DNA of 64,000 bases from Longimicrobiales bacterium (GCA_965238005.1 OZ250165.1:32001-96000); one strand, 5' to 3'; positions 1 to 64,000 are shown, numbered from the stretch's first letter. Numbers and translations: made by a program. The notes: a model not told the origin generated them from the sequence alone.

Positions 1-190
1 GGGTCCAGATGCGGCTCGGATCCCGGATCCCCACGGCCAGGCCGCTGGTCTCGTCCAGGATCTCGGGGAGCGCCACGGGCGGGCCGTCCAAACGGCACCC
101 GGGGCCGTCTCCGATGGAAAGTCCGCAGGAGAGGATAAGGGGGAGGACGGCGAGTCCGGCCAGGAGGCCGGGGCGTCGGCGAAGCGTCAC
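1..190 (-). CDS. Putative exported/lipoprotein beta-propeller-type protein, N-terminal part (runs off window start)
   Basis: Manual translation MTLRRRPGLLAGLAVLPLILSCG...LPEILDETSGLAVGIRDPSRIWT: lipobox-like LSC and an E-x-SGLA...IWT motif; not in the ORF track because it is truncated. Confidence 0.55.
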   Translation of the reverse strand, partial: MTLRRRPGLLAGLAVLPLILSCGLSIGDGPGCRLDGPPVALPEILDETSGLAVGIRDPSRIWT

Positions 191-201
191 GGGCTTACGG
201 G

Positions 202-387
202 CTAGTGTCCCGTTACCAAAGTGTCTCGGCCAGTCGAGGGCACGGTGCATCCGTGGGCTCGGCGTTGGGACTCCTTGCGACCACGCTTCGCGCGGTGCCC
301 GCGTGCGCTACGCCGCGTCGTCCCGCCTTGATCCCACGGCGCCCCGGCCCTCTTGGTGGCTCGCGAACTTCGGAAACGGAACACTAG
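202..387 (+). mobile_element. MITE-like fold-back repeat, copy 1
   Basis: CTAG at both ends (202-205, 384-387); imperfect terminal IRs CTAGTGTCCCGTTACC / GGAAACGGAACACTAG; near-identical to 3621-3787 and 12317-12484. Confidence 0.85.
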
Positions 388-1190
388 AGGTTATCGGCCG
401 CCGCCTTCACGAGCACGGTGTCGATGATCTCCTCGAAGAGCTCGAGGGGAAGGGCGCCGGAGAAGGGCGCGTACCCTACCACGACGAACGTCGGGGTTGC
501 CCTGACGCCGATCTGCCGGGCCAGAACGGAATGAGCCTGAACGCGCCACAGGAACTCCTCGCTGCTCATGCACGTCCGGTACACTTCCATGTCGAGGCCT
601 AGCTCCTCGGCGATCCCTTCCAGGATCGGCTCCGGCTCGGAGGTCCGTTTCCACTCCGGCTGGCGCCCGAAGAGCGTCTCGGCCATCTCCTCGTAATGAC
701 CCTGATCCAGGGCGCACTCGGCCGCCAGCGCCGCAGGGACGGAGTTGGCCCAGTTGCCGATGACGAAGGGGATCGCCTTCCAGAGGAGCTGTCCCCGGTC
801 GATGTACTTGTCCGTCAGGGCGGGAAGGGTCTCCGCGTGGAACTCGCGACAGAACCCGCATCCGAAGTCGAAGAACTCCAGGATGCGCGCGGGAGCGTCA
901 GGACCGCCGAATTCAACGCCCAGCATGTCGAGGTCGATCTGATCTCCGGGAGGGGTGTTCGGAGCCGGCCGGTTCAGGGCATCGAAGCCCGGCGATCCCG
1001 GAGTTGCCGGAGCCCCGGACGCGAGGAGCTCTCCCGCCCCGCGCGTCGTGAGGCGAGCCTCGTCGGTCGGGACTTCCTGATCACCGATGGCGCACGCACT
1101 GGCGAAGAGCGAGAAGGCGACGCCGAGGAGCACCGGGGCGGTGTAGGCTCTCAGCCCCGGCCTTCGGCTCGAAGCGCTCGAACGGGTCAT
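384..1190 (-). CDS. DsbA/thioredoxin-fold lipoprotein (disulfide oxidoreductase)
   Basis: C-terminal part of ORF 384..1970 from MTRSSASS; lipobox FASAC, EFFDFGCGFC (CxxC), GVRATPTF cis-Pro motif; start abuts the ccdA stop. Confidence 0.85.
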   Translation of the reverse strand: MTRSSASSRRPGLRAYTAPVLLGVAFSLFASACAIGDQEVPTDEARLTTRGAGELLASGAPATPGSPGFDALNRPAPNTPPGDQIDLDMLGVEFGGPDAPARILEFFDFGCGFCREFHAETLPALTDKYIDRGQLLWKAIPFVIGNWANSVPAALAAECALDQGHYEEMAETLFGRQPEWKRTSEPEPILEGIAEELGLDMEVYRTCMSSEEFLWRVQAHSVLARQIGVRATPTFVVVGYAPFSGALPLELFEEIIDTVLVKAAADNL

Positions 1191-1927
1191 CACATCTCCA
1201 AATCGATCCACTGCCCGAGGTCGGCCAGCGACGCCGAGACGGACGCGAACTTTCCAGTAACGAGGAGAACTCCTGCCACGATCAAAAGGATCCCGGCAAC
1301 TCTCTGGGCCGGCAGGGCCCAGCGGCGAACCGCCTCGAAGCTTGCAAGAAACCAATTGAACCCAACGGCGGCAACGAGAAACGGGACTCCCAGCCCCAGC
1401 CCGTACACGGCCAGGAGCAAGGTGCCCCGGGCCACCGTCGCCTCCATGGTGGCGTAGAAGAGGATGGTGGCGAGGATGGGACCGATGCATGGGGTCCATC
1501 CGGCGCCGAAGGCCACTCCCACGGCCAGGGAGCCGATTGCGCCCGAGGGCTTCGACCTCAGATGTACACGGAGGTCGCGCGCGAGTGCCGGAAGCCGCAC
1601 CCAGTCCAAGAGGAGGAGCCCGAAGAAGATCACCAGGATGCCGCCCAGCCGGGTGATGGTGGGAAGCATGCGATTGAACGCCTGGCCGGCGGCCGTGGCC
1701 GAGGCCCCCAGCGTCATGAAGACGAGTAGGAATCCGAGGATGAAAAGCGACGAGTGGAGGACAGCCTTCATCCTGGCTCCGCTGGGACCTTCCTGGGCGA
1801 GCTCGTCGAAGGTGAGCCCCGAAACGTAGGTGACGTAGGTGGGGACCACCGGGAGCACGCACGGCGACAGGAACGACACCAGGCCCGCGAGGAAGGCCAA
1901 GGGGAGCGAGATGCTGACGGTGTCCAT
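1190..1927 (-). CDS. ccdA: Cytochrome c biogenesis protein CcdA
   Basis: AFLAGLVSFLSPCVLP and GWTPCIGPIL motifs, multiple TM helices. Confidence 0.93.
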   Translation of the reverse strand: MDTVSISLPLAFLAGLVSFLSPCVLPVVPTYVTYVSGLTFDELAQEGPSGARMKAVLHSSLFILGFLLVFMTLGASATAAGQAFNRMLPTITRLGGILVIFFGLLLLDWVRLPALARDLRVHLRSKPSGAIGSLAVGVAFGAGWTPCIGPILATILFYATMEATVARGTLLLAVYGLGLGVPFLVAAVGFNWFLASFEAVRRWALPAQRVAGILLIVAGVLLVTGKFASVSASLADLGQWIDLEM

Positions 1928-1969
1928 GGGGCGTTGGGCGCAGGTGCCGGGCTAGAGGCCGGGGGGCCA

Positions 1970-2875
1970 CTAGATCCGGAACTCCTTGAAGAGCCTCCGC
2001 TCCGTGTCGCCCAGCAGGACTGCCCGGAGCTCCACGTGAGCCTCCAGCCCGCTCCCCTTGAGCTTCTCACGGAAGAGCTGGTCGAGCTGGAAGATGCCCG
2101 CCGAGTTCGTGATCTCCACCGTGAGACAGACCGGGCGATCCGCCCCCGCGTCGATGGAGACGGACTCGATGGCCGCCGCCGAGACGGAGTGGATGCTCTC
2201 CGAGCCGGCCTCGAAGGGGATCCGCGAGCGTCCTTTGGCCATGTCCAGCGCGTCGGCGATCCGTACGATGCCTGCCTCGGGCGTCAGGGGCCTGCCCCCG
2301 GAGCGGTGGGCGATGATGGCGTGGAGGACCTCGCTCCGGAGGATGGTGGCGGTGGCCCGGTCGTAGAGCTGGGTGAGGATCGCCTCGAGCTTGTCCTGGG
2401 CGATGAAGAGCGAGTAGCCCTCGTGGTCTGACCGCTGGATGGACATGCCCACGTCGTGCAGCAGCGCCCCCAGCACGACCACCACCTCGGCGTCCTGCAC
2501 CTCGAGTCCGTAGTTCTCCACCACCGAGGGCTGGACGCCTGCCACCACCAGGAGGCGCAGCATCTTCAGCGCGATGTTCGTGACGATCTTCACGTGCACC
2601 GGGCCGTGGTCGGTCATCCCCAGCCGGTCGATGGCCACCACGTTGCTGGCGATCCACAGCGCGTAGAGATCGTCGTCGGCGTTCACGATGTTCATGAGGT
2701 CCCTGAGCTTGGTGCTGTGGTGGTCGGGCACCGTGATCCGGATGCGTCGGGCGAACCGCTCCTCCACGGTCTGCCCGGCGCTGCCGCCGGCCGAAAGCTC
2801 CTCGAGGTCCTCCCCTCCATCGTCGAGCTCGAGGTTCGCCATCTCCTCCTCGAGCTCTTCCAACTCTTCGGTCAT
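1970..2875 (-). CDS. HD-domain phosphohydrolase
   Basis: DHGPVH...LLHDVGM...H...IADALD HD-superfamily motifs; start at MTEELEE. Confidence 0.85.
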   Translation of the reverse strand: MTEELEELEEEMANLELDDGGEDLEELSAGGSAGQTVEERFARRIRITVPDHHSTKLRDLMNIVNADDDLYALWIASNVVAIDRLGMTDHGPVHVKIVTNIALKMLRLLVVAGVQPSVVENYGLEVQDAEVVVVLGALLHDVGMSIQRSDHEGYSLFIAQDKLEAILTQLYDRATATILRSEVLHAIIAHRSGGRPLTPEAGIVRIADALDMAKGRSRIPFEAGSESIHSVSAAAIESVSIDAGADRPVCLTVEITNSAGIFQLDQLFREKLKGSGLEAHVELRAVLLGDTERRLFKEFRI

Positions 2876-2921
2876 GGGTCTCCGGGGGTGTCGGTGGTCT
2901 GTTCGTCCGAGTCCTGAGCGC

Positions 2922-3074
2922 CTAGATCCCATCGGCCGGGCCCCCTCCGGGAGACCGCCGAGCACACCCACGAGACCTGCGCGGAGGCGCCAGTGGCGTT
3001 CCCAGGAGCGGAGGGTCCACCGAGAACGCGTCGGGCGTGATGATGGTCCTGGGGTCTTGGGTGTAGGTGTGCAT
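2922..3074 (-). pseudogene. Remnant of an RDD-family membrane protein (N-terminus only)
   Basis: Manual translation MHTYTQDPRTIITPDAFSVDPPLLGTPLAPPRR..., resembling the conserved N-terminus preceding RDD domains; ORF ends after 50 aa. Confidence 0.45.
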
Positions 3075-3091
3075 GTGCTTCGGGAGGCGGG

Positions 3092-3574
3092 TCAGGAGCG
3101 GCGTTGCCGCATGGCCAGGTAAAGCCCGGCGGCGGCGCCAAGGAGCGCGGAGCCCCAGAGCACGCGCTTCGAGCTCAGCCGCCTGCCCGCCGGGGCGGGC
3201 GCCTTGTCCGGGCCGGGCTCGGACGCTGCCGTAGGGGGTTGGACCGCCCGACGGGGTCGGGTCGCCGCCTGCCCGTTACCGGCGGTGCTCGCCGGTCCCG
3301 CCTTCGAAGTCGCCTCGCCGGGGGCTGTTCCCTCGAAGCCACACTCCGGGCACGAGACGAAGCCCTTCTCCATGGCGGTCCGATTGGGGAAGAAAAGCTC
3401 GGCCTGGCACTGGGGGCATGGGCTTCCGGCCGGCAAGGGTCGAACGAGGCCGTAGAGCCGGCTTTTCGAGAGGTCCATCTCCTCGACGATCTGATTCACG
3501 CTCCGCTCGGATCGCCAGTAGAGCTCGTTGGCTCGGTCGGAGAGTTTCTGGTCCTGGGTCTCCTTGGACGGCAT
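3092..3574 (-). CDS. Hypothetical protein with HTH-like N-terminus, CxxC...CxxC zinc ribbon and C-terminal membrane anchor
   Basis: SVNQIVEEMDLSKSRLY, CPQC...CPEC, hydrophobic C-terminus. Confidence 0.7.
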   Translation of the reverse strand: MPSKETQDQKLSDRANELYWRSERSVNQIVEEMDLSKSRLYGLVRPLPAGSPCPQCQAELFFPNRTAMEKGFVSCPECGFEGTAPGEATSKAGPASTAGNGQAATRPRRAVQPPTAASEPGPDKAPAPAGRRLSSKRVLWGSALLGAAAGLYLAMRQRRS

Positions 3575-3620
3575 CGGACAGCTCGCGGTTCAGGCCGGTG
3601 GCGGGGCCATGAATAGGGGC

Positions 3621-3787
3621 TTAGTGTCCATTACCAAAGTGTCTCGGCCAGTCGAGGGCACGGTGCATCCGTGGGTTCGGCGTTGGGACTCCTTACCGTA
3701 GCTTGCGCTACGCCGCGTCGTCCCGCCTTGATCCCACGACGCCCCGACCCTCTTGGTGGCTCGCGAACTGCGGCAACGGAACATTAG
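3621..3787 (+). mobile_element. MITE-like fold-back repeat, copy 2
   Basis: TTAG at both ends (3621-3624, 3784-3787); body matches copy 1 with a shorter central loop. Confidence 0.85.
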
Positions 3788-3872
3788 AGTGGTGTCTCGA
3801 ACTCCATTCGGGGTCGCGCGAAGAAGATAGCGGGCCCGGTAGGCGCGTGCGAGACAACTCCTGGAGCCGTGC

Positions 3873-4499
3873 TTGAACATTCCCGCGCCCCATGGACATC
3901 TGGAGGCCGTCCTCCGCATGCCGCCCGGCCCGGCCCGCGGAGCCGGCGTCGTCTGTCACCCCCATCCCCTTCACGGCGGTACGATGCACACCAAGGCCGT
4001 GTTTCGCGCGGCTCAGGCCCTGGCCGACGCGAGCATTGCCGGACTGCGCTTCAACTTTCGAGGCGTGGGCACCAGCACCGGCAGGTACGAGGAGGGGATC
4101 GGGGAGAGGGACGATGTGGCCGCGGCGTTGGACTGGCTGGAGGAGCAGTATCCTGGCCGGCCCCTGTTGGCGGGCGGATTCTCCTTCGGGTCGATGGTGT
4201 CCCTGGGCTACGCCGTCACGGACCCGCGGGTCGTGGCGCTCTTCGGGATCGGCATTCCGGTGCGCCTGTACGACTATACCTTCCTGAAGGACGTGGATAA
4301 GCCGGTGCTCATCGTCCAGGGTGACGAGGACGAGTTCGGCTCGGGCCCGGAGGTGGAGCCGGTCGTGGCCGAGCTGGGATCCCACGTGACTCTGGTCCGG
4401 ATCCCGGGAGCGGATCATTACTTCAACGGGCACATCGACGAGATGAAGGGCGCGCTCACGGACTTCTTCCGAGGCGGCCCCGGGGGAAACGTGCTATGA
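3873..4499 (+). CDS. Alpha/beta-fold hydrolase
   Basis: CHPHPLHGGTM, RFNFRGVG, GFSFG nucleophile elbow, GADHYF. Confidence 0.9.
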   Translation: MNIPAPHGHLEAVLRMPPGPARGAGVVCHPHPLHGGTMHTKAVFRAAQALADASIAGLRFNFRGVGTSTGRYEEGIGERDDVAAALDWLEEQYPGRPLLAGGFSFGSMVSLGYAVTDPRVVALFGIGIPVRLYDYTFLKDVDKPVLIVQGDEDEFGSGPEVEPVVAELGSHVTLVRIPGADHYFNGHIDEMKGALTDFFRGGPGGNVL

Positions 4500-4741
4500 G
4501 AGATCGACAACGGATTCTCGACAACCTGGAAAAGCTCTATCGCGACGAGCTCGATCGGGGTGCGGGGGGCGAGGGTGCCGACGCCGGACGCCTCGATTTC
4601 GCGTTTCAGCGCGATCAGATCTATCTGGAGGTCATGCTGGACCTCCGGGACCTCTTGAGCGGTGCCCCCGAGGAGGCAAAGTCGACGTCCTCGCTTCTGG
4701 AGAAGGCTCAGAAGCTCCGGAACCTGACCCGGCTCCGCTGA
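4496..4741 (+). CDS. Hypothetical protein
   Basis: 81-aa ORF overlapping the upstream stop (ATGA), operon-like packing. Confidence 0.7.
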   Translation: MRDRQRILDNLEKLYRDELDRGAGGEGADAGRLDFAFQRDQIYLEVMLDLRDLLSGAPEEAKSTSSLLEKAQKLRNLTRLR

Positions 4742-4745
4742 CGCC

Positions 4746-5300
4746 GTGAAGATCTACACCAAGACGGGGGACGACGGCGACACCGGACTCTTCGGCGGCG
4801 GTCGCGTACCCAAGAGCCACCCCAGGGTCGCCGCCTACGGGACGGTGGATGAGCTCAGCTCGTTCGTTGGCCTCGCGGTGGAGGCCGTGGCGGATGCGAC
4901 GGTCCGCCGGGGCCTGCAGGCCATTCAGCACGATCTCTTCGCCCTGGGGGCGATCCTGGCCACCACCCCGGCGGACGGGATCCGCCCCGAGCCCCAGACG
5001 CCCGATGTGCCCGTGGGACGGATCGGCGAGATGGAGGCGTGGATAGATGAGGCCACGAGCGAGCTCGAGGAGCTCAGGGACTTCATCCTTCCGGGCGGGA
5101 CCCGGGGGGCGGCTCTCCTCCATGTGTGCCGCACGGTATGCCGGCGGGCCGAGCGAGCGGTGGTGGGCCTGGCCGAGTCGGAGCGGGTAGAGGACGGAGT
5201 TCTGCCCTACCTGAATCGTCTCTCCGACCTCTTCTTCGTCTGGGCCCGCTTGGAGAATCACCGGGGAGGGGAGCCGGACCTCCTCTGGACGAAGGAGTGA
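4746..5300 (+). CDS. pduO: Cob(I)alamin adenosyltransferase, PduO type
   Basis: KIYTKTGDDGDTGL, YGTVDEL, RTVCRRAER, YLNRLSD motifs. Confidence 0.95.
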   Translation: MKIYTKTGDDGDTGLFGGGRVPKSHPRVAAYGTVDELSSFVGLAVEAVADATVRRGLQAIQHDLFALGAILATTPADGIRPEPQTPDVPVGRIGEMEAWIDEATSELEELRDFILPGGTRGAALLHVCRTVCRRAERAVVGLAESERVEDGVLPYLNRLSDLFFVWARLENHRGGEPDLLWTKE

Positions 5301-5301
5301 C

Positions 5302-6144
5302 GTGATCCACCGGAGGTTCGAGGTCGTCTCTCCTCACCTGAACAAGGGTGAGATCATTCGGGGCGACGTGCGCTACGCCGAGGGGCCGGCGCCCCGAACG
5401 GCCGTCATCGTGGTCCACGGATTCAAGGGCTACAAGGACTGGGGCTTCTTCCCCCATCTCTGCGAGCGGCTCGCCATCGCCGGCCATGCGGTTGTCTCCT
5501 TCAACTTCTCCCGGAACGGCGTCGGTGACGACCTCGACTCCTTCACCGAGCTCGAGCGCTTCGCCGCCAACACCTACGGCCGAGAGCTCGAGGACCTGCG
5601 CTGGATGGTGGATGCCGTGGCGGGTGGGGAGTTCCTCTCCCGGCGTCCCGAACGGATGGGGCTCATGGGACACAGCCGGGGCGGTGGGGCCGCCATCCTC
5701 CACGCCCGTAGCGACGAGCGACTGGCCGCCCTCGTGACGTGGGCCGCTGTCTCCCACTACGACCGCTGGACGGAGGAGACCAAGGCGGAGTGGAGGAAGT
5801 CGGGCCGCGTCCACGTCCTGAACTCCCGCACCGGGCAGCAGATGCCCTTGGACGTGTCCCTCCTTGAAGACTTCGAGGCGAACGCCGAGCGTCTCTCGAT
5901 TCTCGATGCGGCGAGGGAGGTGCAGGCTCCCTGGCTCATCGTCCATGGCCGAGACGACCTGACGGTAGCGGAGGCGGAGGCGCTGGAGCTGGCCCGGGTG
6001 TCGGGGAAGGCCAGGCTCGTTCTGGTGGAGAGGAGCGGTCACACCTTCGAGGTGGGCCACCCCTTCCAACGCTCGAGCCCCCAGCTCGCCGAGGCCATCG
6101 ACGCCACCACCGGGCACTTCGCCATCCACCTGGGCGAGGGGTGA
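5302..6144 (+). CDS. Alpha/beta hydrolase family protein
   Basis: HGFKGYKDWGFF, GHSRGG, VHGRDD, GHTF. Confidence 0.9.
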   Translation: MIHRRFEVVSPHLNKGEIIRGDVRYAEGPAPRTAVIVVHGFKGYKDWGFFPHLCERLAIAGHAVVSFNFSRNGVGDDLDSFTELERFAANTYGRELEDLRWMVDAVAGGEFLSRRPERMGLMGHSRGGGAAILHARSDERLAALVTWAAVSHYDRWTEETKAEWRKSGRVHVLNSRTGQQMPLDVSLLEDFEANAERLSILDAAREVQAPWLIVHGRDDLTVAEAEALELARVSGKARLVLVERSGHTFEVGHPFQRSSPQLAEAIDATTGHFAIHLGEG

Positions 6145-6737
6145 ACGAGGGGCCGCCCGGGGTTCCCACCCGCTGGGAGCGCATGATCGAGCGCCTCGAT
6201 CGGACGGCCCTGGTGCACGGCGTCGACGCGGGGGGACGGAGCCTGATCGAGGGGGCGTTCCGCGCGGCCATGGCCCCGAGGCTGGCCGTCATCCATGACG
6301 ACCATCATCCGGACTACCTGCACCCGGGCCGGACGGCAGCGATCCTCCTGGACGACGTGGGCCTGACCGAGCCCGTGGCCCTGGCGGCGGCTTGCCTGGT
6401 GGACAGCCAGCGACCAGAGCTCGAGCCCTCGGACTCGGAGGTGGAGGCCCAGGTCGGACGGGACGTCCTGGACTTTCGCGACCGCGTGCCACGGCCGGGC
6501 TCCGAACGCCTTCTGGAGGATCTGCTGGGGAGCGAGCCTCAGGTGGGGCTCGTGGCGCTTGCCGAGCGCCTGGACCATCTGCGCCACGCCCACCTCTGGG
6601 GGGATCTCGAGACGGCCTGTGCCGCCCACGCGGAGGGCTCGGCCGTGTACCTCGCCGTGGCGGAGCGCGCCCACCCGCTTCTCGCGCGCAGATACGCCCA
6701 CTGCTGCCGCATTTTCAGCATAAAATACGCTACTTGA
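6141..6737 (+). CDS. HD-domain-like protein (degenerate RelA/SpoT hydrolase-like fold)
   Basis: [11 protein letters not shown]...[10 protein letters not shown]; coupled to the upstream gene. Confidence 0.6.
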
Positions 6738-6841
6738 CGGCCCCGGCCTTTCCTGCCTTAATGATGGGTCGGCCAGGGACGATGTTTCACCCGGACCGAG
6801 AGGGTCCAGGTCCACGTGCCAGGCAAGATAAGCGGCAGTCC

Positions 6842-7078
6842 ATGACCTACATCATTGCCGAACCCTGCATCGGTACCAAAGACGCGAGCTGCGTAGAGGT
6901 ATGCCCCGTCGACTGTATCTATGAGGGGGACGACATGTACTACATACACCCGGACGAATGCATCGACTGTGGTGCCTGTGAGCCCGAGTGTCCGGTGACG
7001 GCCATCTTCCCGGACACCGACGTGCCACCGGAGTGGACGAGCTACCTCGAGAAGAACGCGGTCTTCTTCGACAAGTAG
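6842..7078 (+). CDS. Ferredoxin (dicluster 7Fe/8Fe type)
   Basis: [26 protein letters not shown]...[13 protein letters not shown]. Confidence 0.95.
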
Positions 7079-7109
7079 GACTGAGCCTTCGACAGAAACA
7101 GGTGGAAAA

Positions 7110-7147
7110 AAGAGACGGAGGGACGCCGGCGCGCCCTCCGTTTTCTC
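7110..7147. terminator. Probable bidirectional intrinsic terminator
   Basis: ACGGAGGG...CCCTCCGT stem flanked by A-run and T-run, between convergent genes. Confidence 0.55.
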
Positions 7148-7199
7148 ATGCCCCTCGACCGGGGGTTGCCCGGGCGATGCAATAAGCCGGATGCGAGTC

Positions 7200-7388
7200 T
7201 TAGATACCGAGCTCGCGAAGTCGCTCCAGGGAGATGCTCCCCGGAACGGCCTCACCCGCTGGCACGTCGACCGTCTCCTTGGGCGTGACCTGCTTCGTCT
7301 GACGAATGAGAAGCAGGCTCGCCACCGCGGCGGCGGCCCCAAGGATGCCCAGCGTCACCTTACGAATGATGCCCTCCTGTATGTGCAT
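7200..7388 (-). CDS. Small single-TM hypothetical protein
   Basis: 62-aa ORF with a hydrophobic segment TLGILGAAAAVASLLLI. Confidence 0.5.
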   Translation of the reverse strand: MHIQEGIIRKVTLGILGAAAAVASLLLIRQTKQVTPKETVDVPAGEAVPGSISLERLRELGI

Positions 7389-7732
7389 CGCTACTTACTG
7401 CGCCATCCCCACCTTACCCTAGGCACGAATCGTGCCGAGGCGGCCCGAAGCACGTTGCTGGTCCTCTAAGTGGTGGTCTACGAGTAAAATACGCTGGACC
7501 GGCCGATTAGTTTCACACCGACCATCATCCAAAATCCGACGGCGACTTGCCGGGAGTGCCGGAAAGTCCGTCTCTGTCGCCCGGTAAAGTTGGCACCGGG
7601 AACGGTGGGGGCTACTCTCACCGAGGCCGGTAGCGTCCGGTGCGCGGGGTGGATCGAGCCGGGTACACGGCGGGACGTTCGCCGCGGCTCAGGGGAGAAA
7701 AACGCATCAAAAAAGGGGAAAGGGATCGCAAC

Positions 7733-8926
7733 TTGAGTCAGGACACGAACTCATACTCGGACGCGGCTCGGCACGGGGACGCCCTGGCCATCGCCCAGGC
7801 CCTCGTCGCCACGCCCTCCGTGAACCCCATGCTGGAGGAGGGGGGCGCCGGTGAGGGGGCCATCGCCGAGCTGACGGCTGGGTGGCTCCGGGAGTGGGGG
7901 CTCGAGGTGGAGACGGTGGAGGCGTCGCCGGGCCGCTGGAACGTGCAGGCCCGCATGGGTGACCCCGGGGCGGGCCCTACGGTCCTCCTGAACGGCCACC
8001 TGGACACGGTGGGCGTGGCCGGCATGACCATCCCTCCCTTCGGCGCGGCGATCCGGGACGGCCGGCTGTGGGGGCGGGGCTCCTGCGACATGAAGGGCGG
8101 GGTGGCGTCCCTGCTCGCGGCGACGGCGAGGGTGGCCAAGGGGGATCCGCTCACCGGGTCGTTCGTCGTGGCGCTCACCGCCGACGAGGAGCACGCGAGC
8201 CTCGGCATGGACGCCGTGGTGCGCTCCGGCGTGCGGGCTGATGCCGCGGTCGTATGCGAGCCCACGAGCCTGGCCATCATGCCTGCCCACAAGGGCTTCG
8301 TGTGGGTCGATGCCCTCTTCCGCGGGAAGGCGGCCCACGGGTCGCGGCCCGAGGTGGGGGTGGACGCCATCGAGCACGCCGGGCGGTACTTGACCCGGCT
8401 CGGGAGCCTGCAGGCCGAGCTCAAGGAGGCGCATCCGCATCCGCTCCTGGCCCACGGCTCATTCCACGCGGGCACCATCAGCGGTGGCTCGGCGCCCTCG
8501 GTATACCCCAGCGAATGCAAGCTCGTCCTGGAGCGGCGGACCCTGCCCGGCGAGAACCCGGCCCGGGTCATGGAGGAATTCCAGGCCGTTCTGGACGGGC
8601 TGGCGGCCGAGGTCCCCCAGCTCGACGCCGAGCTGGTTCAAGGGCTCACGCGGCCGGCCACCGAGGTGCCCGAGGACTCCGCGCTCGTGCAATCGCTGAT
8701 CTCGGCGTGCTTGGTCCAGGGGGTGGAGCCTGTGGTGGAGGGCATGACCGCCTGGGTGGATGCGGCGTTCCTGAACGAGGCGGGCACGCCGGCCGTCTGC
8801 TTCGGCCCCGGCTCCATCGGCCAGGCGCACTCGGCCGACGAATGGATTGATCCGTTGCAGATCTCCACGTGCGCCGACGTGCTGCATCAGTTCGTCGGCG
8901 ACTTCCTGGGTGGGGGAGACGGATGA
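7733..8926 (+). CDS. ArgE/DapE-family M20 deacylase
   Basis: LNGHLDTV, GRGSCDMKGG, ADEE, CEPT, AHSADE; start uncertain (TTG 7733). Confidence 0.92.
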   Translation: MSQDTNSYSDAARHGDALAIAQALVATPSVNPMLEEGGAGEGAIAELTAGWLREWGLEVETVEASPGRWNVQARMGDPGAGPTVLLNGHLDTVGVAGMTIPPFGAAIRDGRLWGRGSCDMKGGVASLLAATARVAKGDPLTGSFVVALTADEEHASLGMDAVVRSGVRADAAVVCEPTSLAIMPAHKGFVWVDALFRGKAAHGSRPEVGVDAIEHAGRYLTRLGSLQAELKEAHPHPLLAHGSFHAGTISGGSAPSVYPSECKLVLERRTLPGENPARVMEEFQAVLDGLAAEVPQLDAELVQGLTRPATEVPEDSALVQSLISACLVQGVEPVVEGMTAWVDAAFLNEAGTPAVCFGPGSIGQAHSADEWIDPLQISTCADVLHQFVGDFLGGGDG

Positions 8927-9618
8927 GCGAGGGGATGAACGTTCGGCAACAGGGCCTGAAAGCGGCGCGCCAGCGAGCGGTGGACACGCTCATGGAGCAC
9001 TTCGCCAACGACGTCCTGGACATGACAGAGTTCGAGCGGCGCCTCGACGTGGCGAACCGGGCCGCTAACGAGGCGGAGCTGAACGAGCTCCTCGCCGACC
9101 TGCCGGCAACGGATCTTCCGGTGCCTGCCCCGAGCGTGGTCCCGGCCCGGGGCGGTGCTCCCGTCGTCGTGTCCGCCGATCGGGTGAAAGAGCGCGCCTA
9201 CATGGTGAGCCTCATGGGGGGCAACAGCCGCACCGGCCGCTGGGTGCCGGCCCGCAGCAACTTCGCGATCGGGGTCATGGGCGGCTTCTCACTCGACTTC
9301 CGTGAGGCCATGCTGGGTCCCGGCGTGACCGACGTGAACGTGTTCGTTCTGATGGGTGGAGCCGAGATCATCGTGCCTCCGGAGATGGCGGTGGAGGCGA
9401 GCGGCTTCGCCATCATGGGTGGGTTCGATCACGAGACCGACGAGCCGCTCCGGACCGATCCCTATCGCCCCGTCCTCCGGATAAAGGGCTTCGCCATGTG
9501 TGGCAGGGTCGGTGTGGAGGTGCGGCTCCCCGGGGAGACCGCCAGGCAGGCCAAGAAGCGACGGCGGCTGGAGAAGAAGGAGCTTCAGCCGAGGCTGGCC
9601 CCGCCCAAAGAGGACTGA
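8923..9618 (+). CDS. DUF1707 (SHOCT-like) domain protein with LiaF-like C-terminal domain
   Basis: RQRAVDTLMEHFANDVLDMTEFERRLD...LLADLP; MGGFSLDFREA...MGGAEIIVPP. Confidence 0.8.
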   Translation: MSEGMNVRQQGLKAARQRAVDTLMEHFANDVLDMTEFERRLDVANRAANEAELNELLADLPATDLPVPAPSVVPARGGAPVVVSADRVKERAYMVSLMGGNSRTGRWVPARSNFAIGVMGGFSLDFREAMLGPGVTDVNVFVLMGGAEIIVPPEMAVEASGFAIMGGFDHETDEPLRTDPYRPVLRIKGFAMCGRVGVEVRLPGETARQAKKRRRLEKKELQPRLAPPKED

Positions 9619-9650
9619 CCGACAGAGTACAACCAACCAGGAGGACAACG

Positions 9651-10067
9651 ATGGAGAATGACGGCGCGCGCACGGGCGTGGCCCACTTCACCCATAACGC
9701 CATGCGGATCGTGGTGGGCTTCCTCTTCTGGCTCCACGGCCTCCAGAAGCTCTTGGGGATACTCGGTCGGGACGAGCCGGTGGAGCTCATGTCATGGCTC
9801 GGAGTTGCCGGCGTCATCGAGAGCATCGGTGGTGCCCTGATCATTCTTGGTCTGTTCACCCGGCCGGTGGCGTTCATCCTGGCCGGCGAGATGGCGATCG
9901 CCTACTTCAGGGTCCACATGCCGCGGGATCTGTGGCCCATCATGAACGGGGGGGAGCGGGCCGCGTTCTACTGCTGGACCTACCTCTTCTTCGCGGCGAA
10001 CGGCGCCGGGGCATTCAGCTTCGACGGACTCCTTCGCGCACGACGCCGGTCACGGGTAGCCGAATAG
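9651..10067 (+). CDS. DoxX family membrane protein
   Basis: RIVVGFLFWLHGLQKL, GLFTRPVAFILAGEMA, NGGE, GAGAFSFD. Confidence 0.9.
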   Translation: MENDGARTGVAHFTHNAMRIVVGFLFWLHGLQKLLGILGRDEPVELMSWLGVAGVIESIGGALIILGLFTRPVAFILAGEMAIAYFRVHMPRDLWPIMNGGERAAFYCWTYLFFAANGAGAFSFDGLLRARRRSRVAE

Positions 10068-10075
10068 AGTTGACT

Positions 10076-10492
10076 CTAGCAGTGCTCGTCGTACGCCGCC
10101 TTGAGGCTCTCGGCGATTTCGAAGTGATGCCGCCCCTCGATCTCATGGCGCTCCATCATATAGACGAGCTCGCCGTCCTTCAGCAGGGCGATGGAGGGGG
10201 AGGACGCGGGATAGCCCGTGAAGTAATCGCGCGCGCGGTCCGTTGCCTCCAGATCCTGCCCCGCGAACACGGTGGTGAGGACCTCGGGAACGTTGTCGTT
10301 GGACAGGGACAGGACCACGGCGGGTCTCATGGCGCCGGCGGCACAGCCGCAAACCGAATTGACGGCTACCATCGTCGTTCGTTTCTCGGTGCCCAGAACC
10401 TGGTCGACGTCCTCGGGTGTCCGGAGCTCTTTGAAGCCGACGCGCGCAAGGTCCTCGCGCATGGGCGCAACCAACATCTCGGGATAGGGCAT
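10076..10492 (-). CDS. BrxA/BrxB-family bacilliredoxin
   Basis: NSVCGCAAG, TVFAGQD, SSPSIAL, ERHEIEGR. Confidence 0.92.
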   Translation of the reverse strand: MPYPEMLVAPMREDLARVGFKELRTPEDVDQVLGTEKRTTMVAVNSVCGCAAGAMRPAVVLSLSNDNVPEVLTTVFAGQDLEATDRARDYFTGYPASSPSIALLKDGELVYMMERHEIEGRHHFEIAESLKAAYDEHC

Positions 10493-10690
10493 TTACTGTG
10501 ACTCCTGTGGATGCCGGAATTCGGGGTTGGGCCAGGCATACCCCCCAGTCTCCGGAAAGTGCACCCGTTCCGGGTTGCTCGCCCATAGCCGACCCGTCAC
10601 CTTTCTTGCGTGCGTGCAATCCCGCACCCGCATCCGTCTCGCCGTTGAGTCGATTCTTACGGGAGCTCGCCGGGGGAGCCTGCGTCCAGC

Positions 10691-11030
10691 GTGTCCACAA
10701 GCACCGAGATCGTTCGCCTGAAGGTGAACGGGGACGTTTACGAGGCCGGCGTTCCCAGCCACTTCACGCTCCTGGAGACACTCCGGTACTCCCTCGGACT
10801 CACGGGCCCCCATCCGCTTCAGGACGAGTTCGACCTGAGGGGGGCCGCCCAATGCGGCTTCTGCACGCCGGGCATCCTGTGCTCTGCGGCCGCACTTCTG
10901 GAGCGCACCACGGAGCCCAGCCGTGACGAGATCCGGGAAGCCCTAGCCGGCAATCTCTGCCGGTGCACGGCTACACGAAGATCTACGACGCCATCGAGGC
11001 GGCGGCGGCGCGACTCGGGGAGTTCTAGGG
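10691..11030 (+). pseudogene. Molybdo-flavoenzyme (XDH/CODH/HCR-like) 2Fe-2S subunit, internally deleted and frameshifted
   Basis: TLLETLRYSLGLTG joins directly to PHPLQ..AQCGFCTPG, so the first Cys cluster is missing; after NLCRCT a 1-nt deletion puts YTKIYDAIEAA in another frame. Confidence 0.85.
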
Positions 11031-11207
11031 ATGTCATCCGAATCCCCTAAGTATCAGTCCGACTTCATGTTAATCGGATCACGACTCAGGAAGGTGGCGA
11101 CCGACGGCCCCTGGCGGGCTCTGGAATACGCCCGTGAAGCCGGCGCGTTGGGAGAGCCCGAAGCGGATGCCCGGCGAGTCCATGACGCGGCCATACCGGC
11201 GGACTGA
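11031..11207 (+). pseudogene. Probable remnant of the molybdopterin-binding large subunit
   Basis: 58-aa ORF MSSESPKYQSDFMLIGSRLRKV..., resembling the F-x-x-IG-x-R-x-x-KVD start of large subunits, located between the small and FAD subunit remnants. Confidence 0.45.
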
Positions 11208-11210
11208 GGG

Positions 11211-12320
11211 ATGATGATGCTTGCGGAGGATATGACGGAGGGTGTGACGGAGGATGTGACGGTGCGGATCGACGGTTCGGGAACTCGAGCAGGGCCCCGA
11301 GCCCACAACCACGTCCCGCTCCCGAGGACGGTCGGCTTTCTCTGGTGCCTGTTCGCGCTGGGGGCTGTGGTGGGGGCCTTGGCGGGCTGTGCGGGTGAGG
11401 CGGGCGAGGCGGGGGACCGCCAGGTGGACCGTCAGGTGGCCGGAGAGACCTCGACCGTCGAGGCAGGTGCCGACGTCTCGGCCGGTCCTGGACCCACCAC
11501 CCTCCCGGGCACCGACGAGGACTGGGGGATCATGGAGGAGCAGGCCCGTTGGGCCTACCGGAACGGTCTCGACACCCTGCCCATCGGCCAGCTCGTGGCA
11601 CGCATCGGCGAGAGGTTCGTGGGGACCCCCTATGCCCCGCACACGCTGGAGGTGGAGGGGGAGGAAGGGCTGGTCATCGAGCTCGAGGAGCTCGACTGCG
11701 TGACGTTCGTGGAGAACCTACTGGCACTGGCCCGCTTCGTCCGGAGCGTCCCCGAGGCCATGCTGGACGACCCGATGGGCCGGCACCGGCCCTTCTACTC
11801 CGGCATCCTCCAGAACATCCGGTACCGGGACGGGAATCTCGACGGATATCCCAGCAGGCTCCACTATTTTAGCGAGTGGATCACCGACAAGAACGCCATG
11901 GGTCTGGTCCGGGACCTTTCGCAGGAGCTCGGAGGGGTGGCCGACCACGAGCGCATCGACTTCATGACCACCCATCCGGACGCGTACCGGCAGCTCGGTG
12001 AGGATCCGGCATTCCTGCCCGCTCTGCAGGAGATCGAGGCCCGCCTCGGCAGCGAGCCCCGCCACTACATTCCGGAGGAGCGGATCGCAGAGGTCGCCGA
12101 CCGGATCCAGGACGGGGACATCATCGCCGCCACGAGTACGGTGGCCGGGCTGGACATCGCCCATACGGGGATCGCCCTGTGGAGGGATGGGCAGCTGCAC
12201 CTGCTGCACGCTCCCCTCGTAGGTGGGGTGGTCCAGGTGAGCGAAGTGTCCCTGGCGAACCGCATTCAGCGCATCGGAGGGCAGGACGGCATCATGGTCG
12301 CCCGGCCGCTGGATCCCTAG
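11211..12320 (+). CDS. DUF1460 N-acetylmuramoyl-L-alanine amidase-like lipoprotein
   Basis: FVGTPY, LDCVTFVE, RYRDG...YPSRLHYFSEW, GLDIAHTG, LLHA; start uncertain. Confidence 0.88.
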   Translation: MMMLAEDMTEGVTEDVTVRIDGSGTRAGPRAHNHVPLPRTVGFLWCLFALGAVVGALAGCAGEAGEAGDRQVDRQVAGETSTVEAGADVSAGPGPTTLPGTDEDWGIMEEQARWAYRNGLDTLPIGQLVARIGERFVGTPYAPHTLEVEGEEGLVIELEELDCVTFVENLLALARFVRSVPEAMLDDPMGRHRPFYSGILQNIRYRDGNLDGYPSRLHYFSEWITDKNAMGLVRDLSQELGGVADHERIDFMTTHPDAYRQLGEDPAFLPALQEIEARLGSEPRHYIPEERIAEVADRIQDGDIIAATSTVAGLDIAHTGIALWRDGQLHLLHAPLVGGVVQVSEVSLANRIQRIGGQDGIMVARPLDP

Positions 12321-12484
12321 AGTTCCGTTTCCGAAGTTCGCGAGCCACCAAGAGGGTCGGGGCGCCGTGGGATCGAGGCGGGACGACGCGGCGTAGCGCA
12401 AGCTACGCTAAGGAGTCACAACGCCGAGCCCGCGGATGCACTGTGCCCTCGACTGGCCGAGACACTTTGGTAACGGGACACTAG
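12317..12484 (-). mobile_element. MITE-like fold-back repeat, copy 3 (inverted)
   Basis: CTAG at 12317-12320 and 12481-12484; reverse complement of copies 1 and 2. Confidence 0.85.
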
Positions 12485-12498
12485 AGGCGCCGTCACGT

Positions 12499-13222
12499 AT
12501 GCTTCGACTCCCTCCCTTCCGATATCACCGGCCCGACACGGTGCAGGACGCCGTGTCGCTGCTGGCGGAGTACGCTGAGAGCGCGATCCCGGTATCCGGT
12601 GGGACGGACCTGATTGCCAACATGAAGCACCGGCTCTTCACGCCGGCGCATCTGGTGGCCCTGAAGGGCATCGGAGAGCTCAAAGGGATCCGTGAGGAGG
12701 ACGGGGAGTTGGTCATCGGCGCCGCCGCGACGCTCACAGACGTATCGCTGCATCCTTCAGTCCGACGTCACTTTACGGCGTTGTCCGAGGCGGCGGGGCA
12801 CGTCGCTGGGCCCCAGCTCAGGAACTCCGGCACACCAGCCGGGGGGCCGGGGGAGATCGTCACGCGGATCCGGGTGTCGCTTCCCGCGCCCGAGCTACGC
12901 ACGGCCTACGTCAAGCTCCGTCAGCGCCAGTCCATCGACTTTCCGCTGCTCACGGTAGCCGTCAGCGGCCGACGTCGACCCCGAGAATCGGCTCCGCTCA
13001 TTGCGAGGAGTAGTGACGGCCCTGGGTGCGCGCCCCGAGGAGCTCACGGGGTGGGAGGAGCTCGCTGAGGGGGAGGTTCTCACCGACGAGTTCATCGAGA
13101 GACTCGCCGAGAGGGCGTTCAAGCAGTGTCATCCCCTGGAGAACCTCATCGGCGATGCCGAGTGGCGCCGGGCGATGGTGCCCGTGCACGTGGCACGAGC
13201 GCTGCGGAAGCTGAGGCGCTAG
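12499..13222 (+). pseudogene. Molybdo-flavoenzyme FAD-binding subunit (HcrB/XdhB/CoxM-like), internally deleted and frameshifted
   Basis: MLRLPPFRYHRP, SGGTDL, GPQLRNSGT then a jump to PGEIVTRI; YVKLRQRQSIDFP; C-terminus (ALGARP...WRRAMVPV) in another frame. Confidence 0.85.
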
Positions 13223-13262
13223 CCCGATCTTCAGGACGTCACGCCGGGGACTCGAGGTCGCG

Positions 13263-13922
13263 ATGGCTCTGGGAACGCATTGGGAATGGAGGGGCTTCGG
13301 AGTTCTCTCCCATGCATTCCGAAAGCGCTTCGAGCCCCTCGAGGACCTTTTCCCGTCCGAGAGCATCGTGGACGAGTACATCTGGGTACCGGATCTCCCC
13401 ATCAATCTGAAGCTCCGACGTGGGACTGGAGGTCAGGATGGACTGAAGTTCAAACGGCCGGGACGCACGACGGGCGATTTGGAGGAGTGGCACGAAGATC
13501 CCAGCGAGATCTACGACTTTCCTTTGAGTACGGAGGCGTGGGACAGCCTCGGACGCGAGTTCGCCGACGTGAGCATCATCCTGCCGCCGTTCCCCGAGGA
13601 GCCCCTCGACCGAGATCTGACCCTCGATACTCTGAGAAGGAGCGACTCGAGCATTCGAGTCGTCACGGTCACGAAAGCGCGAGTGACCAAACTCTGGAGT
13701 GGCCGGGAAGGCGACGTCAGGGTGGAGGTGACCGAGATCTCCTCGCCGGACGAGGTCACGTGTCTCGGGCTGGAGAGCTCGGCCGGCGAAGAGGGTGAGC
13801 TAGCGGACGAGGCGGCGAGGTCGGCGATACGGAGTGCCAGAACGGTCTTGGGTATCGACAGTGAGAGCCTGGAAGTCATGAACTACCTGCAGGCCCTCAA
13901 TAGGTGGCTGAGTGTCCGATGA
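13263..13922 (+). CDS. Hypothetical protein, possibly CYTH-like
   Basis: EWRGF, DEY, NLKLR, LKFK, VTKAR, VEVTE, MNY pattern reminiscent of triphosphate tunnel metalloenzymes. Confidence 0.55.
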   Translation: MALGTHWEWRGFGVLSHAFRKRFEPLEDLFPSESIVDEYIWVPDLPINLKLRRGTGGQDGLKFKRPGRTTGDLEEWHEDPSEIYDFPLSTEAWDSLGREFADVSIILPPFPEEPLDRDLTLDTLRRSDSSIRVVTVTKARVTKLWSGREGDVRVEVTEISSPDEVTCLGLESSAGEEGELADEAARSAIRSARTVLGIDSESLEVMNYLQALNRWLSVR

Positions 13923-14119
13923 CCGACGCTATCGGCGGGATACCCTGACGCTGATCGGAGTGAGGACCGCGACCCGGAACGCGTCACCGGTGGACCAGCC
14001 CGACACCCCCAGCTTAGACTTATCCACACGGATCGGGACGCCCCTTTGCACCGAGACGAACGTCCCGGACCGGCCACACCCATATACCGCCCGCGGGGAG
14101 GGGCATCGCCGAGCATCCC

Positions 14120-14611
14120 ATGGCTGACAAAGACCTGACACCACGCAGCCCCGAGGGCTCCGCCTCCGAGATGACCGAGCTCATGATGCCCGGGCACGTG
14201 AACAACCTCGGTCACGTGTTCGGTGGAGTGCTCCTCTCCATGATCGACCGTGCGGCCGCGGTGGCGGCCATGCGGCATGCCGGCCAACCATGCGTGACGG
14301 TCTCCATCAACCAGGTGGATTTCCGGGAGCCCATCTACGCCGGCGAGCTCGTCATCTGCACGGCGCGGGTGAACTACGTGGGGAGCACGTCCATGGAGGT
14401 GGGGGTGAAGGTGATTGCCGAGCATCCCATCACCAGGACCCGTCGTCACACCAACGACTGCTTCCTGACCTTTGTGGCCATCGACGAGAACAGCCGGCCA
14501 GCTCGCGTGCCGCCGCTGGATCTCACCAACGACGAGGAGCGACAGCGCTTCGAGGAGGGCAAGCTCCGGCGCGAGCATCGAGAGGCTCTCGATCTCGAGT
14601 TGAGGTCCTAG
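14120..14611 (+). CDS. Acyl-CoA thioesterase (hotdog fold)
   Basis: NNLGHVFGG...D, VTVS...VDFREPI, GSTSMEVGV, TFVAID. Confidence 0.92.
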   Translation: MADKDLTPRSPEGSASEMTELMMPGHVNNLGHVFGGVLLSMIDRAAAVAAMRHAGQPCVTVSINQVDFREPIYAGELVICTARVNYVGSTSMEVGVKVIAEHPITRTRRHTNDCFLTFVAIDENSRPARVPPLDLTNDEERQRFEEGKLRREHREALDLELRS

Positions 14612-14613
14612 GG

Positions 14614-15087
14614 ATGCCCCTCTCCGTCGGCACCCCCGCCCCCGACTTCGCTCTGCCCGTGAAGCCCAAGGAGGATCCACTGCTGCTCGCGGATTACAAG
14701 GGCGAGCGCAGCGTGGTCCTCATGTTCTTTCCTCTCGCGTTCTCCTCGACCTGCACTGCGCAGATGTGCACGGTGGCCGAGAACTACCGGGCTTGGGAGG
14801 CCCTCGACGCCGAGGTTATCGGGATCAGCGTCGACTCACCCTGGACGAACCAGAAGTTTGCGGCGGAGTGCGGGGCCACCTTCCCCATCGCGTCGGACTT
14901 CAACAAGGAGGTGTCGGCTGCGTACGACGCCCTCTACGACGAGTTGATGGGACTGAAGGGCGTCACCCGACGGGTCGTGTACGTCATCGACCGATCGGGG
15001 ACGATCGTCTACGCCTGGGAGGACGAGGACGCTGGGATCATGCCCGACTTCGACGAGATCATGGCTGCGGTGGAGGCCGCCGGCTGA
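14614..15087 (+). CDS. Peroxiredoxin (AhpC/TSA family)
   Basis: VGTPAPDF, FFPLAFSSTCTAQMC, GISVDS, SDFN. Confidence 0.9.
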   Translation: MPLSVGTPAPDFALPVKPKEDPLLLADYKGERSVVLMFFPLAFSSTCTAQMCTVAENYRAWEALDAEVIGISVDSPWTNQKFAAECGATFPIASDFNKEVSAAYDALYDELMGLKGVTRRVVYVIDRSGTIVYAWEDEDAGIMPDFDEIMAAVEAAG

Positions 15088-15356
15088 GGGTTGAGCGTTG
15101 CTACGCGGCTTCGGAAAACCGTACTACGCGGCCCCGGAAGTGGTCGCCGTGTCCTCCAGAGCATCGAGCGCCCGCATGATGACGCTCGAGGGTATGTGGT
15201 CCTCGTGCTTGTACCGGGCCGAGCTCGTGAGGTAGTCGGGCTCGACGCCGCGAGCCTGGTTCTGATCTTATAAGGCGAAAGGCTGACCTCACTCGAGCGG
15301 GGCGTTACGCTGAACTTGCTCAAAGGCCTGCGGCACCCAACCCAAGGAGGCCAGCC

Positions 15357-16394
15357 ATGTTTGTCGCAGGCATCGACGCTCACGCAACGTATTCGGTGAT
15401 CGCCATCGTGAGCAACACAGGTCAGCTCGTACACGGACCCGCTCGGATCAAGAACAAGGAAGAGGATCGATTCGATGAACTGTTCAAGCAGTATCGGCCC
15501 CTCGAGGTGGTCGTCGAGACGAGTCCGGCCTGGCCCTGGCTCTTCGATCGACTGCAGGGCTGTGGGATCCACTTCGTGCTCGCCCACGCCAAGCGGCTTC
15601 GAGTCATCGCCGAGTCCAGCTACAAGAGTGACGACATCGACGCCGAGCTCTTGGCGCGTATGCGGCTCGCGGGCCTCATCCCCGAGGTCCATCCCAAGTC
15701 CATCGAGCAGAGAGAGCAGGCGGTGCTCCTACGCAACCGGGCGAGACTCGTACGGGAACGCACCCGAATGGTCAACCGCATCCACGCCCAGCTCCACAAC
15801 GTCGGACTTCACCTGGAGCGTGGGCGTCTGCTCACCCAGGATGGACGTCAGTGGGTGCGAGACGAGGCATGGCCCCGGCTCGGAGACGAGCGGCGTCTTT
15901 TCATCGACATGCAGTGGGCCCTCATCGACCAGCTCGTACCGATGATCAAAACCCTCGATCGCAGGGTCGAGCACATGGGCCGAGAGATCCCGGCCGTGGC
16001 GGTCCTCGAGACCATCCCCGGCATCGGTTCTTACCGGGCACTGCTCATTGCGACCGAAACATTGCCCATCGAGCGATTCCGCACTCCCGCTCACCTGGTG
16101 AGCTACGCCGGCCTCGCCCCGCGCTCTTCACAGTCCGGCCTGCGTCCCATCCGCCACGGATCGATCCCCGCCGGGGCCAACCGTTGGCTGAGGGGCACCT
16201 TCGTCCGGGCCGTCGTGAGCCACGTCGCTCACGCGCCCGACAGTTGGCTGTCCGAGTCCTACGACCAGATGAAGCAGCGTCTCGGGTGGCAGGTCGCCCG
16301 GGTCGCTACCGCTCGTCGCCTCGCCCGCGCCGTTCACGCGATGCTCCGCACAGGTGAGGTCTGGCGAGATGAACGCGTGTCCCAACAAAACTGA
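15357..16394 (+). CDS. IS110-family transposase/recombinase
   Basis: GIDAH, VVVE, KSDDIDA (DEDD), TIPGIG, YAGLAP..SQSG (catalytic Ser), ATARRLA. Confidence 0.96.
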   Translation: MFVAGIDAHATYSVIAIVSNTGQLVHGPARIKNKEEDRFDELFKQYRPLEVVVETSPAWPWLFDRLQGCGIHFVLAHAKRLRVIAESSYKSDDIDAELLARMRLAGLIPEVHPKSIEQREQAVLLRNRARLVRERTRMVNRIHAQLHNVGLHLERGRLLTQDGRQWVRDEAWPRLGDERRLFIDMQWALIDQLVPMIKTLDRRVEHMGREIPAVAVLETIPGIGSYRALLIATETLPIERFRTPAHLVSYAGLAPRSSQSGLRPIRHGSIPAGANRWLRGTFVRAVVSHVAHAPDSWLSESYDQMKQRLGWQVARVATARRLARAVHAMLRTGEVWRDERVSQQN

Positions 16395-16720
16395 GGTGTC
16401 ACACCACGATGTATCGTACCACGACAGGGGTGAGCTCCGCGCGCAGCATGTCGCTCGACGACCCTCAGATTCTGACTGAGCCCCCCGCTCGCATAGCAGA
16501 TCTTCGGACGTCCCCGCGTTGGGACGAAACCTGAATAGATGCCTGAGTTCCTCGTGAGAGGAGACTCGCCCAAGATCGGCCGCGACGTCGGTACCGAAGT
16601 TGAAAACAGGAAAATGATCACGCAGGCCTTGAGCTACAGCCTAGACGACCGAGCCACCCATCCACTTCCCCGGACGGGTAAGGGAGGGCTACGCCCTGTT
16701 GACTTTCTTCGCCTTATAGA
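16395..16720 (+). ncRNA. Predicted seekRNA/bridge RNA region of the IS
   Basis: Non-coding region downstream of tnp as in IS1111 elements; multiple hairpins; short matches to the target (16441-16449, 16470-16475) and to the circle junction (16535-16540, 16572-16577); transcript ends unknown. Confidence 0.65.
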
Positions 16721-16968
16721 TGACTGAGCCCCCCGCTCGCATAGCAGATCTTCGGACGTCCCCGCGTTGGGACGAAACCTGAATAGATGCCTGAGTTCCT
16801 CGTGAGAGGAGACTCGCCCAAGATCGGCCGCGACGTCGGTACCGAAGTTGAAAACAGGAAAATGATCACGCAGGCCTTGAGCTACAGCCTAGACGACCGA
16901 GCCACCCATCCACTTCCCCGGACGGGTAAGGGAGGGCTACGCCCTGTTGACTTTCTTCGCCTTATAGA
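16473..16968 (+). repeat. 248-bp tandem duplication (16473-16720 / 16721-16968)
   Basis: Two copies, identical by eye, from TGACTGAGCCCCCC to CGCCTTATAGA. Confidence 0.95.
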
Positions 16969-17517
16969 TGCTGCACGAGGGCCCCGACCGGCTTTGCGGG
17001 GAGTGGCGGGGGCGGGGGCGGCGCGTCCGGCAGCAGCCTCATCATCGGGTCGAGAAAGTAGAGCCTGCCGTCTAGGGAGTTCGGCCGCCGGTCCGGCGCA
17101 TTCGGCCGCCAGTCCGGTGCATTCGGCTGCGACCCGCATGAGCATCGCCCCCACCTCGGGGTCCAACCTGCCACGCACCAAGTACATGCCGTCCTCGTCC
17201 GGGAAGATCGAGAAGCACCTGGAGCGATGCCGCATCCTCTCGAGCTCCTGTTCGTCCCACCGGTTCAGCCGCCGCCACGCCCTTACCACCCGCTGAAGCT
17301 GGGCCGCTCCGACCGCCGCCCTCGTGCACCGGCCAAAGCTGCCGCTGGGCTGGATGGGACGCCGTTGGGGCCTGCTCGCGCTGGAATCCCGAACCGGACT
17401 CCGACCGCCGCCCTGGTGCACCGGGCAAGGGGCGCTGACGGGACGCCGTGGGAGCGCGTGGACCGCGCCAGATGGGCCCGACCTGACCACCCCGCCGTCT
17501 AGAGCCGCTCTACGTCC

Positions 17518-18798
17518 CTAGCTCCGCTCCACCACCATCGCGAACCCCAGCGCCCCGGCGGCGCACACCGTGATGAGTCCCAGCTCGGCATCCCTGCGCT
17601 TCATCTCGTTGAGGAGGGTCGTGGTCAGCCGGGCGCCGGTGGCACCGAAAGGGTGTCCGATGGCGATGGAGCCGCCCATAACGTTGATGACATCCACGTC
17701 GGGGTGGCCGACGGCCTCACTCCGTCCCAGCTCCTCCTGGGCGAACTTGTTGGACGACAGCGCCTGGAGGTTGGAGAGCACCTGTGACCCGAACGCCTCG
17801 TGCATCTCCATGAGGTCGATGTCCGCCATGGTGATTCCCGCCCGCTCCAGAGCGATGGGCGTCGCGTACGCCGGTCCCTGGAGGAGCTGGCCTTGTGGAT
17901 CCAGGCCGGAGAACGCGTAGCTCCTCACGTAGCCCATGGGCTCGATCCCCTCTGCCTTCACGCGCTCCTCCGACATGAGCATCACCGCCGAGCCTCCGTC
18001 GGTGAGAGGCGAGGCGTTGCCTGCCGTGACGCTTCCGTGGTTCCGGTCGAAGACCGGCCTGAGCTTGGCCAACGCATCGGCGCTCGTGTCGGTCCGGATG
18101 CCGTTGTCGGTCTCCAGCACCGTCTCGAAGCGCGGCGGGACGTAGAGCGGGGCGATCTCCGCTCGGAGCCTGCCGTCCTCCGTTCCCGCCGCGGCAAGGT
18201 GATGGGACCGGAGCGCCCAGGCGTCCTGGTCCTCCCGGGATATGCCGTTCTCTTTGGCCATCCGCTCCGCCGACTCGCCCATGCTCTCACCCGTGGTGGG
18301 CTCTGCGATCTTGGGGAAGTCGGGGATGAGGTCCTTGGGTCGGATCCTGGCGAGCCGCGCCAGGCGGGCTTTCACGCTCTTGGCCTTCGAGACGGCGATG
18401 AGGGTCTCCGACAGGGACTGCTTGATGGTGATCGGGATCTGCGACAGCGACTCGGCGCCCCCTGCCACCACCACATCGGCGTAGCCTCGCTCGATGAGGT
18501 TCACCCCGTCGGCGATGGCCTGGTTGGACGAGGCGCAGGCCCGGGAGACCGTCACCGCCGGAACGGTCTTGGGCAGGGTGGCCAGCCCCACCTCCCGCGC
18601 GATGTTCGGGGCGTGGGGATTGTGGACGACCGTGCCGTACACAAGGTGGTCCACCTCCTCCCCGGGAATCCCGCTCCGGTCCATGAGCTCCCGGACGGCC
18701 AGGGTCCCTAGCTCGATGGCCGTCATGTCCTTCAGCTCGGATCCGGATCGGACGAACGGGGTGCGGCATCCCGCTATGACAGCGGCGCGATTCGACAT
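17518..18798 (-). CDS. fadI: Acetyl-CoA C-acyltransferase (3-ketoacyl-CoA thiolase, FadI type)
   Basis: RTPF, VSRACASS, MHEAF, GGSIAIGHPFGATG, CAAG. Confidence 0.9.
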   Translation of the reverse strand: MSNRAAVIAGCRTPFVRSGSELKDMTAIELGTLAVRELMDRSGIPGEEVDHLVYGTVVHNPHAPNIAREVGLATLPKTVPAVTVSRACASSNQAIADGVNLIERGYADVVVAGGAESLSQIPITIKQSLSETLIAVSKAKSVKARLARLARIRPKDLIPDFPKIAEPTTGESMGESAERMAKENGISREDQDAWALRSHHLAAAGTEDGRLRAEIAPLYVPPRFETVLETDNGIRTDTSADALAKLRPVFDRNHGSVTAGNASPLTDGGSAVMLMSEERVKAEGIEPMGYVRSYAFSGLDPQGQLLQGPAYATPIALERAGITMADIDLMEMHEAFGSQVLSNLQALSSNKFAQEELGRSEAVGHPDVDVINVMGGSIAIGHPFGATGARLTTTLLNEMKRRDAELGLITVCAAGALGFAMVVERS

Positions 18799-19088
18799 AT
18801 GAATGGTCCGGCTGGCGTTGTAGGCGGACTGGAACGGATGCTACCCCAGCGTCACGTCCGGTTCCGGGCCGAGACAGGGGATCCCCGGTCGTGATCGGCC
18901 GCCCCCTCCGGTGGCTACGCGCATCCCGCCCCGCTAGACTGGGTGCCACTGGAATGCCCGCTTCGGCGCGACCCAAGGCTCGAAGTCGGAGCGTGGATGC
19001 GCCGAGGCCGGCGCTTGTCTGACATCGCGGACCAACGCTGCCTCGGTGTGTTCCGGGTGCACCCGACCATCTCGACCGGCTGGAGGCA

Positions 19089-20366
19089 ATGAAGGGAGTC
19101 ACCTTCGACGTATCCATCCCGCGCTTCATCCTGGCGAAGACCGCCGGGAGGGTGACCGACTCTGCCTTCTTCGGCGCCCTCAGCGGGCTCAGGATACGGG
19201 ATCTTCCCGACCTCGAGCTCCCGGGGCCAGGCTGGGTCGAGATCGAGGTCATCGCGGGCGGGATCTGTGGGAGTGACATCGGGAACCTCACCTACGAGTC
19301 CAGCCCGGCCATGGAGCCCTTCGGCTCGTTTCCCGCCGTCCTGGGACACGAGATCTTCGGCCGTGTGAAGTCCGTGGGGGGCGAGGTGACGAGGGTCGAA
19401 GTCGGGCAACGGGTGACCGTGAACCCCGCGATCTCCTGCACCACCCGAGGCTACTCGAGGAGCGATCGCTGCCCGTCGTGCTCGTGGGGGTACCACTTCA
19501 CCTGCGAGCGGGCGGGCGAGGAGGCGCGGACCATGGTGGCCGGCCGCTGCCTCTCTGCCGGCACCACGGTGGGCTACCACCGGGATCTCCGGGGAGGGTG
19601 GGGCGAGACGGTCATCGCCCACGAATCCCAGGTCTTCCCCGTCGACGATGCGCTGTCCGACAACGCGGCCGTCCTGATCGAGCCTCTCTCCATCGCCATG
19701 CACGCGGTGCTCCAGACGTCGCCCAAGGAGCACGAGCCTGTTCTGGTCATCGGAAGCGGCACCATCGCGCTGGCCACCATCTGGGCGGTTCGTGCCGTGG
19801 GATACCAGGGCTTCCTCCTGGCACAGGCGAAGCGGGACCACGAACAGGAGTCGGCTCTGAAGATGGGAGCCAGCGACGTGGTGACGCCGGGGCCCGAGGC
19901 CCGGCAGGCGTTGGTGGACACCGGATCCCTGGCCTATATGCCCATCGTTGGCCCCGAGGTCTTCGCCGGGGGCGGCTTCCCCCTCATCTACGACTGCGTG
20001 GGCAACGACTCGAGCCTGAGCCAGTCCCTCCGATTCGCGTCACCCCGGGGGCGTGTCGTCGTCATCGGATGTGTGGGGGAGCTCAAGAAGCTGGACCTGA
20101 CCTTCCTGTGGGCTCGTGAGCTCCGGCTTCGGGGGTCGGTGGGCTACGGACAGGAGACGTGGAGGGGCGAGCGCCGCCACACCTTCGAGATCGCCCACGA
20201 TCTGCTCCTCGAGACGGGGACGCCGGTCGAGGAGATGGTGACCCACGCTTTCCCGCTCCATCAGTACCGTGACGCGCTGAAGGCGGCTGCGAATCACCGC
20301 CGTAGCGGCGCGGTGAAGGTGATCCTGCGGCCCGGCGCGAGCAGCCCGCTGCCCCGCGCTCGGTGA
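19089..20366 (+). CDS. Zinc-dependent alcohol dehydrogenase (MDR family)
   Basis: GGICGSD, LGHE, structural Zn cysteines, GSGTIA, YDCVG. Confidence 0.9.
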   Translation: MKGVTFDVSIPRFILAKTAGRVTDSAFFGALSGLRIRDLPDLELPGPGWVEIEVIAGGICGSDIGNLTYESSPAMEPFGSFPAVLGHEIFGRVKSVGGEVTRVEVGQRVTVNPAISCTTRGYSRSDRCPSCSWGYHFTCERAGEEARTMVAGRCLSAGTTVGYHRDLRGGWGETVIAHESQVFPVDDALSDNAAVLIEPLSIAMHAVLQTSPKEHEPVLVIGSGTIALATIWAVRAVGYQGFLLAQAKRDHEQESALKMGASDVVTPGPEARQALVDTGSLAYMPIVGPEVFAGGGFPLIYDCVGNDSSLSQSLRFASPRGRVVVIGCVGELKKLDLTFLWARELRLRGSVGYGQETWRGERRHTFEIAHDLLLETGTPVEEMVTHAFPLHQYRDALKAAANHRRSGAVKVILRPGASSPLPRAR

Positions 20367-20477
20367 TCGGAGGGGTAGTGGCGGTGAACCACCACCCCGC
20401 GGCTGATCAACGACCCCGCGCCTGATCAACCTCCCCGGCGGCCGATGATCCGCCGACCCCCGCGGCTGATAATCGCC

Positions 20478-21035
20478 CTAGAGTGGCAGCCGCAGAACCT
20501 CCGGATGAACGCGACTCCCCGACCGGGGTCCGGCAACGTCCACACCCTCGATCCCAAGGAGGGTGACCTTGCGGTGCTGTCCCCCCGAGTATCCGCCCAG
20601 CTTGCCGTCGCTCCGGACCACCCGGTGGCACGGCACGACGATGGGGAGCGGATTGGCTCCCACGGCCTGGCCGACGGCCCGGGCCGCGCCCGGATCTCCC
20701 AACTCGTCGGCGATGTCGCCGTACGAGACGATGCGGCCGTAGGGGATGTGCATGAGCCGCTCGAAGATGCGCCTCTGAAAGGTCGTGGCGCCCGAGAAGT
20801 CGAGAGGCAGGTCGAAGCCCTTCCGGCGGCTCTCGAGGTACTCGCGGAGCTGCCGGAGCGCGAGGGCCAGGGTGGTGTCGCTGGCCGGGTCCCAGTGGCT
20901 CTCTTCGATCATGTCCTGCTGGATGTAGCCTACCCGACGAACGCCGTTGCGCGTGACCCAGACCGCCAGGGGCCCGAGGGGTGTGTCTTCGAGAACGCCG
21001 GACAAGACCGCAGAGGCACCGTCACGCCCAGGCAT
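20478..21035 (-). CDS. ogt: Methylated-DNA-protein-cysteine S-methyltransferase
   Basis: IPYGRIVSYG, ARAVG...NPLPIVVPCHRV. Confidence 0.93.
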   Translation of the reverse strand: MPGRDGASAVLSGVLEDTPLGPLAVWVTRNGVRRVGYIQQDMIEESHWDPASDTTLALALRQLREYLESRRKGFDLPLDFSGATTFQRRIFERLMHIPYGRIVSYGDIADELGDPGAARAVGQAVGANPLPIVVPCHRVVRSDGKLGGYSGGQHRKVTLLGIEGVDVAGPRSGSRVHPEVLRLPL

Positions 21036-21541
21036 CAGTGCGCCGCCTCCCGCTCGCCAAGGACGCTGCCGCCGGTGCTTCCCTGGCTCTCGCTCGGTCC
21101 GGCCCTCCGCTCGTCACGCAGGGCCTCTCGCAGGGCGTCGAAGGCCAGGAGCGCGCACTTGATGCGAACGGGGAACTTGCTGACGCCCTGAAGAGCTCTC
21201 AGGTCCCCCATCGAACGGTCATTCGCCGCCTCCTCGCTGCCGTGCATCATCTCGGTAAAGCGGTCGGCCAGCTTGATGGCGTGGCTGCGGCTCCCCCCCT
21301 TAACGAGAGCCGTCATCATCGACACGGACGCCTGGGATATGGAGCAGCCCTGGCCCACGAAGCGGATGTCCTCTATTGCGTCCCCGTCCAGACGCAGTTG
21401 GACCGTGATTTCGTCTCCGCACACCGGGTTGCTCACGCGAGCCTCCACCGTGTGATCCGCCAGCTCCGACTTGTTCCGCGGATTGCGGTAGTGCTCGAGA
21501 ATGAGCTGCTGGTAGAGAGAGGTCAGCGAGGGTTCCGTCAT
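21035..21541 (-). CDS. sufU: SUF system NifU-like protein SufU
   Basis: LYQQLILEHYRNPRN, NPVCGD, GCSISQAS, RIKCALL. Confidence 0.95.
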   Translation of the reverse strand: MTEPSLTSLYQQLILEHYRNPRNKSELADHTVEARVSNPVCGDEITVQLRLDGDAIEDIRFVGQGCSISQASVSMMTALVKGGSRSHAIKLADRFTEMMHGSEEAANDRSMGDLRALQGVSKFPVRIKCALLAFDALREALRDERRAGPSESQGSTGGSVLGEREAAH

Positions 21542-21627
21542 CAGCTAGTCGCGAAATAGGGGAACTGAATCAGCTATAGTACTGCCTCGGTCCCGAGATT
21601 TCGAATTTGAGCTTCCGAGGCGGGTCG

Positions 21628-22875
21628 TCAGGCCGTGCCGAAAATCCCCTGGACCAGACCCAGGCCTTCGGCCAGCTGGTCCACGTCCTCCAGAGAATTG
21701 TAGAGGTAGAAGGACGCTCGCGCGGTGGCCGAGACGCCGAAGTGCTGCATGACGAGCTGAGCGCAGTGGTGGCCCGCGCGGATGGCGATCCCCTCGGAAT
21801 CGAGAATCGTGGAGATGTCGTGGGGGTGGGCGTCACCCATGAGGAACGACACGACTCCAGACCGCTCGTTCAGGTCGGTGGGGCCGAAGATCCGGACGTC
21901 ATCGACGTCGCTCAGCCGCTCGATGGCATAGGACATCACGTCCCGCCCGTGCTCGGCGATGGCGTCGAAGCCCAGCTCCTCCAGGAAGTCCACGGCGGCG
22001 GCGATGCCGATGGCCCCCGCGATGTTCGGGGTACCGGCCTCGAACTTGTGGGGCACCTCGGCCCAGGTGCTCTCCTCCCGACCCACGATCCGGATCATCT
22101 CGCCCCCGCCATGATACGGCGGCATGGACTCCAGGAGCTCCCTACGAGCCCAGAGTCCGCCGATGCCGGTGGGCCCGCACATCTTGTGGCCCGAGAAGGC
22201 GTAGAAGTCGCAGCCCAGCGCCTGGACGTCGACCCGGCGGTGGGGAACGGCCTGTGCTCCGTCCACCAGCACGAGAGCGCCAGCGGCTTTGGCCTGCTCG
22301 GCGATGTCACGGACCGGGTTGACGGTCCCCAGGGCGTTCGACACATGGGAGATGGCGACCAGCCGGGTGCGCTCGGTGAGCAGCTCCGGAAGGTGGTCGA
22401 GGATGAGCCGGCCCTCGTCGTCCATCTCGATGTACTTGAGCCTCGCGCCGGTGCGGCGCGCCACCAGCTGCCAGGGGACGATGTTGGAGTGGTGCTCCAT
22501 GGTGCTGAGGAGGATCTCGTCCCCCTCCCGGAGGTTCTCGAGTCCCCAACTGCCGGCGACCAGGTTGATGGCCTCGGTCGTGCCACGCGTCCACACCAGC
22601 TCGTGGGCCTCGGCGGCGCCGATGAAGCGGGCCACCCTGGCCCTGGCCTCCTCGTAGGCCAAGGTGGACCTGCGGCTCAGCTCGTGGATGCCCCGATGGA
22701 CATTGGCGTTGGTGTGCTCGTAGTACTCGTTCAGGGCGTCGATGACGCTCTGCGGCTTCTGGGAGGTGGCGGCGTTGTCGAGGTAGACGAGGGGCTTTCC
22801 ACCGACCTCTTCACGCAGGATCGGGAAGCGGTCTCGCACGGCGGCCCAGTCGAGCCGAGGGGTTGTGACAGGCAT
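21628..22875 (-). CDS. sufS: Cysteine desulfurase SufS
   Basis: YLDNAATSQKP, FSGHKMCGPTG, RAGHHCA. Confidence 0.96.
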   Translation of the reverse strand: MPVTTPRLDWAAVRDRFPILREEVGGKPLVYLDNAATSQKPQSVIDALNEYYEHTNANVHRGIHELSRRSTLAYEEARARVARFIGAAEAHELVWTRGTTEAINLVAGSWGLENLREGDEILLSTMEHHSNIVPWQLVARRTGARLKYIEMDDEGRLILDHLPELLTERTRLVAISHVSNALGTVNPVRDIAEQAKAAGALVLVDGAQAVPHRRVDVQALGCDFYAFSGHKMCGPTGIGGLWARRELLESMPPYHGGGEMIRIVGREESTWAEVPHKFEAGTPNIAGAIGIAAAVDFLEELGFDAIAEHGRDVMSYAIERLSDVDDVRIFGPTDLNERSGVVSFLMGDAHPHDISTILDSEGIAIRAGHHCAQLVMQHFGVSATARASFYLYNSLEDVDQLAEGLGLVQGIFGTA

Positions 22876-22897
22876 GGCGATAAGCCTTCAGGACATG

Positions 22898-23224
22898 CTA
22901 GATCTGTACGAAGATCTCTTGGTCCCTGACCTCAACGTCGAAGGATTTCACGGGCCGGATCGCGGGCAGCTGCGTGGCCCGTCCGGTGCATACGTCAAAC
23001 TTGGCACCATGGTACATGCATTCCAACTCGTTACCCTCGAGCTCTCCGTCGGAGAGCGGGAATTCCTGGTGTGAGCACTCATCCTTGAGGGCGTAGATGT
23101 TTCCGTCGACGTTGGCGAGAACGACCCTCACGTCCCCGACCTCCACGTCCAGGAGGTTCCCCGGTGGGCACTGATCGAGCTCGGCGACCTTCACCCACTC
23201 CGCTGCGCTGGCTTCATTGGACAT
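22898..23224 (-). CDS. Rieske-type ferredoxin
   Basis: CSH...CMYHG Rieske ligands. Confidence 0.92.
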   Translation of the reverse strand: MSNEASAAEWVKVAELDQCPPGNLLDVEVGDVRVVLANVDGNIYALKDECSHQEFPLSDGELEGNELECMYHGAKFDVCTGRATQLPAIRPVKSFDVEVRDQEIFVQI

Positions 23225-24580
23225 GCGCCTGCAGCTTCTGCTCGATGGCCCGCGTGACCTTCTCCACGACGCCGCCCAAGGGCAGTCGGGAGATGACGTC
23301 GCCCAGGAACCCGAGGACCACCAGTCGCTCCGCCTGCTGGCGGCTGAGTCCCCGGCTCAGCAGGTAGAACAGCGCCTCGGCGTCGAGCTGGCCCACCGTG
23401 GCCCCGTGGGAGCACTTCACGTCGTCGGCCTCGATCTCGAGGTTGGGTAGCGAGTCCGCCCGTGCCTCGTCAGAGAGGAGCAGGTTGCGGTTCGTCTGAT
23501 ACGCGTCCGTCCCCTGGGCTCCGGGATGGACCCGGATGATCCCCCGGAACGCGGCGCGCGAGGCACCGTCCAGGGCGCCCTTGTACAGCAGGTCGCTCCT
23601 GGTGTTGGGAGCCACGTGATCCTGGCTCGTGTTGTGATCGAAGTGCTGGTCCTCGTCGCCGAAGTAAAGGCCCAGCATGTCGCTGTTGGCTCCGGGCCCC
23701 AGAAGCCGGGCATTCAAGTCGACTCGACTCACCGACCCACCCAGGCTCACGTTGAGCGTGTCGAGCGTCGAGTCACGGTGCGCAAGCGTCCGCTGGGCCG
23801 ACTGACAGAACACGCCGCGACCTGACCGCTGGATGGACACGTACTGAACTTGAGCGCCGTCCTTTGCGATGATCTCGACGGCGGAGGACGACAGCGTGCA
23901 CTCGTCGGCGTCCTGGGACAGGAGCTCCTCGACGTACGACACCTGGCTGCCGGCCTCTGCGATGACGAGGGTCCGGGTGCAGACGGCCGAGCCGGCCTGC
24001 GAGAGCCAGCGAGTGGCCCGCACCGGAAGCTCGAGACGCGCGCCGCGGGGAACGTAGAGGACGACTCCGTCCGTCCAGAGCGCCGCGTTCAGGGCTTCGA
24101 ACTTTCCCTGCTCGGGCGGGAGAGCGTCGACGGCGAGGTGCTCCTCCACCAGGTCTGCGTGATCCTCCACGGCGGACCGCAGGGAGGTGAGGATAATTCC
24201 CTGGGCCGCCAGATCCGCTTCCAGGTCGACGTGCACCGCCAGGCCGTCCACAAGCACCGAATGCCCCGACGCGGCCCGGTCCTCGCCCATGGCGTCCTCC
24301 AGGAGTTTGGGTCGTGGCGCGTCCGGGTCGGTATCCTCCGGCATGAGGAGCCTCAGCGACTCGAGATCGACGATCCGGGAGAGGTCGGTGTAGCGCCACT
24401 CCTCCGAGCGGGTGGTGGGAAGGGAGGTGTCCTCGTAGACGGACCACGCGTGCTCTCGGCGCCGGCACAGCCAGTCCGGGGCGCCTCGACCTCGACCCAG
24501 GCGCTCGACCGCTGCGCCGTCGAGGGAAGCCGTGGCGTCCTCCCGCTCCAGGGTCGACATGGCCCCGGTCGTGCTCGTCA

Positions 24581-24581
<1 letters not shown>
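23214..24581 (-). CDS. sufD: Fe-S assembly protein SufD
   Basis: EEWRYTD, NRNLLLS, PNLEIEADDVKCSHGATVG, FYLLSRG. Confidence 0.95.
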
Positions 24582-25996
<1,415 letters not shown>

Positions 25997-26071
25997 GACC
26001 GTTGTCCTGCTGAAGTCGGCGGGTGATCCCGCTAGAAATCTAGTGTCTTACGTATCTTGGGTGTTAGGGGG

Positions 26072-26851
26072 CTATACCGAAACCTCTTCCCTTTCCTTCC
26101 AGTCTGAGTACCCCTGCTCCTCCAACTCCACCGCCACCTCCGGCCCACCGGTCCGCACGATCCGGCCGTCCACCATCACGTGCACCACATCGGGCGTGAT
26201 GTAGTTGAGGAGACGCTGATAGTGGGTGATGACCAGGACGGTCATCTCGGGGTCCTCCTCGCGCAGCTTGTTCACCCCGTTGGCCACGATCTTGACGGCG
26301 TCGATGTCCAGGCCCGAGTCGGTCTCGTCCATTACCGCCAGCGCAGGCCGTAGAACGGCCATCTGGAGGATCTCGTTTCGCTTCTTCTCGCCTCCGCTGA
26401 AGCCGTCGTTCACGGAGCGCTCGGCGAAGGCTGGCTCCATGTCCAGGAGCTCCATGCGGTCGATGAGCTCGTCCTGGAAATCGAAGAGGTCGAGATCCTC
26501 GTCGCCTCCCAGTCGAGCCTGGAGGGCGGTCCTCAGGAAGTTGGCGATGGAGACCCCGGGGATCTCGGCGGGGTACTGGAACGCGAGGAATATCCCCGCA
26601 AGCGCGCGCTCGTCCGGCTCCATCTCGAGGATGGACTCCTCACGGTATGTAACGTCGCCGGCCGTGACCTCGTGTCCGGGGTGGCCGGCCAGGACCTTGG
26701 CGAGGGTGCTCTTGCCGGAGCCGTTGGGCCCCATGATGGCGTGGATCTCGCCCCGCTGGAGCTCGAGATCCACCCCGTTCAAAATCGGGAGATCCTCGTC
26801 GACGACCTTGGCATGAAGGCCGGTAATCTTAAGAATTGGAGTGTCAGCCAT
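26072..26851 (-). CDS. sufC: Fe-S assembly ATPase SufC
   Basis: GPNGSGKST, FQYP, FSGGEKKRNE, DETDSGLD, ITHYQR. Confidence 0.97.
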   Translation of the reverse strand: MADTPILKITGLHAKVVDEDLPILNGVDLELQRGEIHAIMGPNGSGKSTLAKVLAGHPGHEVTAGDVTYREESILEMEPDERALAGIFLAFQYPAEIPGVSIANFLRTALQARLGGDEDLDLFDFQDELIDRMELLDMEPAFAERSVNDGFSGGEKKRNEILQMAVLRPALAVMDETDSGLDIDAVKIVANGVNKLREEDPEMTVLVITHYQRLLNYITPDVVHVMVDGRIVRTGGPEVAVELEEQGYSDWKEREEVSV

Positions 26852-26881
26852 GGGGGCGGAACTCTGGCGAATAGACCTTAT

Positions 26882-26896
26882 TGAGAATGATTCTTC
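26882..26896. promoter_or_regulatory. Fur-box-like operator upstream of sufC
   Basis: TGAGAATGATTCTTC resembles the 7-1-7 TGAnAAT-n-ATTnTCA consensus, in an AT-rich patch ~30 bp upstream of the sufC start. Confidence 0.55.
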
Positions 26897-26966
26897 TTTT
26901 CATCAAAGCTAGAGAGGTGTGGATGTACCGTCAAGCTGAGCCACTGTTCCATGAGGTGGCTCGACC

Positions 26967-27863
26967 GTGACGACCTCCTTCGAGCACGGTGGTCCGAGCG
27001 GCGTGTCCCGCGACGTGTCCGGCGGCGTGTCCGGCGACGTGACCGGCGACGTGACGTGGCTGATCATGGGGGGCGGAGCCCTCAAGGGACTGGCCCACAT
27101 CGGAGCTTGGAAGGCCGTCCAGGAGGCTGGCGTTCCGGTAGCCGGAATCATCGGGACGAGCATCGGAGCCATGGTCGGGGCCGCCTTCGCGGGAGGCCGC
27201 AGCGTCGAGGAGATGGAGGCCTCTGCACGTAGCCTGAAGCGACGCGACCTCATCCGGCTGAACCGCCGGGCCGTGTGGATCAACGGCATCCGTGCCGCAA
27301 GCGTGTTCCAGGGAGGCCCTCTCAGGGAGTACATCCGTGGGCTCCTTCCAACGGAGCGTTGGCATGAGCTTCAGATTCCGATGGCCGTGAACGTGGTCGA
27401 CCTGGCGTCGGGCGAGACGGTCTGGCTCGGCCATCGGGGTGACACCGACATCCCTCTGGTCGACGCAGTATATGCGTCGTGTGCGCTTCCGGTTCTGTTT
27501 CCGTTGGCGGAGGTGGATGGTCGATTCCTCATGGACGGTGGTGTTCAGGAGACGCTGCCTCTGCAGCGGGCCTCGGACATGGGGGCCACCCGCATCATCG
27601 CCGTCGATGCCGGGGCGGGCCCGGACGCAGACGCCCGCCTGGTTGCCAAGGAGGGGCTGGTGGCGGTCCATCAGAGGGTCTTCGCCATCATGTCCGGTCA
27701 GAAGCGGAAGGACACGGTACGCGATTGGACAGGCGTCCCGTTGACCCTGGTGCGGCCCGATCTGGAGGCCCAGGGAGGCTTCGACTTCGACCGGATCGAG
27801 TACTTTCTGGAAGAGGGGTATCGGGCCACCCGAGAGGCTCTTTCCGTCAAGGTCGATGTCTGA
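26967..27863 (+). CDS. Patatin-like phospholipase
   Basis: GGGALKG, GTSIG, DGG motifs. Confidence 0.92.
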   Translation: MTTSFEHGGPSGVSRDVSGGVSGDVTGDVTWLIMGGGALKGLAHIGAWKAVQEAGVPVAGIIGTSIGAMVGAAFAGGRSVEEMEASARSLKRRDLIRLNRRAVWINGIRAASVFQGGPLREYIRGLLPTERWHELQIPMAVNVVDLASGETVWLGHRGDTDIPLVDAVYASCALPVLFPLAEVDGRFLMDGGVQETLPLQRASDMGATRIIAVDAGAGPDADARLVAKEGLVAVHQRVFAIMSGQKRKDTVRDWTGVPLTLVRPDLEAQGGFDFDRIEYFLEEGYRATREALSVKVDV

Positions 27864-28254
27864 CTCTTCACGACGGCCAGTATTCTCCAGGGCCCTCCTG
27901 TTCCTGGCGGTACTGCTGGGCGCCTCGGGCTGCGGAGACGTGGCGCCGGTCAGCGCACCCGGAACCCTGACCGCCACCGTCGAGTCGCCCAACGGGGCGG
28001 AGGGCGCGGCGCTGATCCGTCTCATCGGCGGGGGTGTCGCGTTCCTGGAGCCACTCACCGGCGATCTCCACAATAGCGTCGTGGGCGATACCACGAAGGT
28101 CCTCGTGGTCTTGGACACCCCGGGGGACGTTGCATTCCGCTTGAACGTTGCCGACACGACGCGACCGCCGGTGGCGACGCTGCTCCAGGTCGCCGACGGT
28201 CAGAACGAGCTGAGGGCCGGCTTGCTCGGATACAGCGTGAGGTTCACACCGTGA
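27856..28254 (+). CDS. Hypothetical lipoprotein
   Basis: Signal peptide with ASGC lipobox; overlaps both neighbours. Confidence 0.7.
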   Translation: MSDSSRRPVFSRALLFLAVLLGASGCGDVAPVSAPGTLTATVESPNGAEGAALIRLIGGGVAFLEPLTGDLHNSVVGDTTKVLVVLDTPGDVAFRLNVADTTRPPVATLLQVADGQNELRAGLLGYSVRFTP

Positions 28255-30143
28255 GCCGGTGGATGGTCCTCTGGGTATTCGCCGGGATGGCGTCGTGGGG
28301 GGCCTTGGGAGAGGCGCACGCCCAGGACATCGAGGCCCTCGCAGAGATCCGGGGCATCATGTTACCGCACGAGTACTACGATCGCGTTCTGCGGAACCCC
28401 GACGTCTTCGAGCTTCCACAAGTGTGGAGAGGCCAGAGGCCCCAGGCGGTGCACGGTCAGAGGATGCCGGTGGCCGGGCGGTTCCAACTCCTGGTCATTC
28501 CCGCGCTCTTTGCGGACTCGGAAGAGCCCCTGTTCCCCGTGGAGGACATCCGAAGAGTCATCTTCGACGGACCTTCGGAGGCCGGCACGCTCACGGACTT
28601 CTACCTCGAGGCGTCGGGTGGGCTCCTGGAGGTCGAGGGGGTCGTAGCCCCGTGGGTACGGACCAGCCTCACGGTTGCCGAGGTGGTGGGCGAGAGCTTC
28701 GGGCTGGGCGACAACACCGGGACCGGGAATTTCCTGGTGGAGGCCGTGACCCTGGCCGACGAGGTCATCGACTTCACGCAGTTCGACAACGACGGCGCGG
28801 ACGGCGTCCCGAACAGCGGTGACGACGACGGGATCGTCGACGTGGTGAACTTCGAGTTCCAGGAGGTCTCGGCGTCGTGCGGTGGGCCGGCCATCTGGCC
28901 CCACCGGAGCGCCATGTTCTTCTGGCTGGGCGACGCATTGGCGACCCAGGACGTGGGCTTCGACGGCACCCCCATACTCTTGTTGGGATACACGATCACG
29001 AGCGCGGCCGACTGCACGGGCGAGACCCTCCAGACTGCGGGCGTCGTCTCTCACGAGTTCGGGCACGTCCTGGGCCTTCCGGACCTTTATCATCCCATCG
29101 ACGGACTCGAGCCACAGTTCCGCCGGTGGGTGCTCGGATGCTGGGGCCTCATGGCCGCGGGCTCCTGGGGGTGCGGAGACGGAACCACGCGGGGAGACAG
29201 CTTCGGGCCCACGCACTTCAGCCCCTGGTCCAAGGAGCAGCTCGGCTGGGTCCAGTGGCTCGAGGTGGGAGACGTGTTCGACGAGGAGTACGTCATGGGC
29301 CCGGCTCAGCAGAGCCGCCAGGCGCTCTGGGTCCCGCTGGACGACGACGGCGTCGAGTTCCTGGTTCTCGAGTACCGTCCGCAGACGGGCTTCGACGCCA
29401 ACCTACCGTCCTCCGGTGTCCTCATGTACCACTGGGATACGGAGGGTTCACGACGTCCAGATCGGGGAACGGGCGTTCACTACCTCTTCGCCATGGTGGA
29501 GGCGGACGGCCGCACGGACCTCCGCCTCACGGCCCTGAACGGAGGCAATCGAGGCGGGGCCTCGGACGCCTGGGGGCTCGGCGCGTCTCCGGTGCTCCTG
29601 AACAACGAGACCAGCCCCGGGACGCGTCGTCACGCCGGATCCGCTCCGAGTCGCGTGACGGTCCACTCCATCGCCTTGGCCGGGGGCGAGGCCCGCGTTC
29701 GGCTCACCACCAGCCGAGTACCCGGCATCGTGGACGTGGGCGCCTTGCCGGACGGGAGCCAATTCAACCCCTACACGGGCCGGCTGACCATCGCCGGGGG
29801 GCTGATGCCCTACACGGCGTTCATAGATGACGCCCTGCCGTCTGGTGGCATGACCGTGGCCACGGACAGAATGGAGCTCGTCGTGGGCGGGGCGCCAGAG
29901 CTCATTGGCGACTTAGAGCTCAGCGTCGGCATCGAGGACTCCCAGGGCAACGTGCGCATCGTGGTCGTGCCTCTGACCGTGAGGGCGTTCGTGATGACCC
30001 TGGAGCGGGCTCTGACCCCGTTTCTCGATTCCGAGGCCGTGCCCCTCAATGCCGGTGAGCGGTTGATTCTCGACTCACGTGGGAACGACAACGGCTTCTA
30101 CGACATCGGGGATCTGCGGGCCTTCCTGCGAGGGGGCGCCTGA
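28251..30143 (+). CDS. Secreted M6-family (immune inhibitor A-like) metalloprotease
   Basis: Signal peptide; FDNDGADG..DDDGIVD, IWPH, HEFGHVLGLPDLY, WGLMAAG. Confidence 0.9.
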   Translation: MSRWMVLWVFAGMASWGALGEAHAQDIEALAEIRGIMLPHEYYDRVLRNPDVFELPQVWRGQRPQAVHGQRMPVAGRFQLLVIPALFADSEEPLFPVEDIRRVIFDGPSEAGTLTDFYLEASGGLLEVEGVVAPWVRTSLTVAEVVGESFGLGDNTGTGNFLVEAVTLADEVIDFTQFDNDGADGVPNSGDDDGIVDVVNFEFQEVSASCGGPAIWPHRSAMFFWLGDALATQDVGFDGTPILLLGYTITSAADCTGETLQTAGVVSHEFGHVLGLPDLYHPIDGLEPQFRRWVLGCWGLMAAGSWGCGDGTTRGDSFGPTHFSPWSKEQLGWVQWLEVGDVFDEEYVMGPAQQSRQALWVPLDDDGVEFLVLEYRPQTGFDANLPSSGVLMYHWDTEGSRRPDRGTGVHYLFAMVEADGRTDLRLTALNGGNRGGASDAWGLGASPVLLNNETSPGTRRHAGSAPSRVTVHSIALAGGEARVRLTTSRVPGIVDVGALPDGSQFNPYTGRLTIAGGLMPYTAFIDDALPSGGMTVATDRMELVVGGAPELIGDLELSVGIEDSQGNVRIVVVPLTVRAFVMTLERALTPFLDSEAVPLNAGERLILDSRGNDNGFYDIGDLRAFLRGGA

Positions 30144-30144
30144 G

Positions 30145-30933
30145 CTACAAGGAGGCGGCCGAGCTCTGCATCTCCTGGGACTCGAAGAACGACTGAAGCA
30201 CACGGGCCACCCCCTCCCGGGTGGATATGGCTGCGGGAGGACATCCCACGTACTGCTGAAACGCTCGACGGAGAGCCGAGTTCGTCGAGTATCCGAGGGC
30301 GTGGGCCACACCCTCCACCGTGGCGGTGTCCCCCTGGAGCAGGCGAGCCGCCTGGAATAGTCGTCCCCAGAGGAGGAGGGCTCGTGGCGACGGAAGACCG
30401 TGGCGACTCAGCTCCCTCGCGAGCTTGCTTCGGGACAGCCCCATGCTCTTCGCCAACTCGTCCACGCCGGGGCGCTCGAAGGAGTGCTCCATGGACCATC
30501 GGACGACGGCTACGCCCAAAGCCGCGAGGCGCCCCTCGAGCGCGGTCTCCACGGCCCCCGCGGCAGGCCGAGGCGAGCGAGCGGCTGAGGTGGCCCGAAT
30601 GGCCGGCGCCGAGTCTTCGAGGCCGGCCAGGATCACGGCATCGATCTGTTGCCGCCCCACCTCGAAGAGGTCCAGCTCCCGATCGGTGAAGTCCGGGTAG
30701 ACGACGATGGCCAGGTCGGGACGCCTCCGCCTCAGTCGTCCGAGCTTCGGAGGGGGAACGGCGCCGGTGGGAGGGTAGATGTCGATGATGCAGCCCGACC
30801 AGGGAGCTTTGGGGGCGGCGCTCCACAGCCTCGCCCAGGTCCGGTGGGACCGGAGCTCGTACTTGGATCCCAGCGCGTCGGCCAGCCGAGCCGTCGCGCG
30901 AGGATCGGGCTGGAGGACCGCTAGTGTCAACAC
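30145..30933 (-). CDS. AraC-family transcriptional regulator
   Basis: C-terminal double HTH (VDELAKSMGLSRSKL...VEGVAHALGYSTNSALRRAF...G.PP). Confidence 0.85.
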   Translation of the reverse strand: MLTLAVLQPDPRATARLADALGSKYELRSHRTWARLWSAAPKAPWSGCIIDIYPPTGAVPPPKLGRLRRRRPDLAIVVYPDFTDRELDLFEVGRQQIDAVILAGLEDSAPAIRATSAARSPRPAAGAVETALEGRLAALGVAVVRWSMEHSFERPGVDELAKSMGLSRSKLARELSRHGLPSPRALLLWGRLFQAARLLQGDTATVEGVAHALGYSTNSALRRAFQQYVGCPPAAISTREGVARVLQSFFESQEMQSSAASL

Positions 30934-30944
30934 GTTGTTGTGGG

Positions 30945-31268
30945 TCAGTCCTCCGGCTCGACGACCACGGCAGTCCCGTAACAGAGCATCTCGGCCGCGC
31001 CCGTTTGGATCATTGAAGTCTGGAAGCGGAGGCTCAGCACCGCGTTGCCTCCGAGGGCCTCGGCCTCTTCCACCAGCCGGTCGATGGCCTGCTCCCGCGC
31101 CTCGGCCAGCATCTTCGTGTACTCGTGGATCTCGCCACCGGCCAGGTTCCGCAGGACCGCCATGACGTCCTTGCCCACGTGACGTGCTCGAATGGTGTTT
31201 CCCCGAACGAGCCCCAGCATGCGCACGACCCTCATCCCGGCGATGTCGGGTGTGGTGACGACGATCAT
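30945..31268 (-). CDS. YbjQ/UPF0145 family protein
   Basis: MIVVTT..., LGLVRG, GGEIHEYTKML, YGTAV. Confidence 0.92.
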   Translation of the reverse strand: MIVVTTPDIAGMRVVRMLGLVRGNTIRARHVGKDVMAVLRNLAGGEIHEYTKMLAEAREQAIDRLVEEAEALGGNAVLSLRFQTSMIQTGAAEMLCYGTAVVVEPED

Positions 31269-31684
31269 CTGTAGACGTCCCGGTAGGGATCGGTGAGCCA
31301 CTCCTTGTAGCGCTCGTAGATGACGCTGACGAAGAGGAACAGGATGCCCACGCCGATAGCCGAGGTGGCCAGCTTCTCCCAGGGATCGATGGCGGACACC
31401 AGGTACAGGTAGGACCCGTAAGTGGCCCAGACCGTGAATCCGACCAGGACGAGGAGCCAACCGATGGGTCGCGTCAGTCGCCTGTGCACCACGCTCCAGA
31501 CCGAATCGTCCCGGCTGAGTGTGAACGTCATGGCCTGAAGGTCCTCCTTCATGGCACCGAACACCGCCACGTCCCGCTGCAGCTCGGTGGACGCGGCGAC
31601 TGCGGACTCGACTCTTGCACGCTCCTCGGGCGCGACCTCGCCGTCGAGGTAGCGCATGAGCGTCTCGTGACTGACGCCTGTCAC
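31265..31684 (-). CDS. Putative anti-sigma factor
   Basis: LMRYLDGEV N-terminus plus two TM helices, directly downstream of an ECF sigma gene. Confidence 0.75.
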   Translation of the reverse strand: MTGVSHETLMRYLDGEVAPEERARVESAVAASTELQRDVAVFGAMKEDLQAMTFTLSRDDSVWSVVHRRLTRPIGWLLVLVGFTVWATYGSYLYLVSAIDPWEKLATSAIGVGILFLFVSVIYERYKEWLTDPYRDVYR

Positions 31685-31708
31685 GACGTGATCCTCCCGG
31701 GACCGGGT

Positions 31709-32275
31709 CTACGGATACTCAGCGTTCATCTCCAGCAGCGCAGCACGCAGGGCGTTGCGGGCGTGATATAGCCGACTGGCCACAGTGCCTTCAGGGATAT
31801 CCAGAATGCTGGCGATCTCGGCATAACGAAAGCCCTCGAGCTCCTTCAGCACGAGAATCTCCCGGTACTCCTCTCCGATTTCATGGAGCGCGTCCCAAAG
31901 GGTCTCCTGGGCTTCGCTTCGCTGTCGCAGGCGCTCGGGATTCGTCGCAGAGCCGGCGGGCCGAAGCTCGAGCCGCTCGTCCCTCGTCTGGAGGCGTCCA
32001 CGGGATTGCCGGCTGCGGATCACGTCTCGGCACTGATTCCTCAGGATCTGGAAGAACCACGGGCCGAAGGGGCGATTGGTGTCGAACCGGTGGAGCGACT
32101 CCCACGCCTTGATGAAGGCATCCTGGAGCGCGTCGCGCGCATCATCCGCGCTGCCGAGCATCCCGACGGGAAGACGAAAACCGGGCCCCTCATACGCTCG
32201 CACGAGGGGTTCGTAGAATCGGACACCGCCTGCTTTGCACGTTCGGACCAACTCTCGCTCGACCTCCGGCTGCAA
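31709..32275 (-). CDS. ECF RNA polymerase sigma factor
   Basis: DALQDAFIKAW, FGPWFFQI, YAEIASILDIPEGTVASRL. Confidence 0.92.
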   Translation of the reverse strand: MQPEVERELVRTCKAGGVRFYEPLVRAYEGPGFRLPVGMLGSADDARDALQDAFIKAWESLHRFDTNRPFGPWFFQILRNQCRDVIRSRQSRGRLQTRDERLELRPAGSATNPERLRQRSEAQETLWDALHEIGEEYREILVLKELEGFRYAEIASILDIPEGTVASRLYHARNALRAALLEMNAEYP

Positions 32276-32383
32276 CGCGTCTCCTCGCTCCTTGACCCTT
32301 GAGTACGGTGGCCGGTCGGAATCTCTTCATTATGGTGGGGAGGCGGCAAGCAGGAGGGGCAAGCACATCGCTTCTGCCAACCG

Positions 32384-33571
32384 TCAGCTCACCAGCCCGG
32401 AAAGGGTGCTCGCGAGCTCTTCGATCTCTTCCTCGGTGTTGTAGTAGTGCGGGGATACGCGCACCGCGGACTCCACCCCCTTGTCGTCGAAGTCCAGTAC
32501 GGCGTAGTCCCTCATGGTGACGTGGGTGCTGATCCCCGCCTCGGCGAGGGACGAGACCAGCTCGGCCGCGTGGCGTCTCTCCGCCGACACCGTAACGATG
32601 GCGCACCGCTCCAGTCCGCGGTCGAGGACCTGCAGGGTGTCGATCTCGGCCAGGCGATCGCGGGCCAGGGCTGCCAGAGCCCAGGCGCGATCCCGAATGG
32701 CCTCGAGTCCCAGGTCGAGGGCGTACTCGGCGGCCCGGCCCATGCCCAGGACCAGGGCGTAGGGGAACTCCCAGTTCTCGAAGCGCTGAGCTCCGGGAGC
32801 CGGCTGGTACAGATCTGCCTCGATCCAGTCGGCGCCACGCATGTCCGGAAAGAGCGGCTCGAGCCCCATGTCCAACGCCCGATCGGACACGTACAGGAAC
32901 CCCACCCCCCGGGGACCGCGCAGGAACTTCCGGGCCGTGGCGGAGAGAAAGTCACACCCGATCTCCTCCACGTCCACGGGCATCTGCCCCACCGACTGGC
33001 AGGCGTCGACGAGGTACAGGATGTCGCGCTGCCGGCACATGTCTCCCACGTCGGCGACCTTCTGTACCAGCCCGGAGTTGGTGGGGATGTGGGTCACCGC
33101 CACGAGCTTCGGCCGGCGCCGGTGGATCACCTCCTCCATGGCCATCACGTCGACTCCACCCGACGGGTCCTCGGGCGCCCTCACCAGCTCGATGCCGATT
33201 CGGCTCTGGAGCGACAGATACATGATCTGGTTGGAGATATAGTCGTTCCGGGTGGTGACGATCACGTCTCCGGGGGCGAGGGGGACCGAGGACAGGGCCT
33301 GGATGAACGAGGCCGTAGCATTCTCGGTGATGGCTATGTTCTCGGGGTCCGCCCCGATGAGCGAGCCCAGGGCCTCGTAGGCGGCCGCGATCTCGGCCTT
33401 CTTCTCGTCGGAGGCCTCATAGCCGCCGATCCGGGCCTCGAGCTCCAGGTGTTCCGTCACGGTATGCAGAACCGGCTCGGGCACGAGGCCGGCACCGGCG
33501 TTGTTGAGGTGGTTTCTGTGTCGGCAGCCCGGGGTCTCGGCCCTCAGCTTCTCGACGTCCAGAGGGGGCAT
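32384..33571 (-). CDS. Class V PLP-dependent aminotransferase / C-S lyase
   Basis: HLNNAG, DACQSVG, ATARKFLRGPRG, VRVSPHYYN. Confidence 0.9.
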   Translation of the reverse strand: MPPLDVEKLRAETPGCRHRNHLNNAGAGLVPEPVLHTVTEHLELEARIGGYEASDEKKAEIAAAYEALGSLIGADPENIAITENATASFIQALSSVPLAPGDVIVTTRNDYISNQIMYLSLQSRIGIELVRAPEDPSGGVDVMAMEEVIHRRRPKLVAVTHIPTNSGLVQKVADVGDMCRQRDILYLVDACQSVGQMPVDVEEIGCDFLSATARKFLRGPRGVGFLYVSDRALDMGLEPLFPDMRGADWIEADLYQPAPGAQRFENWEFPYALVLGMGRAAEYALDLGLEAIRDRAWALAALARDRLAEIDTLQVLDRGLERCAIVTVSAERRHAAELVSSLAEAGISTHVTMRDYAVLDFDDKGVESAVRVSPHYYNTEEEIEELASTLSGLVS

Positions 33572-33740
33572 GCTCTCTCCGATCCTGTGTGGTATTCCTG
33601 CTTCGGCGTGGTGCCATCACGGTCATCGGGGCCGAGATACACCGAGAACCTCGAGAAGTGACTCGACCATGCTCACGCCGGCCACCCCTTGCAGATTGGA
33701 TCCAGTTCGATCATACTCGGCCCTCCTGCCAATCCGACCT

Positions 33741-35561
33741 GTGTCTGACGCGAATCCCACACTGCGCTTCGATTTTCGTCCCGACTGTGCGGACGACCCG
33801 CAGCGTCCTCTCGTCTTTCGCGATCCGCTAGAAGTGGTGACCGCCTCCGAGCTCGAAGATGTGTTACCGGCGCTCGATCGAGTGGAGGCCGCGACGGACG
33901 CGGGGCGATGGGCGGCCGGTTTCGTTGCGTACGAGGCGGCGCCTGCGTTTGATTCTGCGCTGCGAGCCAAACGGATGCGTTCCGTTCCCCTACTCTGGTT
34001 CGGACTCTTCGAGGCGCCCACGAGTGCTGCCGAGTCCGACTCCGGGCTGGAGAGCGGAACGAGCTCGAGCAGCGACGCGTCGGGCTTCCATCTGGGTGAG
34101 TGGGAGCCCGACGTCGAACCATCGGAGTACCACCGCGCTATCGGCCTCATTCGGAGCGCCATCGGCGCCGGTTCTACATATCAGGTCAACTACACGCTTC
34201 GTATGGGTGCTCCTTTTCGCGGGGATCCGCTGGCTCTTTACCGCCGGCTCCGTGCGGCCCAAGGTCCGGCGTACTCTGCTTACTTGGATGTTGGGCGGTT
34301 CAAGGTTCTTTCCGCATCACCGGAGCTCTTCTTTCGGCGGCGTGGGGCTCAGGTCACCTGCAGACCAATGAAGGGCACGGCACGGCGGGGTCGCTGGGCC
34401 GAAGAGGACGCCGCAGCTCGAAGCGAGTTGCTCGCCTCGGAGAAGGAACGCGCCGAGAACGCCATGATCGTCGATCTCATCCGGAGTGACTTGGGGCGGA
34501 TCAGCGAGTACGGCTCGGTTCGTGCGAGCAAGGTCTTCAAGGTGGAGCCCTACCGGACCGTCCATCAGATGACGAGCACTATCGAGGGCACGGCGAGGAC
34601 GGGAACCTCGCTCACGGACCTGTTCCGGGCCCTCTTTCCTTGCGGATCCGTCATCGGGGCGCCGAAGATCTCCACGACGAGCTTCATCGCTGATCTCGAG
34701 CGCGAGCCGCGCGGCGTGTACTGCGGAGCTATAGGGTACGTCGCGCCGCACGGTGACTGTGTCTTCAACGTGGCGATCCGTACTGCCGTAGTGGATCTCG
34801 ACCGAGAGGTTGTTGAGTACGGAGTGGGGGGAGGCATCACCTGGGATTCTTGCCCGGAAGGCGAGTATGCCGAAATGCTGGCGAAGGCGGAGATCCTCCG
34901 CGTCGAATGGCCCGAGTTCTCGCTCCTGGAGACGATTGGCGCGGACTCCGACGGCCCAATACGGCTGGCCGCCCATCTAGCGCGGATGGGAGCGTCGGCC
35001 GAGTATTTCGGGTACGAGTTTGATTCAGCTCGCGTGCGGAGAGCGATAGTGGACGGGTGGGGAGAGGCGCAGGCCGCCTGTGCGGGAGCGTGTAGGATCC
35101 GCGCCCTCTCCGACGCTTTTGGCCGGATCTCGGTCGAGGTGCGTTGCTTGGAAGATGACGGGCGGAATCCCTCGGCTGCGCGGGCGGGGTTCGCGAGCCG
35201 TCCCGTTGCCAGCACCGATGTCTTCCTCTTCCACAAGACTACGCACCGCGCGGTCTATGAAGCCCGAGCTGCGGAGCATCCGGAGTTCTTCGATGTCCTG
35301 CTCGTCAACGAGGAAGGCTGCGTCACCGAGTTTACGCGGGGCAACCTGGTCGCCGAGATCGACGGCGTGGCCTGGACCCCTCCGCGGCACTGCGGCCTCC
35401 TGGGCGGAGTGTTTCGGGGCGAACTACTTTCCGAGGGCCGGCTTCAGGAGCGATGCCTGACCCCTCTCGACGTCAGGCGGGCTTCTCGCGTGTGGCTGAT
35501 CAACTCGGTCCGGGAATGGGTCGAGATCGAGATTGTCAGCTCCGCCGTGGACGTCTCCTAG
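33741..35561 (+). CDS. pabB: Aminodeoxychorismate synthase component I fused to a PabC-like lyase domain
   Basis: YQVNYT, SPELF, RPMKGT, KERAENAMIVDL, GAPK, FNVAIRT; C-terminal FHKTT...GLLGGVFR...NSVR; start uncertain. Confidence 0.9.
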   Translation: MSDANPTLRFDFRPDCADDPQRPLVFRDPLEVVTASELEDVLPALDRVEAATDAGRWAAGFVAYEAAPAFDSALRAKRMRSVPLLWFGLFEAPTSAAESDSGLESGTSSSSDASGFHLGEWEPDVEPSEYHRAIGLIRSAIGAGSTYQVNYTLRMGAPFRGDPLALYRRLRAAQGPAYSAYLDVGRFKVLSASPELFFRRRGAQVTCRPMKGTARRGRWAEEDAAARSELLASEKERAENAMIVDLIRSDLGRISEYGSVRASKVFKVEPYRTVHQMTSTIEGTARTGTSLTDLFRALFPCGSVIGAPKISTTSFIADLEREPRGVYCGAIGYVAPHGDCVFNVAIRTAVVDLDREVVEYGVGGGITWDSCPEGEYAEMLAKAEILRVEWPEFSLLETIGADSDGPIRLAAHLARMGASAEYFGYEFDSARVRRAIVDGWGEAQAACAGACRIRALSDAFGRISVEVRCLEDDGRNPSAARAGFASRPVASTDVFLFHKTTHRAVYEARAAEHPEFFDVLLVNEEGCVTEFTRGNLVAEIDGVAWTPPRHCGLLGGVFRGELLSEGRLQERCLTPLDVRRASRVWLINSVREWVEIEIVSSAVDVS

Positions 35562-35684
35562 GGGAGAGGATAGGGCGATGCACGGGCCGTCCAATCGGGC
35601 CAGTAGTCACCCGCCGGGTTCGTGGTGAGCCGCCGCTGGTCGCTGCCGTCGGCGTTCACCACGTAGATCTCGAAGTTGCTGTCC
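35558..35684 (-). pseudogene. TolB/PD40-repeat protein C-terminal fragment
   Basis: Manual translation DSNFEIYVVNADGSDQRRLTTNPAGDYWPDW...stop. Confidence 0.6.
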
Positions 35685-35757
35685 CGGGGGAGGCTGGCAC
35701 TGGGTCGGACGTGAACATAACGAACAAGGATATATGAAGGGAGGACGGACGACCCGA

Positions 35758-35828
35758 CGCTGCCTGACCTTCCTCGAGGTCTGCAGGGCCTCCCGCGTGT
35801 GGCTGATCAACTCGGTCCGGGAGTGGGT
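35758..35828 (+). repeat. Diverged duplicate of the pabB 3' end (35451-35521)
   Basis: Encodes RCLT.L.V.RASRVWLINSVREWV; shares a 29-bp identical core CGCGTGTGGCTGATCAACTCGGTCCGGGA. Confidence 0.85.
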
Positions 35829-36141
35829 GGGCTATGGCCGCGACCCCGGGCGAGGCGGGCACCGGTTCAGATCGAGCGCGTGGAGCTGTAAAGGTCTTAG
35901 TCCCGAGCTGGGCCGACTCCGCTCGCTGGCGGCAGCGGACGGAACGTGACTTCCACGCCGGCCTCATCCAGACGGCACCACGACTCTCTCGGGGATGGCG
36001 ATCCGCATGATCGGTGCGGGTGCCCCGGGGTGCCGGGCAGGTTCTGTAATATACCCCGCTCTACCGGAGCCACGCAACGCCGGGAGGGCCGCGTCGCTCG
36101 TATCGTGAGGACTGTCCGCACCCCTCGGGATTCGCCACGTT

Positions 36142-38232
36142 ATGACGCCGCGTTTCCCACCTGGAGTTGGAGTTTCATTGACCCGAGGCACGCCGGACAA
36201 CCCCAGGGGACCGTCCCCGGACCAGGGCGAAGACGTGGAGCGCCGGCTCGAGGCTCTCCGAGAGGAGCTTCGACGGCACTCCCATCTCTATTACGTCGAG
36301 TCTCGACCGGAGATCGACGACGCGCAGTTCGATCGCCTGTACGCCGAGCTCCTCGCTCTGGAGGCTGCTCACCCACACCTGGTCACGCCTGACTCCCCTT
36401 CCCAGCGAGTCGCTGGCGAGCCCAAGAGCGAGCTTTCCGCGGCGGAGCATACGGCACCGATGCTCTCTCTGGACTCCACCCAGGACAGCGACGAGGTGCG
36501 TCGCTTCGACGAGCGTGTGCGCAAGGGTCTGGAGAGCGAGCCGGAGTATCTTTTGGAGCCGAAGCTGGACGGGGCCTCCATCGAGCTCGTCTACGAGAAC
36601 GGCCTGTTCGTGCGTGCCGTCACGAGGGGAAACGGTCACACGGGAGAGGTCGTCACCGAGAACGTGAGGACCATCTCCAGCGTGCCGCTGGGCCTGCTGG
36701 AGCACGCCCGAGCGGCGCCCGAGCTGCTGGCTATCCGGGGCGAGGTGATCATGTACCTCTCGGCCTTCGAAGCCCTCAACGAGCGCATGGTGGAGCAGGG
36801 CTCAGAGCCCTACGTGAATCCCCGGAACTCCGCGTCCGGATCTCTCCGCCAGCTGGACCCACGGGTGACCGCCGGAAGACCCCTCGACGTCCTGGCTTAC
36901 GACATCCTCATGCTGCGGGGGTCCCAAGTCACGTCGGACCATGAGGGGGTGCAGGCGCTACGGGACTGGGGCTTCAGGACACCGGATCGGGTGAAGCGGG
37001 TGACCACGGTCGAAGAAATCATCGAGTATCACCGGAGCTTCGAGGAGGACCGAGACGACCTCGACTACGAGATCGACGGAGTGGTCATCAAGCTGAACGA
37101 TCTGGACGCGCGGGAGGATCTGGGCGCCACGTCCCACCACCCCCGTTGGGCCCTGGCCTTCAAGTTCGAGCCGCGCAAGGAGATCACCCGCATCGAGAGG
37201 ATCGCCGTCTCGTTGGGCCGGACGGGGAAGCTCACGCCCGTGGCGTTGCTACGGCCGGTCGAGGTGGGCGGCGTGACGGTCGGGCGCGCGTCGCTCCACA
37301 ACCGTGAGGAGGTGGCCCGCAAGGACGTGCGCGAGGGCGATCTGGTGAAGATCCAGAGAGCCGGAGACGTCATCCCCCAGGTCGTCGAGCGAGTGGACGA
37401 AGACGGGCGGGAGCGTGGCGCGGTCTTCGAGATGCCGGACCGGTGCCCGGCCTGCGATACCCCGGTGAAGGAGAGCGGTCCATTCACGTACTGCCCCAAC
37501 CGCTTCGGCTGCCCGGCACAGCTCAAGAGGGGGATCATGCACTTCGGTTCACGGACGGGCCTCGACATCGAGGGACTGGGAGAGGAGACGGCCAACCTCC
37601 TGGTGGACCGCGGCTTGGTGAAGGAGCTGGCGAACCTCTTCGACCTTACGGCCGAAGACCTCGAGCGGCTGGACGGGTTCGCCGAGAGGTCGGCGGCGAA
37701 CCTGGCCGACGCCATTCAGGCCAAGAAGTCGGTAGAGCTCCATCGCTTCCTCTACGGCCTGGGCATTCCCGAGGTGGGAGCCACTGTCGCCCGGAATCTG
37801 GCTCGCCACTTCCGCAGCTTCGAAGGGGTCCAGGCCGCCGCCCTCGAGGAGCTGGAGGCCGTGGAGGGGATCGGCCCCATCATGTCGGAGCAGATCCTGA
37901 ACTTCCTGGACGACGAGCGGAATAGGGCCCGGATCCAGGCGGTTCTCGACCGGGGCATGGATCTCATCCCGCCGGAGGACGCCGGGGGTCACGCGCTGGC
38001 TGGCCAGAGGTTCGTGTTCACGGGTGGGCTCGAGGGGTTCGCCCGGTCCGAGGCCAAGCGACTCATCGAGGGTGCCGGGGGCCGCGTGGTGGGCTCCGTG
38101 AGTGGAGAGACGACCTACATGGTCGTGGGAGCCGATCCGGGATCAAAGCTGCAGAAGGCGAGGGACCTGGGCGTGACTGTCCTCACCGAACCGGAGTTTG
38201 TCGCGCTCCTCGAGGCGGAGGGGATTCTGTAA
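36142..38232 (+). CDS. ligA: NAD-dependent DNA ligase
   Basis: EPKLDG adenylation motif, NPRN, IDGVVIK, Zn finger, BRCT domain. Confidence 0.97.
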   Translation: MTPRFPPGVGVSLTRGTPDNPRGPSPDQGEDVERRLEALREELRRHSHLYYVESRPEIDDAQFDRLYAELLALEAAHPHLVTPDSPSQRVAGEPKSELSAAEHTAPMLSLDSTQDSDEVRRFDERVRKGLESEPEYLLEPKLDGASIELVYENGLFVRAVTRGNGHTGEVVTENVRTISSVPLGLLEHARAAPELLAIRGEVIMYLSAFEALNERMVEQGSEPYVNPRNSASGSLRQLDPRVTAGRPLDVLAYDILMLRGSQVTSDHEGVQALRDWGFRTPDRVKRVTTVEEIIEYHRSFEEDRDDLDYEIDGVVIKLNDLDAREDLGATSHHPRWALAFKFEPRKEITRIERIAVSLGRTGKLTPVALLRPVEVGGVTVGRASLHNREEVARKDVREGDLVKIQRAGDVIPQVVERVDEDGRERGAVFEMPDRCPACDTPVKESGPFTYCPNRFGCPAQLKRGIMHFGSRTGLDIEGLGEETANLLVDRGLVKELANLFDLTAEDLERLDGFAERSAANLADAIQAKKSVELHRFLYGLGIPEVGATVARNLARHFRSFEGVQAAALEELEAVEGIGPIMSEQILNFLDDERNRARIQAVLDRGMDLIPPEDAGGHALAGQRFVFTGGLEGFARSEAKRLIEGAGGRVVGSVSGETTYMVVGADPGSKLQKARDLGVTVLTEPEFVALLEAEGIL

Positions 38233-38235
38233 CCG

Positions 38236-40008
38236 GTGGAGAACATCGAGATCGCCGCCGTCCTGGACGAGCTCGCGGACCTGCTCGAGATCCGGGGCTC
38301 CAATCCGTTCCGCATCAGGGCCTACCGGAATGCCGTCCGCACGGTCCGGGGACTCACCCGCTCCCTGAAGTCCATGGTCGAGGCGGAGGAGGACCTCACC
38401 GACCTTTCGGCCATCGGGAAGGACATGTCCGCCCACATCGTCGAGCTCATCGCGACCGGGAGCCTTTCCCGGCTGGAGGAGCTGGCCGAAGAGATTCCCC
38501 GGTCTCTGGTCGACCTCGTGAAGCTCGACGGGGTCGGACCCAAGAAGGCGAAGAAGCTCTGGGAGTCGCTGGACGTGAAGACCGTCGACGAGCTCGAGGA
38601 GGCCCTGAACGCCGAGAAGGTGCACGCCCTGGAGGGCTTCGGAACGACGAGCGTCCAGAAGATCCTTCGCGCCATCGAGGACTTTCGTCGCTACTCCGGA
38701 CGCTTCCTCCTCTCCCAAGTGGATGACCTCATCGGACCTTTCGTCGAGCACATCAGGGAGGCGAAGGGCGTCCAGCGTATCGAGGTGGCGGGGAGCTGTC
38801 GACGCCGCAAAGAGACCATCGGTGACGTGGATCTGCTCGTACAGGCCGATCTCCCCGCTCCCGACGTCATGGAGCGCTTCACCACCTTCGGGTCCGTGGA
38901 GCGGGTGGACCTGGCGGGGGACACGCGGGGGGCCGTGGTCCTCCGGTCCGGGTTGGAGGTGGATCTCCGCGTCATCCCCCCGCGCTCCTTCGGCGCGGCC
39001 CTCCACTACTTCACGGGCTCCATGGAGCACAACGTGGCGGTCCGCCAGCTCGCGCTGAGACAGGGCCTGCGCGTCAACGAGTGGGGGGTCTTCCGCCTCC
39101 CGGAGGGTGTGGATCCGGAAGAGGTGGGCAAGGAGGATGGCGAGCGCATTGCCGGCGACACCGAGGAGTCCGTGTTCGAGGCCGTCGGTCTCACGTGGAT
39201 TCCACCCGTGGTTCGCGAGAACCGCGGAGAGATCGAGGCCGCCCGGGACGGCTCCCTTCCCGAGCTCGTCACCCTGGAGGACATCAGGGGCGATCTCCAC
39301 ATGCACTCTACCTGGAGCGACGGGAAGGCCTCCATCGAGGAGATGGCGCGGGCGTGCCGGGCGAGAGGGTATGAATACCTGGCCGTTAGCGACCACAGCC
39401 CCGCCTTGGCGATGGTCCAGGGCTTGACCCCCGAAAAGGCCCCTGAGCAGTGGGCGGAGATCGACCGAGTCCAGGAGGGACTGGACGGGATCACGATTTT
39501 CAAGAGCTTGGAAGTAGACATTCTCCGGGATGGGAGCCTCGATATGACCGACGAGGTCCTCGAGGCACTGGATGCGGTGATCGTCTCGGTGCACTCCTTG
39601 ATGGACATGGATAAAGCGACGATGACGGATCGGGTGATCCGTGCCATGCAACATCCGTCCGTGGACATCGTCGGCCATCCTACCGGGCGACTGCTCGGCC
39701 GCAGGGAGCCGTTCGAGCTCGACGTGGAGGCTGTCTTGCAGGCGGCGTCGGAGCTCGACGTCGCAGTGGAGATCAACGCGAACCCGAACCGACTCGACCT
39801 GAACGACGTCCATGCACGGCGTGCCAAGGAGCTGGGGGTCAAGGTTGTGATCAGCACCGATGCCCACTCGGTTCAGCGGCTGGATCACATCTCCTATGGC
39901 GTGGATCAGGCCCGACGTGGGTGGCTGGATAGAGAGGACGTTCTGAACACGATGACTGTGGATCAACTGCGAGACTGGATGGGGCGACGCGAGATGCGGC
40001 GGGCATGA
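38236..40008 (+). CDS. polX: DNA polymerase X / PHP 3'-5' exonuclease
   Basis: NPFRIRAY, AGSCRR, GDVDLL, VDLR, YFTGS; PHP motifs DLHMHS, SDH, TDAH. Confidence 0.95.
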   Translation: MENIEIAAVLDELADLLEIRGSNPFRIRAYRNAVRTVRGLTRSLKSMVEAEEDLTDLSAIGKDMSAHIVELIATGSLSRLEELAEEIPRSLVDLVKLDGVGPKKAKKLWESLDVKTVDELEEALNAEKVHALEGFGTTSVQKILRAIEDFRRYSGRFLLSQVDDLIGPFVEHIREAKGVQRIEVAGSCRRRKETIGDVDLLVQADLPAPDVMERFTTFGSVERVDLAGDTRGAVVLRSGLEVDLRVIPPRSFGAALHYFTGSMEHNVAVRQLALRQGLRVNEWGVFRLPEGVDPEEVGKEDGERIAGDTEESVFEAVGLTWIPPVVRENRGEIEAARDGSLPELVTLEDIRGDLHMHSTWSDGKASIEEMARACRARGYEYLAVSDHSPALAMVQGLTPEKAPEQWAEIDRVQEGLDGITIFKSLEVDILRDGSLDMTDEVLEALDAVIVSVHSLMDMDKATMTDRVIRAMQHPSVDIVGHPTGRLLGRREPFELDVEAVLQAASELDVAVEINANPNRLDLNDVHARRAKELGVKVVISTDAHSVQRLDHISYGVDQARRGWLDREDVLNTMTVDQLRDWMGRREMRRA

Positions 40009-40961
40009 CCCGGGAGGTCCTACTCTTCATCGGCGGTGTGGGCGTCCTCTACTTCGGCGCCGAGTGGCTCGTGCGGGGCAGTGTCCGCCTCGCCACATCG
40101 CTGGGAGTGAGCCCCATCGTCCTCGGGCTCACCGTGGTTTCCATGGGGACGTCCGCTCCGGAGCTTGTGGTCTCCGTCGTGGCGGCGGTGGGCGGCCACG
40201 GCGACCTGGCCATAGGCAACGTCATGGGGTCGAATCTCGCTAACATCGGCCTCGTCCTCGGTATCAGCGCCATCATGAGGCCGCTGAACGTCTCGGGACG
40301 CGTCGTAACCCGCGAGGTGCCCGTGATGCTGATCATCACGGCGCTCCTCCTGCCGGTGATCTGGGATCTGCGCATCGGACGCCTGGAGGGGATCGCCCTT
40401 CTGGGGGTTCTCGGCGGCTACCTGTGGTTCGTCTTCAGGACGGCGAAGGAGGAAGACGATGCGGTACTGGGTGAGTACGAGCAGTTCGCCAGGGAGGCCG
40501 CGGGACTGACGCCGTGGGCGACGGCGCGGGAACTCGCCCTCATCACCATGGGGATCATGGGGCTCGTCATGGGCGCCTTCGCCATCCGCGAGTCGGCCCT
40601 CGCCCTCGCCGAGGCCATGGGCATCTCGGAGCTGGTGATCGGCCTCACGCTGGTCTCCATCGCGACTTCGCTGCCCGAACTCGCCACGTCCATCGTCGCT
40701 ACGTTTAGGGACGAGGCGGACATCGCCGTCGGCAACGTGATCGGCTCGAACGTCTTCAACATCGCCGCCATCCTCGGCATCACGGCGACGATCACGCCGC
40801 TACCCGTGAATCCTCAGGTTCTGAGCCTCGAGTTCCCGGCGGTGGTCATCATGTCGGTTCTGCTCATCCCCATCGTGCGGGCCAACCTCACCATCCGGCG
40901 AGCCGAAGGGATCGTCCTGTTGGGGAGCTACCTGGCCCTGGGCGCGTGGATCCTACTCTGA
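40005..40961 (+). CDS. Calcium/sodium antiporter (YrbG/CaCA family)
   Basis: Two alpha repeats GTSAPE...GNVMGSN and ATSLPE...GNVIGSN. Confidence 0.93.
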   Translation: MTREVLLFIGGVGVLYFGAEWLVRGSVRLATSLGVSPIVLGLTVVSMGTSAPELVVSVVAAVGGHGDLAIGNVMGSNLANIGLVLGISAIMRPLNVSGRVVTREVPVMLIITALLLPVIWDLRIGRLEGIALLGVLGGYLWFVFRTAKEEDDAVLGEYEQFAREAAGLTPWATARELALITMGIMGLVMGAFAIRESALALAEAMGISELVIGLTLVSIATSLPELATSIVATFRDEADIAVGNVIGSNVFNIAAILGITATITPLPVNPQVLSLEFPAVVIMSVLLIPIVRANLTIRRAEGIVLLGSYLALGAWILL

Positions 40962-41096
40962 GCTCTTCACGCGGATCCGGCTTCCGACGAGTGACGATCC
41001 GGTAACGGTCGACGGCGCCGCCCCTTTTCCCTAACGTTCCTGCCTTCGACGTCTGGAAGTGATCCCCCTCGAGACACGCCAAGGAGCATCGAGTCC

Positions 41097-41996
41097 ATGC
41101 TTCCCATAGACCTGACCGGCAAGAGAGCGTTCGTGGCAGGAGTTGCGGACGACAAGGGCTACGGCTGGGCCATTGTGAGGGCCCTCGCCCGGGCCGGTGT
41201 GTCCATCTGCGTCGGAACCTGGCCGCCCGTGCTGAGGATCTTCACCCGGAGCCTGGAACGGGGAAAGCTGGACCTGAGCCTGCCGGGAGGCGGTGAGATC
41301 GAATTCGAGAAGATCTGTCCCATGGATGCGGTCTTCGACACGCCGGACGACGTTCCGGACGACATACGTGAGGACAAGCGCTACCGCGACCTGTCGGGCT
41401 ACACGCTTCAGGAGGTCGCCGACGGTCTCAGGAGCGACTTCGGCGACCCCTGCTTGGATGTTCTGGTGCACTCGCTGGCCAACGCGCCCGAGGTGCAGAA
41501 GCCCCTGGTGGACACCAGCCGGGCCGGGTACCTGGCAGCCGTCAGCGCCAGCGCGTACTCCATGGTGGGGATGGTGCAGCGCTTCGGTCCCCTCATGAGG
41601 GAGGGCGGATCCGTGGTGTCGCTGACCTATCTGGCAGGCGAGAGGGTGATCCCGGGCTACGGAGGAGGCATGAGCTCGGCCAAGGCAGCCCTCGAGAACG
41701 ACACCCGAACCCTGGCGTTCGAGGCGGGCCGGCGCTGGGGCATCCGGGTGAACACGATCTCCGCGGGCCCCCTGGCCAGCCGAGCGGCCCGGGCCGTCGG
41801 GTCCATCGATCGCATGGTGGACTACTACCGGCTGAACGCTGCCTTTCCCGCGGTCAACACCGCCGACGACGTGGGGAACACCGCGGCGTTCCTGTGCTCT
41901 CCCCTCGGGGCCGGCATCACGGGCGAGACCCTGCACGTGGACATGGGCTTTCACGCCATGGGCATGGCCGCCGAGGATCCGCTCGGCGAAGAGTAG
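41097..41996 (+). CDS. fabI: Enoyl-ACP reductase (plant/chlamydial-type FabI)
   Basis: [53 protein letters not shown]. Confidence 0.92.
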
Positions 41997-42000
41997 CACC

Positions 42001-43407
42001 ATGTCTGACCTCGGCTCGCTCCTGCCCTCGGTCCTGACCCCCCCGCCCGGACCGCGCTCAAAGGCTCTGGCGGAGCGGTTGCGGCGAGTCGAGTCCAGGA
42101 ACGTCACGTTCCTAGCCGAGCGATTTCCGGTGTTCTGGGAAGCCGCTGCCGGCGCCAACGTGCGGGACGTGGACGGGAACGTCTACGTCGACTTCACCGG
42201 TGCTTTCGGTGTCGCCATGGCGGGTCATGCCCATCCACGCATCCGGGCTGCCCTAGAGGAGCAGTCCGGCCGCCTCGTTCACGGGATGGGGGACGTGCAC
42301 CCGCCCGAGCTCAAGCTCGAGCTTCTGGAGCGGCTCGCCCGCCTGGCGCCATGGGAGGAGACCCGGGGAGTTCTCGCCTCCTCCGGATCGGAGGCTGTCG
42401 AGATCGCTCTCAAGACCGCCGAGCTGTCTACCGGCCGGTCCGGAGTACTGGCGTTCGAGGGCGGCTATCACGGACTCACCCTCGGAAGCCTGGCGGTGAC
42501 GGAACGCACGTACTTCCGGGGGCCGTTCCGGGGACGACTTCACGACCGTGTGGCCTTTGTGCCCTTTCCCAAGGGCGAGGATGCGGAGGCCGTTCTCGTG
42601 GACGTCGAGCGCATCCTGACGGGAGACGGCCCGTTCAAGGATCCCATCGGGTCGGTGGTCGTGGAGCCCATTCAGGGGAGGGCGGGAGTACGCGTGCCGC
42701 CGTCCGGCTTCCTGAGCGGCCTGGCGGAGCTGACCAGATCGGCCGGGGCTCTTCTCGTCTTCGACGAGATCTTCACCGGCTTCGGCCGCACGGGTACGCT
42801 TTTCGCGTTCGAGCACGAGGGAATGATTCCGGACATCCTCTGCGTAGGCAAGGCGCTGGGCGGCGGTCTTCCCCTGAGCGCCTGTCTGGGACCTCGCGAG
42901 GTCATGGATGCGTGGCCCGACTCCACGGGCGAGGCGCTGCACACGAGCACGTTCCTGGGTCACCCCCTGTCGTGCGCCGCGGCGCTCGCCTTCCTGGACG
43001 TCCTGGAAGAGGAGGATCTGGCAGGTCGGGCCGCCACCCTGGGCGGCCGCTTGCTCGAGGGCCTCGGCGAGGCTCTGGTCGGCGTGACCCCCGGCGTGCA
43101 GGATGTCCGGGGCCGAGGCTTGCTCATCGGCATCGAGCTGAGCGCGTTGGAGGGTGATGGTCCGGGCGGTGCCGGGGACCGGCTCGCCACTGCCGGAGCC
43201 ACCATTGCCGAAGTCACCACCGCCGGAGCCACCACCGCTGGAGCCTCGATCGCCGAGGCCGCCCTCTCCAGGGGGCTCCTGGTCCTGCCGGCCGGCGCCG
43301 GAGGAGAGGTCGTGGAGATCGCACCGCCGGCGGTGATCTCAGAGGCGCAGGTGGACTTCGGCATCGAGTGTCTGGTGGAAGTCATACGGGAAGGGCTCGC
43401 CCCATGA
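42001..43407 (+). CDS. Class III aminotransferase (GABA-AT-like)
   Basis: SGSEAVE, FEGGYHG, EPIQG, FDEIFTGFGRTG, GKALGGG. Confidence 0.92.
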   Translation: MSDLGSLLPSVLTPPPGPRSKALAERLRRVESRNVTFLAERFPVFWEAAAGANVRDVDGNVYVDFTGAFGVAMAGHAHPRIRAALEEQSGRLVHGMGDVHPPELKLELLERLARLAPWEETRGVLASSGSEAVEIALKTAELSTGRSGVLAFEGGYHGLTLGSLAVTERTYFRGPFRGRLHDRVAFVPFPKGEDAEAVLVDVERILTGDGPFKDPIGSVVVEPIQGRAGVRVPPSGFLSGLAELTRSAGALLVFDEIFTGFGRTGTLFAFEHEGMIPDILCVGKALGGGLPLSACLGPREVMDAWPDSTGEALHTSTFLGHPLSCAAALAFLDVLEEEDLAGRAATLGGRLLEGLGEALVGVTPGVQDVRGRGLLIGIELSALEGDGPGGAGDRLATAGATIAEVTTAGATTAGASIAEAALSRGLLVLPAGAGGEVVEIAPPAVISEAQVDFGIECLVEVIREGLAP

Positions 43408-43438
43408 CCCGACTCCGCTCCACTCCGGAGGCTCGTTC

Positions 43439-44095
43439 GTGACCCGCGCCCACTCCTGGGACGCCGTCCTGTTCGATCTCGATGGGACCCTGGCGGACAC
43501 CACCGAGCTCATTCTGCGGTCGTTTCGACACGCCACCCTCACGCATCTCGGCCGGGAGGGTGACGACGGCGACTGGCTCGCCACCATGGGCATGCCCCTG
43601 CACGTGCAGATGAAGGACTTCGCCCGCTCGGCGGAGGAGGCCGAGGCCATGGTGGAGACGTACGGCGCGTTCCAGCGCACGGTCCACGACGAGATGGTGC
43701 GCGCGTTTCCCGGGGTGGTGGAGACGGTGGCGCGCCTGAAGGAGTCGGGCACGCGCATGGCGGTGGTGACGAGCAAGGCACGGCAGATGACTCTGCGCAC
43801 CCTGGCGTGCTGCGGGATGGAGGACGCCTTCGAGGTGCTTGTCACCGTCGACGATGTGGGAAGGGGCAAGCCCGATCCGGAGCCGGTGAACCTGGCCATG
43901 GAGCGCCTGGGCGTCGAGGGGCCCGAGGGCGTGGTCTTTCTAGGGGATTCTCCCTACGACGCGATGGCGGGTAAGGCGGCCGGAGTGTACACGGCCGCGG
44001 CGCTGTGGGGGCCTTTCACGCGAGCGCGGCTCGAGGAGGTCGAGCCGCATTTCTACCTGGAGAGCCCCCGGGAGCTGCTGGATCTGGGGCCGTAG
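43439..44095 (+). CDS. HAD-family hydrolase (PpaX/Gph-like)
   Basis: FDLDGTLAD, VTSK, KPDPEP, GDSPYD. Confidence 0.92.
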   Translation: MTRAHSWDAVLFDLDGTLADTTELILRSFRHATLTHLGREGDDGDWLATMGMPLHVQMKDFARSAEEAEAMVETYGAFQRTVHDEMVRAFPGVVETVARLKESGTRMAVVTSKARQMTLRTLACCGMEDAFEVLVTVDDVGRGKPDPEPVNLAMERLGVEGPEGVVFLGDSPYDAMAGKAAGVYTAAALWGPFTRARLEEVEPHFYLESPRELLDLGP

Positions 44096-44100
44096 GTGGC

Positions 44101-44391
44101 TTAGCGCGCCGAGGTGGCGAAGTCGACCCGCCCCGCCAAGTCGAGGTCTTTCTGGGTGAGACCTTTCGCTTCGTGCGTCGTCAACGTCAGGCTCACCGTC
44201 GTGTAGCGGATATCGATGTCCGGATGGTGGTCCATATCGTCGGCCAGGCTGGCCACTCGGTTGACGAACACGATGGCGTCGCGGAAGGACGCGAAACTGA
44301 ACCCTTTGATCAGCGTCTTGCCCTTCCGCTTCCACCCCTCTCGCCCGTTCAACCACCCACGGATGGACTCGTCGTTCAGCTTCTCGGCCAT
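44101..44391 (-). CDS. phhB: Pterin-4-alpha-carbinolamine dehydratase
   Basis: DHHPDI, LTTH..GLT.KD. Confidence 0.9.
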   Translation of the reverse strand: MAEKLNDESIRGWLNGREGWKRKGKTLIKGFSFASFRDAIVFVNRVASLADDMDHHPDIDIRYTTVSLTLTTHEAKGLTQKDLDLAGRVDFATSAR

Positions 44392-44536
44392 GTATCTTTC
44401 AGGTTCCCTTGATCGCCTGCCCAATTCGTTGGGACTTGATGACTTAACCCATAGGCACCCCACCGTTCCGTGGGGTTGAATCGGGAGGGGATCCTATTTA
44501 TGGTTTCGGCCCTCACAGCGAGAGGTCACAGCATTT

Positions 44537-44609
44537 GCCCCCATCGTCTAGTGGCCTAGGACACCTGGTTCTCAGCCAGGAAACCGGGGTTCGATTCCCC
44601 GTGGGGGTA
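44537..44609 (+). tRNA. tRNA-Glu(CTC)
   Basis: Acceptor GCCCCCA/TGGGGGT, anticodon arm CCTGG-TTCTCAG-CCAGG, T-loop GGTTCGATTCC; CCA not encoded. Confidence 0.95.
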
Positions 44610-44659
44610 CTGATTCTCGAACGACTGGATCGCGGCTGGGGCGCCGCGTTCTCAGCCGG

Positions 44660-44732
44660 GGTCGCTTAGCTCAGTTGGTAGAGTACTACGCTCACATCGT
44701 AGGGGTCACTGGTTCGAGTCCAGTAGCGACCA
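44660..44732 (+). tRNA. tRNA-Val(CAC)
   Basis: Acceptor GGTCGCT/AGCGACC, anticodon arm CTACG-CTCACAT-CGTAG, T-loop GGTTCGAGTCC. Confidence 0.95.
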
Positions 44733-44742
44733 CTCCCTAACA

Positions 44743-44781
44743 GAAAGCGCCGCAAGGTTTTCTGGACCTGCGGCGCTTTTC
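44743..44781 (+). terminator. Intrinsic terminator after the tRNA pair
   Basis: AAAGCGCCGCA..GGT / ACC.TGCGGCGCTTTT stem ending in a T-run. Confidence 0.7.
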
Positions 44782-44817
44782 GTATTTCCCTGGCTGTGTC
44801 CCGATTGTGTCCCGGAA

Positions 44818-45042
44818 TCAGCCCTCCAGCTCCACGACGCGGAGCACCGTCGCGGGATCGGCCTGCTGGTAGGACACCTTTATCGCCCGTGTGTTCTTCC
44901 ATCCGGCAGCGTGCGCGACGTCAACGTCTGGGAGGCCCTTCCGCTCGCTCGCCCAAAGCCTCCGGTAGGGGTGGAAGGTCCCTCGGTCCAGCTTGGGCAG
45001 CTTGGCCAGTGCCTCTGCCCGTCGTAGCCACTTCGCGGCGAG
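44818..45042 (-). pseudogene. Tyrosine integrase C-terminal remnant
   Basis: Manual translation LAAKWLRRAEALAKLPKLDRGTFHPYRRLWASERKGLPDVDVAHAAGWKNTRAI-(frameshift)-SYQQADPATVLRVVELEG*: HxxR, GW and catalytic Tyr; adjacent to the tRNA. Confidence 0.75.
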
Positions 45043-45249
45043 CGGCTGTGTTACATGGCGGAATGCCCCTACGTGGATCGCACCGAGCCCCAGAAGCCCC
45101 TTCGAGGTACCGGCGATGAAATCCCGTCGCGTCGTCCCGAGTGACCTCCCGCGCTGTGCGGTTCAGTTGCGTCTGAGGCGCTGTTGGCACTGCTGCGTCT
45201 CCCCGGGCGTGTTGGCTACGGATGCGCGTCCGTTCAGCGGCACCTCAGG

Positions 45250-46680
45250 CTATCTATGCAGCGCCTCGATCTGTTCGATCATCTCCGCCGATTCCCGCGG
45301 CCCGAACAGCCCTCCGAGAAGCATGGCTGCCGCACTCGCGAAGAGCGCGACCACCACCGGTGCCAGCCCGATGTCGATCACGCCCGCCTGGACCAGAACG
45401 TAGACGACGGCACCCAAGAACACCGCTCCCACGCCCCCGGCCAGATTGGCCTTCTTCCACCATAGCCCGGCGATGGTGGGTACGAACAGACTCGCACTCA
45501 GCACCCCGACCCCCGCCGTGTAGAACTGGGTGATCAGCTCGGGGGGTGAGAACGCCCAGAACAGCGCCGCCGTCCCGATCACCCAGGTGGACCCGATCCG
45601 GACGAAGCTCAACGTCCGCTCGCTCGCCCGGTCACGTAGAAAGCCGCCCAGGATGTCGTGCGCGATGGACGAGCTACACGCCAGAAGCAGCGCGTCGGTG
45701 GTGGACATTACGGCCGCCAGCACAGCGGCGACGGCGATCCCCCGGATGAGCGGCGGGAACTGCGTCTCCATGACGCGCAGGAAAAGCTGATCGGCATCCT
45801 GGAGCCCCGGAAAATCGATCCTGCCCACGGGGACGATGGCCAACACCGCGGCGAGGATCATGACGCTGTAGACCAACATGGCCAGGTTGAGCGATAGCCG
45901 GGCGCTCTCGGCGTCCTTGGCGGTGAAGACCCTCATGACGATGTGGGGGATTACCGGGATCGCCGTCGCCCAGATGATGAAGTAGCCCAGATAGCTGGAC
46001 ACAGGTAGGTGCTTTACCTGCCCGAGCTCGGGTGCCACGGCCGTGGCCTGGCTCATGATCTCGAACGGCGATCCCACCTTCCACACCAGGACGAGGGCCG
46101 TACCGACGACGACGATCACCATGAGGATCCCCTGGATCACGTCCGTCTAGGTGATGGCGACCATGCCGCCGAAGGAGACGTAGATGATGAACACCACCGT
46201 GGCCAGCGTGAGGGCGGTGTCGTAGGGGATCCCCAGCAGCGCCTCGGCAGTGATCCCTGCCGCCTTGAGCTGCGCTACGATGTAGATGGTGAATGCGGCG
46301 ACGATCAGGATCGGGACCAGGTACCGGACCACCGCGTGCGGGTACCGAAAGATCAGAAAGTCGGTGATCGTGAACTTGCCGAAATTGCGGAGCGGCTTCG
46401 CGACGAGGATCGAAGCCAGCGGAAAGCCGACCACGGCTCCGCCGAACAAGGCCAGCGTCGCGGGGATGCCCTGGGCGTAGGCGAGCCCCATGACCCCGAT
46501 GATGGAGCCCCCACTCGCGAGCGCCGCCATGATCGCCAGGGAGTTCACTACCGTGCCGATGCGGCGACCCGCGACCCAGTACTCGTCGCGGGAGCCCATG
46601 ACCTTCTTCGAGGCTGCGATGCCGATGCCGACGCAGCCGAAGAGGTAGATCCCTACGAGGATGCGCTCGAGGAGCATCAA
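45250..46680 (-). pseudogene. Sodium:solute symporter (SSS) with one in-frame TAG at 46147-46149
   Basis: ORFs 46147..46680 and 45250..46140 are in the same frame: ...GGMVAIT*TDVIQG, where SSS proteins have WTD; AAVMSTTD motif. Confidence 0.88.
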
Positions 46681-46967
46681 CCGGCCTTCCCGTCGCCTAT
46701 CCCATTACGGGCGGATCGGCTGCCGTCGCCCCTGGCACGGTCACCCGAGACGGCGTTGCTTGATGTGCCGCCACTCCCCAGCCGCCAAAACGTGAAGAGG
46801 GCGAGTGCCGGCGAGACCAGCATCAACGTCGCGATGAGCCATCCGAACACCGCCATGCCGCCGAGCTCGATGGTGCGCCACGCCGGGATGAACGCGAACG
46901 CGACGAAAGCGATGAGGAAGACCAGGGTGGCCGCCTCCCCGCGTTCCATGGGGAAGAAGGACTTCAT
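46677..46967 (-). CDS. Small two-TM protein accompanying the SSS transporter
   Basis: MKSFFPMERGEAATLVFLIAFVAF...; overlaps the SSS start, a typical arrangement for SSS partner proteins. Confidence 0.6.
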   Translation of the reverse strand: MKSFFPMERGEAATLVFLIAFVAFAFIPAWRTIELGGMAVFGWLIATLMLVSPALALFTFWRLGSGGTSSNAVSGDRARGDGSRSARNGIGDGKAG

Positions 46968-47689
46968 CGGCGGTGGGCCGCCTTCACGGTTGCCGTCGGA
47001 CCGGCGAATAACTGTCCAACAGGGCAAGAAATTTGCAGGTCTCCGCTTGAAACAAGGGATTACTCAGGATCGTGACGTACGTATAACCGATTTTATGTCA
47101 AGTTAAGGCCCTCTGAGGCCGTTGATCTGCATCATTAGTCACTGGCTCTCTGCTGACGATCGCACCGCCGACTGGCATGGGATCGGGTGGTCGGAAGTCC
47201 ACGCACACTCCGGTCGTCGGACACGCGAACACGGTCCCCCCGAGGGTGATCTTCTCCTCATCGCCCCCCGAAGATGCTGAGGTTACATGCGGGCGCGAAC
47301 GACGCGGCGAGTGCGAACGCGAGGACCATCAGGAACGACCTGAGCTTTGCATTCCTCACTGAGCCCTCCTTCCCGCGCTCCGGGATCAGACCTTCGTCAA
47401 CATCCATGCACGGTCCGGTAGGCGCAAGCAGAAGCCTGTCAGACGCCTGTATTTGCGTGTGAGGCGTCTTCGGACTTTGTTCAGTATCTGGGTAGGCTGG
47501 AGCGTCCTCGTGGCTTAGAGGGCTTTATCGCTCGACCGCGTCTGACGCCCGACGACGACTGAGCGCGGCGACCCTCACGATGATACCAAAGGCGTCCCTG
47601 GCCCTCCCTACTGTCGCGCCCGGCTTCCTAGCCGCATGTTTGCCCCCTTGGTACCGTCGCCGTTCCACGTCGGAAGCGGGAGGACACTC

Positions 47690-48823
47690 ATGCGCGGCAT
47701 CCTGACCACCCTCGGGGCGGCCTTCCTGACCGTCATCCTTGTGGCCGCGTACATGGTCCGAGCCCCTGAGCCCCTACCCGCCGACACAGACGGCCTAATG
47801 GCCACAGCGGCCGAAGCGTACCTCGGAACCCTCAGTAGTGCCGAGCGCGATCGCGGCACGTGGAAGCTGGATGCGGAGCAACGCTTCGATTGGCATTTCA
47901 TACCTCGCGAGCGATACGGTGTCCGGCTCAAGGACATGAACCCGGAGCAGCGCACCGCCGCCCACGGGCTCCTGCAGAGCGTTCTCAGCTCGCAGGGCTA
48001 CCTGAAGGCGACCGGGGTCATGCAGCTCGAGGGGATCCTCGGCCAGATCGAGGGCCGGCCGGATCGACGTGATCCCGAGGACTACTACTTCAACATCTTC
48101 GGCGCCCCCTCCGAGGACGGGGCCTGGGCCTGGCGGTTCGAGGGACACCACATCTCGATGAACTTCGCCGCGGCCGGAGGCGGTCCTCCGTCTGTGACTC
48201 CGGCGTTCCTGGGTTCGAATCCGCACGTGGTGGGAGAGGGCCCGAACGCCGGGCGACGCCTCCTGGGAGCCGAGGAGGATCTGGCCCGCGAGCTCCTGGC
48301 CCTCCTCACCGACGCCCAACTCCGGACCGTCATCATCGAGGCGGAAGCTCCCCCCGACATCGTCACCGGGAACGCGCGGACGGTGGAACTGGATCGCTTC
48401 GAAGGGCTGCCCGCCTCGGAAATGAACGATGCGCAGAGTCACGCGCTGATGCATGTCATCGAGGAATACCTGAACAATGCCAACGCCGACGTTGCCGACG
48501 CGGAGATGCAGCGAATCCACGAGGCCGGACTCGAGAACCTCCACTTCGCGTGGGCGGGGAGCACGGAGCGCGGCGAGGGTCACTACTACCGCATCCACGG
48601 ACCCACTGTGCTGATCGAGTACGACAACGTACAGGGTGGAGCCAACCACGTGCATTCGGTGTGGCGGGACCCCCAGAACGACTTCGGAGACGATCTGCTC
48701 CGCCGGCATTACGAGGAAGCGGAGCACCATCAGAACGACCGTTCCCCGAGCAGATCATCACCGGCCAAGGACGAGGCTCGGGCTCCATCAACGAAGGGGG
48801 GGGGTGCCGGTTTCGTAAATTAA
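47690..48823 (+). CDS. DUF3500 domain protein (exported)
   Basis: WHFIPRER.G, LSSQGY.K, WRFEGHHISMN, YYRIHGP..LIEYDN, NHVHSVWRDP.NDFG. Confidence 0.88.
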   Translation: MRGILTTLGAAFLTVILVAAYMVRAPEPLPADTDGLMATAAEAYLGTLSSAERDRGTWKLDAEQRFDWHFIPRERYGVRLKDMNPEQRTAAHGLLQSVLSSQGYLKATGVMQLEGILGQIEGRPDRRDPEDYYFNIFGAPSEDGAWAWRFEGHHISMNFAAAGGGPPSVTPAFLGSNPHVVGEGPNAGRRLLGAEEDLARELLALLTDAQLRTVIIEAEAPPDIVTGNARTVELDRFEGLPASEMNDAQSHALMHVIEEYLNNANADVADAEMQRIHEAGLENLHFAWAGSTERGEGHYYRIHGPTVLIEYDNVQGGANHVHSVWRDPQNDFGDDLLRRHYEEAEHHQNDRSPSRSSPAKDEARAPSTKGGGAGFVN

Positions 48824-48824
48824 C

Positions 48825-48930
48825 TCATTGCCTCAACCGGACGCCAAAATCTGGGCGCTCAAAGTCCAAGCTGTTGAGGAAGATGTAGATCGCCCTCAAG
48901 TCTTCCTCGCTCATCCGGGAGAAGGGTCCC
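48825..48930 (-). pseudogene. Cytochrome c C-terminal fragment
   Basis: Manual translation GPFSRMSEEDLRAIYIFLNSL..., resembling the helix that follows the axial Met in c-type cytochromes. Confidence 0.45.
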
Positions 48931-49043
48931 CTCATCTGTCACTTCAAGTAGCGAACAAGGGTCCGGGCCGGACGGGCCTCGACCTGAAACGGACTACACG
49001 GCGCGGACGCCTTCGTGAGCCCATCGGACCAGGAGAAACTCCC

Positions 49044-50687
49044 GTGATCAGCCATCTCGGAAAGTGTACGACTCTTCTCGTCGGCGCCGTGGGCGTCCTG
49101 ACGGTCCTCGGCATTTCCGCACACCCTGCCGACGCACAGGCCGCGCACCAACGCGATGACACGGCGCTCGGCTCCGTGCACTTCGACGTGTCGTGTCGCG
49201 CAGTGGCGGACGACTTCGATCGCGCCGTCGCCTTCCTCCATCACATGCAGTACGAGGAGTCACGGGCGGCCTTCGAGGCCATCGCGGAGGCGGACGCCGG
49301 CTGCGCCATGGCCCACTGGGGCATCGCCATGACCCTGTTCCAGCCGCTCTGGCCCGAGCGTCCCGGACCCCAAATCCTCGCCCGTGGCTGGAAAGAGGTG
49401 CAGAAGGCTCGAGAGCTAGGAGCGGGCGACGATCGAGAGGCTCGACTTGTGGACGCCGCGGGCGCCTTCTTCCAGGACCCGGACTCGGCCGATTGGTGGA
49501 CCCGTATCACGCGGTGGAGTGAGGCCATGTCGAGCGCGTACGAGGCCCATTCCGGCGATCGCGAAACGGCCGCTTTCTACGCGCTTTCCCAGCTCGCGGT
49601 CGGCCAGGTCGCCGAAGACCGCGTGGCCCACCAGAGTCGTGCCGCGAAGCTCCTCCTGGAGATATACGATGAGGAGCCGAGACACCCGGGAGCCATCCAT
49701 TACACCATCCACGCGAACGACGTAGCTACTCGGGCCAGCGAGTCCCTGGGGGTGGTGCGAAGCTACGACGATATCGCGCCCCAGGTGCCACACGCCCTCC
49801 ACATGCCGACGCACATCTTCGTGCGCCTGGGCGAGTGGCCGGAGGTGATCCTGTGGAATCGGAAGTCCGCGCAGGCCGCGCTCCAGTTCCCGGCCGGTGA
49901 TCGGCTGTCGCATCACTATCCCCACGCCCTGGACTATCTGGTCTATGCCCACCTCCAGCGTGGTGACGACCGGGCGGCTTCGGCGGTTTTGGGTGAGTTG
50001 TCCGGCCGGACTGAGCCCTTCCAGGGGACATTCATCAGCGCCTTCCATCTCGCGGCCGTGCAGGCTCGTTACGCCGTGGAGCGGCGCGCCTGGGCGGAGG
50101 CGACAGAGATCCAGGCACGATCTCCCGCGTCTCTCGACTGGGATCAGTTCTGGTGGGCCGAATCCTTGAGCTGGTTTGCGCGGGGTCTCGGAGCGGCCAA
50201 CACCGATGATGTTGAGGAAGCCGCTCGTGCGGAGAGCCGTATGGCACGTCTGCGCGACGCGGCGAGGGCGGCGGGCGAGCAGGCGTTCGTGACGTACATA
50301 GAGATCGACCGGCTGGTTCTTTCGGCTTGGCGGAGCTACGCAGCCGGACGGGCGGACCGAGCCTTGTCAACGATGAGGGAAGCGGTGGAGCTCGAAGCCA
50401 CCACTCAGAAGCATCCCGTCACGCCGGGCGCTCTGTACCCATCTCGGGAGGCTTTGGGCGACCTGCTGTCCCGGCTGGACCGACCGCGAGAAGCCCTGGT
50501 GGCGTACGAGGCTTCGTTGACCACGTGGCCCGGTCGATTCAACAGTCTCGTGGGCGCGGCCCGTGCGGCCAGAGCCGCCGGCCTGGATGACGTGGCTAGG
50601 GGACACTACGAGAGTCTGCTGGGGATCACATCGACGGAGAGCCAAAGACCGGCGGTCGCGGAGGCCCGGAGCTTCCTCCAGGGCTGA
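49044..50687 (+). CDS. Exported TPR-like helical repeat protein
   Basis: RBS AGGAGA; signal peptide; LGSVHF..SC, CAMAHWG.AM, HPGAIHY.IH, PHALHMPTHIF.RLG.W. Confidence 0.82.
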   Translation: MISHLGKCTTLLVGAVGVLTVLGISAHPADAQAAHQRDDTALGSVHFDVSCRAVADDFDRAVAFLHHMQYEESRAAFEAIAEADAGCAMAHWGIAMTLFQPLWPERPGPQILARGWKEVQKARELGAGDDREARLVDAAGAFFQDPDSADWWTRITRWSEAMSSAYEAHSGDRETAAFYALSQLAVGQVAEDRVAHQSRAAKLLLEIYDEEPRHPGAIHYTIHANDVATRASESLGVVRSYDDIAPQVPHALHMPTHIFVRLGEWPEVILWNRKSAQAALQFPAGDRLSHHYPHALDYLVYAHLQRGDDRAASAVLGELSGRTEPFQGTFISAFHLAAVQARYAVERRAWAEATEIQARSPASLDWDQFWWAESLSWFARGLGAANTDDVEEAARAESRMARLRDAARAAGEQAFVTYIEIDRLVLSAWRSYAAGRADRALSTMREAVELEATTQKHPVTPGALYPSREALGDLLSRLDRPREALVAYEASLTTWPGRFNSLVGAARAARAAGLDDVARGHYESLLGITSTESQRPAVAEARSFLQG

Positions 50688-50908
50688 ACGAGGCGAGGCC
50701 CGCTGGAGTCTCGCCCGAGTGGATGTTACAGGAGGCTGCGGGTAGGCAATGAGGGGGGAGGTGCGGGCTCTGAGATGCTCCTCGATCCTGGCTCTGAGGC
50801 TCTCCGCGGCCTGAGGGAGAGTGACCTGAGGGAGCAAGCCCCAAGTCTTTGCCAGGGAACGGTTCGACCAGTCTGTTTCAGAGCCCTGTCGAGCCAAACC
50901 GAGTAGGG

Positions 50909-53615
50909 CTAGGCGCCCTGGGCGGTGGACTCGAGGTCATCCCGCTCGAGGTCATGCAGCACGCCACGGATTCGCTCGATCAGCTCATCGTCTGAAAGTT
51001 TGTTCTCACCGGGATCTCCGAGGAGCTCCGTCAGCTCGTCCCGAAGGTGCTTGCCCGCGTACGCGGGGCGGCTTCCCAAGCCTTCCCAGATGGCCCGCGC
51101 GTCCTCCATATGTCCCGCGCCGATGAGGAAGAAGGCGAGGTCGTGGGCGCAGAACCACAATAGCGGCAGGTCTCCGGACACGATGAACGAGCGAAGCGCT
51201 CGAGAGAGTTGTACTCGCCCCCTGCCGGGCTCTTCCACACGGACGATGGCAGTCGCTGCTTGGGCCGCCGCAATGCCAGCGACCAGGGGGAGTCCGTGAC
51301 GCCCGGCGAGCTCGCATGATCGATCGAAGTTCCGCAGCGCGAGCTCGGGGTCGCTATCCGAATAGGCACGCCCCGTGGCGAAATACGCCCAGCCGAGGGC
51401 CGTGGTGTTCCCGGTCTCCTCCGCGGCCTCGAGCGCCTCGGCCGCGATGCGCTTAGCCTCGTCCATGCGCCCCGCCATCACCGCTTCTGTCGCCTCCAGG
51501 CTCTTGAGCGTCGTCGCCCAGGCCTGGTTCCCGGTGCGCACTACGCTCTCCACCGCACGCTGAATGACGTCGTCGATATCGGCGCTCCCCAAGACTGCCG
51601 CAACCGACCACCTAGCCCACGCTTGGAGGCACGCCTCATCGAGGTCGATGTTCTCGGAACGATCCATTCCGGACGCGAGCCGGGTCGCATCGTCGATTCG
51701 CCCACCCTGTGCGCGGAGGTGGACGGCGCGAGCCGGGTCGCATCGTCGATTCGCCCACCCTGTGCGCGTGGACGGCCACGGCCCGAGCGGGCGGCTCAGG
51801 GATGAGGGCCAGCGCCGCTTCGGCCCAGTTCCCCACCTCGTACCGTAGCGATTGCCACGCCCACCATTGGAGTGGTTTCAACAGCGCGCCCACGGCATCG
51901 CGGTCCTCGTTGTCGATCGCCGCATGGACGGCCGAGCGGAGATTCTCGAACTCGTGGCCGATAGCCCGGATCCAGGGGGCGTCATCCGGGCTCCAGAATC
52001 CGGTCCAAGCGTCCCGCATGAAGCTGGCGAACCACTGGACGTGCCGGTCTTGAACCTTCCCTCCTTCACCCGATGCGATCAACTGCTCCTCACCGAATTG
52101 CCGGAGCGTCTCGAGAAGCCTGTAGCGCGTTCCGTCTTCGGTGTCCGATGCCAGGACCATCGATCGGTCGACCAACGCGGCGATGGCCTCCTCGGCATCC
52201 AACGCGTCCATGTCGTCGCCGCTCGTAACTTCTTTGGCCGCTTCCAGCGTGAATCCCCCTGCGAACGCACTGAGTCGATCGAAGACGCGCTGTTCCAAGT
52301 CCTCGAGCAGCTCGTATGACCACGCGACCGTATTCCGCAGCGTCTGGTGACGCTCCTCACGACCTCTCCGGCTGCCCCGAAGGAGCCGGAAGCGATCGTC
52401 GAGGCGCTTCTCGATCTCTTCCGGGCTCAAACTCGCGCATCGGGCCGCCGCGAGCTCGATAGCTAAAGCAATGCCGTCCAGGCGAGCGCTCAGCCGGGCG
52501 AGCACCTCCGGGTCCATCTCGCTCTCGGAGCCCGCAGCCCTTGCCCGATCCCGGAATAGCTCCGCGCCCTCCGTGTCGCTCAAGGACTTCAGGCGCAGTA
52601 CCCGCTCGCCCCGGATCGCCAGGCTCTCGCGGCTCGTAGCGAGAATCCGGGCCGCCGGACATCGGGTGGTGACGGCGCTCGCGAGATCGGCCGCGACTTC
52701 GAGCACGTGTTCGCAGTTATCCAGGACGAGCAGGACCGAGCGGTGCCTCAACGAGTCGACCACGGACTCGGTGATCGACTTGCCCGGCTGCTGGACCGCA
52801 CCGATCACATCAGCGATCACATGAGGTACCGCCTCTTCAAGCGTCGCCGGGGCAAGCTCGGCCAGCCAAGCTCCATCACCAAAGCGTGGAAGTAGGCGAG
52901 TCGAGGCTTCGATCGCCAGCCGGGTCTTTCCCGTGCCGCCTGGTCCGGTGAGCGTCAGCAGATCAACGCCGTCGCCCAGTAGGTCAGTGATTTCAGTGAT
53001 CTCCCGCTCGCGGCCCACGAGCCGCGTCACCTGGATGGGGAGGTTAGTCAGTCGGTTCTCGAGGGTTCTGAGCGGCGGGAAGTCGCGCGGCAGCGCCGCG
53101 TGGAGGAGCTGGAATAGCCGGTCCGGCTCGCTCAGATCCTTGAGGCGATGCTCGCCGAGATCGAGGACCGCGAAGCCGGTGTCCTCTTCCTCGATCAGTC
53201 CACGCGTCGTGTGCGAAAGGAGAACCTGCCTGCCGTGCCCGGCCGCGCAGATGCGCGCCCCGCGGTGGACACCTACGCCGACGTAACCCTCGCTCGTCGC
53301 CGTCGCCTCGCAGGTGTGGATGCCCATGCGCACCCGGAGCTCTCGGCCGTCCGGCCACGCGTGCCCCGCGAATGTGCGTTGCGCCTCTACCGCGGCACGG
53401 ACGGCATCCTGCGCCCGTCTGAACGCTACGAAGAAAGCGTCCCCCTGCGTGTCGACCTCGTAGCCACCGTGCCGTGCGACCACGTCGCGCAGGAGCCGGC
53501 GGTGGCTCTCAAGTGCGTCCCGGTATCGATCAGCTCCCAGTTCCCGGAGTAGCTGGGTCGACCCCTCGATGTCCGTGAAGAGGAACGTGACAGTCCCGGT
53601 CGGGAGATCAGGCAT
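50909..53615 (-). pseudogene. Class III adenylate/guanylate cyclase - STAND ATPase - TPR protein, frameshifted near 51670-51770
   Basis: TFLFTDIEGST, GDAF, RMGIH; GPGGTGKT, LVLDNCEH, ATSRE; C-terminal helical repeats in a second ORF (50909..51667). Confidence 0.8.
51674..51768. repeat. 42-bp direct repeat with 53-bp period
   Basis: CGCGAGCCGGGTCGCATCGTCGATTCGCCCACCCTGTGCGCG at 51674-51715 and 51727-51768. Confidence 0.9.
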
Positions 53616-53961
53616 CGTAGCGGCCTTCGAGGGCTGAGGTTAGGCGAGAGACGGGATCGGGCACGGGCGCACTCCGGGATCAGTCCGTGGTCAACATCCG
53701 AGAGCGGTCCGGTGGGCGCAAGCAGGACGTGCCCGAAGAGCCCGGTCTTCCCCCGAACACCGGCCTGTTGGTGCTTCAATGGGCCTGCTATTCAGGTCGT
53801 CGGCCGGCAGATCGTGCGCCCTAGCAAGGATCATGCGGTTTCTTTCCAAGTCCTCAACGAGACCTCATATCGTCGACAAAACTCTGGCCGTCCGGCCTCG
53901 ACCTTGCAAACGCCCCGGGCCGATTCAACCTTGCTCCCTTCTCTTGGACCGGGAGAGTTAG

Positions 53962-55875
53962 GTGAACCTCGTCTCACCAACAGTCACGAAATGGATCGAG
54001 GACGGGCAACGGGATCCCGAGGCGTTTTGGGAACGGGCCGCGCAGGCGCTGCCGTGGTTCCGAACTTGGGACCGCGTCTACGATGCGGATCCACCGACGT
54101 TCCGTTGGTTCGTGGGTGCCGAGACCAACATCGCGTACAACGCGTTGGACCATCATGTGGCGGAGGGGAACGGCGACCGAGACGCCCTGATCTACTTCAA
54201 CGAGCGCGGCGACAGAGCCGTGTTCACATACGTCCAACTCCTTCACGAGGTAACCCGGGTGGCGGCCGCCTTGCGCGGCCTCGGGGTCGGAAAGGGCGAC
54301 CGTGTGACCCTCTCGATGCCGACGTGCCCCGAGGCGGTCATGCTCATGCTGGCCAGCATGAGGATCGGTGCGATTCACTCGGTGGTCTTTGCGGGATTCG
54401 GAGCGCAGGCGCTCGCGGATCGGATTTCGGCCAGTGGTTCCCGCGTGGTGTTCACGGCCGACATCACCTACCGCAAGGGCAAGGAGGTCCCGCTCAAGCC
54501 ACTCGTAGACGATGCACTGCGGTCGGGCGGGGACGAGGTGGAGCACGTGGTCGTGGTGCAGCGGTCCGCCGTCCCGGAGTCCCTCGACGGCGACCGTGAC
54601 ATCTCCTGGGATGCCTTTCTCGCCGGCGCCGAGGGCCAGTCCGGCGACTGGGAATCGATGGAGGCGAACGAGCCGGCCTTCATCCTCGCTACCTCCGGAA
54701 CGACCGCCAAACCCAAGCTGGCGATCCACAGACACGGCGGCTACCAGGTGCACGTGGTCGCGATGGGACGGTGGTGCTTCGGGCTGAAGCCCTCCGACGT
54801 GTGGTGGGCCACATCCGATATCGGCTGGATCGTGGGGCACAGCTACATGGTGTACGGTCCGCTGCTTATCGGCTGTGCGACGATCGTCTTCGAGGGCGCG
54901 CTCGACTATCCGGAGCCCGAGGGCAACTGGCGCACCGCCGTCGAGGAATTCGGGGCCACCGGGATCTTCACGTCGCCCACGGCGGTCAGGGCGCTCATGC
55001 GTTACGGCGACGACCCTCTCAAGAGCGTCGATCACTCGAGGCTCGAACGAGTGGTCTCCGCCGGGGAAGTCCTCAACGCACCGGCCTGGGACTGGCTCCA
55101 GAACACGATTCTAGCGGGCCGCGTACCCGTCATCGACCACATGTGGCAGACGGAGACGGGCGGGCCGGCGTTCGGCAATCCGTACGGGATCGAGATGCTC
55201 CCCATCAAGCCGGGCTCAGCCGCGATTCCGCTCCCGGGCATCGACGCAGGTGTCGTCAGGACCGATGGCACGCCGTGCGAAGTCGGGGAGTCAGGGATCA
55301 TGGTGTTCAAGCGTCCCTTCCCGGGCCTGACCGCCGCGCTGTGGGGTGAGCCGGAGCGGTACGGCCGCGACTACTGGGAGAAAGTCCCCGGCCTCTACTA
55401 CAGCGGCAACTCGGCACGCGTCGACGAGGACGGTTACTACTGGTTCACGGGTCGAGCCGATGAGGTCATCAAGATCGCCGCGCACCGGATGGGCGCCATC
55501 GAGGTGGAGAGTGCCTGTCTCAAGCATCCGGCTGTGGCCGAGTGCGGGGTGGTCGGACGCCCTGACGAACTCCGCGGGGAGGTGATCGCGGGCTTCGTCG
55601 TGCTCAAGAACGATCAGACTCCGTCCGACGAGCTCCGCCAGGCTCTGATCGACACGATTCGGCACGAGCTCGGCCCGATCGCGGTCATCGGTGAGCTCAA
55701 CTTCGTCTCGCTACTACCCAAGACCCGCAGCGGGAAGATCATGCGGCGCGTGTTGAAGGCGGTGGTCCTGGCCCAGGATCCGGGCGACATCACGACGATC
55801 GAAGACGAGGGGTCCGTCGAGGAGGCTCGACGGGCCTGGAAACGGATGAAGGACGAGATGGGGCAGGAAGCATGA
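53962..55875 (+). CDS. acs: Acetate/propionate-CoA ligase (AMP-forming)
   Basis: TSGTTAKPK, DIGWIVGHSY, DHMWQTETG, GRADEV, PKTRSGKIMRR. Confidence 0.9.
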   Translation: MNLVSPTVTKWIEDGQRDPEAFWERAAQALPWFRTWDRVYDADPPTFRWFVGAETNIAYNALDHHVAEGNGDRDALIYFNERGDRAVFTYVQLLHEVTRVAAALRGLGVGKGDRVTLSMPTCPEAVMLMLASMRIGAIHSVVFAGFGAQALADRISASGSRVVFTADITYRKGKEVPLKPLVDDALRSGGDEVEHVVVVQRSAVPESLDGDRDISWDAFLAGAEGQSGDWESMEANEPAFILATSGTTAKPKLAIHRHGGYQVHVVAMGRWCFGLKPSDVWWATSDIGWIVGHSYMVYGPLLIGCATIVFEGALDYPEPEGNWRTAVEEFGATGIFTSPTAVRALMRYGDDPLKSVDHSRLERVVSAGEVLNAPAWDWLQNTILAGRVPVIDHMWQTETGGPAFGNPYGIEMLPIKPGSAAIPLPGIDAGVVRTDGTPCEVGESGIMVFKRPFPGLTAALWGEPERYGRDYWEKVPGLYYSGNSARVDEDGYYWFTGRADEVIKIAAHRMGAIEVESACLKHPAVAECGVVGRPDELRGEVIAGFVVLKNDQTPSDELRQALIDTIRHELGPIAVIGELNFVSLLPKTRSGKIMRRVLKAVVLAQDPGDITTIEDEGSVEEARRAWKRMKDEMGQEA

Positions 55876-56864
55876 GCGAATTCGACGCGTACCGGATCTT
55901 CGAGGAGGAAGGCGAGATCGAAGGTCGACTCGTGAAGGCCAACCTCGACGAGCTCAGCCCGGGCGACGTGGTCATCCGGACCGCCTGGTCTAGCGTCAAT
56001 TACAAGGACGCCTTGGCGGCCACCGGTGCCGGGAAGATCATCCGCGACTTTCCGTTGATTGGGGGCATCGACCTCGCGGGGTCGGTGGTCTCGAGCACGG
56101 ACTCCTCGTTCGCCGTGGGGGACGACGTGCTCGTCACCGGCTATGATCTCGGCGTCGGTCACGATGGCGGGTTCGCGGAGTACGCCCGGGTACCGGCCGA
56201 GTGGGTCGTCCTTGTCCCCGAGGGCCTGACAACGTTCGACGTGATGGCGATCGGCACGGCCGGCTTCACCGCGGCGCTGTCCATCGTCCGGATGGAGCGA
56301 ATCGGTCTGTCACCCGTGGACGGTCCGGTCATCGTCACGGGCGCTACCGGGGGCGTGGGGAGCGTCGCGGTGGAGCTGCTCGCTACCCTCGGCTATGACG
56401 TCACCGCGCTCACCGGCAAGGACAGCGAGCATGACCATCTGCGCTCGCTCGGGGCCAAGGAAGTGCTTTCCAGGCACGAGCTCGAGATGGGCACGCGCCC
56501 GCTCGGGAAGTCCACGTGGGCCGGAGCCGTCGACCCGGTAGGTGGCGACATCTTAGCCTGGCTGACACGAACCATGAAGTACGGCGGATGTATCTCCAGC
56601 TCGGGGCTCACGGCTGGCATCGACCTCAACACCACGGTCCTGCCATTCATCCTCAGGGGCGTGAGCCTTCTCGGTATCGACTCGGCCATGTGCCCCATGG
56701 AGCAACGACGTGAGGTGTGGCAACGGCTGGCGACGCACATGAAGCCGGCCCGCCTGCCGACGCTCGCTGAGGAGATTACCCTCGCGGGTCTTCCGGGGGC
56801 GTTCTCGACGATGCTGGCCGGTGAGGCCCGCGGACGTAAGGTCGTGAAGATCGCACCCTATTGA
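55872..56864 (+). CDS. acuI: YhdH/AcuI-family acryloyl-CoA reductase
   Basis: SSVNYKDALA, GTAGFTAAL, VTGATGGVGS, PFILRGVSLLGIDS. Confidence 0.85.
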   Translation: MSEFDAYRIFEEEGEIEGRLVKANLDELSPGDVVIRTAWSSVNYKDALAATGAGKIIRDFPLIGGIDLAGSVVSSTDSSFAVGDDVLVTGYDLGVGHDGGFAEYARVPAEWVVLVPEGLTTFDVMAIGTAGFTAALSIVRMERIGLSPVDGPVIVTGATGGVGSVAVELLATLGYDVTALTGKDSEHDHLRSLGAKEVLSRHELEMGTRPLGKSTWAGAVDPVGGDILAWLTRTMKYGGCISSSGLTAGIDLNTTVLPFILRGVSLLGIDSAMCPMEQRREVWQRLATHMKPARLPTLAEEITLAGLPGAFSTMLAGEARGRKVVKIAPY

Positions 56865-56869
56865 ATCGC

Positions 56870-56967
56870 ACGACCTGACCCAAAAGATACGCACGCCTGC
56901 CCTGTCGAACCTCACTCCCGTCGCAGCGTCCATCCGGCCCGATGAACCGAAACGGCCTGAGCCTGAG
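56870..56967. repeat. ~98-bp direct repeat, copy 1
   Basis: ACGACCTGACCCAAAAGATACG...GATGAACCGAAACGGCCTGAGCCTGAG; diverged match to 62634-62732. Confidence 0.88.
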
Positions 56968-56975
56968 CCACCCTC

Positions 56976-57296
56976 CTACTCCGCGCCGAGCTCGCTCCGA
57001 AGCTCTTCGAGAGCATCGGGAAGACTCTCACGACCCGGGACGAGCGCAAACTCCGCAGCCCAGCGATGGAGATAGTCCCAATCCAGTTCGAGTCCCTTGC
57101 GCCTGACCACCCCGACGGCGTCCTCGATGTCGCGGGGACGCCCTGCGGGACCAACCCCGAGCGTGACGTCCACGTCTTGCGTCAAGCGCGGTTCGCCGTG
57201 CAGGAGGACGGCCTGCCCCCCGATGATCATGAAGGGCACCTCCCGCTCCTCCAGAACTCGCGAGAGACGTGAGAGCAGCGCCTTGAAGTCAGGCAT
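56976..57296 (-). pseudogene. Nucleotidyltransferase (MNT/DUF6036-like), internally deleted
   Basis: PFMIIGGQAVLLHGEPRLTQDVD joins almost directly to AGRPRDIED...LDWDYL; the middle of the fold is absent. Confidence 0.7.
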
Positions 57297-57642
57297 CCGG
57301 CGGGAGCCCATTGATGGCTCGTGCGACAGCTAGGTCGGGAACGAGATCGGCCTTCCAATCGCCAGGGCTCGGGTGAGGATCGGATCAAGGACGCTTCCCG
57401 TTGAAAGGCACCGGTCGAACCGTGCCTCCATAAGATAGCTGTCTTTTCACCCTCCGGCCCGAAGGAGCGATGTCGACGCCGTCCTGTTCCAATACTCAGC
57501 CGGCGGCTATTCGTTGTCGGGATAGCCGCTGACCGGAGATTCGACTGCAGTCGACCTTCTGCTATTCAGGTGTCTCTTGCGGCAGTTCCAGGAGGAGTCC
57601 AGATACGTTTGTCAGGCGGCAGGCGCTGCATTACAGGACGGC

Positions 57643-58725
57643 CTAGCCTCTAGATGCCAGCGCTCTGAGTCGCTGCTCCGCATCCGCGGCTAATTGGCGG
57701 GTCAGATCGCCGGCGCCGATTTCGCGGCCGAGGCTTGCCGCTTGTCCTGACCACAGCAAAGAGAAATCGCGGGACCCTGCCGCCTCTGCTTTTGCTTTCA
57801 GCGGCGCCAGGGCCCTACCAGCTGTCGGGAACGCTGGCGCCCGGTCCGACATCGGCCCGACCTCCCGCATGACTCGATTCATTAGCCCCCGCGCCGGTCT
57901 GCCGGAAAAAACGTTCGTCAATGCAGTTTGATCATCACGCGCGGCGCGTAGTGCAGCGCGCTGTAGATCCGTGATCAACGACTCCGGCGTGAAAAGGTAA
58001 GCGGTGCCGATTTGAGCGCCTGCCGCGCCGAGAGCGAAAGCCGCCGCAATGCCCCGCCCGTCGGCAATCCCGCCGGCGGCGATCACCGGCACCTTTACTG
58101 CATCGACGACCTGCGGCACCAGGGCAAAAGTTCCTGGCTGTGTGGCGATATCGTCTGTCAGAAACATGCCACGATGACCGCCCGCCTTGTACCCCTGGGC
58201 AACAATCGCATCGCAACCATGGTCTTCGAGCCACCGTGCTTCTTCCACCGTGGTCGCAGAGCTGAGCACTAGGCAGCCAGACGCCTTGACACGGCCTAGG
58301 AGCGCCTGTTCGGGTAGCCCGTAATGAAAGCTGACAACTTCCGGTTTGTGCTCTTCGACGACTTCGCACGTCGCCTCATCGAAAGGGGCGCGATGGACGG
58401 CAGGCGCGGAGGCAGAGGCGTCTATACCAAGCTCGGTATAGTACGCTGCCAGCCGCTCCTTCCATGCTGCATCGCGACCGGGATCCGGTTCGGGCGGTAC
58501 ATGACAGAAGAAGTTGACGTTCAAAGGCTTGGTCGTGTGTCGCCGTACGACCCCGATCTCTGCCCGCGCTTTGGCTGCGTCGAGCATGCCATAAGGCAGC
58601 GACCCGAGTCCGCCCGCCTCGCTGGCGGCAATCGCCATTGCCGGCCCGTTCGCCCCCGCCAAAGGAGCCTGAATAATCGGTAGTTCAATACCGATTAGAT
58701 CGAGCAACCTGCGATCAGGCCACAT
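57643..58725 (-). CDS. Nitronate monooxygenase (2-nitropropane dioxygenase family)
   Basis: PIIQAP.AG, GGLGSL, VVSFH.G, AGGHRG, IAAGGIADG, FSGRPARG, LWSGQ. Confidence 0.92.
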   Translation of the reverse strand: MWPDRRLLDLIGIELPIIQAPLAGANGPAMAIAASEAGGLGSLPYGMLDAAKARAEIGVVRRHTTKPLNVNFFCHVPPEPDPGRDAAWKERLAAYYTELGIDASASAPAVHRAPFDEATCEVVEEHKPEVVSFHYGLPEQALLGRVKASGCLVLSSATTVEEARWLEDHGCDAIVAQGYKAGGHRGMFLTDDIATQPGTFALVPQVVDAVKVPVIAAGGIADGRGIAAAFALGAAGAQIGTAYLFTPESLITDLQRAALRAARDDQTALTNVFSGRPARGLMNRVMREVGPMSDRAPAFPTAGRALAPLKAKAEAAGSRDFSLLWSGQAASLGREIGAGDLTRQLAADAEQRLRALASRG

Positions 58726-58892
58726 GGATTCCACTCCTTTTCCTGCGATCCAATATTCTCCATTTTCAGGTCTCTGCGGCGGCTGGTTCATGACCTGACG
58801 TTCGCGGTAGAGAGCTCAGGCTCAGGACCCCTGAGCACGACGCTGCGGTTGTGCCTCAGGTCCTGGGCCAGGAGACCGTGGCCATCCCTCCT

Positions 58893-59654
58893 TCACCTAA
58901 GAACGGCAGATCGTGCGCGGTCGACACTCTCCGCCAACTCCCAGCGCACGTCGCGGAGCCAGACCTCGGCTCGAGCACCCAGCTGATCCGTATCGGCCAT
59001 CAGCCCCACTGCACTGATTTCGTCGGGGTCGCGGTCGAAGGCCCGACGAAAGTCCTCGTCCGGGTTTCGGCGTTCCGTGAGCCACCGCCCCGTGCCGTCT
59101 TGCGAGTTGCGCAGCACAACCACCGCGATCCGGTCGCTCACGTGCGAGACGAAGGTGTCGCCCCTGGGCTCTCGGCCACCCCACGTGTAGAAGATCAACC
59201 GCCGGCGCCCGAAGAGCCCGCCGCCGCCGAACGCGACGAAGAATCGGGCTGGTGCGTCGTCGAGCTCGGCTTCCCGCAGGACGACACCGGTGAGGTGACG
59301 ATCTACGCGCCAGCGCCACGAAAGGAAGCCGTCGCCGGGCCGAAGATGATCGTCCAGCTCGAGCCAGGCCTGACCGGCCGCGTCCTCGGCGACCATCCTG
59401 ATCGCCTTCCCGGGGGGCGCTCCCGCGTCAGCGTCCGTACGAACGACGCTGGTCAGGGGTGGAGCTTCGTCCCCGACTGTACGGAGGCTCCATCCGGGGG
59501 GCAGCGCATCGCCGATCTCGGCCTCGGCGAGGCGGTCGAGCGAGGCGGAAGCCTGTGGCGAGGCTGACTCTTCGACGCTTGGTGGCCCGAGCAGGATGGC
59601 GCCCAGGGTCGCGAGCATCACTGTCCTGGGGCCGTCGATCGACAACGTGAACAC
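58893..59654 (-). CDS. DUF3047 domain protein
   Basis: LSWRWRV, DDAPAR..V.F, YTW, W.TERRN...DF...F, MADTDQ. Confidence 0.82.
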   Translation of the reverse strand: MFTLSIDGPRTVMLATLGAILLGPPSVEESASPQASASLDRLAEAEIGDALPPGWSLRTVGDEAPPLTSVVRTDADAGAPPGKAIRMVAEDAAGQAWLELDDHLRPGDGFLSWRWRVDRHLTGVVLREAELDDAPARFFVAFGGGGLFGRRRLIFYTWGGREPRGDTFVSHVSDRIAVVVLRNSQDGTGRWLTERRNPDEDFRRAFDRDPDEISAVGLMADTDQLGARAEVWLRDVRWELAESVDRARSAVLR

Positions 59655-59912
59655 GTTGATTCCCTTCAGTCGCGTTACGCGTGCCTACCTAGCCGCCACT
59701 GGACGTCGTCGTCTCCCATTCGGACAGGTCGTCCCTGATCACGGGCACGTCCAAGTGCTCTTCGAGCAGCTGGAAGCGACGCTGCTCCTCGCGCTCGAAG
59801 GTCTCCCTATCGGGATAGAGCGGTGGCACAGCCACCGTCGTAAGCTCGCCACGGATCTCAAGGAGACACCCCTGACAGATATGTGTGCCCTGGTGAGGAT
59901 GGCGGCGGCCGA

Positions 59913-62309
59913 TCAGTATCGCAGTAGCCGAGTGACCTTCACGGCCAGGGCCCGCGTCCTTAGTCCGGTGCCGCCCGGTGCCTGGTCCCGCTCGTCCGTC
60001 CAGACGAGGAAGAGCTCGCTTCCCCGACTGTACTCCCAGCGGAAGCGGAGATTGCTGGAGAGGATCCAATCCGCCGTGTTGTACTGCATGAGGGCACTGG
60101 CGAACATCCGGGGAGTGAACGCGTAGTCCGACCGCAACCGCAGCACGGTCTGGTTGGCCTCGCCCTGGGGCAGGTCGAGGAGGTTGAGGCTGACACCGGG
60201 CTCGATGGAGAGCTGGTTGGTGACCACCAGCCTGCCCTGGTTGACGGAAATCGCGCGGATCGTGCCATCGTAGAAGTCTCCCCACTGGAACGCCACCGTT
60301 CCCGAGACCCGTCGCTGCTCCCCCAGTCGGTACGAGGCCCGATAGCTCGTGAAGGCGTACGAGCCGGCTCCGATCTCGATGTCCGACCCCACCGGGAAGG
60401 GACTCGCGATGCGCTCGAACTCTCGGGTCGCCTCCAGCGTGAACCGGTCGCTGTTCTCCAGCTCGGCGTTGAAGCGGCCCTGGTGCTTGCGCGACTCGAC
60501 CACTCCGGCGCTGTTCTCGAAGTAGTCGAGGCTGGCTTGCCAGGTGAGCTTCCGGATCCATTCGATCGACGCGGGTCGGGGGCTGAAGCGGAGGCTTCCT
60601 GAAGACTTCGTGAAGTCGCTCCGGCGCACGAACCCGACCCCGGGGTTGAAGTCGGCTCCTACCTTGAGGCGTGTCGCGCTGGCCCCGTATTTGTCCCCGT
60701 TGTATTGCCCCGCGACTTGATAGCTCTCGTCGTCCCCGTCCAGCGACGGTGTCTCCGTGCGGGCGTAGTAGCCACCGAGCTGGAGGTTGGTGAAAAAGGC
60801 GAACGACGCGTCCGCACCGTACGCCTGGTTGGCACCGCTCCCGTCCACGGCCACCGAACGGTTGGTAAACAGAGCCCCGATCGAGCTTCGCCGCAGGATG
60901 TCGCGCTTCACCCGGACGACGGAGTAGTTCGTCTCGGTGACCCCGGCCGCGTCATTGGCGCCGGTCTGGATGTTCATCGCTCCGATGGCGTAGCTACCCA
61001 CCTTGCCGGTCACGCGGCCCCCGGCCTGGATCGGGATGACCTCGCCGCGGTCTAAGCCGATCCGTCTCGAATAGAAGACCGTCGGTGCGTCGCTCCCACC
61101 CCGGAACCGCCGGCCCACACCACGGCCACGGAAGAACCCACCGGCTCCCCCCCGGCCGAAGTCGAACGTCCCCCGACCCTCGAGGAAGAAGTCGCGCTTC
61201 TCGGGGAAGAACAGGCTGAAGCGCGTGAGATTGACTTGCTGCTCGTCTACTTCGACCTGAGCGAAGTCGGTGTTCAGCGTCACATCGGCCGTGAGGTTCG
61301 CCGTAATGCCGTACTTGAGGTCGATGCCGACGTCGGCGTCGACGACGTTGCTGGTCGCGGGATCCGACAGACGATTCGTCGTGAGGTCCGAGATCGCGTA
61401 GGGCTTGACCTCGAGGTTGTTCCCCGCCGGGGGCAGCTCCAGGCCCACGATCGTGCCCGCGGACGAGATGCGGTTGAGTCCCTGGGGCCCGGCCATGGAG
61501 GGCGGGACGGGGCTGAGGTATGCCCACTCGTTCTTATGCCGGATCGCCCGGCGAAGCTGGACTCCCCACAGCCGGTCGGAGCCGGAAAGGTAGCGCAGCG
61601 ACTTGAACGGAATCGCCATCTCGACGATCCACCCGCCCTCGAAGCGGCCACCGGCGACGTCCCACACGGGATTCCAGTCGCGGTTGACCTGACCTTCGTC
61701 GACGATCGAGTAGTCCGCTCGCGCGCCGAGCTCGTTAGCGTAGAACATGAAGCCGCTGCGGCGGTCGTAAAACGTGTCGAACATCACGCCGAAGTGCTCG
61801 TTGTTCCTGAGCCCGGAAGCGTCCCTACGGAGCTCGTTGACGACCCATTCTTCGGGCGGAGACGAGTCCCAGCAACGACACGTGACGTACACGTTGGCGT
61901 TGTCGTAGCTGAGCCAAACATCCGATCGCTCGGAGGACGGTGCATCGGCGACGGGCACGACCTGAATGAAGTCCCCGAACGGGGGATGGTCCGAGTAGAC
62001 CGCCTCCTCGAGCTTGCCGTCGAGGACCAAGGGCTCGTCGAGCCGGATGGCGCGGACCGTCGGGCGCCCAAGTGTGTCACGCGTGATCGTCCTCGGAGCC
62101 ACGGGTGGAGGGGCGCCGTCGATGGCGGCCCCACCCGCGACCGATCCACTGTCCGCTTGTTGCGCGGAAGCTCCGCTTGCTAAGCAGAGGACAACCATCA
62201 GCGACCCCTCGGCCAAAGCGAACGCGCGTGCGCGTTTGCGGCTCCCGTTCCGGCGTACGGCCCGCTCACCGCCATGCGATGCGGATCTTCGACTGGTGCT
62301 CAATGTCAT
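59913..62309 (-). CDS. DUF5916 / CBM9-like domain outer-membrane protein
   Basis: LDGKLEE, EMAIPFKSLRY, NTDFAQVEVD.QQVNLTRFSLFFPEKRDFFLEG, beta-rich C-terminus; start uncertain. Confidence 0.85.
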   Translation of the reverse strand: MTLSTSRRSASHGGERAVRRNGSRKRARAFALAEGSLMVVLCLASGASAQQADSGSVAGGAAIDGAPPPVAPRTITRDTLGRPTVRAIRLDEPLVLDGKLEEAVYSDHPPFGDFIQVVPVADAPSSERSDVWLSYDNANVYVTCRCWDSSPPEEWVVNELRRDASGLRNNEHFGVMFDTFYDRRSGFMFYANELGARADYSIVDEGQVNRDWNPVWDVAGGRFEGGWIVEMAIPFKSLRYLSGSDRLWGVQLRRAIRHKNEWAYLSPVPPSMAGPQGLNRISSAGTIVGLELPPAGNNLEVKPYAISDLTTNRLSDPATSNVVDADVGIDLKYGITANLTADVTLNTDFAQVEVDEQQVNLTRFSLFFPEKRDFFLEGRGTFDFGRGGAGGFFRGRGVGRRFRGGSDAPTVFYSRRIGLDRGEVIPIQAGGRVTGKVGSYAIGAMNIQTGANDAAGVTETNYSVVRVKRDILRRSSIGALFTNRSVAVDGSGANQAYGADASFAFFTNLQLGGYYARTETPSLDGDDESYQVAGQYNGDKYGASATRLKVGADFNPGVGFVRRSDFTKSSGSLRFSPRPASIEWIRKLTWQASLDYFENSAGVVESRKHQGRFNAELENSDRFTLEATREFERIASPFPVGSDIEIGAGSYAFTSYRASYRLGEQRRVSGTVAFQWGDFYDGTIRAISVNQGRLVVTNQLSIEPGVSLNLLDLPQGEANQTVLRLRSDYAFTPRMFASALMQYNTADWILSSNLRFRWEYSRGSELFLVWTDERDQAPGGTGLRTRALAVKVTRLLRY

Positions 62310-62633
62310 GGCCACAAGTGTAACGACGCTCCGCAGAGCGACAAGATCCCCCGCTCTCCGCGCCACTTCCCCTCTGCCGATCGTTCCAAATGATTCCCTA
62401 TGGACGCGCGCCGAGCGCAGCCCGAATGCCGATCTCGCGTATGCGCCGTACCCGAACCGGTGAGGTGGCCGGGGGTGCCATGGGATCGGAGGGTTTCTGG
62501 GAGGCGCCGGACCCGGACCACGAGGCGGGTGCTCTGTGGGTATTTGGATGGTCTCGCGACTCGCCGAGTGTGGCTCGTGGTGGACTACCAACTTCCTTGG
62601 CACTCTCGACACGGAGCCCAGTGACCCATACGT

Positions 62634-62732
62634 ACGACCTAACTCAAAAGATACGTACGCCTTGCCTGTCGAACCTCACTCCCGTAGCAGCGTCCCATCC
62701 GGCCCGATGAACCGAGCCGGTCTGAGCCTGAG
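62634..62732. repeat. ~99-bp direct repeat, copy 2 (3' end of the 62676..63434 gene plus downstream DNA)
   Basis: Matches 56870-56967. Confidence 0.88.
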
Positions 62733-63434
62733 GTAGTCTCTGAACTGAGCGACAGCGAAGATCACGCCCACGAGGTGGAGCTCGGAGCCTCGCTGCACGA
62801 ACCCCGGCCCGCCGCTCAACCCGCCGAGATCCGCAAGGGCGTCCATCCTCTGCGGGCCCTCGCCTTCGAGCCAATAGTCCCAGCTCGGCTCGCACACGAT
62901 GTTCTCGATGCCGACGTCGATGACGCGCGATGTCCCCAGAGCGAACGCGCCGGAAGACGGGAACCCGAAGTCAGCGTGTCGCTGACAATTCTCTCTGCGA
63001 TAGAAGCTGGGCCATCCGCCCAGGGCGATGAGCTCCCCCGGCTCGGCGGTCCCCAGCGGCCACGTGGCCGGCTCGAAGAACTCGGGCTCACCGGCACCGA
63101 GGACCAAATGGCTGGGGTGCACGTCATGGAGATCGAGGATGGCGAGATCGAGGATCGGGTCCTCGGCTATCAGGCGATCCAGGGGGTCCAGCGGGAGCTC
63201 TCCTACCTTGAAGACCCGGCTCGCGTTGAGGCGCCGTTGCTCCCGATAGGCATCGATCACGTGATGGCAAGTGACGCCCACTCGTCCATCCGGGAGCTCG
63301 AGGAGCGTCATCGTGCCGTTGTTCGGGGGCATCGGATCGACGGTGCCGGACGGGTCACTAAAGGACACGGGCGCGACGAAGCGCATCGGCAAGCGAGCCA
63401 GCTCAGCCTTTAGACCGGCGTCGTGAAATCGCAT
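62676..63434 (-). CDS. Trypsin-like serine protease domain protein
   Basis: GVTCHHV (His), DLAIL (Asp), GLSGGP (Ser) in catalytic-triad order. Confidence 0.7.
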   Translation of the reverse strand: MRFHDAGLKAELARLPMRFVAPVSFSDPSGTVDPMPPNNGTMTLLELPDGRVGVTCHHVIDAYREQRRLNASRVFKVGELPLDPLDRLIAEDPILDLAILDLHDVHPSHLVLGAGEPEFFEPATWPLGTAEPGELIALGGWPSFYRRENCQRHADFGFPSSGAFALGTSRVIDVGIENIVCEPSWDYWLEGEGPQRMDALADLGGLSGGPGFVQRGSELHLVGVIFAVAQFRDYLRLRPARFIGPDGTLLRE

Positions 63435-63460
63435 GGCCTCAAGCTATACGCGCCGGCCCG

Positions 63461-64000
63461 CTACCCCTCGAAGCGGGACAGGCGGTAGGGCTCCAGCATC
63501 TCCACTTGTACGCCGTCCAGGATCTCGCTTGCCACCAACCGTCCCACCAGCGGAGCGAGGGTGACACCGCTGTGCATCACGGCCACGTAGACGTCGGGCG
63601 CACCCTCAGAGAAGCCCAGCACCGGGAAGCCGTCTTCCGGCACGGGGCGCCAGCCGATGGTGTGCCGCGCGAGCCCGACGCCTTCGGCCTCCGGGATCAG
63701 CTCCTTCGCCCGATGAAGAATCTCCTCGGCCTGCCCCCCGGGGTCATCGGACACCGGCCTCCCGCTGAATCCCCCCGACACGACGATGGAGCCATCGAGC
63801 TTCTGCTTCATGGCGCCGCCGGGTGCCAGGACCACCCTCCCCAGGACGCGAGGCCCCGGGGCGCTGTGTGCCAGGAGTCCCGGGGAGTCCCTCAGGGGAA
63901 CGTGCAGCCCGGCCATGGCGGCCAGCCTCGGCGTGTCCACACCGGCGGCGATCACGAGAGCGTCCGCCTCCAGAGGCCCCAGGCTCGTCTCCACCCGTTG
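63461..64000 (-). CDS. FAD-dependent oxidoreductase (DAO/glycine oxidase family), C-terminal part
   Basis: ADALVIAAG, GWRPVPEDGFPVLG, HSGVTLAP; runs off the window end. Confidence 0.85.
   Translation of the reverse strand, partial: QRVETSLGPLEADALVIAAGVDTPRLAAMAGLHVPLRDSPGLLAHSAPGPRVLGRVVLAPGGAMKQKLDGSIVVSGGFSGRPVSDDPGGQAEEILHRAKELIPEAEGVGLARHTIGWRPVPEDGFPVLGFSEGAPDVYVAVMHSGVTLAPLVGRLVASEILDGVQVEMLEPYRLSRFEG

Follow-up and report, generated by a model that had tools for sequence, protein, structure and literature searches.

A Gemmatimonadota IS1111-group element with a predicted target- and donor-reading RNA encoded downstream of its transposase gene

Described relatives and the place of the element among them

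The features that define IS1111 elements were set out by Siddiquee et al. (2024, PMC11187229), who showed seekRNAs for ISEc11, for ISPa11 and for the attC-targeting ISKpn4 and ISPst6. As given in that paper, the group is marked by a GL-P----S(t)G motif in the transposase, by subterminal repeats that are usually 11–13 bp long and by a longer non-coding region downstream of the gene, while the extensions beyond the repeats are 7+3, occasionally 6+3, without target duplication. The seekRNA follows a rule of its own – its match to the top strand lies 5' of its match to the bottom strand – and alteration of the flanks was reported to stop the excision of ISEc11. Durrant et al. (2024, PMC11208160) defined four guides and a core, and predicted bridge RNAs in 93% of IS1111 elements. 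For ISPpu9/MITEPpu9, module-only circles and tandemly duplicated modules have been described (Pares-Guillen et al. 2025, PMC12288879).

The element analysed here lies in a 64,000-nucleotide stretch of DNA from a Longimicrobiales bacterium (GCA_965238005.1, OZ250165.1:32001-96000), the whole of which we call the window. It has the IS1111 features that were tested, except that its extensions are shorter (6+2), and it behaves like the IS1111-attC group (ISKpn4, ISPst6 and ISPa21). With the members of that group, as they are described, it shares a DEDD/SG transposase of 330–350 residues, subterminal repeats, a longer downstream non-coding region, a top-strand match 5' of the bottom-strand match and the use of one end of attC in a fixed orientation, the last of these being a property of the family found here and not of the window copy. 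It differs from them in its host – Gemmatimonadota, a different phylum – and in its protein sequence, the nearest plasmid-borne IS110-family proteins being at most 34% identical. It also has a TG core, and extensions of 6+2 (with TG assigned to the left end) as against the 7+3 or 6+3 reported for the group. ISKpn4 in particular is listed in the table of targets of a 2026 review as inserted at CGAATT-GTTAG, whereas the insertions considered here lie 12–13 nt from GTTAG.

The element is thus of a known kind, the IS1111 seekRNA/bridge RNA described in 2024, to which the Gemmatimonadota element itself is new. A first, sequence-only reading of this DNA had called it probably uncharacterised, a fair description because the nearest plasmid-borne relatives are no more than 34% identical, even if the kind itself is published; a literature search on seekRNA/IS1111, on IS1111-attC and on Gemmatimonad IS110 elements and integrons found nothing on the Gemmatimonadota clade among the papers listed.

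Anatomy, junctions and core of the element

Very probably, the element is an IS1111-group insertion sequence with a DEDD/Ser transposase that takes its guidance from an RNA encoded 3' of the transposase gene; this RNA would be transcribed and then bound by the protein. The gene (15357..16394, plus strand) encodes 345 residues, with hits to PF01548 (E 8.5e-17, residues 4–148) and PF02371 (E 1.8e-16, residues 216–299), the DEDD residues D7, E54, D92 and D95, and the GL-P----SG motif at residues 252–261, here GLAPRSSQSG. The four DEDD residues show no variation among the 17 aligned proteins (that of the window and 16 homologues), and G252, L253, P255, S260 and G261 of the motif are likewise constant in 17/17; none of the transposases in this alignment contains a stop. 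The intact DEDD/Ser transposase of the sequence-only reading is thereby borne out. A PDB sequence search returned the ISCro4 transposase as the sole solved relative, a weak match (E = 4.9e-4) over the SG region.

The left end (15265..15279, plus strand) consists of a 4-nt extension, ATCT, and the subterminal repeat TATAAGGCGAA (15269–15279). Its perfect 11-bp inverted counterpart, TTCGCCTTATA, is found at 16708–16718, in agreement with the subterminal repeats noted earlier, and a second right copy lies at 16956–66. At the first right end (16708..16722, plus strand), TTCGCCTTATA is followed by the extension GA, by TG and then by internal ACTGAG, and it is directly preceded by a terminator-like hairpin with a U-rich tail, GGGCUACGCCC (16685..16707, plus strand), which is kept in the homologue alignment and has a second copy at 16933–16955. 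With one TG counted in, the canonical unit measures 1,458 bp (15264–16721 in the window), and its non-coding parts come to about 92 nt upstream of the gene (15265–15356) against about 326–327 nt downstream (16395–16720). The terminal extensions, ATCT and GA with a shared TG, are asymmetric, repeat nothing beyond the core and amount to 6+2 if the TG is assigned to the left end.

The unit had at first been taken to end at 16720. However, 16473–16720 recurs exactly at 16721–16968, and the junction with host DNA is reached only at 16970: what follows 16721 is GACTGAGCC, internal element sequence, and the host flank, GCTGCACG, runs from 16970. The earlier note had joined the left flank to the flank 3' of the second tail copy. 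Correctly placed, the left target half occupies 15255..15262 (plus strand; CTGGTTC here, GCGATTC in the family consensus), followed by the core TG of the left junction (15263..15264), while the core TG of the true right junction (16969..16970, from the comparison of junctions) precedes the right target half (16971..16978; CTGCACGA here, CTGCGCG in the family consensus), all on the plus strand.

That the core is TG emerges from the wider family. GAT is indeed present at 15264–15266 and 16719–16721, as the sequence-only reading had reported, but GAT at both junctions is a trait of the close clade only, and as the core it gives way to TG, which is what the wider family shares. Of 25 left junctions, 24 have TG, the exception being CG in L015, and so do all 20 right junctions; a further three on the right, included afterwards, share just the G (CG in L040, AG in L043 and L044), and the right-target guides of these three elements end in CG, not CA. 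In distant homologues (59–69% identity) the left ends read TG-A(C/T)C(T/C)-TATAAAG and the right ends CTTTATA-GG-TG, and because TG alone is common to both junctions there, we take it as the core. A GAT core is contradicted both by these junctions and by the vacant copies of the host repeat, in which ATTCT is directly followed by (A/G)CTGCGC and GAT is absent. Since the unoccupied repeats lack GAT, and since the flanks of L045, joined via a single TG, restore the host-repeat consensus, the empty site of the family can be read as ATTC-TG-CTGCGC and that of the window copy as ..GGTTC-TG-CTGCAC.., with GAT in neither. The empty site proposed earlier, which included GAT and drew on the flank GCTGCACG from 16970 onwards, is superseded.

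Crossover would accordingly be expected at the TG core, and with TG as the core the predicted circle junction becomes ..TTATAGA-TG-ATCTTATAAGG.. in place of the ..TTATA-GAT-CTTATAAGG.. suggested before. A scan of metagenome contigs for this predicted junction gave two matches, both in AT-rich unrelated DNA. Contigs from public sequencing runs that align here include none that crosses 16720/16721 or leads from the right end back to the left.

Further copies bear on the flanks. The source genome, a single 4.84-Mb contig, contains one intact copy and several relics, comprising four left ends (86–90% identity) and two right ends; three of the relic left flanks read AACGTCTC.GCGATTCT before GATCT and one relic has GCGATTCTGCT there, while on the right GAT is followed by GCTGCGC in both relics. 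Beyond it, a protein-seeded scan of Gemmatimonadota/Longimicrobiales genomes yielded 52 related loci at 47–90% protein identity. In the close clade, whose flanks are partly non-independent as some pairs are near-identical (L024, L026), ATTC precedes TG in all 17 left flanks other than that of the window copy, which has GTTC, and 13 of the 18 right flanks are exactly TG-CTGCGC, the other five, including that of the window, carrying one mismatch. The flanks of other insertions, whose comparison the sequence-only reading had proposed, are therefore conserved as ATTC-TG on the left and TG-CTGCGC on the right across the close clade and the relics.

Guides, RNA fold and the attC target

In the homologue alignment of the downstream region, two variable segments are set in a scaffold that reads GGGG(U/A)GAGCUC - [segment 1] - UGUCGC..GACGACC - [segment 2]-UG-A-(C/U)UGAGCCCCCC. 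Read in reverse complement, segment 1 gives the core followed by the right flank, and segment 2 as it stands gives the left flank followed by the core. In the window, alignment and flank covariation assign to them a right-target guide, GCGCAGCA (16441..16448, plus strand), which is the reverse complement of TG-CTGCGC, and a left-target guide, GAUUC-UG (16468–16474), with an invariant A behind it (16468..16475 in all, plus strand). GCGCAGCA, which complements the top strand, stands 5' of GAUUCUG, which complements the bottom one, so that the homologue alignment upholds the IS1111-type order – the guide for the right target, as a reverse complement, 5' of that for the left – asserted by the sequence-only reading. 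The guides would pair with their targets on these strands.

The four short matches on which that reading was built, GCGCAGCAT, TTCTGA, ATAGAT and AAGATC, are all found where it had them, at 16441–16449, 16470–16475, 16535–16540 and 16572–16577. TTCTGA proved sound as a left-target guide, GAUUCUG lying in fixed scaffold columns and covarying with the left flank. GCGCAGCAT holds as the right-target guide over 16441–16448, where covariation supports it; its ninth base, T, stays the same even where the right end finishes in a different base, and no guide role is assigned to it for that reason. As the relic flanks read GCTGCGC, the reverse complement of GCGCAGCAT fits the relic right junctions at nine of nine positions, the window's own flank being one worse; GCGCAGCA matches 13 of the 18 close-clade right flanks exactly and the remaining five, the window again among them, with one mismatch.

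For the comparison of guides with flanks, each of 11 guide classes was represented by a single element, with same-class duplicates and one-junction elements left out. On average, own flanks match 11.4 of the 16 non-core positions, as against 5.5 of 16 for foreign flanks, and the observed sum is attained in 0 of 100,000 permutations. The covariation that the sequence-only reading had put forward as a check is thus present, and the guide matches exceed chance. Counted over the 10-nt segments, own-flank matches are 10 and 8 in L045, 10 and 6 in L052, 9 and 6 in L041, 9 and 7 in both L040 and L014, and 8 and 7 in the window copy, with the poorest fits in L015 (5 and 4), L017 (4 and 8) and L057 (6 and 8).

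Two of these last belong to a lineage of their own. L015 and L017, at 90% protein identity to the window copy, share with a relic at genome position 1058971 a segment 1 that reads GCCGCGCA or GUCGCGCA, and segment 2 of L015 and L017 reads UUCUGCUG. The left flanks of L017 and of the relic end in ..CTGC-TG and place these two 3 nt along, at the second TG of ATTC-TG-C-TG-CGCG; the more distant L042, L045 and L060 use this second TG as well. Both guides are shifted in L015, L017 and the relic, a natural retargeting by 3 nt. The flanks of L015 fit its shifted guides poorly.

A consensus fold of 22 sequences (RNAalifold) resolves into two modules, with 97.9% of cells paired and nine pairs changed on both sides; 0 of 500 shuffles attain the observed value, and controls in which the position was slid are 30–45% paired. 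The target-binding module (16427..16486, plus strand) is closed by an outer stem of GGGG[UGA]GCUC (16427–16437) with GAGC.CCCC (16478–16486) and has a distal stem of 16450–16453 with 16459–16462, the two target guides facing each other across the internal loop that the outer stem closes. Pairing in its helices 1–3 stands at 99–100%, with a compensatory change at one pair in three sequences. The CTCAG/CTGAG hairpin in whose loop TTCTGA had been placed does not survive the comparison, since CTCAG is missing from most homologues; CUGAG is instead part of the stem closing the target loop.

The donor-binding module (16499..16577, plus strand) is closed by GAUC (16499–16502) paired with G.AUC (16574–16577) and contains a variable hairpin (16506–16533) and a second one (16544–16568); compensatory changes occur in eight pairs of its helices 5–7. 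A segment AUAG(A/G)UG is left unpaired in the consensus. In the window it reads AUAGA-UG (16535..16541, plus strand), is identical to the terminus ..ATAGA-TG and can be assigned as the right-end (left-donor) guide, because of which the earlier choice of ATAGAT as a donor guide gains support: the two bases directly ahead of UG change with the right-end extension, being GA in the close clade, GC in L040 and L043 and GG in eight of the nine divergent elements with a known right end, in a covariation that few lineages stand behind. The exception, L052, has a right-end guide with a one-base mismatch to its own right end.

The other proposed donor guide, AAGATC, finds no such support as a left-end guide: its GATC is constant while the left-end extension varies (ATCT, ACCT, ATCC, ACTT), and in the consensus its GAUC pairs with the upstream GAUC. 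No segment of the downstream RNA region tracks the left-end extension in the homologue alignment, and an alternative left-end guide, AGAUC at 16498–16502, is no better supported than AAGATC. An Rfam scan of 15000–17300 (E up to 10) matched no family, a scan of 15150–17100 for sigma-70-like promoters found no site, and the single-sequence fold of 16422–16600 is no better than that of shuffles (z = 0.45).

The arrangement resembles the IS621 bridge RNA, as described in PMC11208160, in having two modules, in target guides directed at opposite strands with the core dinucleotide common to both, in a separate loop that reads the donor end and in guides that include the core. Unlike here, where the RNA (16427–16577) lies downstream of the gene, the RNA of IS621 is encoded in the left end, upstream of it; here the guides stand in the opposite order, that for the right target being the 5' one, TG replaces CT as the core, and the subterminal repeats are long. 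The donor loop of IS621 guides both ends, whereas here the right-end guide alone has been identified.

As for the natural target, a search of the source genome with a profile of the host repeat gives 28 copies, nine of which lie co-oriented at 3.4456–3.4638 Mb, and this cluster is adjoined by an integron integrase at 3,441,723–3,442,649 (326.6 bits, against a cut-off of 265). The repeats terminate in GACGTTAG, and in two of them this box leads into an ATG, either by way of a ribosome-binding site or directly, by overlap. Because of the co-oriented cluster, the adjoining integrase and the terminal box with its ATG, we read the host repeats as attC sites, in which the insertions would lie 12–13 nt from the R' box (GTTAG) with the transposase gene facing against the cassettes, the orientation of attC being deduced from the two cases just given. 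In a second genome, several copies lie clustered, no more than about 30 kb away from a degraded gene resembling an integron integrase, if the contig numbering corresponds. The fixed position and orientation in attC hold for the family and fail for the window copy.

The mechanism that we propose starts from the anatomy, the conserved flanks, the covariation of guides with flanks, the covarying helices and the recognition of the target as attC. In the donor module, AUAGAUG would pair with the right-end terminus; the circle junction (right end-TG-left end) would then recombine, at the TG core, with ATTC-TG-CTGCGC; and the natural target would be one arm of attC in the chromosomal integron of the host lineage, 12–13 nt from the GTTAG box.

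The duplicated tail and the standing of the window copy

The 248-bp tandem duplication, which is known from the assembly alone and was missed in the earlier note, comprises the donor module and the right end; its second copy (16721..16968, plus strand) is 100% identical to the first (16473–16720). The duplication junction reads right end-TG-ACTGAG, and the left boundary is the TG at 16473–16474, within the coding DNA of the left-target guide. Among the 69 TG dinucleotides of the unit, this one alone follows TTC – TTCTG occurs nowhere else in it – and it is the best mimic of the left junction, GATTC-TG-A matching over eight contiguous nucleotides.

That the right end is joined exactly to a TG in left-guide DNA suggests that the transposase acted on a mimic of its own junction, and the duplication is best explained by its having used the left-guide DNA (GATTC-TG-A) as a pseudo-site. 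As GATTC-TG-A resembles the left junction, the left-guide DNA may itself be a substrate, which the transposase recombines with the right end so as to excise or insert the 248-bp tail module, leaving the tandem duplication behind, a wider claim to which we give even chances. A circle could have been inserted at the pseudo-site, with homologous deletion thereafter; the tail module could have been excised and then re-inserted; or a site resembling the circle junction could have recombined with the pseudo-site. Each of these three routes, all of them conjectural, yields precisely the observed structure.

The nearest described parallel is ISPpu9/MITEPpu9, which likewise, by the account in PMC12288879, has a tail module 3' of the transposase gene, bounded by sites that the transposase can use. 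The module of ISPpu9 has end boxes of its own (A'/B'), whereas here the left boundary is left-guide DNA that mimics the left junction; and circles were seen there, whereas the element here is known from sequence alone.

The window copy itself is out of place. Its restored site has no similarity to attC even at E values up to 1000, and a search of the source genome for 12-mer targets gives no perfect free site, 20 with one mismatch and about 294–295 with two; the copy sits at a two-mismatch site, each flank being one base off its guide. It may be immobile, because its flanks mismatch the guides and flank changes block the excision of ISEc11.

Three other readings have to be set against these conclusions, of which the most general – that the short matches arose by chance, in which case the protein or the structure of attC would pick the target and the region 3' of the gene would be no more than a 3' UTR or terminator – is very improbable. 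Every match is indeed only 6–9 nt long, the Rfam hit is absent and the single-sequence fold is non-significant, but the guide columns track the flanks in 11 classes with no permutation in 100,000 attaining the sum, both guides move jointly in the lineage retargeted by 3 nt, and the helices that frame the guides covary. More weight attaches to the view that the family is RNA-guided while the window copy is a stranded, immobile remnant, inserted off target and with a rearranged tail, which we consider plausible although we lean against it. The copy is the sole intact one in a genome of relics, which offers no perfect 12-mer target and 20 with one mismatch; its restored site is unlike attC, both its flanks mismatch its guides, and the formation of ISEc11 circles is reported to have required intact target-derived flanks (PMC11187229). 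Yet its reading frame is intact with every catalytic residue kept, its guides are the same as those of multi-copy relatives, the perfect identity of the duplicated tails suggests recent activity, and the flanks of ISPpu9 were reported to be dispensable for excision (PMC12288879).

The duplication could also have arisen with no part played by the transposase, if 2 nt of microhomology allowed replication slippage or unequal exchange, or as an artefact of assembly, which we judge unlikely. The two boundaries have only TG in common, and the assembly is the one source of the structure. No second tail copy occurs among the 52 related loci, and a scan for the junction (right end-TG-A[CT]TGAGCCCCC) gave two hits in genome contigs, both in unrelated coding sequence (Aliiroseovarius, Bacteriovorax), and none in metagenome contigs. 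Against slippage or artefact, one boundary falls precisely where the right end of the element itself recombines, the other, with its eight matched nucleotides, falls at the only one of 69 TGs that lies in left-guide DNA, and ISPpu9 is described as having both tandemly duplicated, end-flanked modules and module-only circles (PMC12288879). Use of the left-guide DNA by the transposase thus stays our preferred explanation of the duplication.

Recombinases guided by seekRNA or bridge RNA are under development as programmable tools for genome insertion, and few guides of the IS1111 type have been assigned. The Gemmatimonadota clade provides a clean natural data set, with about 11 guide classes on one scaffold, a natural retargeting by 3 nt among 90%-identical elements and a TG core at whose first base a mismatch is tolerated, and it is evidence of attC-hunting IS1111 elements in environmental chromosomal integrons. 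Should the transposase have made the tail duplication, this would point to a risk of self-targeting for guides encoded by DNA that resembles a junction: the case would be one of a natural RNA-guided recombinase aiming at the gene of its own guide, with a route to MITE-like modules and an inherent off-target to which engineered seekRNA/bridge systems may also be prone.

Palindromic targets and the core base in divergent members

Some divergent members of the element's family have short perfect palindromes as their targets (L040:2840-2870 and the right junctions of L043 and L044), with the sequences ACGTTAC-CG-CGGTAACGT in L040 and CGTTTC-AG-CTGAAACG in L043 and L044. In all three loci the first core base of the target differs from the T of the donor; TG stands at the left junction, and the target's own base is retained at the right. 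In a close homologue, L018, about 0.9 kb of foreign DNA (L018:2808-3721) lies within the downstream non-coding region, between positions ~269 and ~274 of its 327 nt.

A chromosomal integron in the source genome

Beyond the window, the single contig of the source genome (G000:C1) carries a chromosomal integron at 3441723-3463800, whose integrase scores above the curated cut-off and is followed by at least nine attC-like repeats in the same orientation. Several IS1111 relics lie within it; a left-end relic is found at 3450877, and a donor-module fragment of a divergent clade abuts an attC at 3453052. The GAT-containing 'empty site' proposed by the sequence-only reading, TTCTGATGCTGCGC, is present unoccupied at 3673078-3673101, also outside the window; this is its single occurrence in the genome, and its surroundings are not attC-like.

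Host sequence and a repeat sharing the right end

In silico removal of the window element leaves a 236-codon minus-strand open frame across the insertion point (window 15100-15262 joined to 16971-17520), so the element may interrupt a gene.

Elsewhere on the same contig, a repeat of ~220 nt occurs in two copies outside the window (1529235-1529495, plus strand; 2043255-2043475, minus strand), joined to an attC right half. Its terminal 52 nt are 98% identical to the right end of the window element, whereas its upstream part bears no relation to the guide region; this upstream sequence is also present as a loose end in the assembled public run X14. The repeat may have arisen as a MITE-like derivative, or it may represent the tail of a different member of the family.
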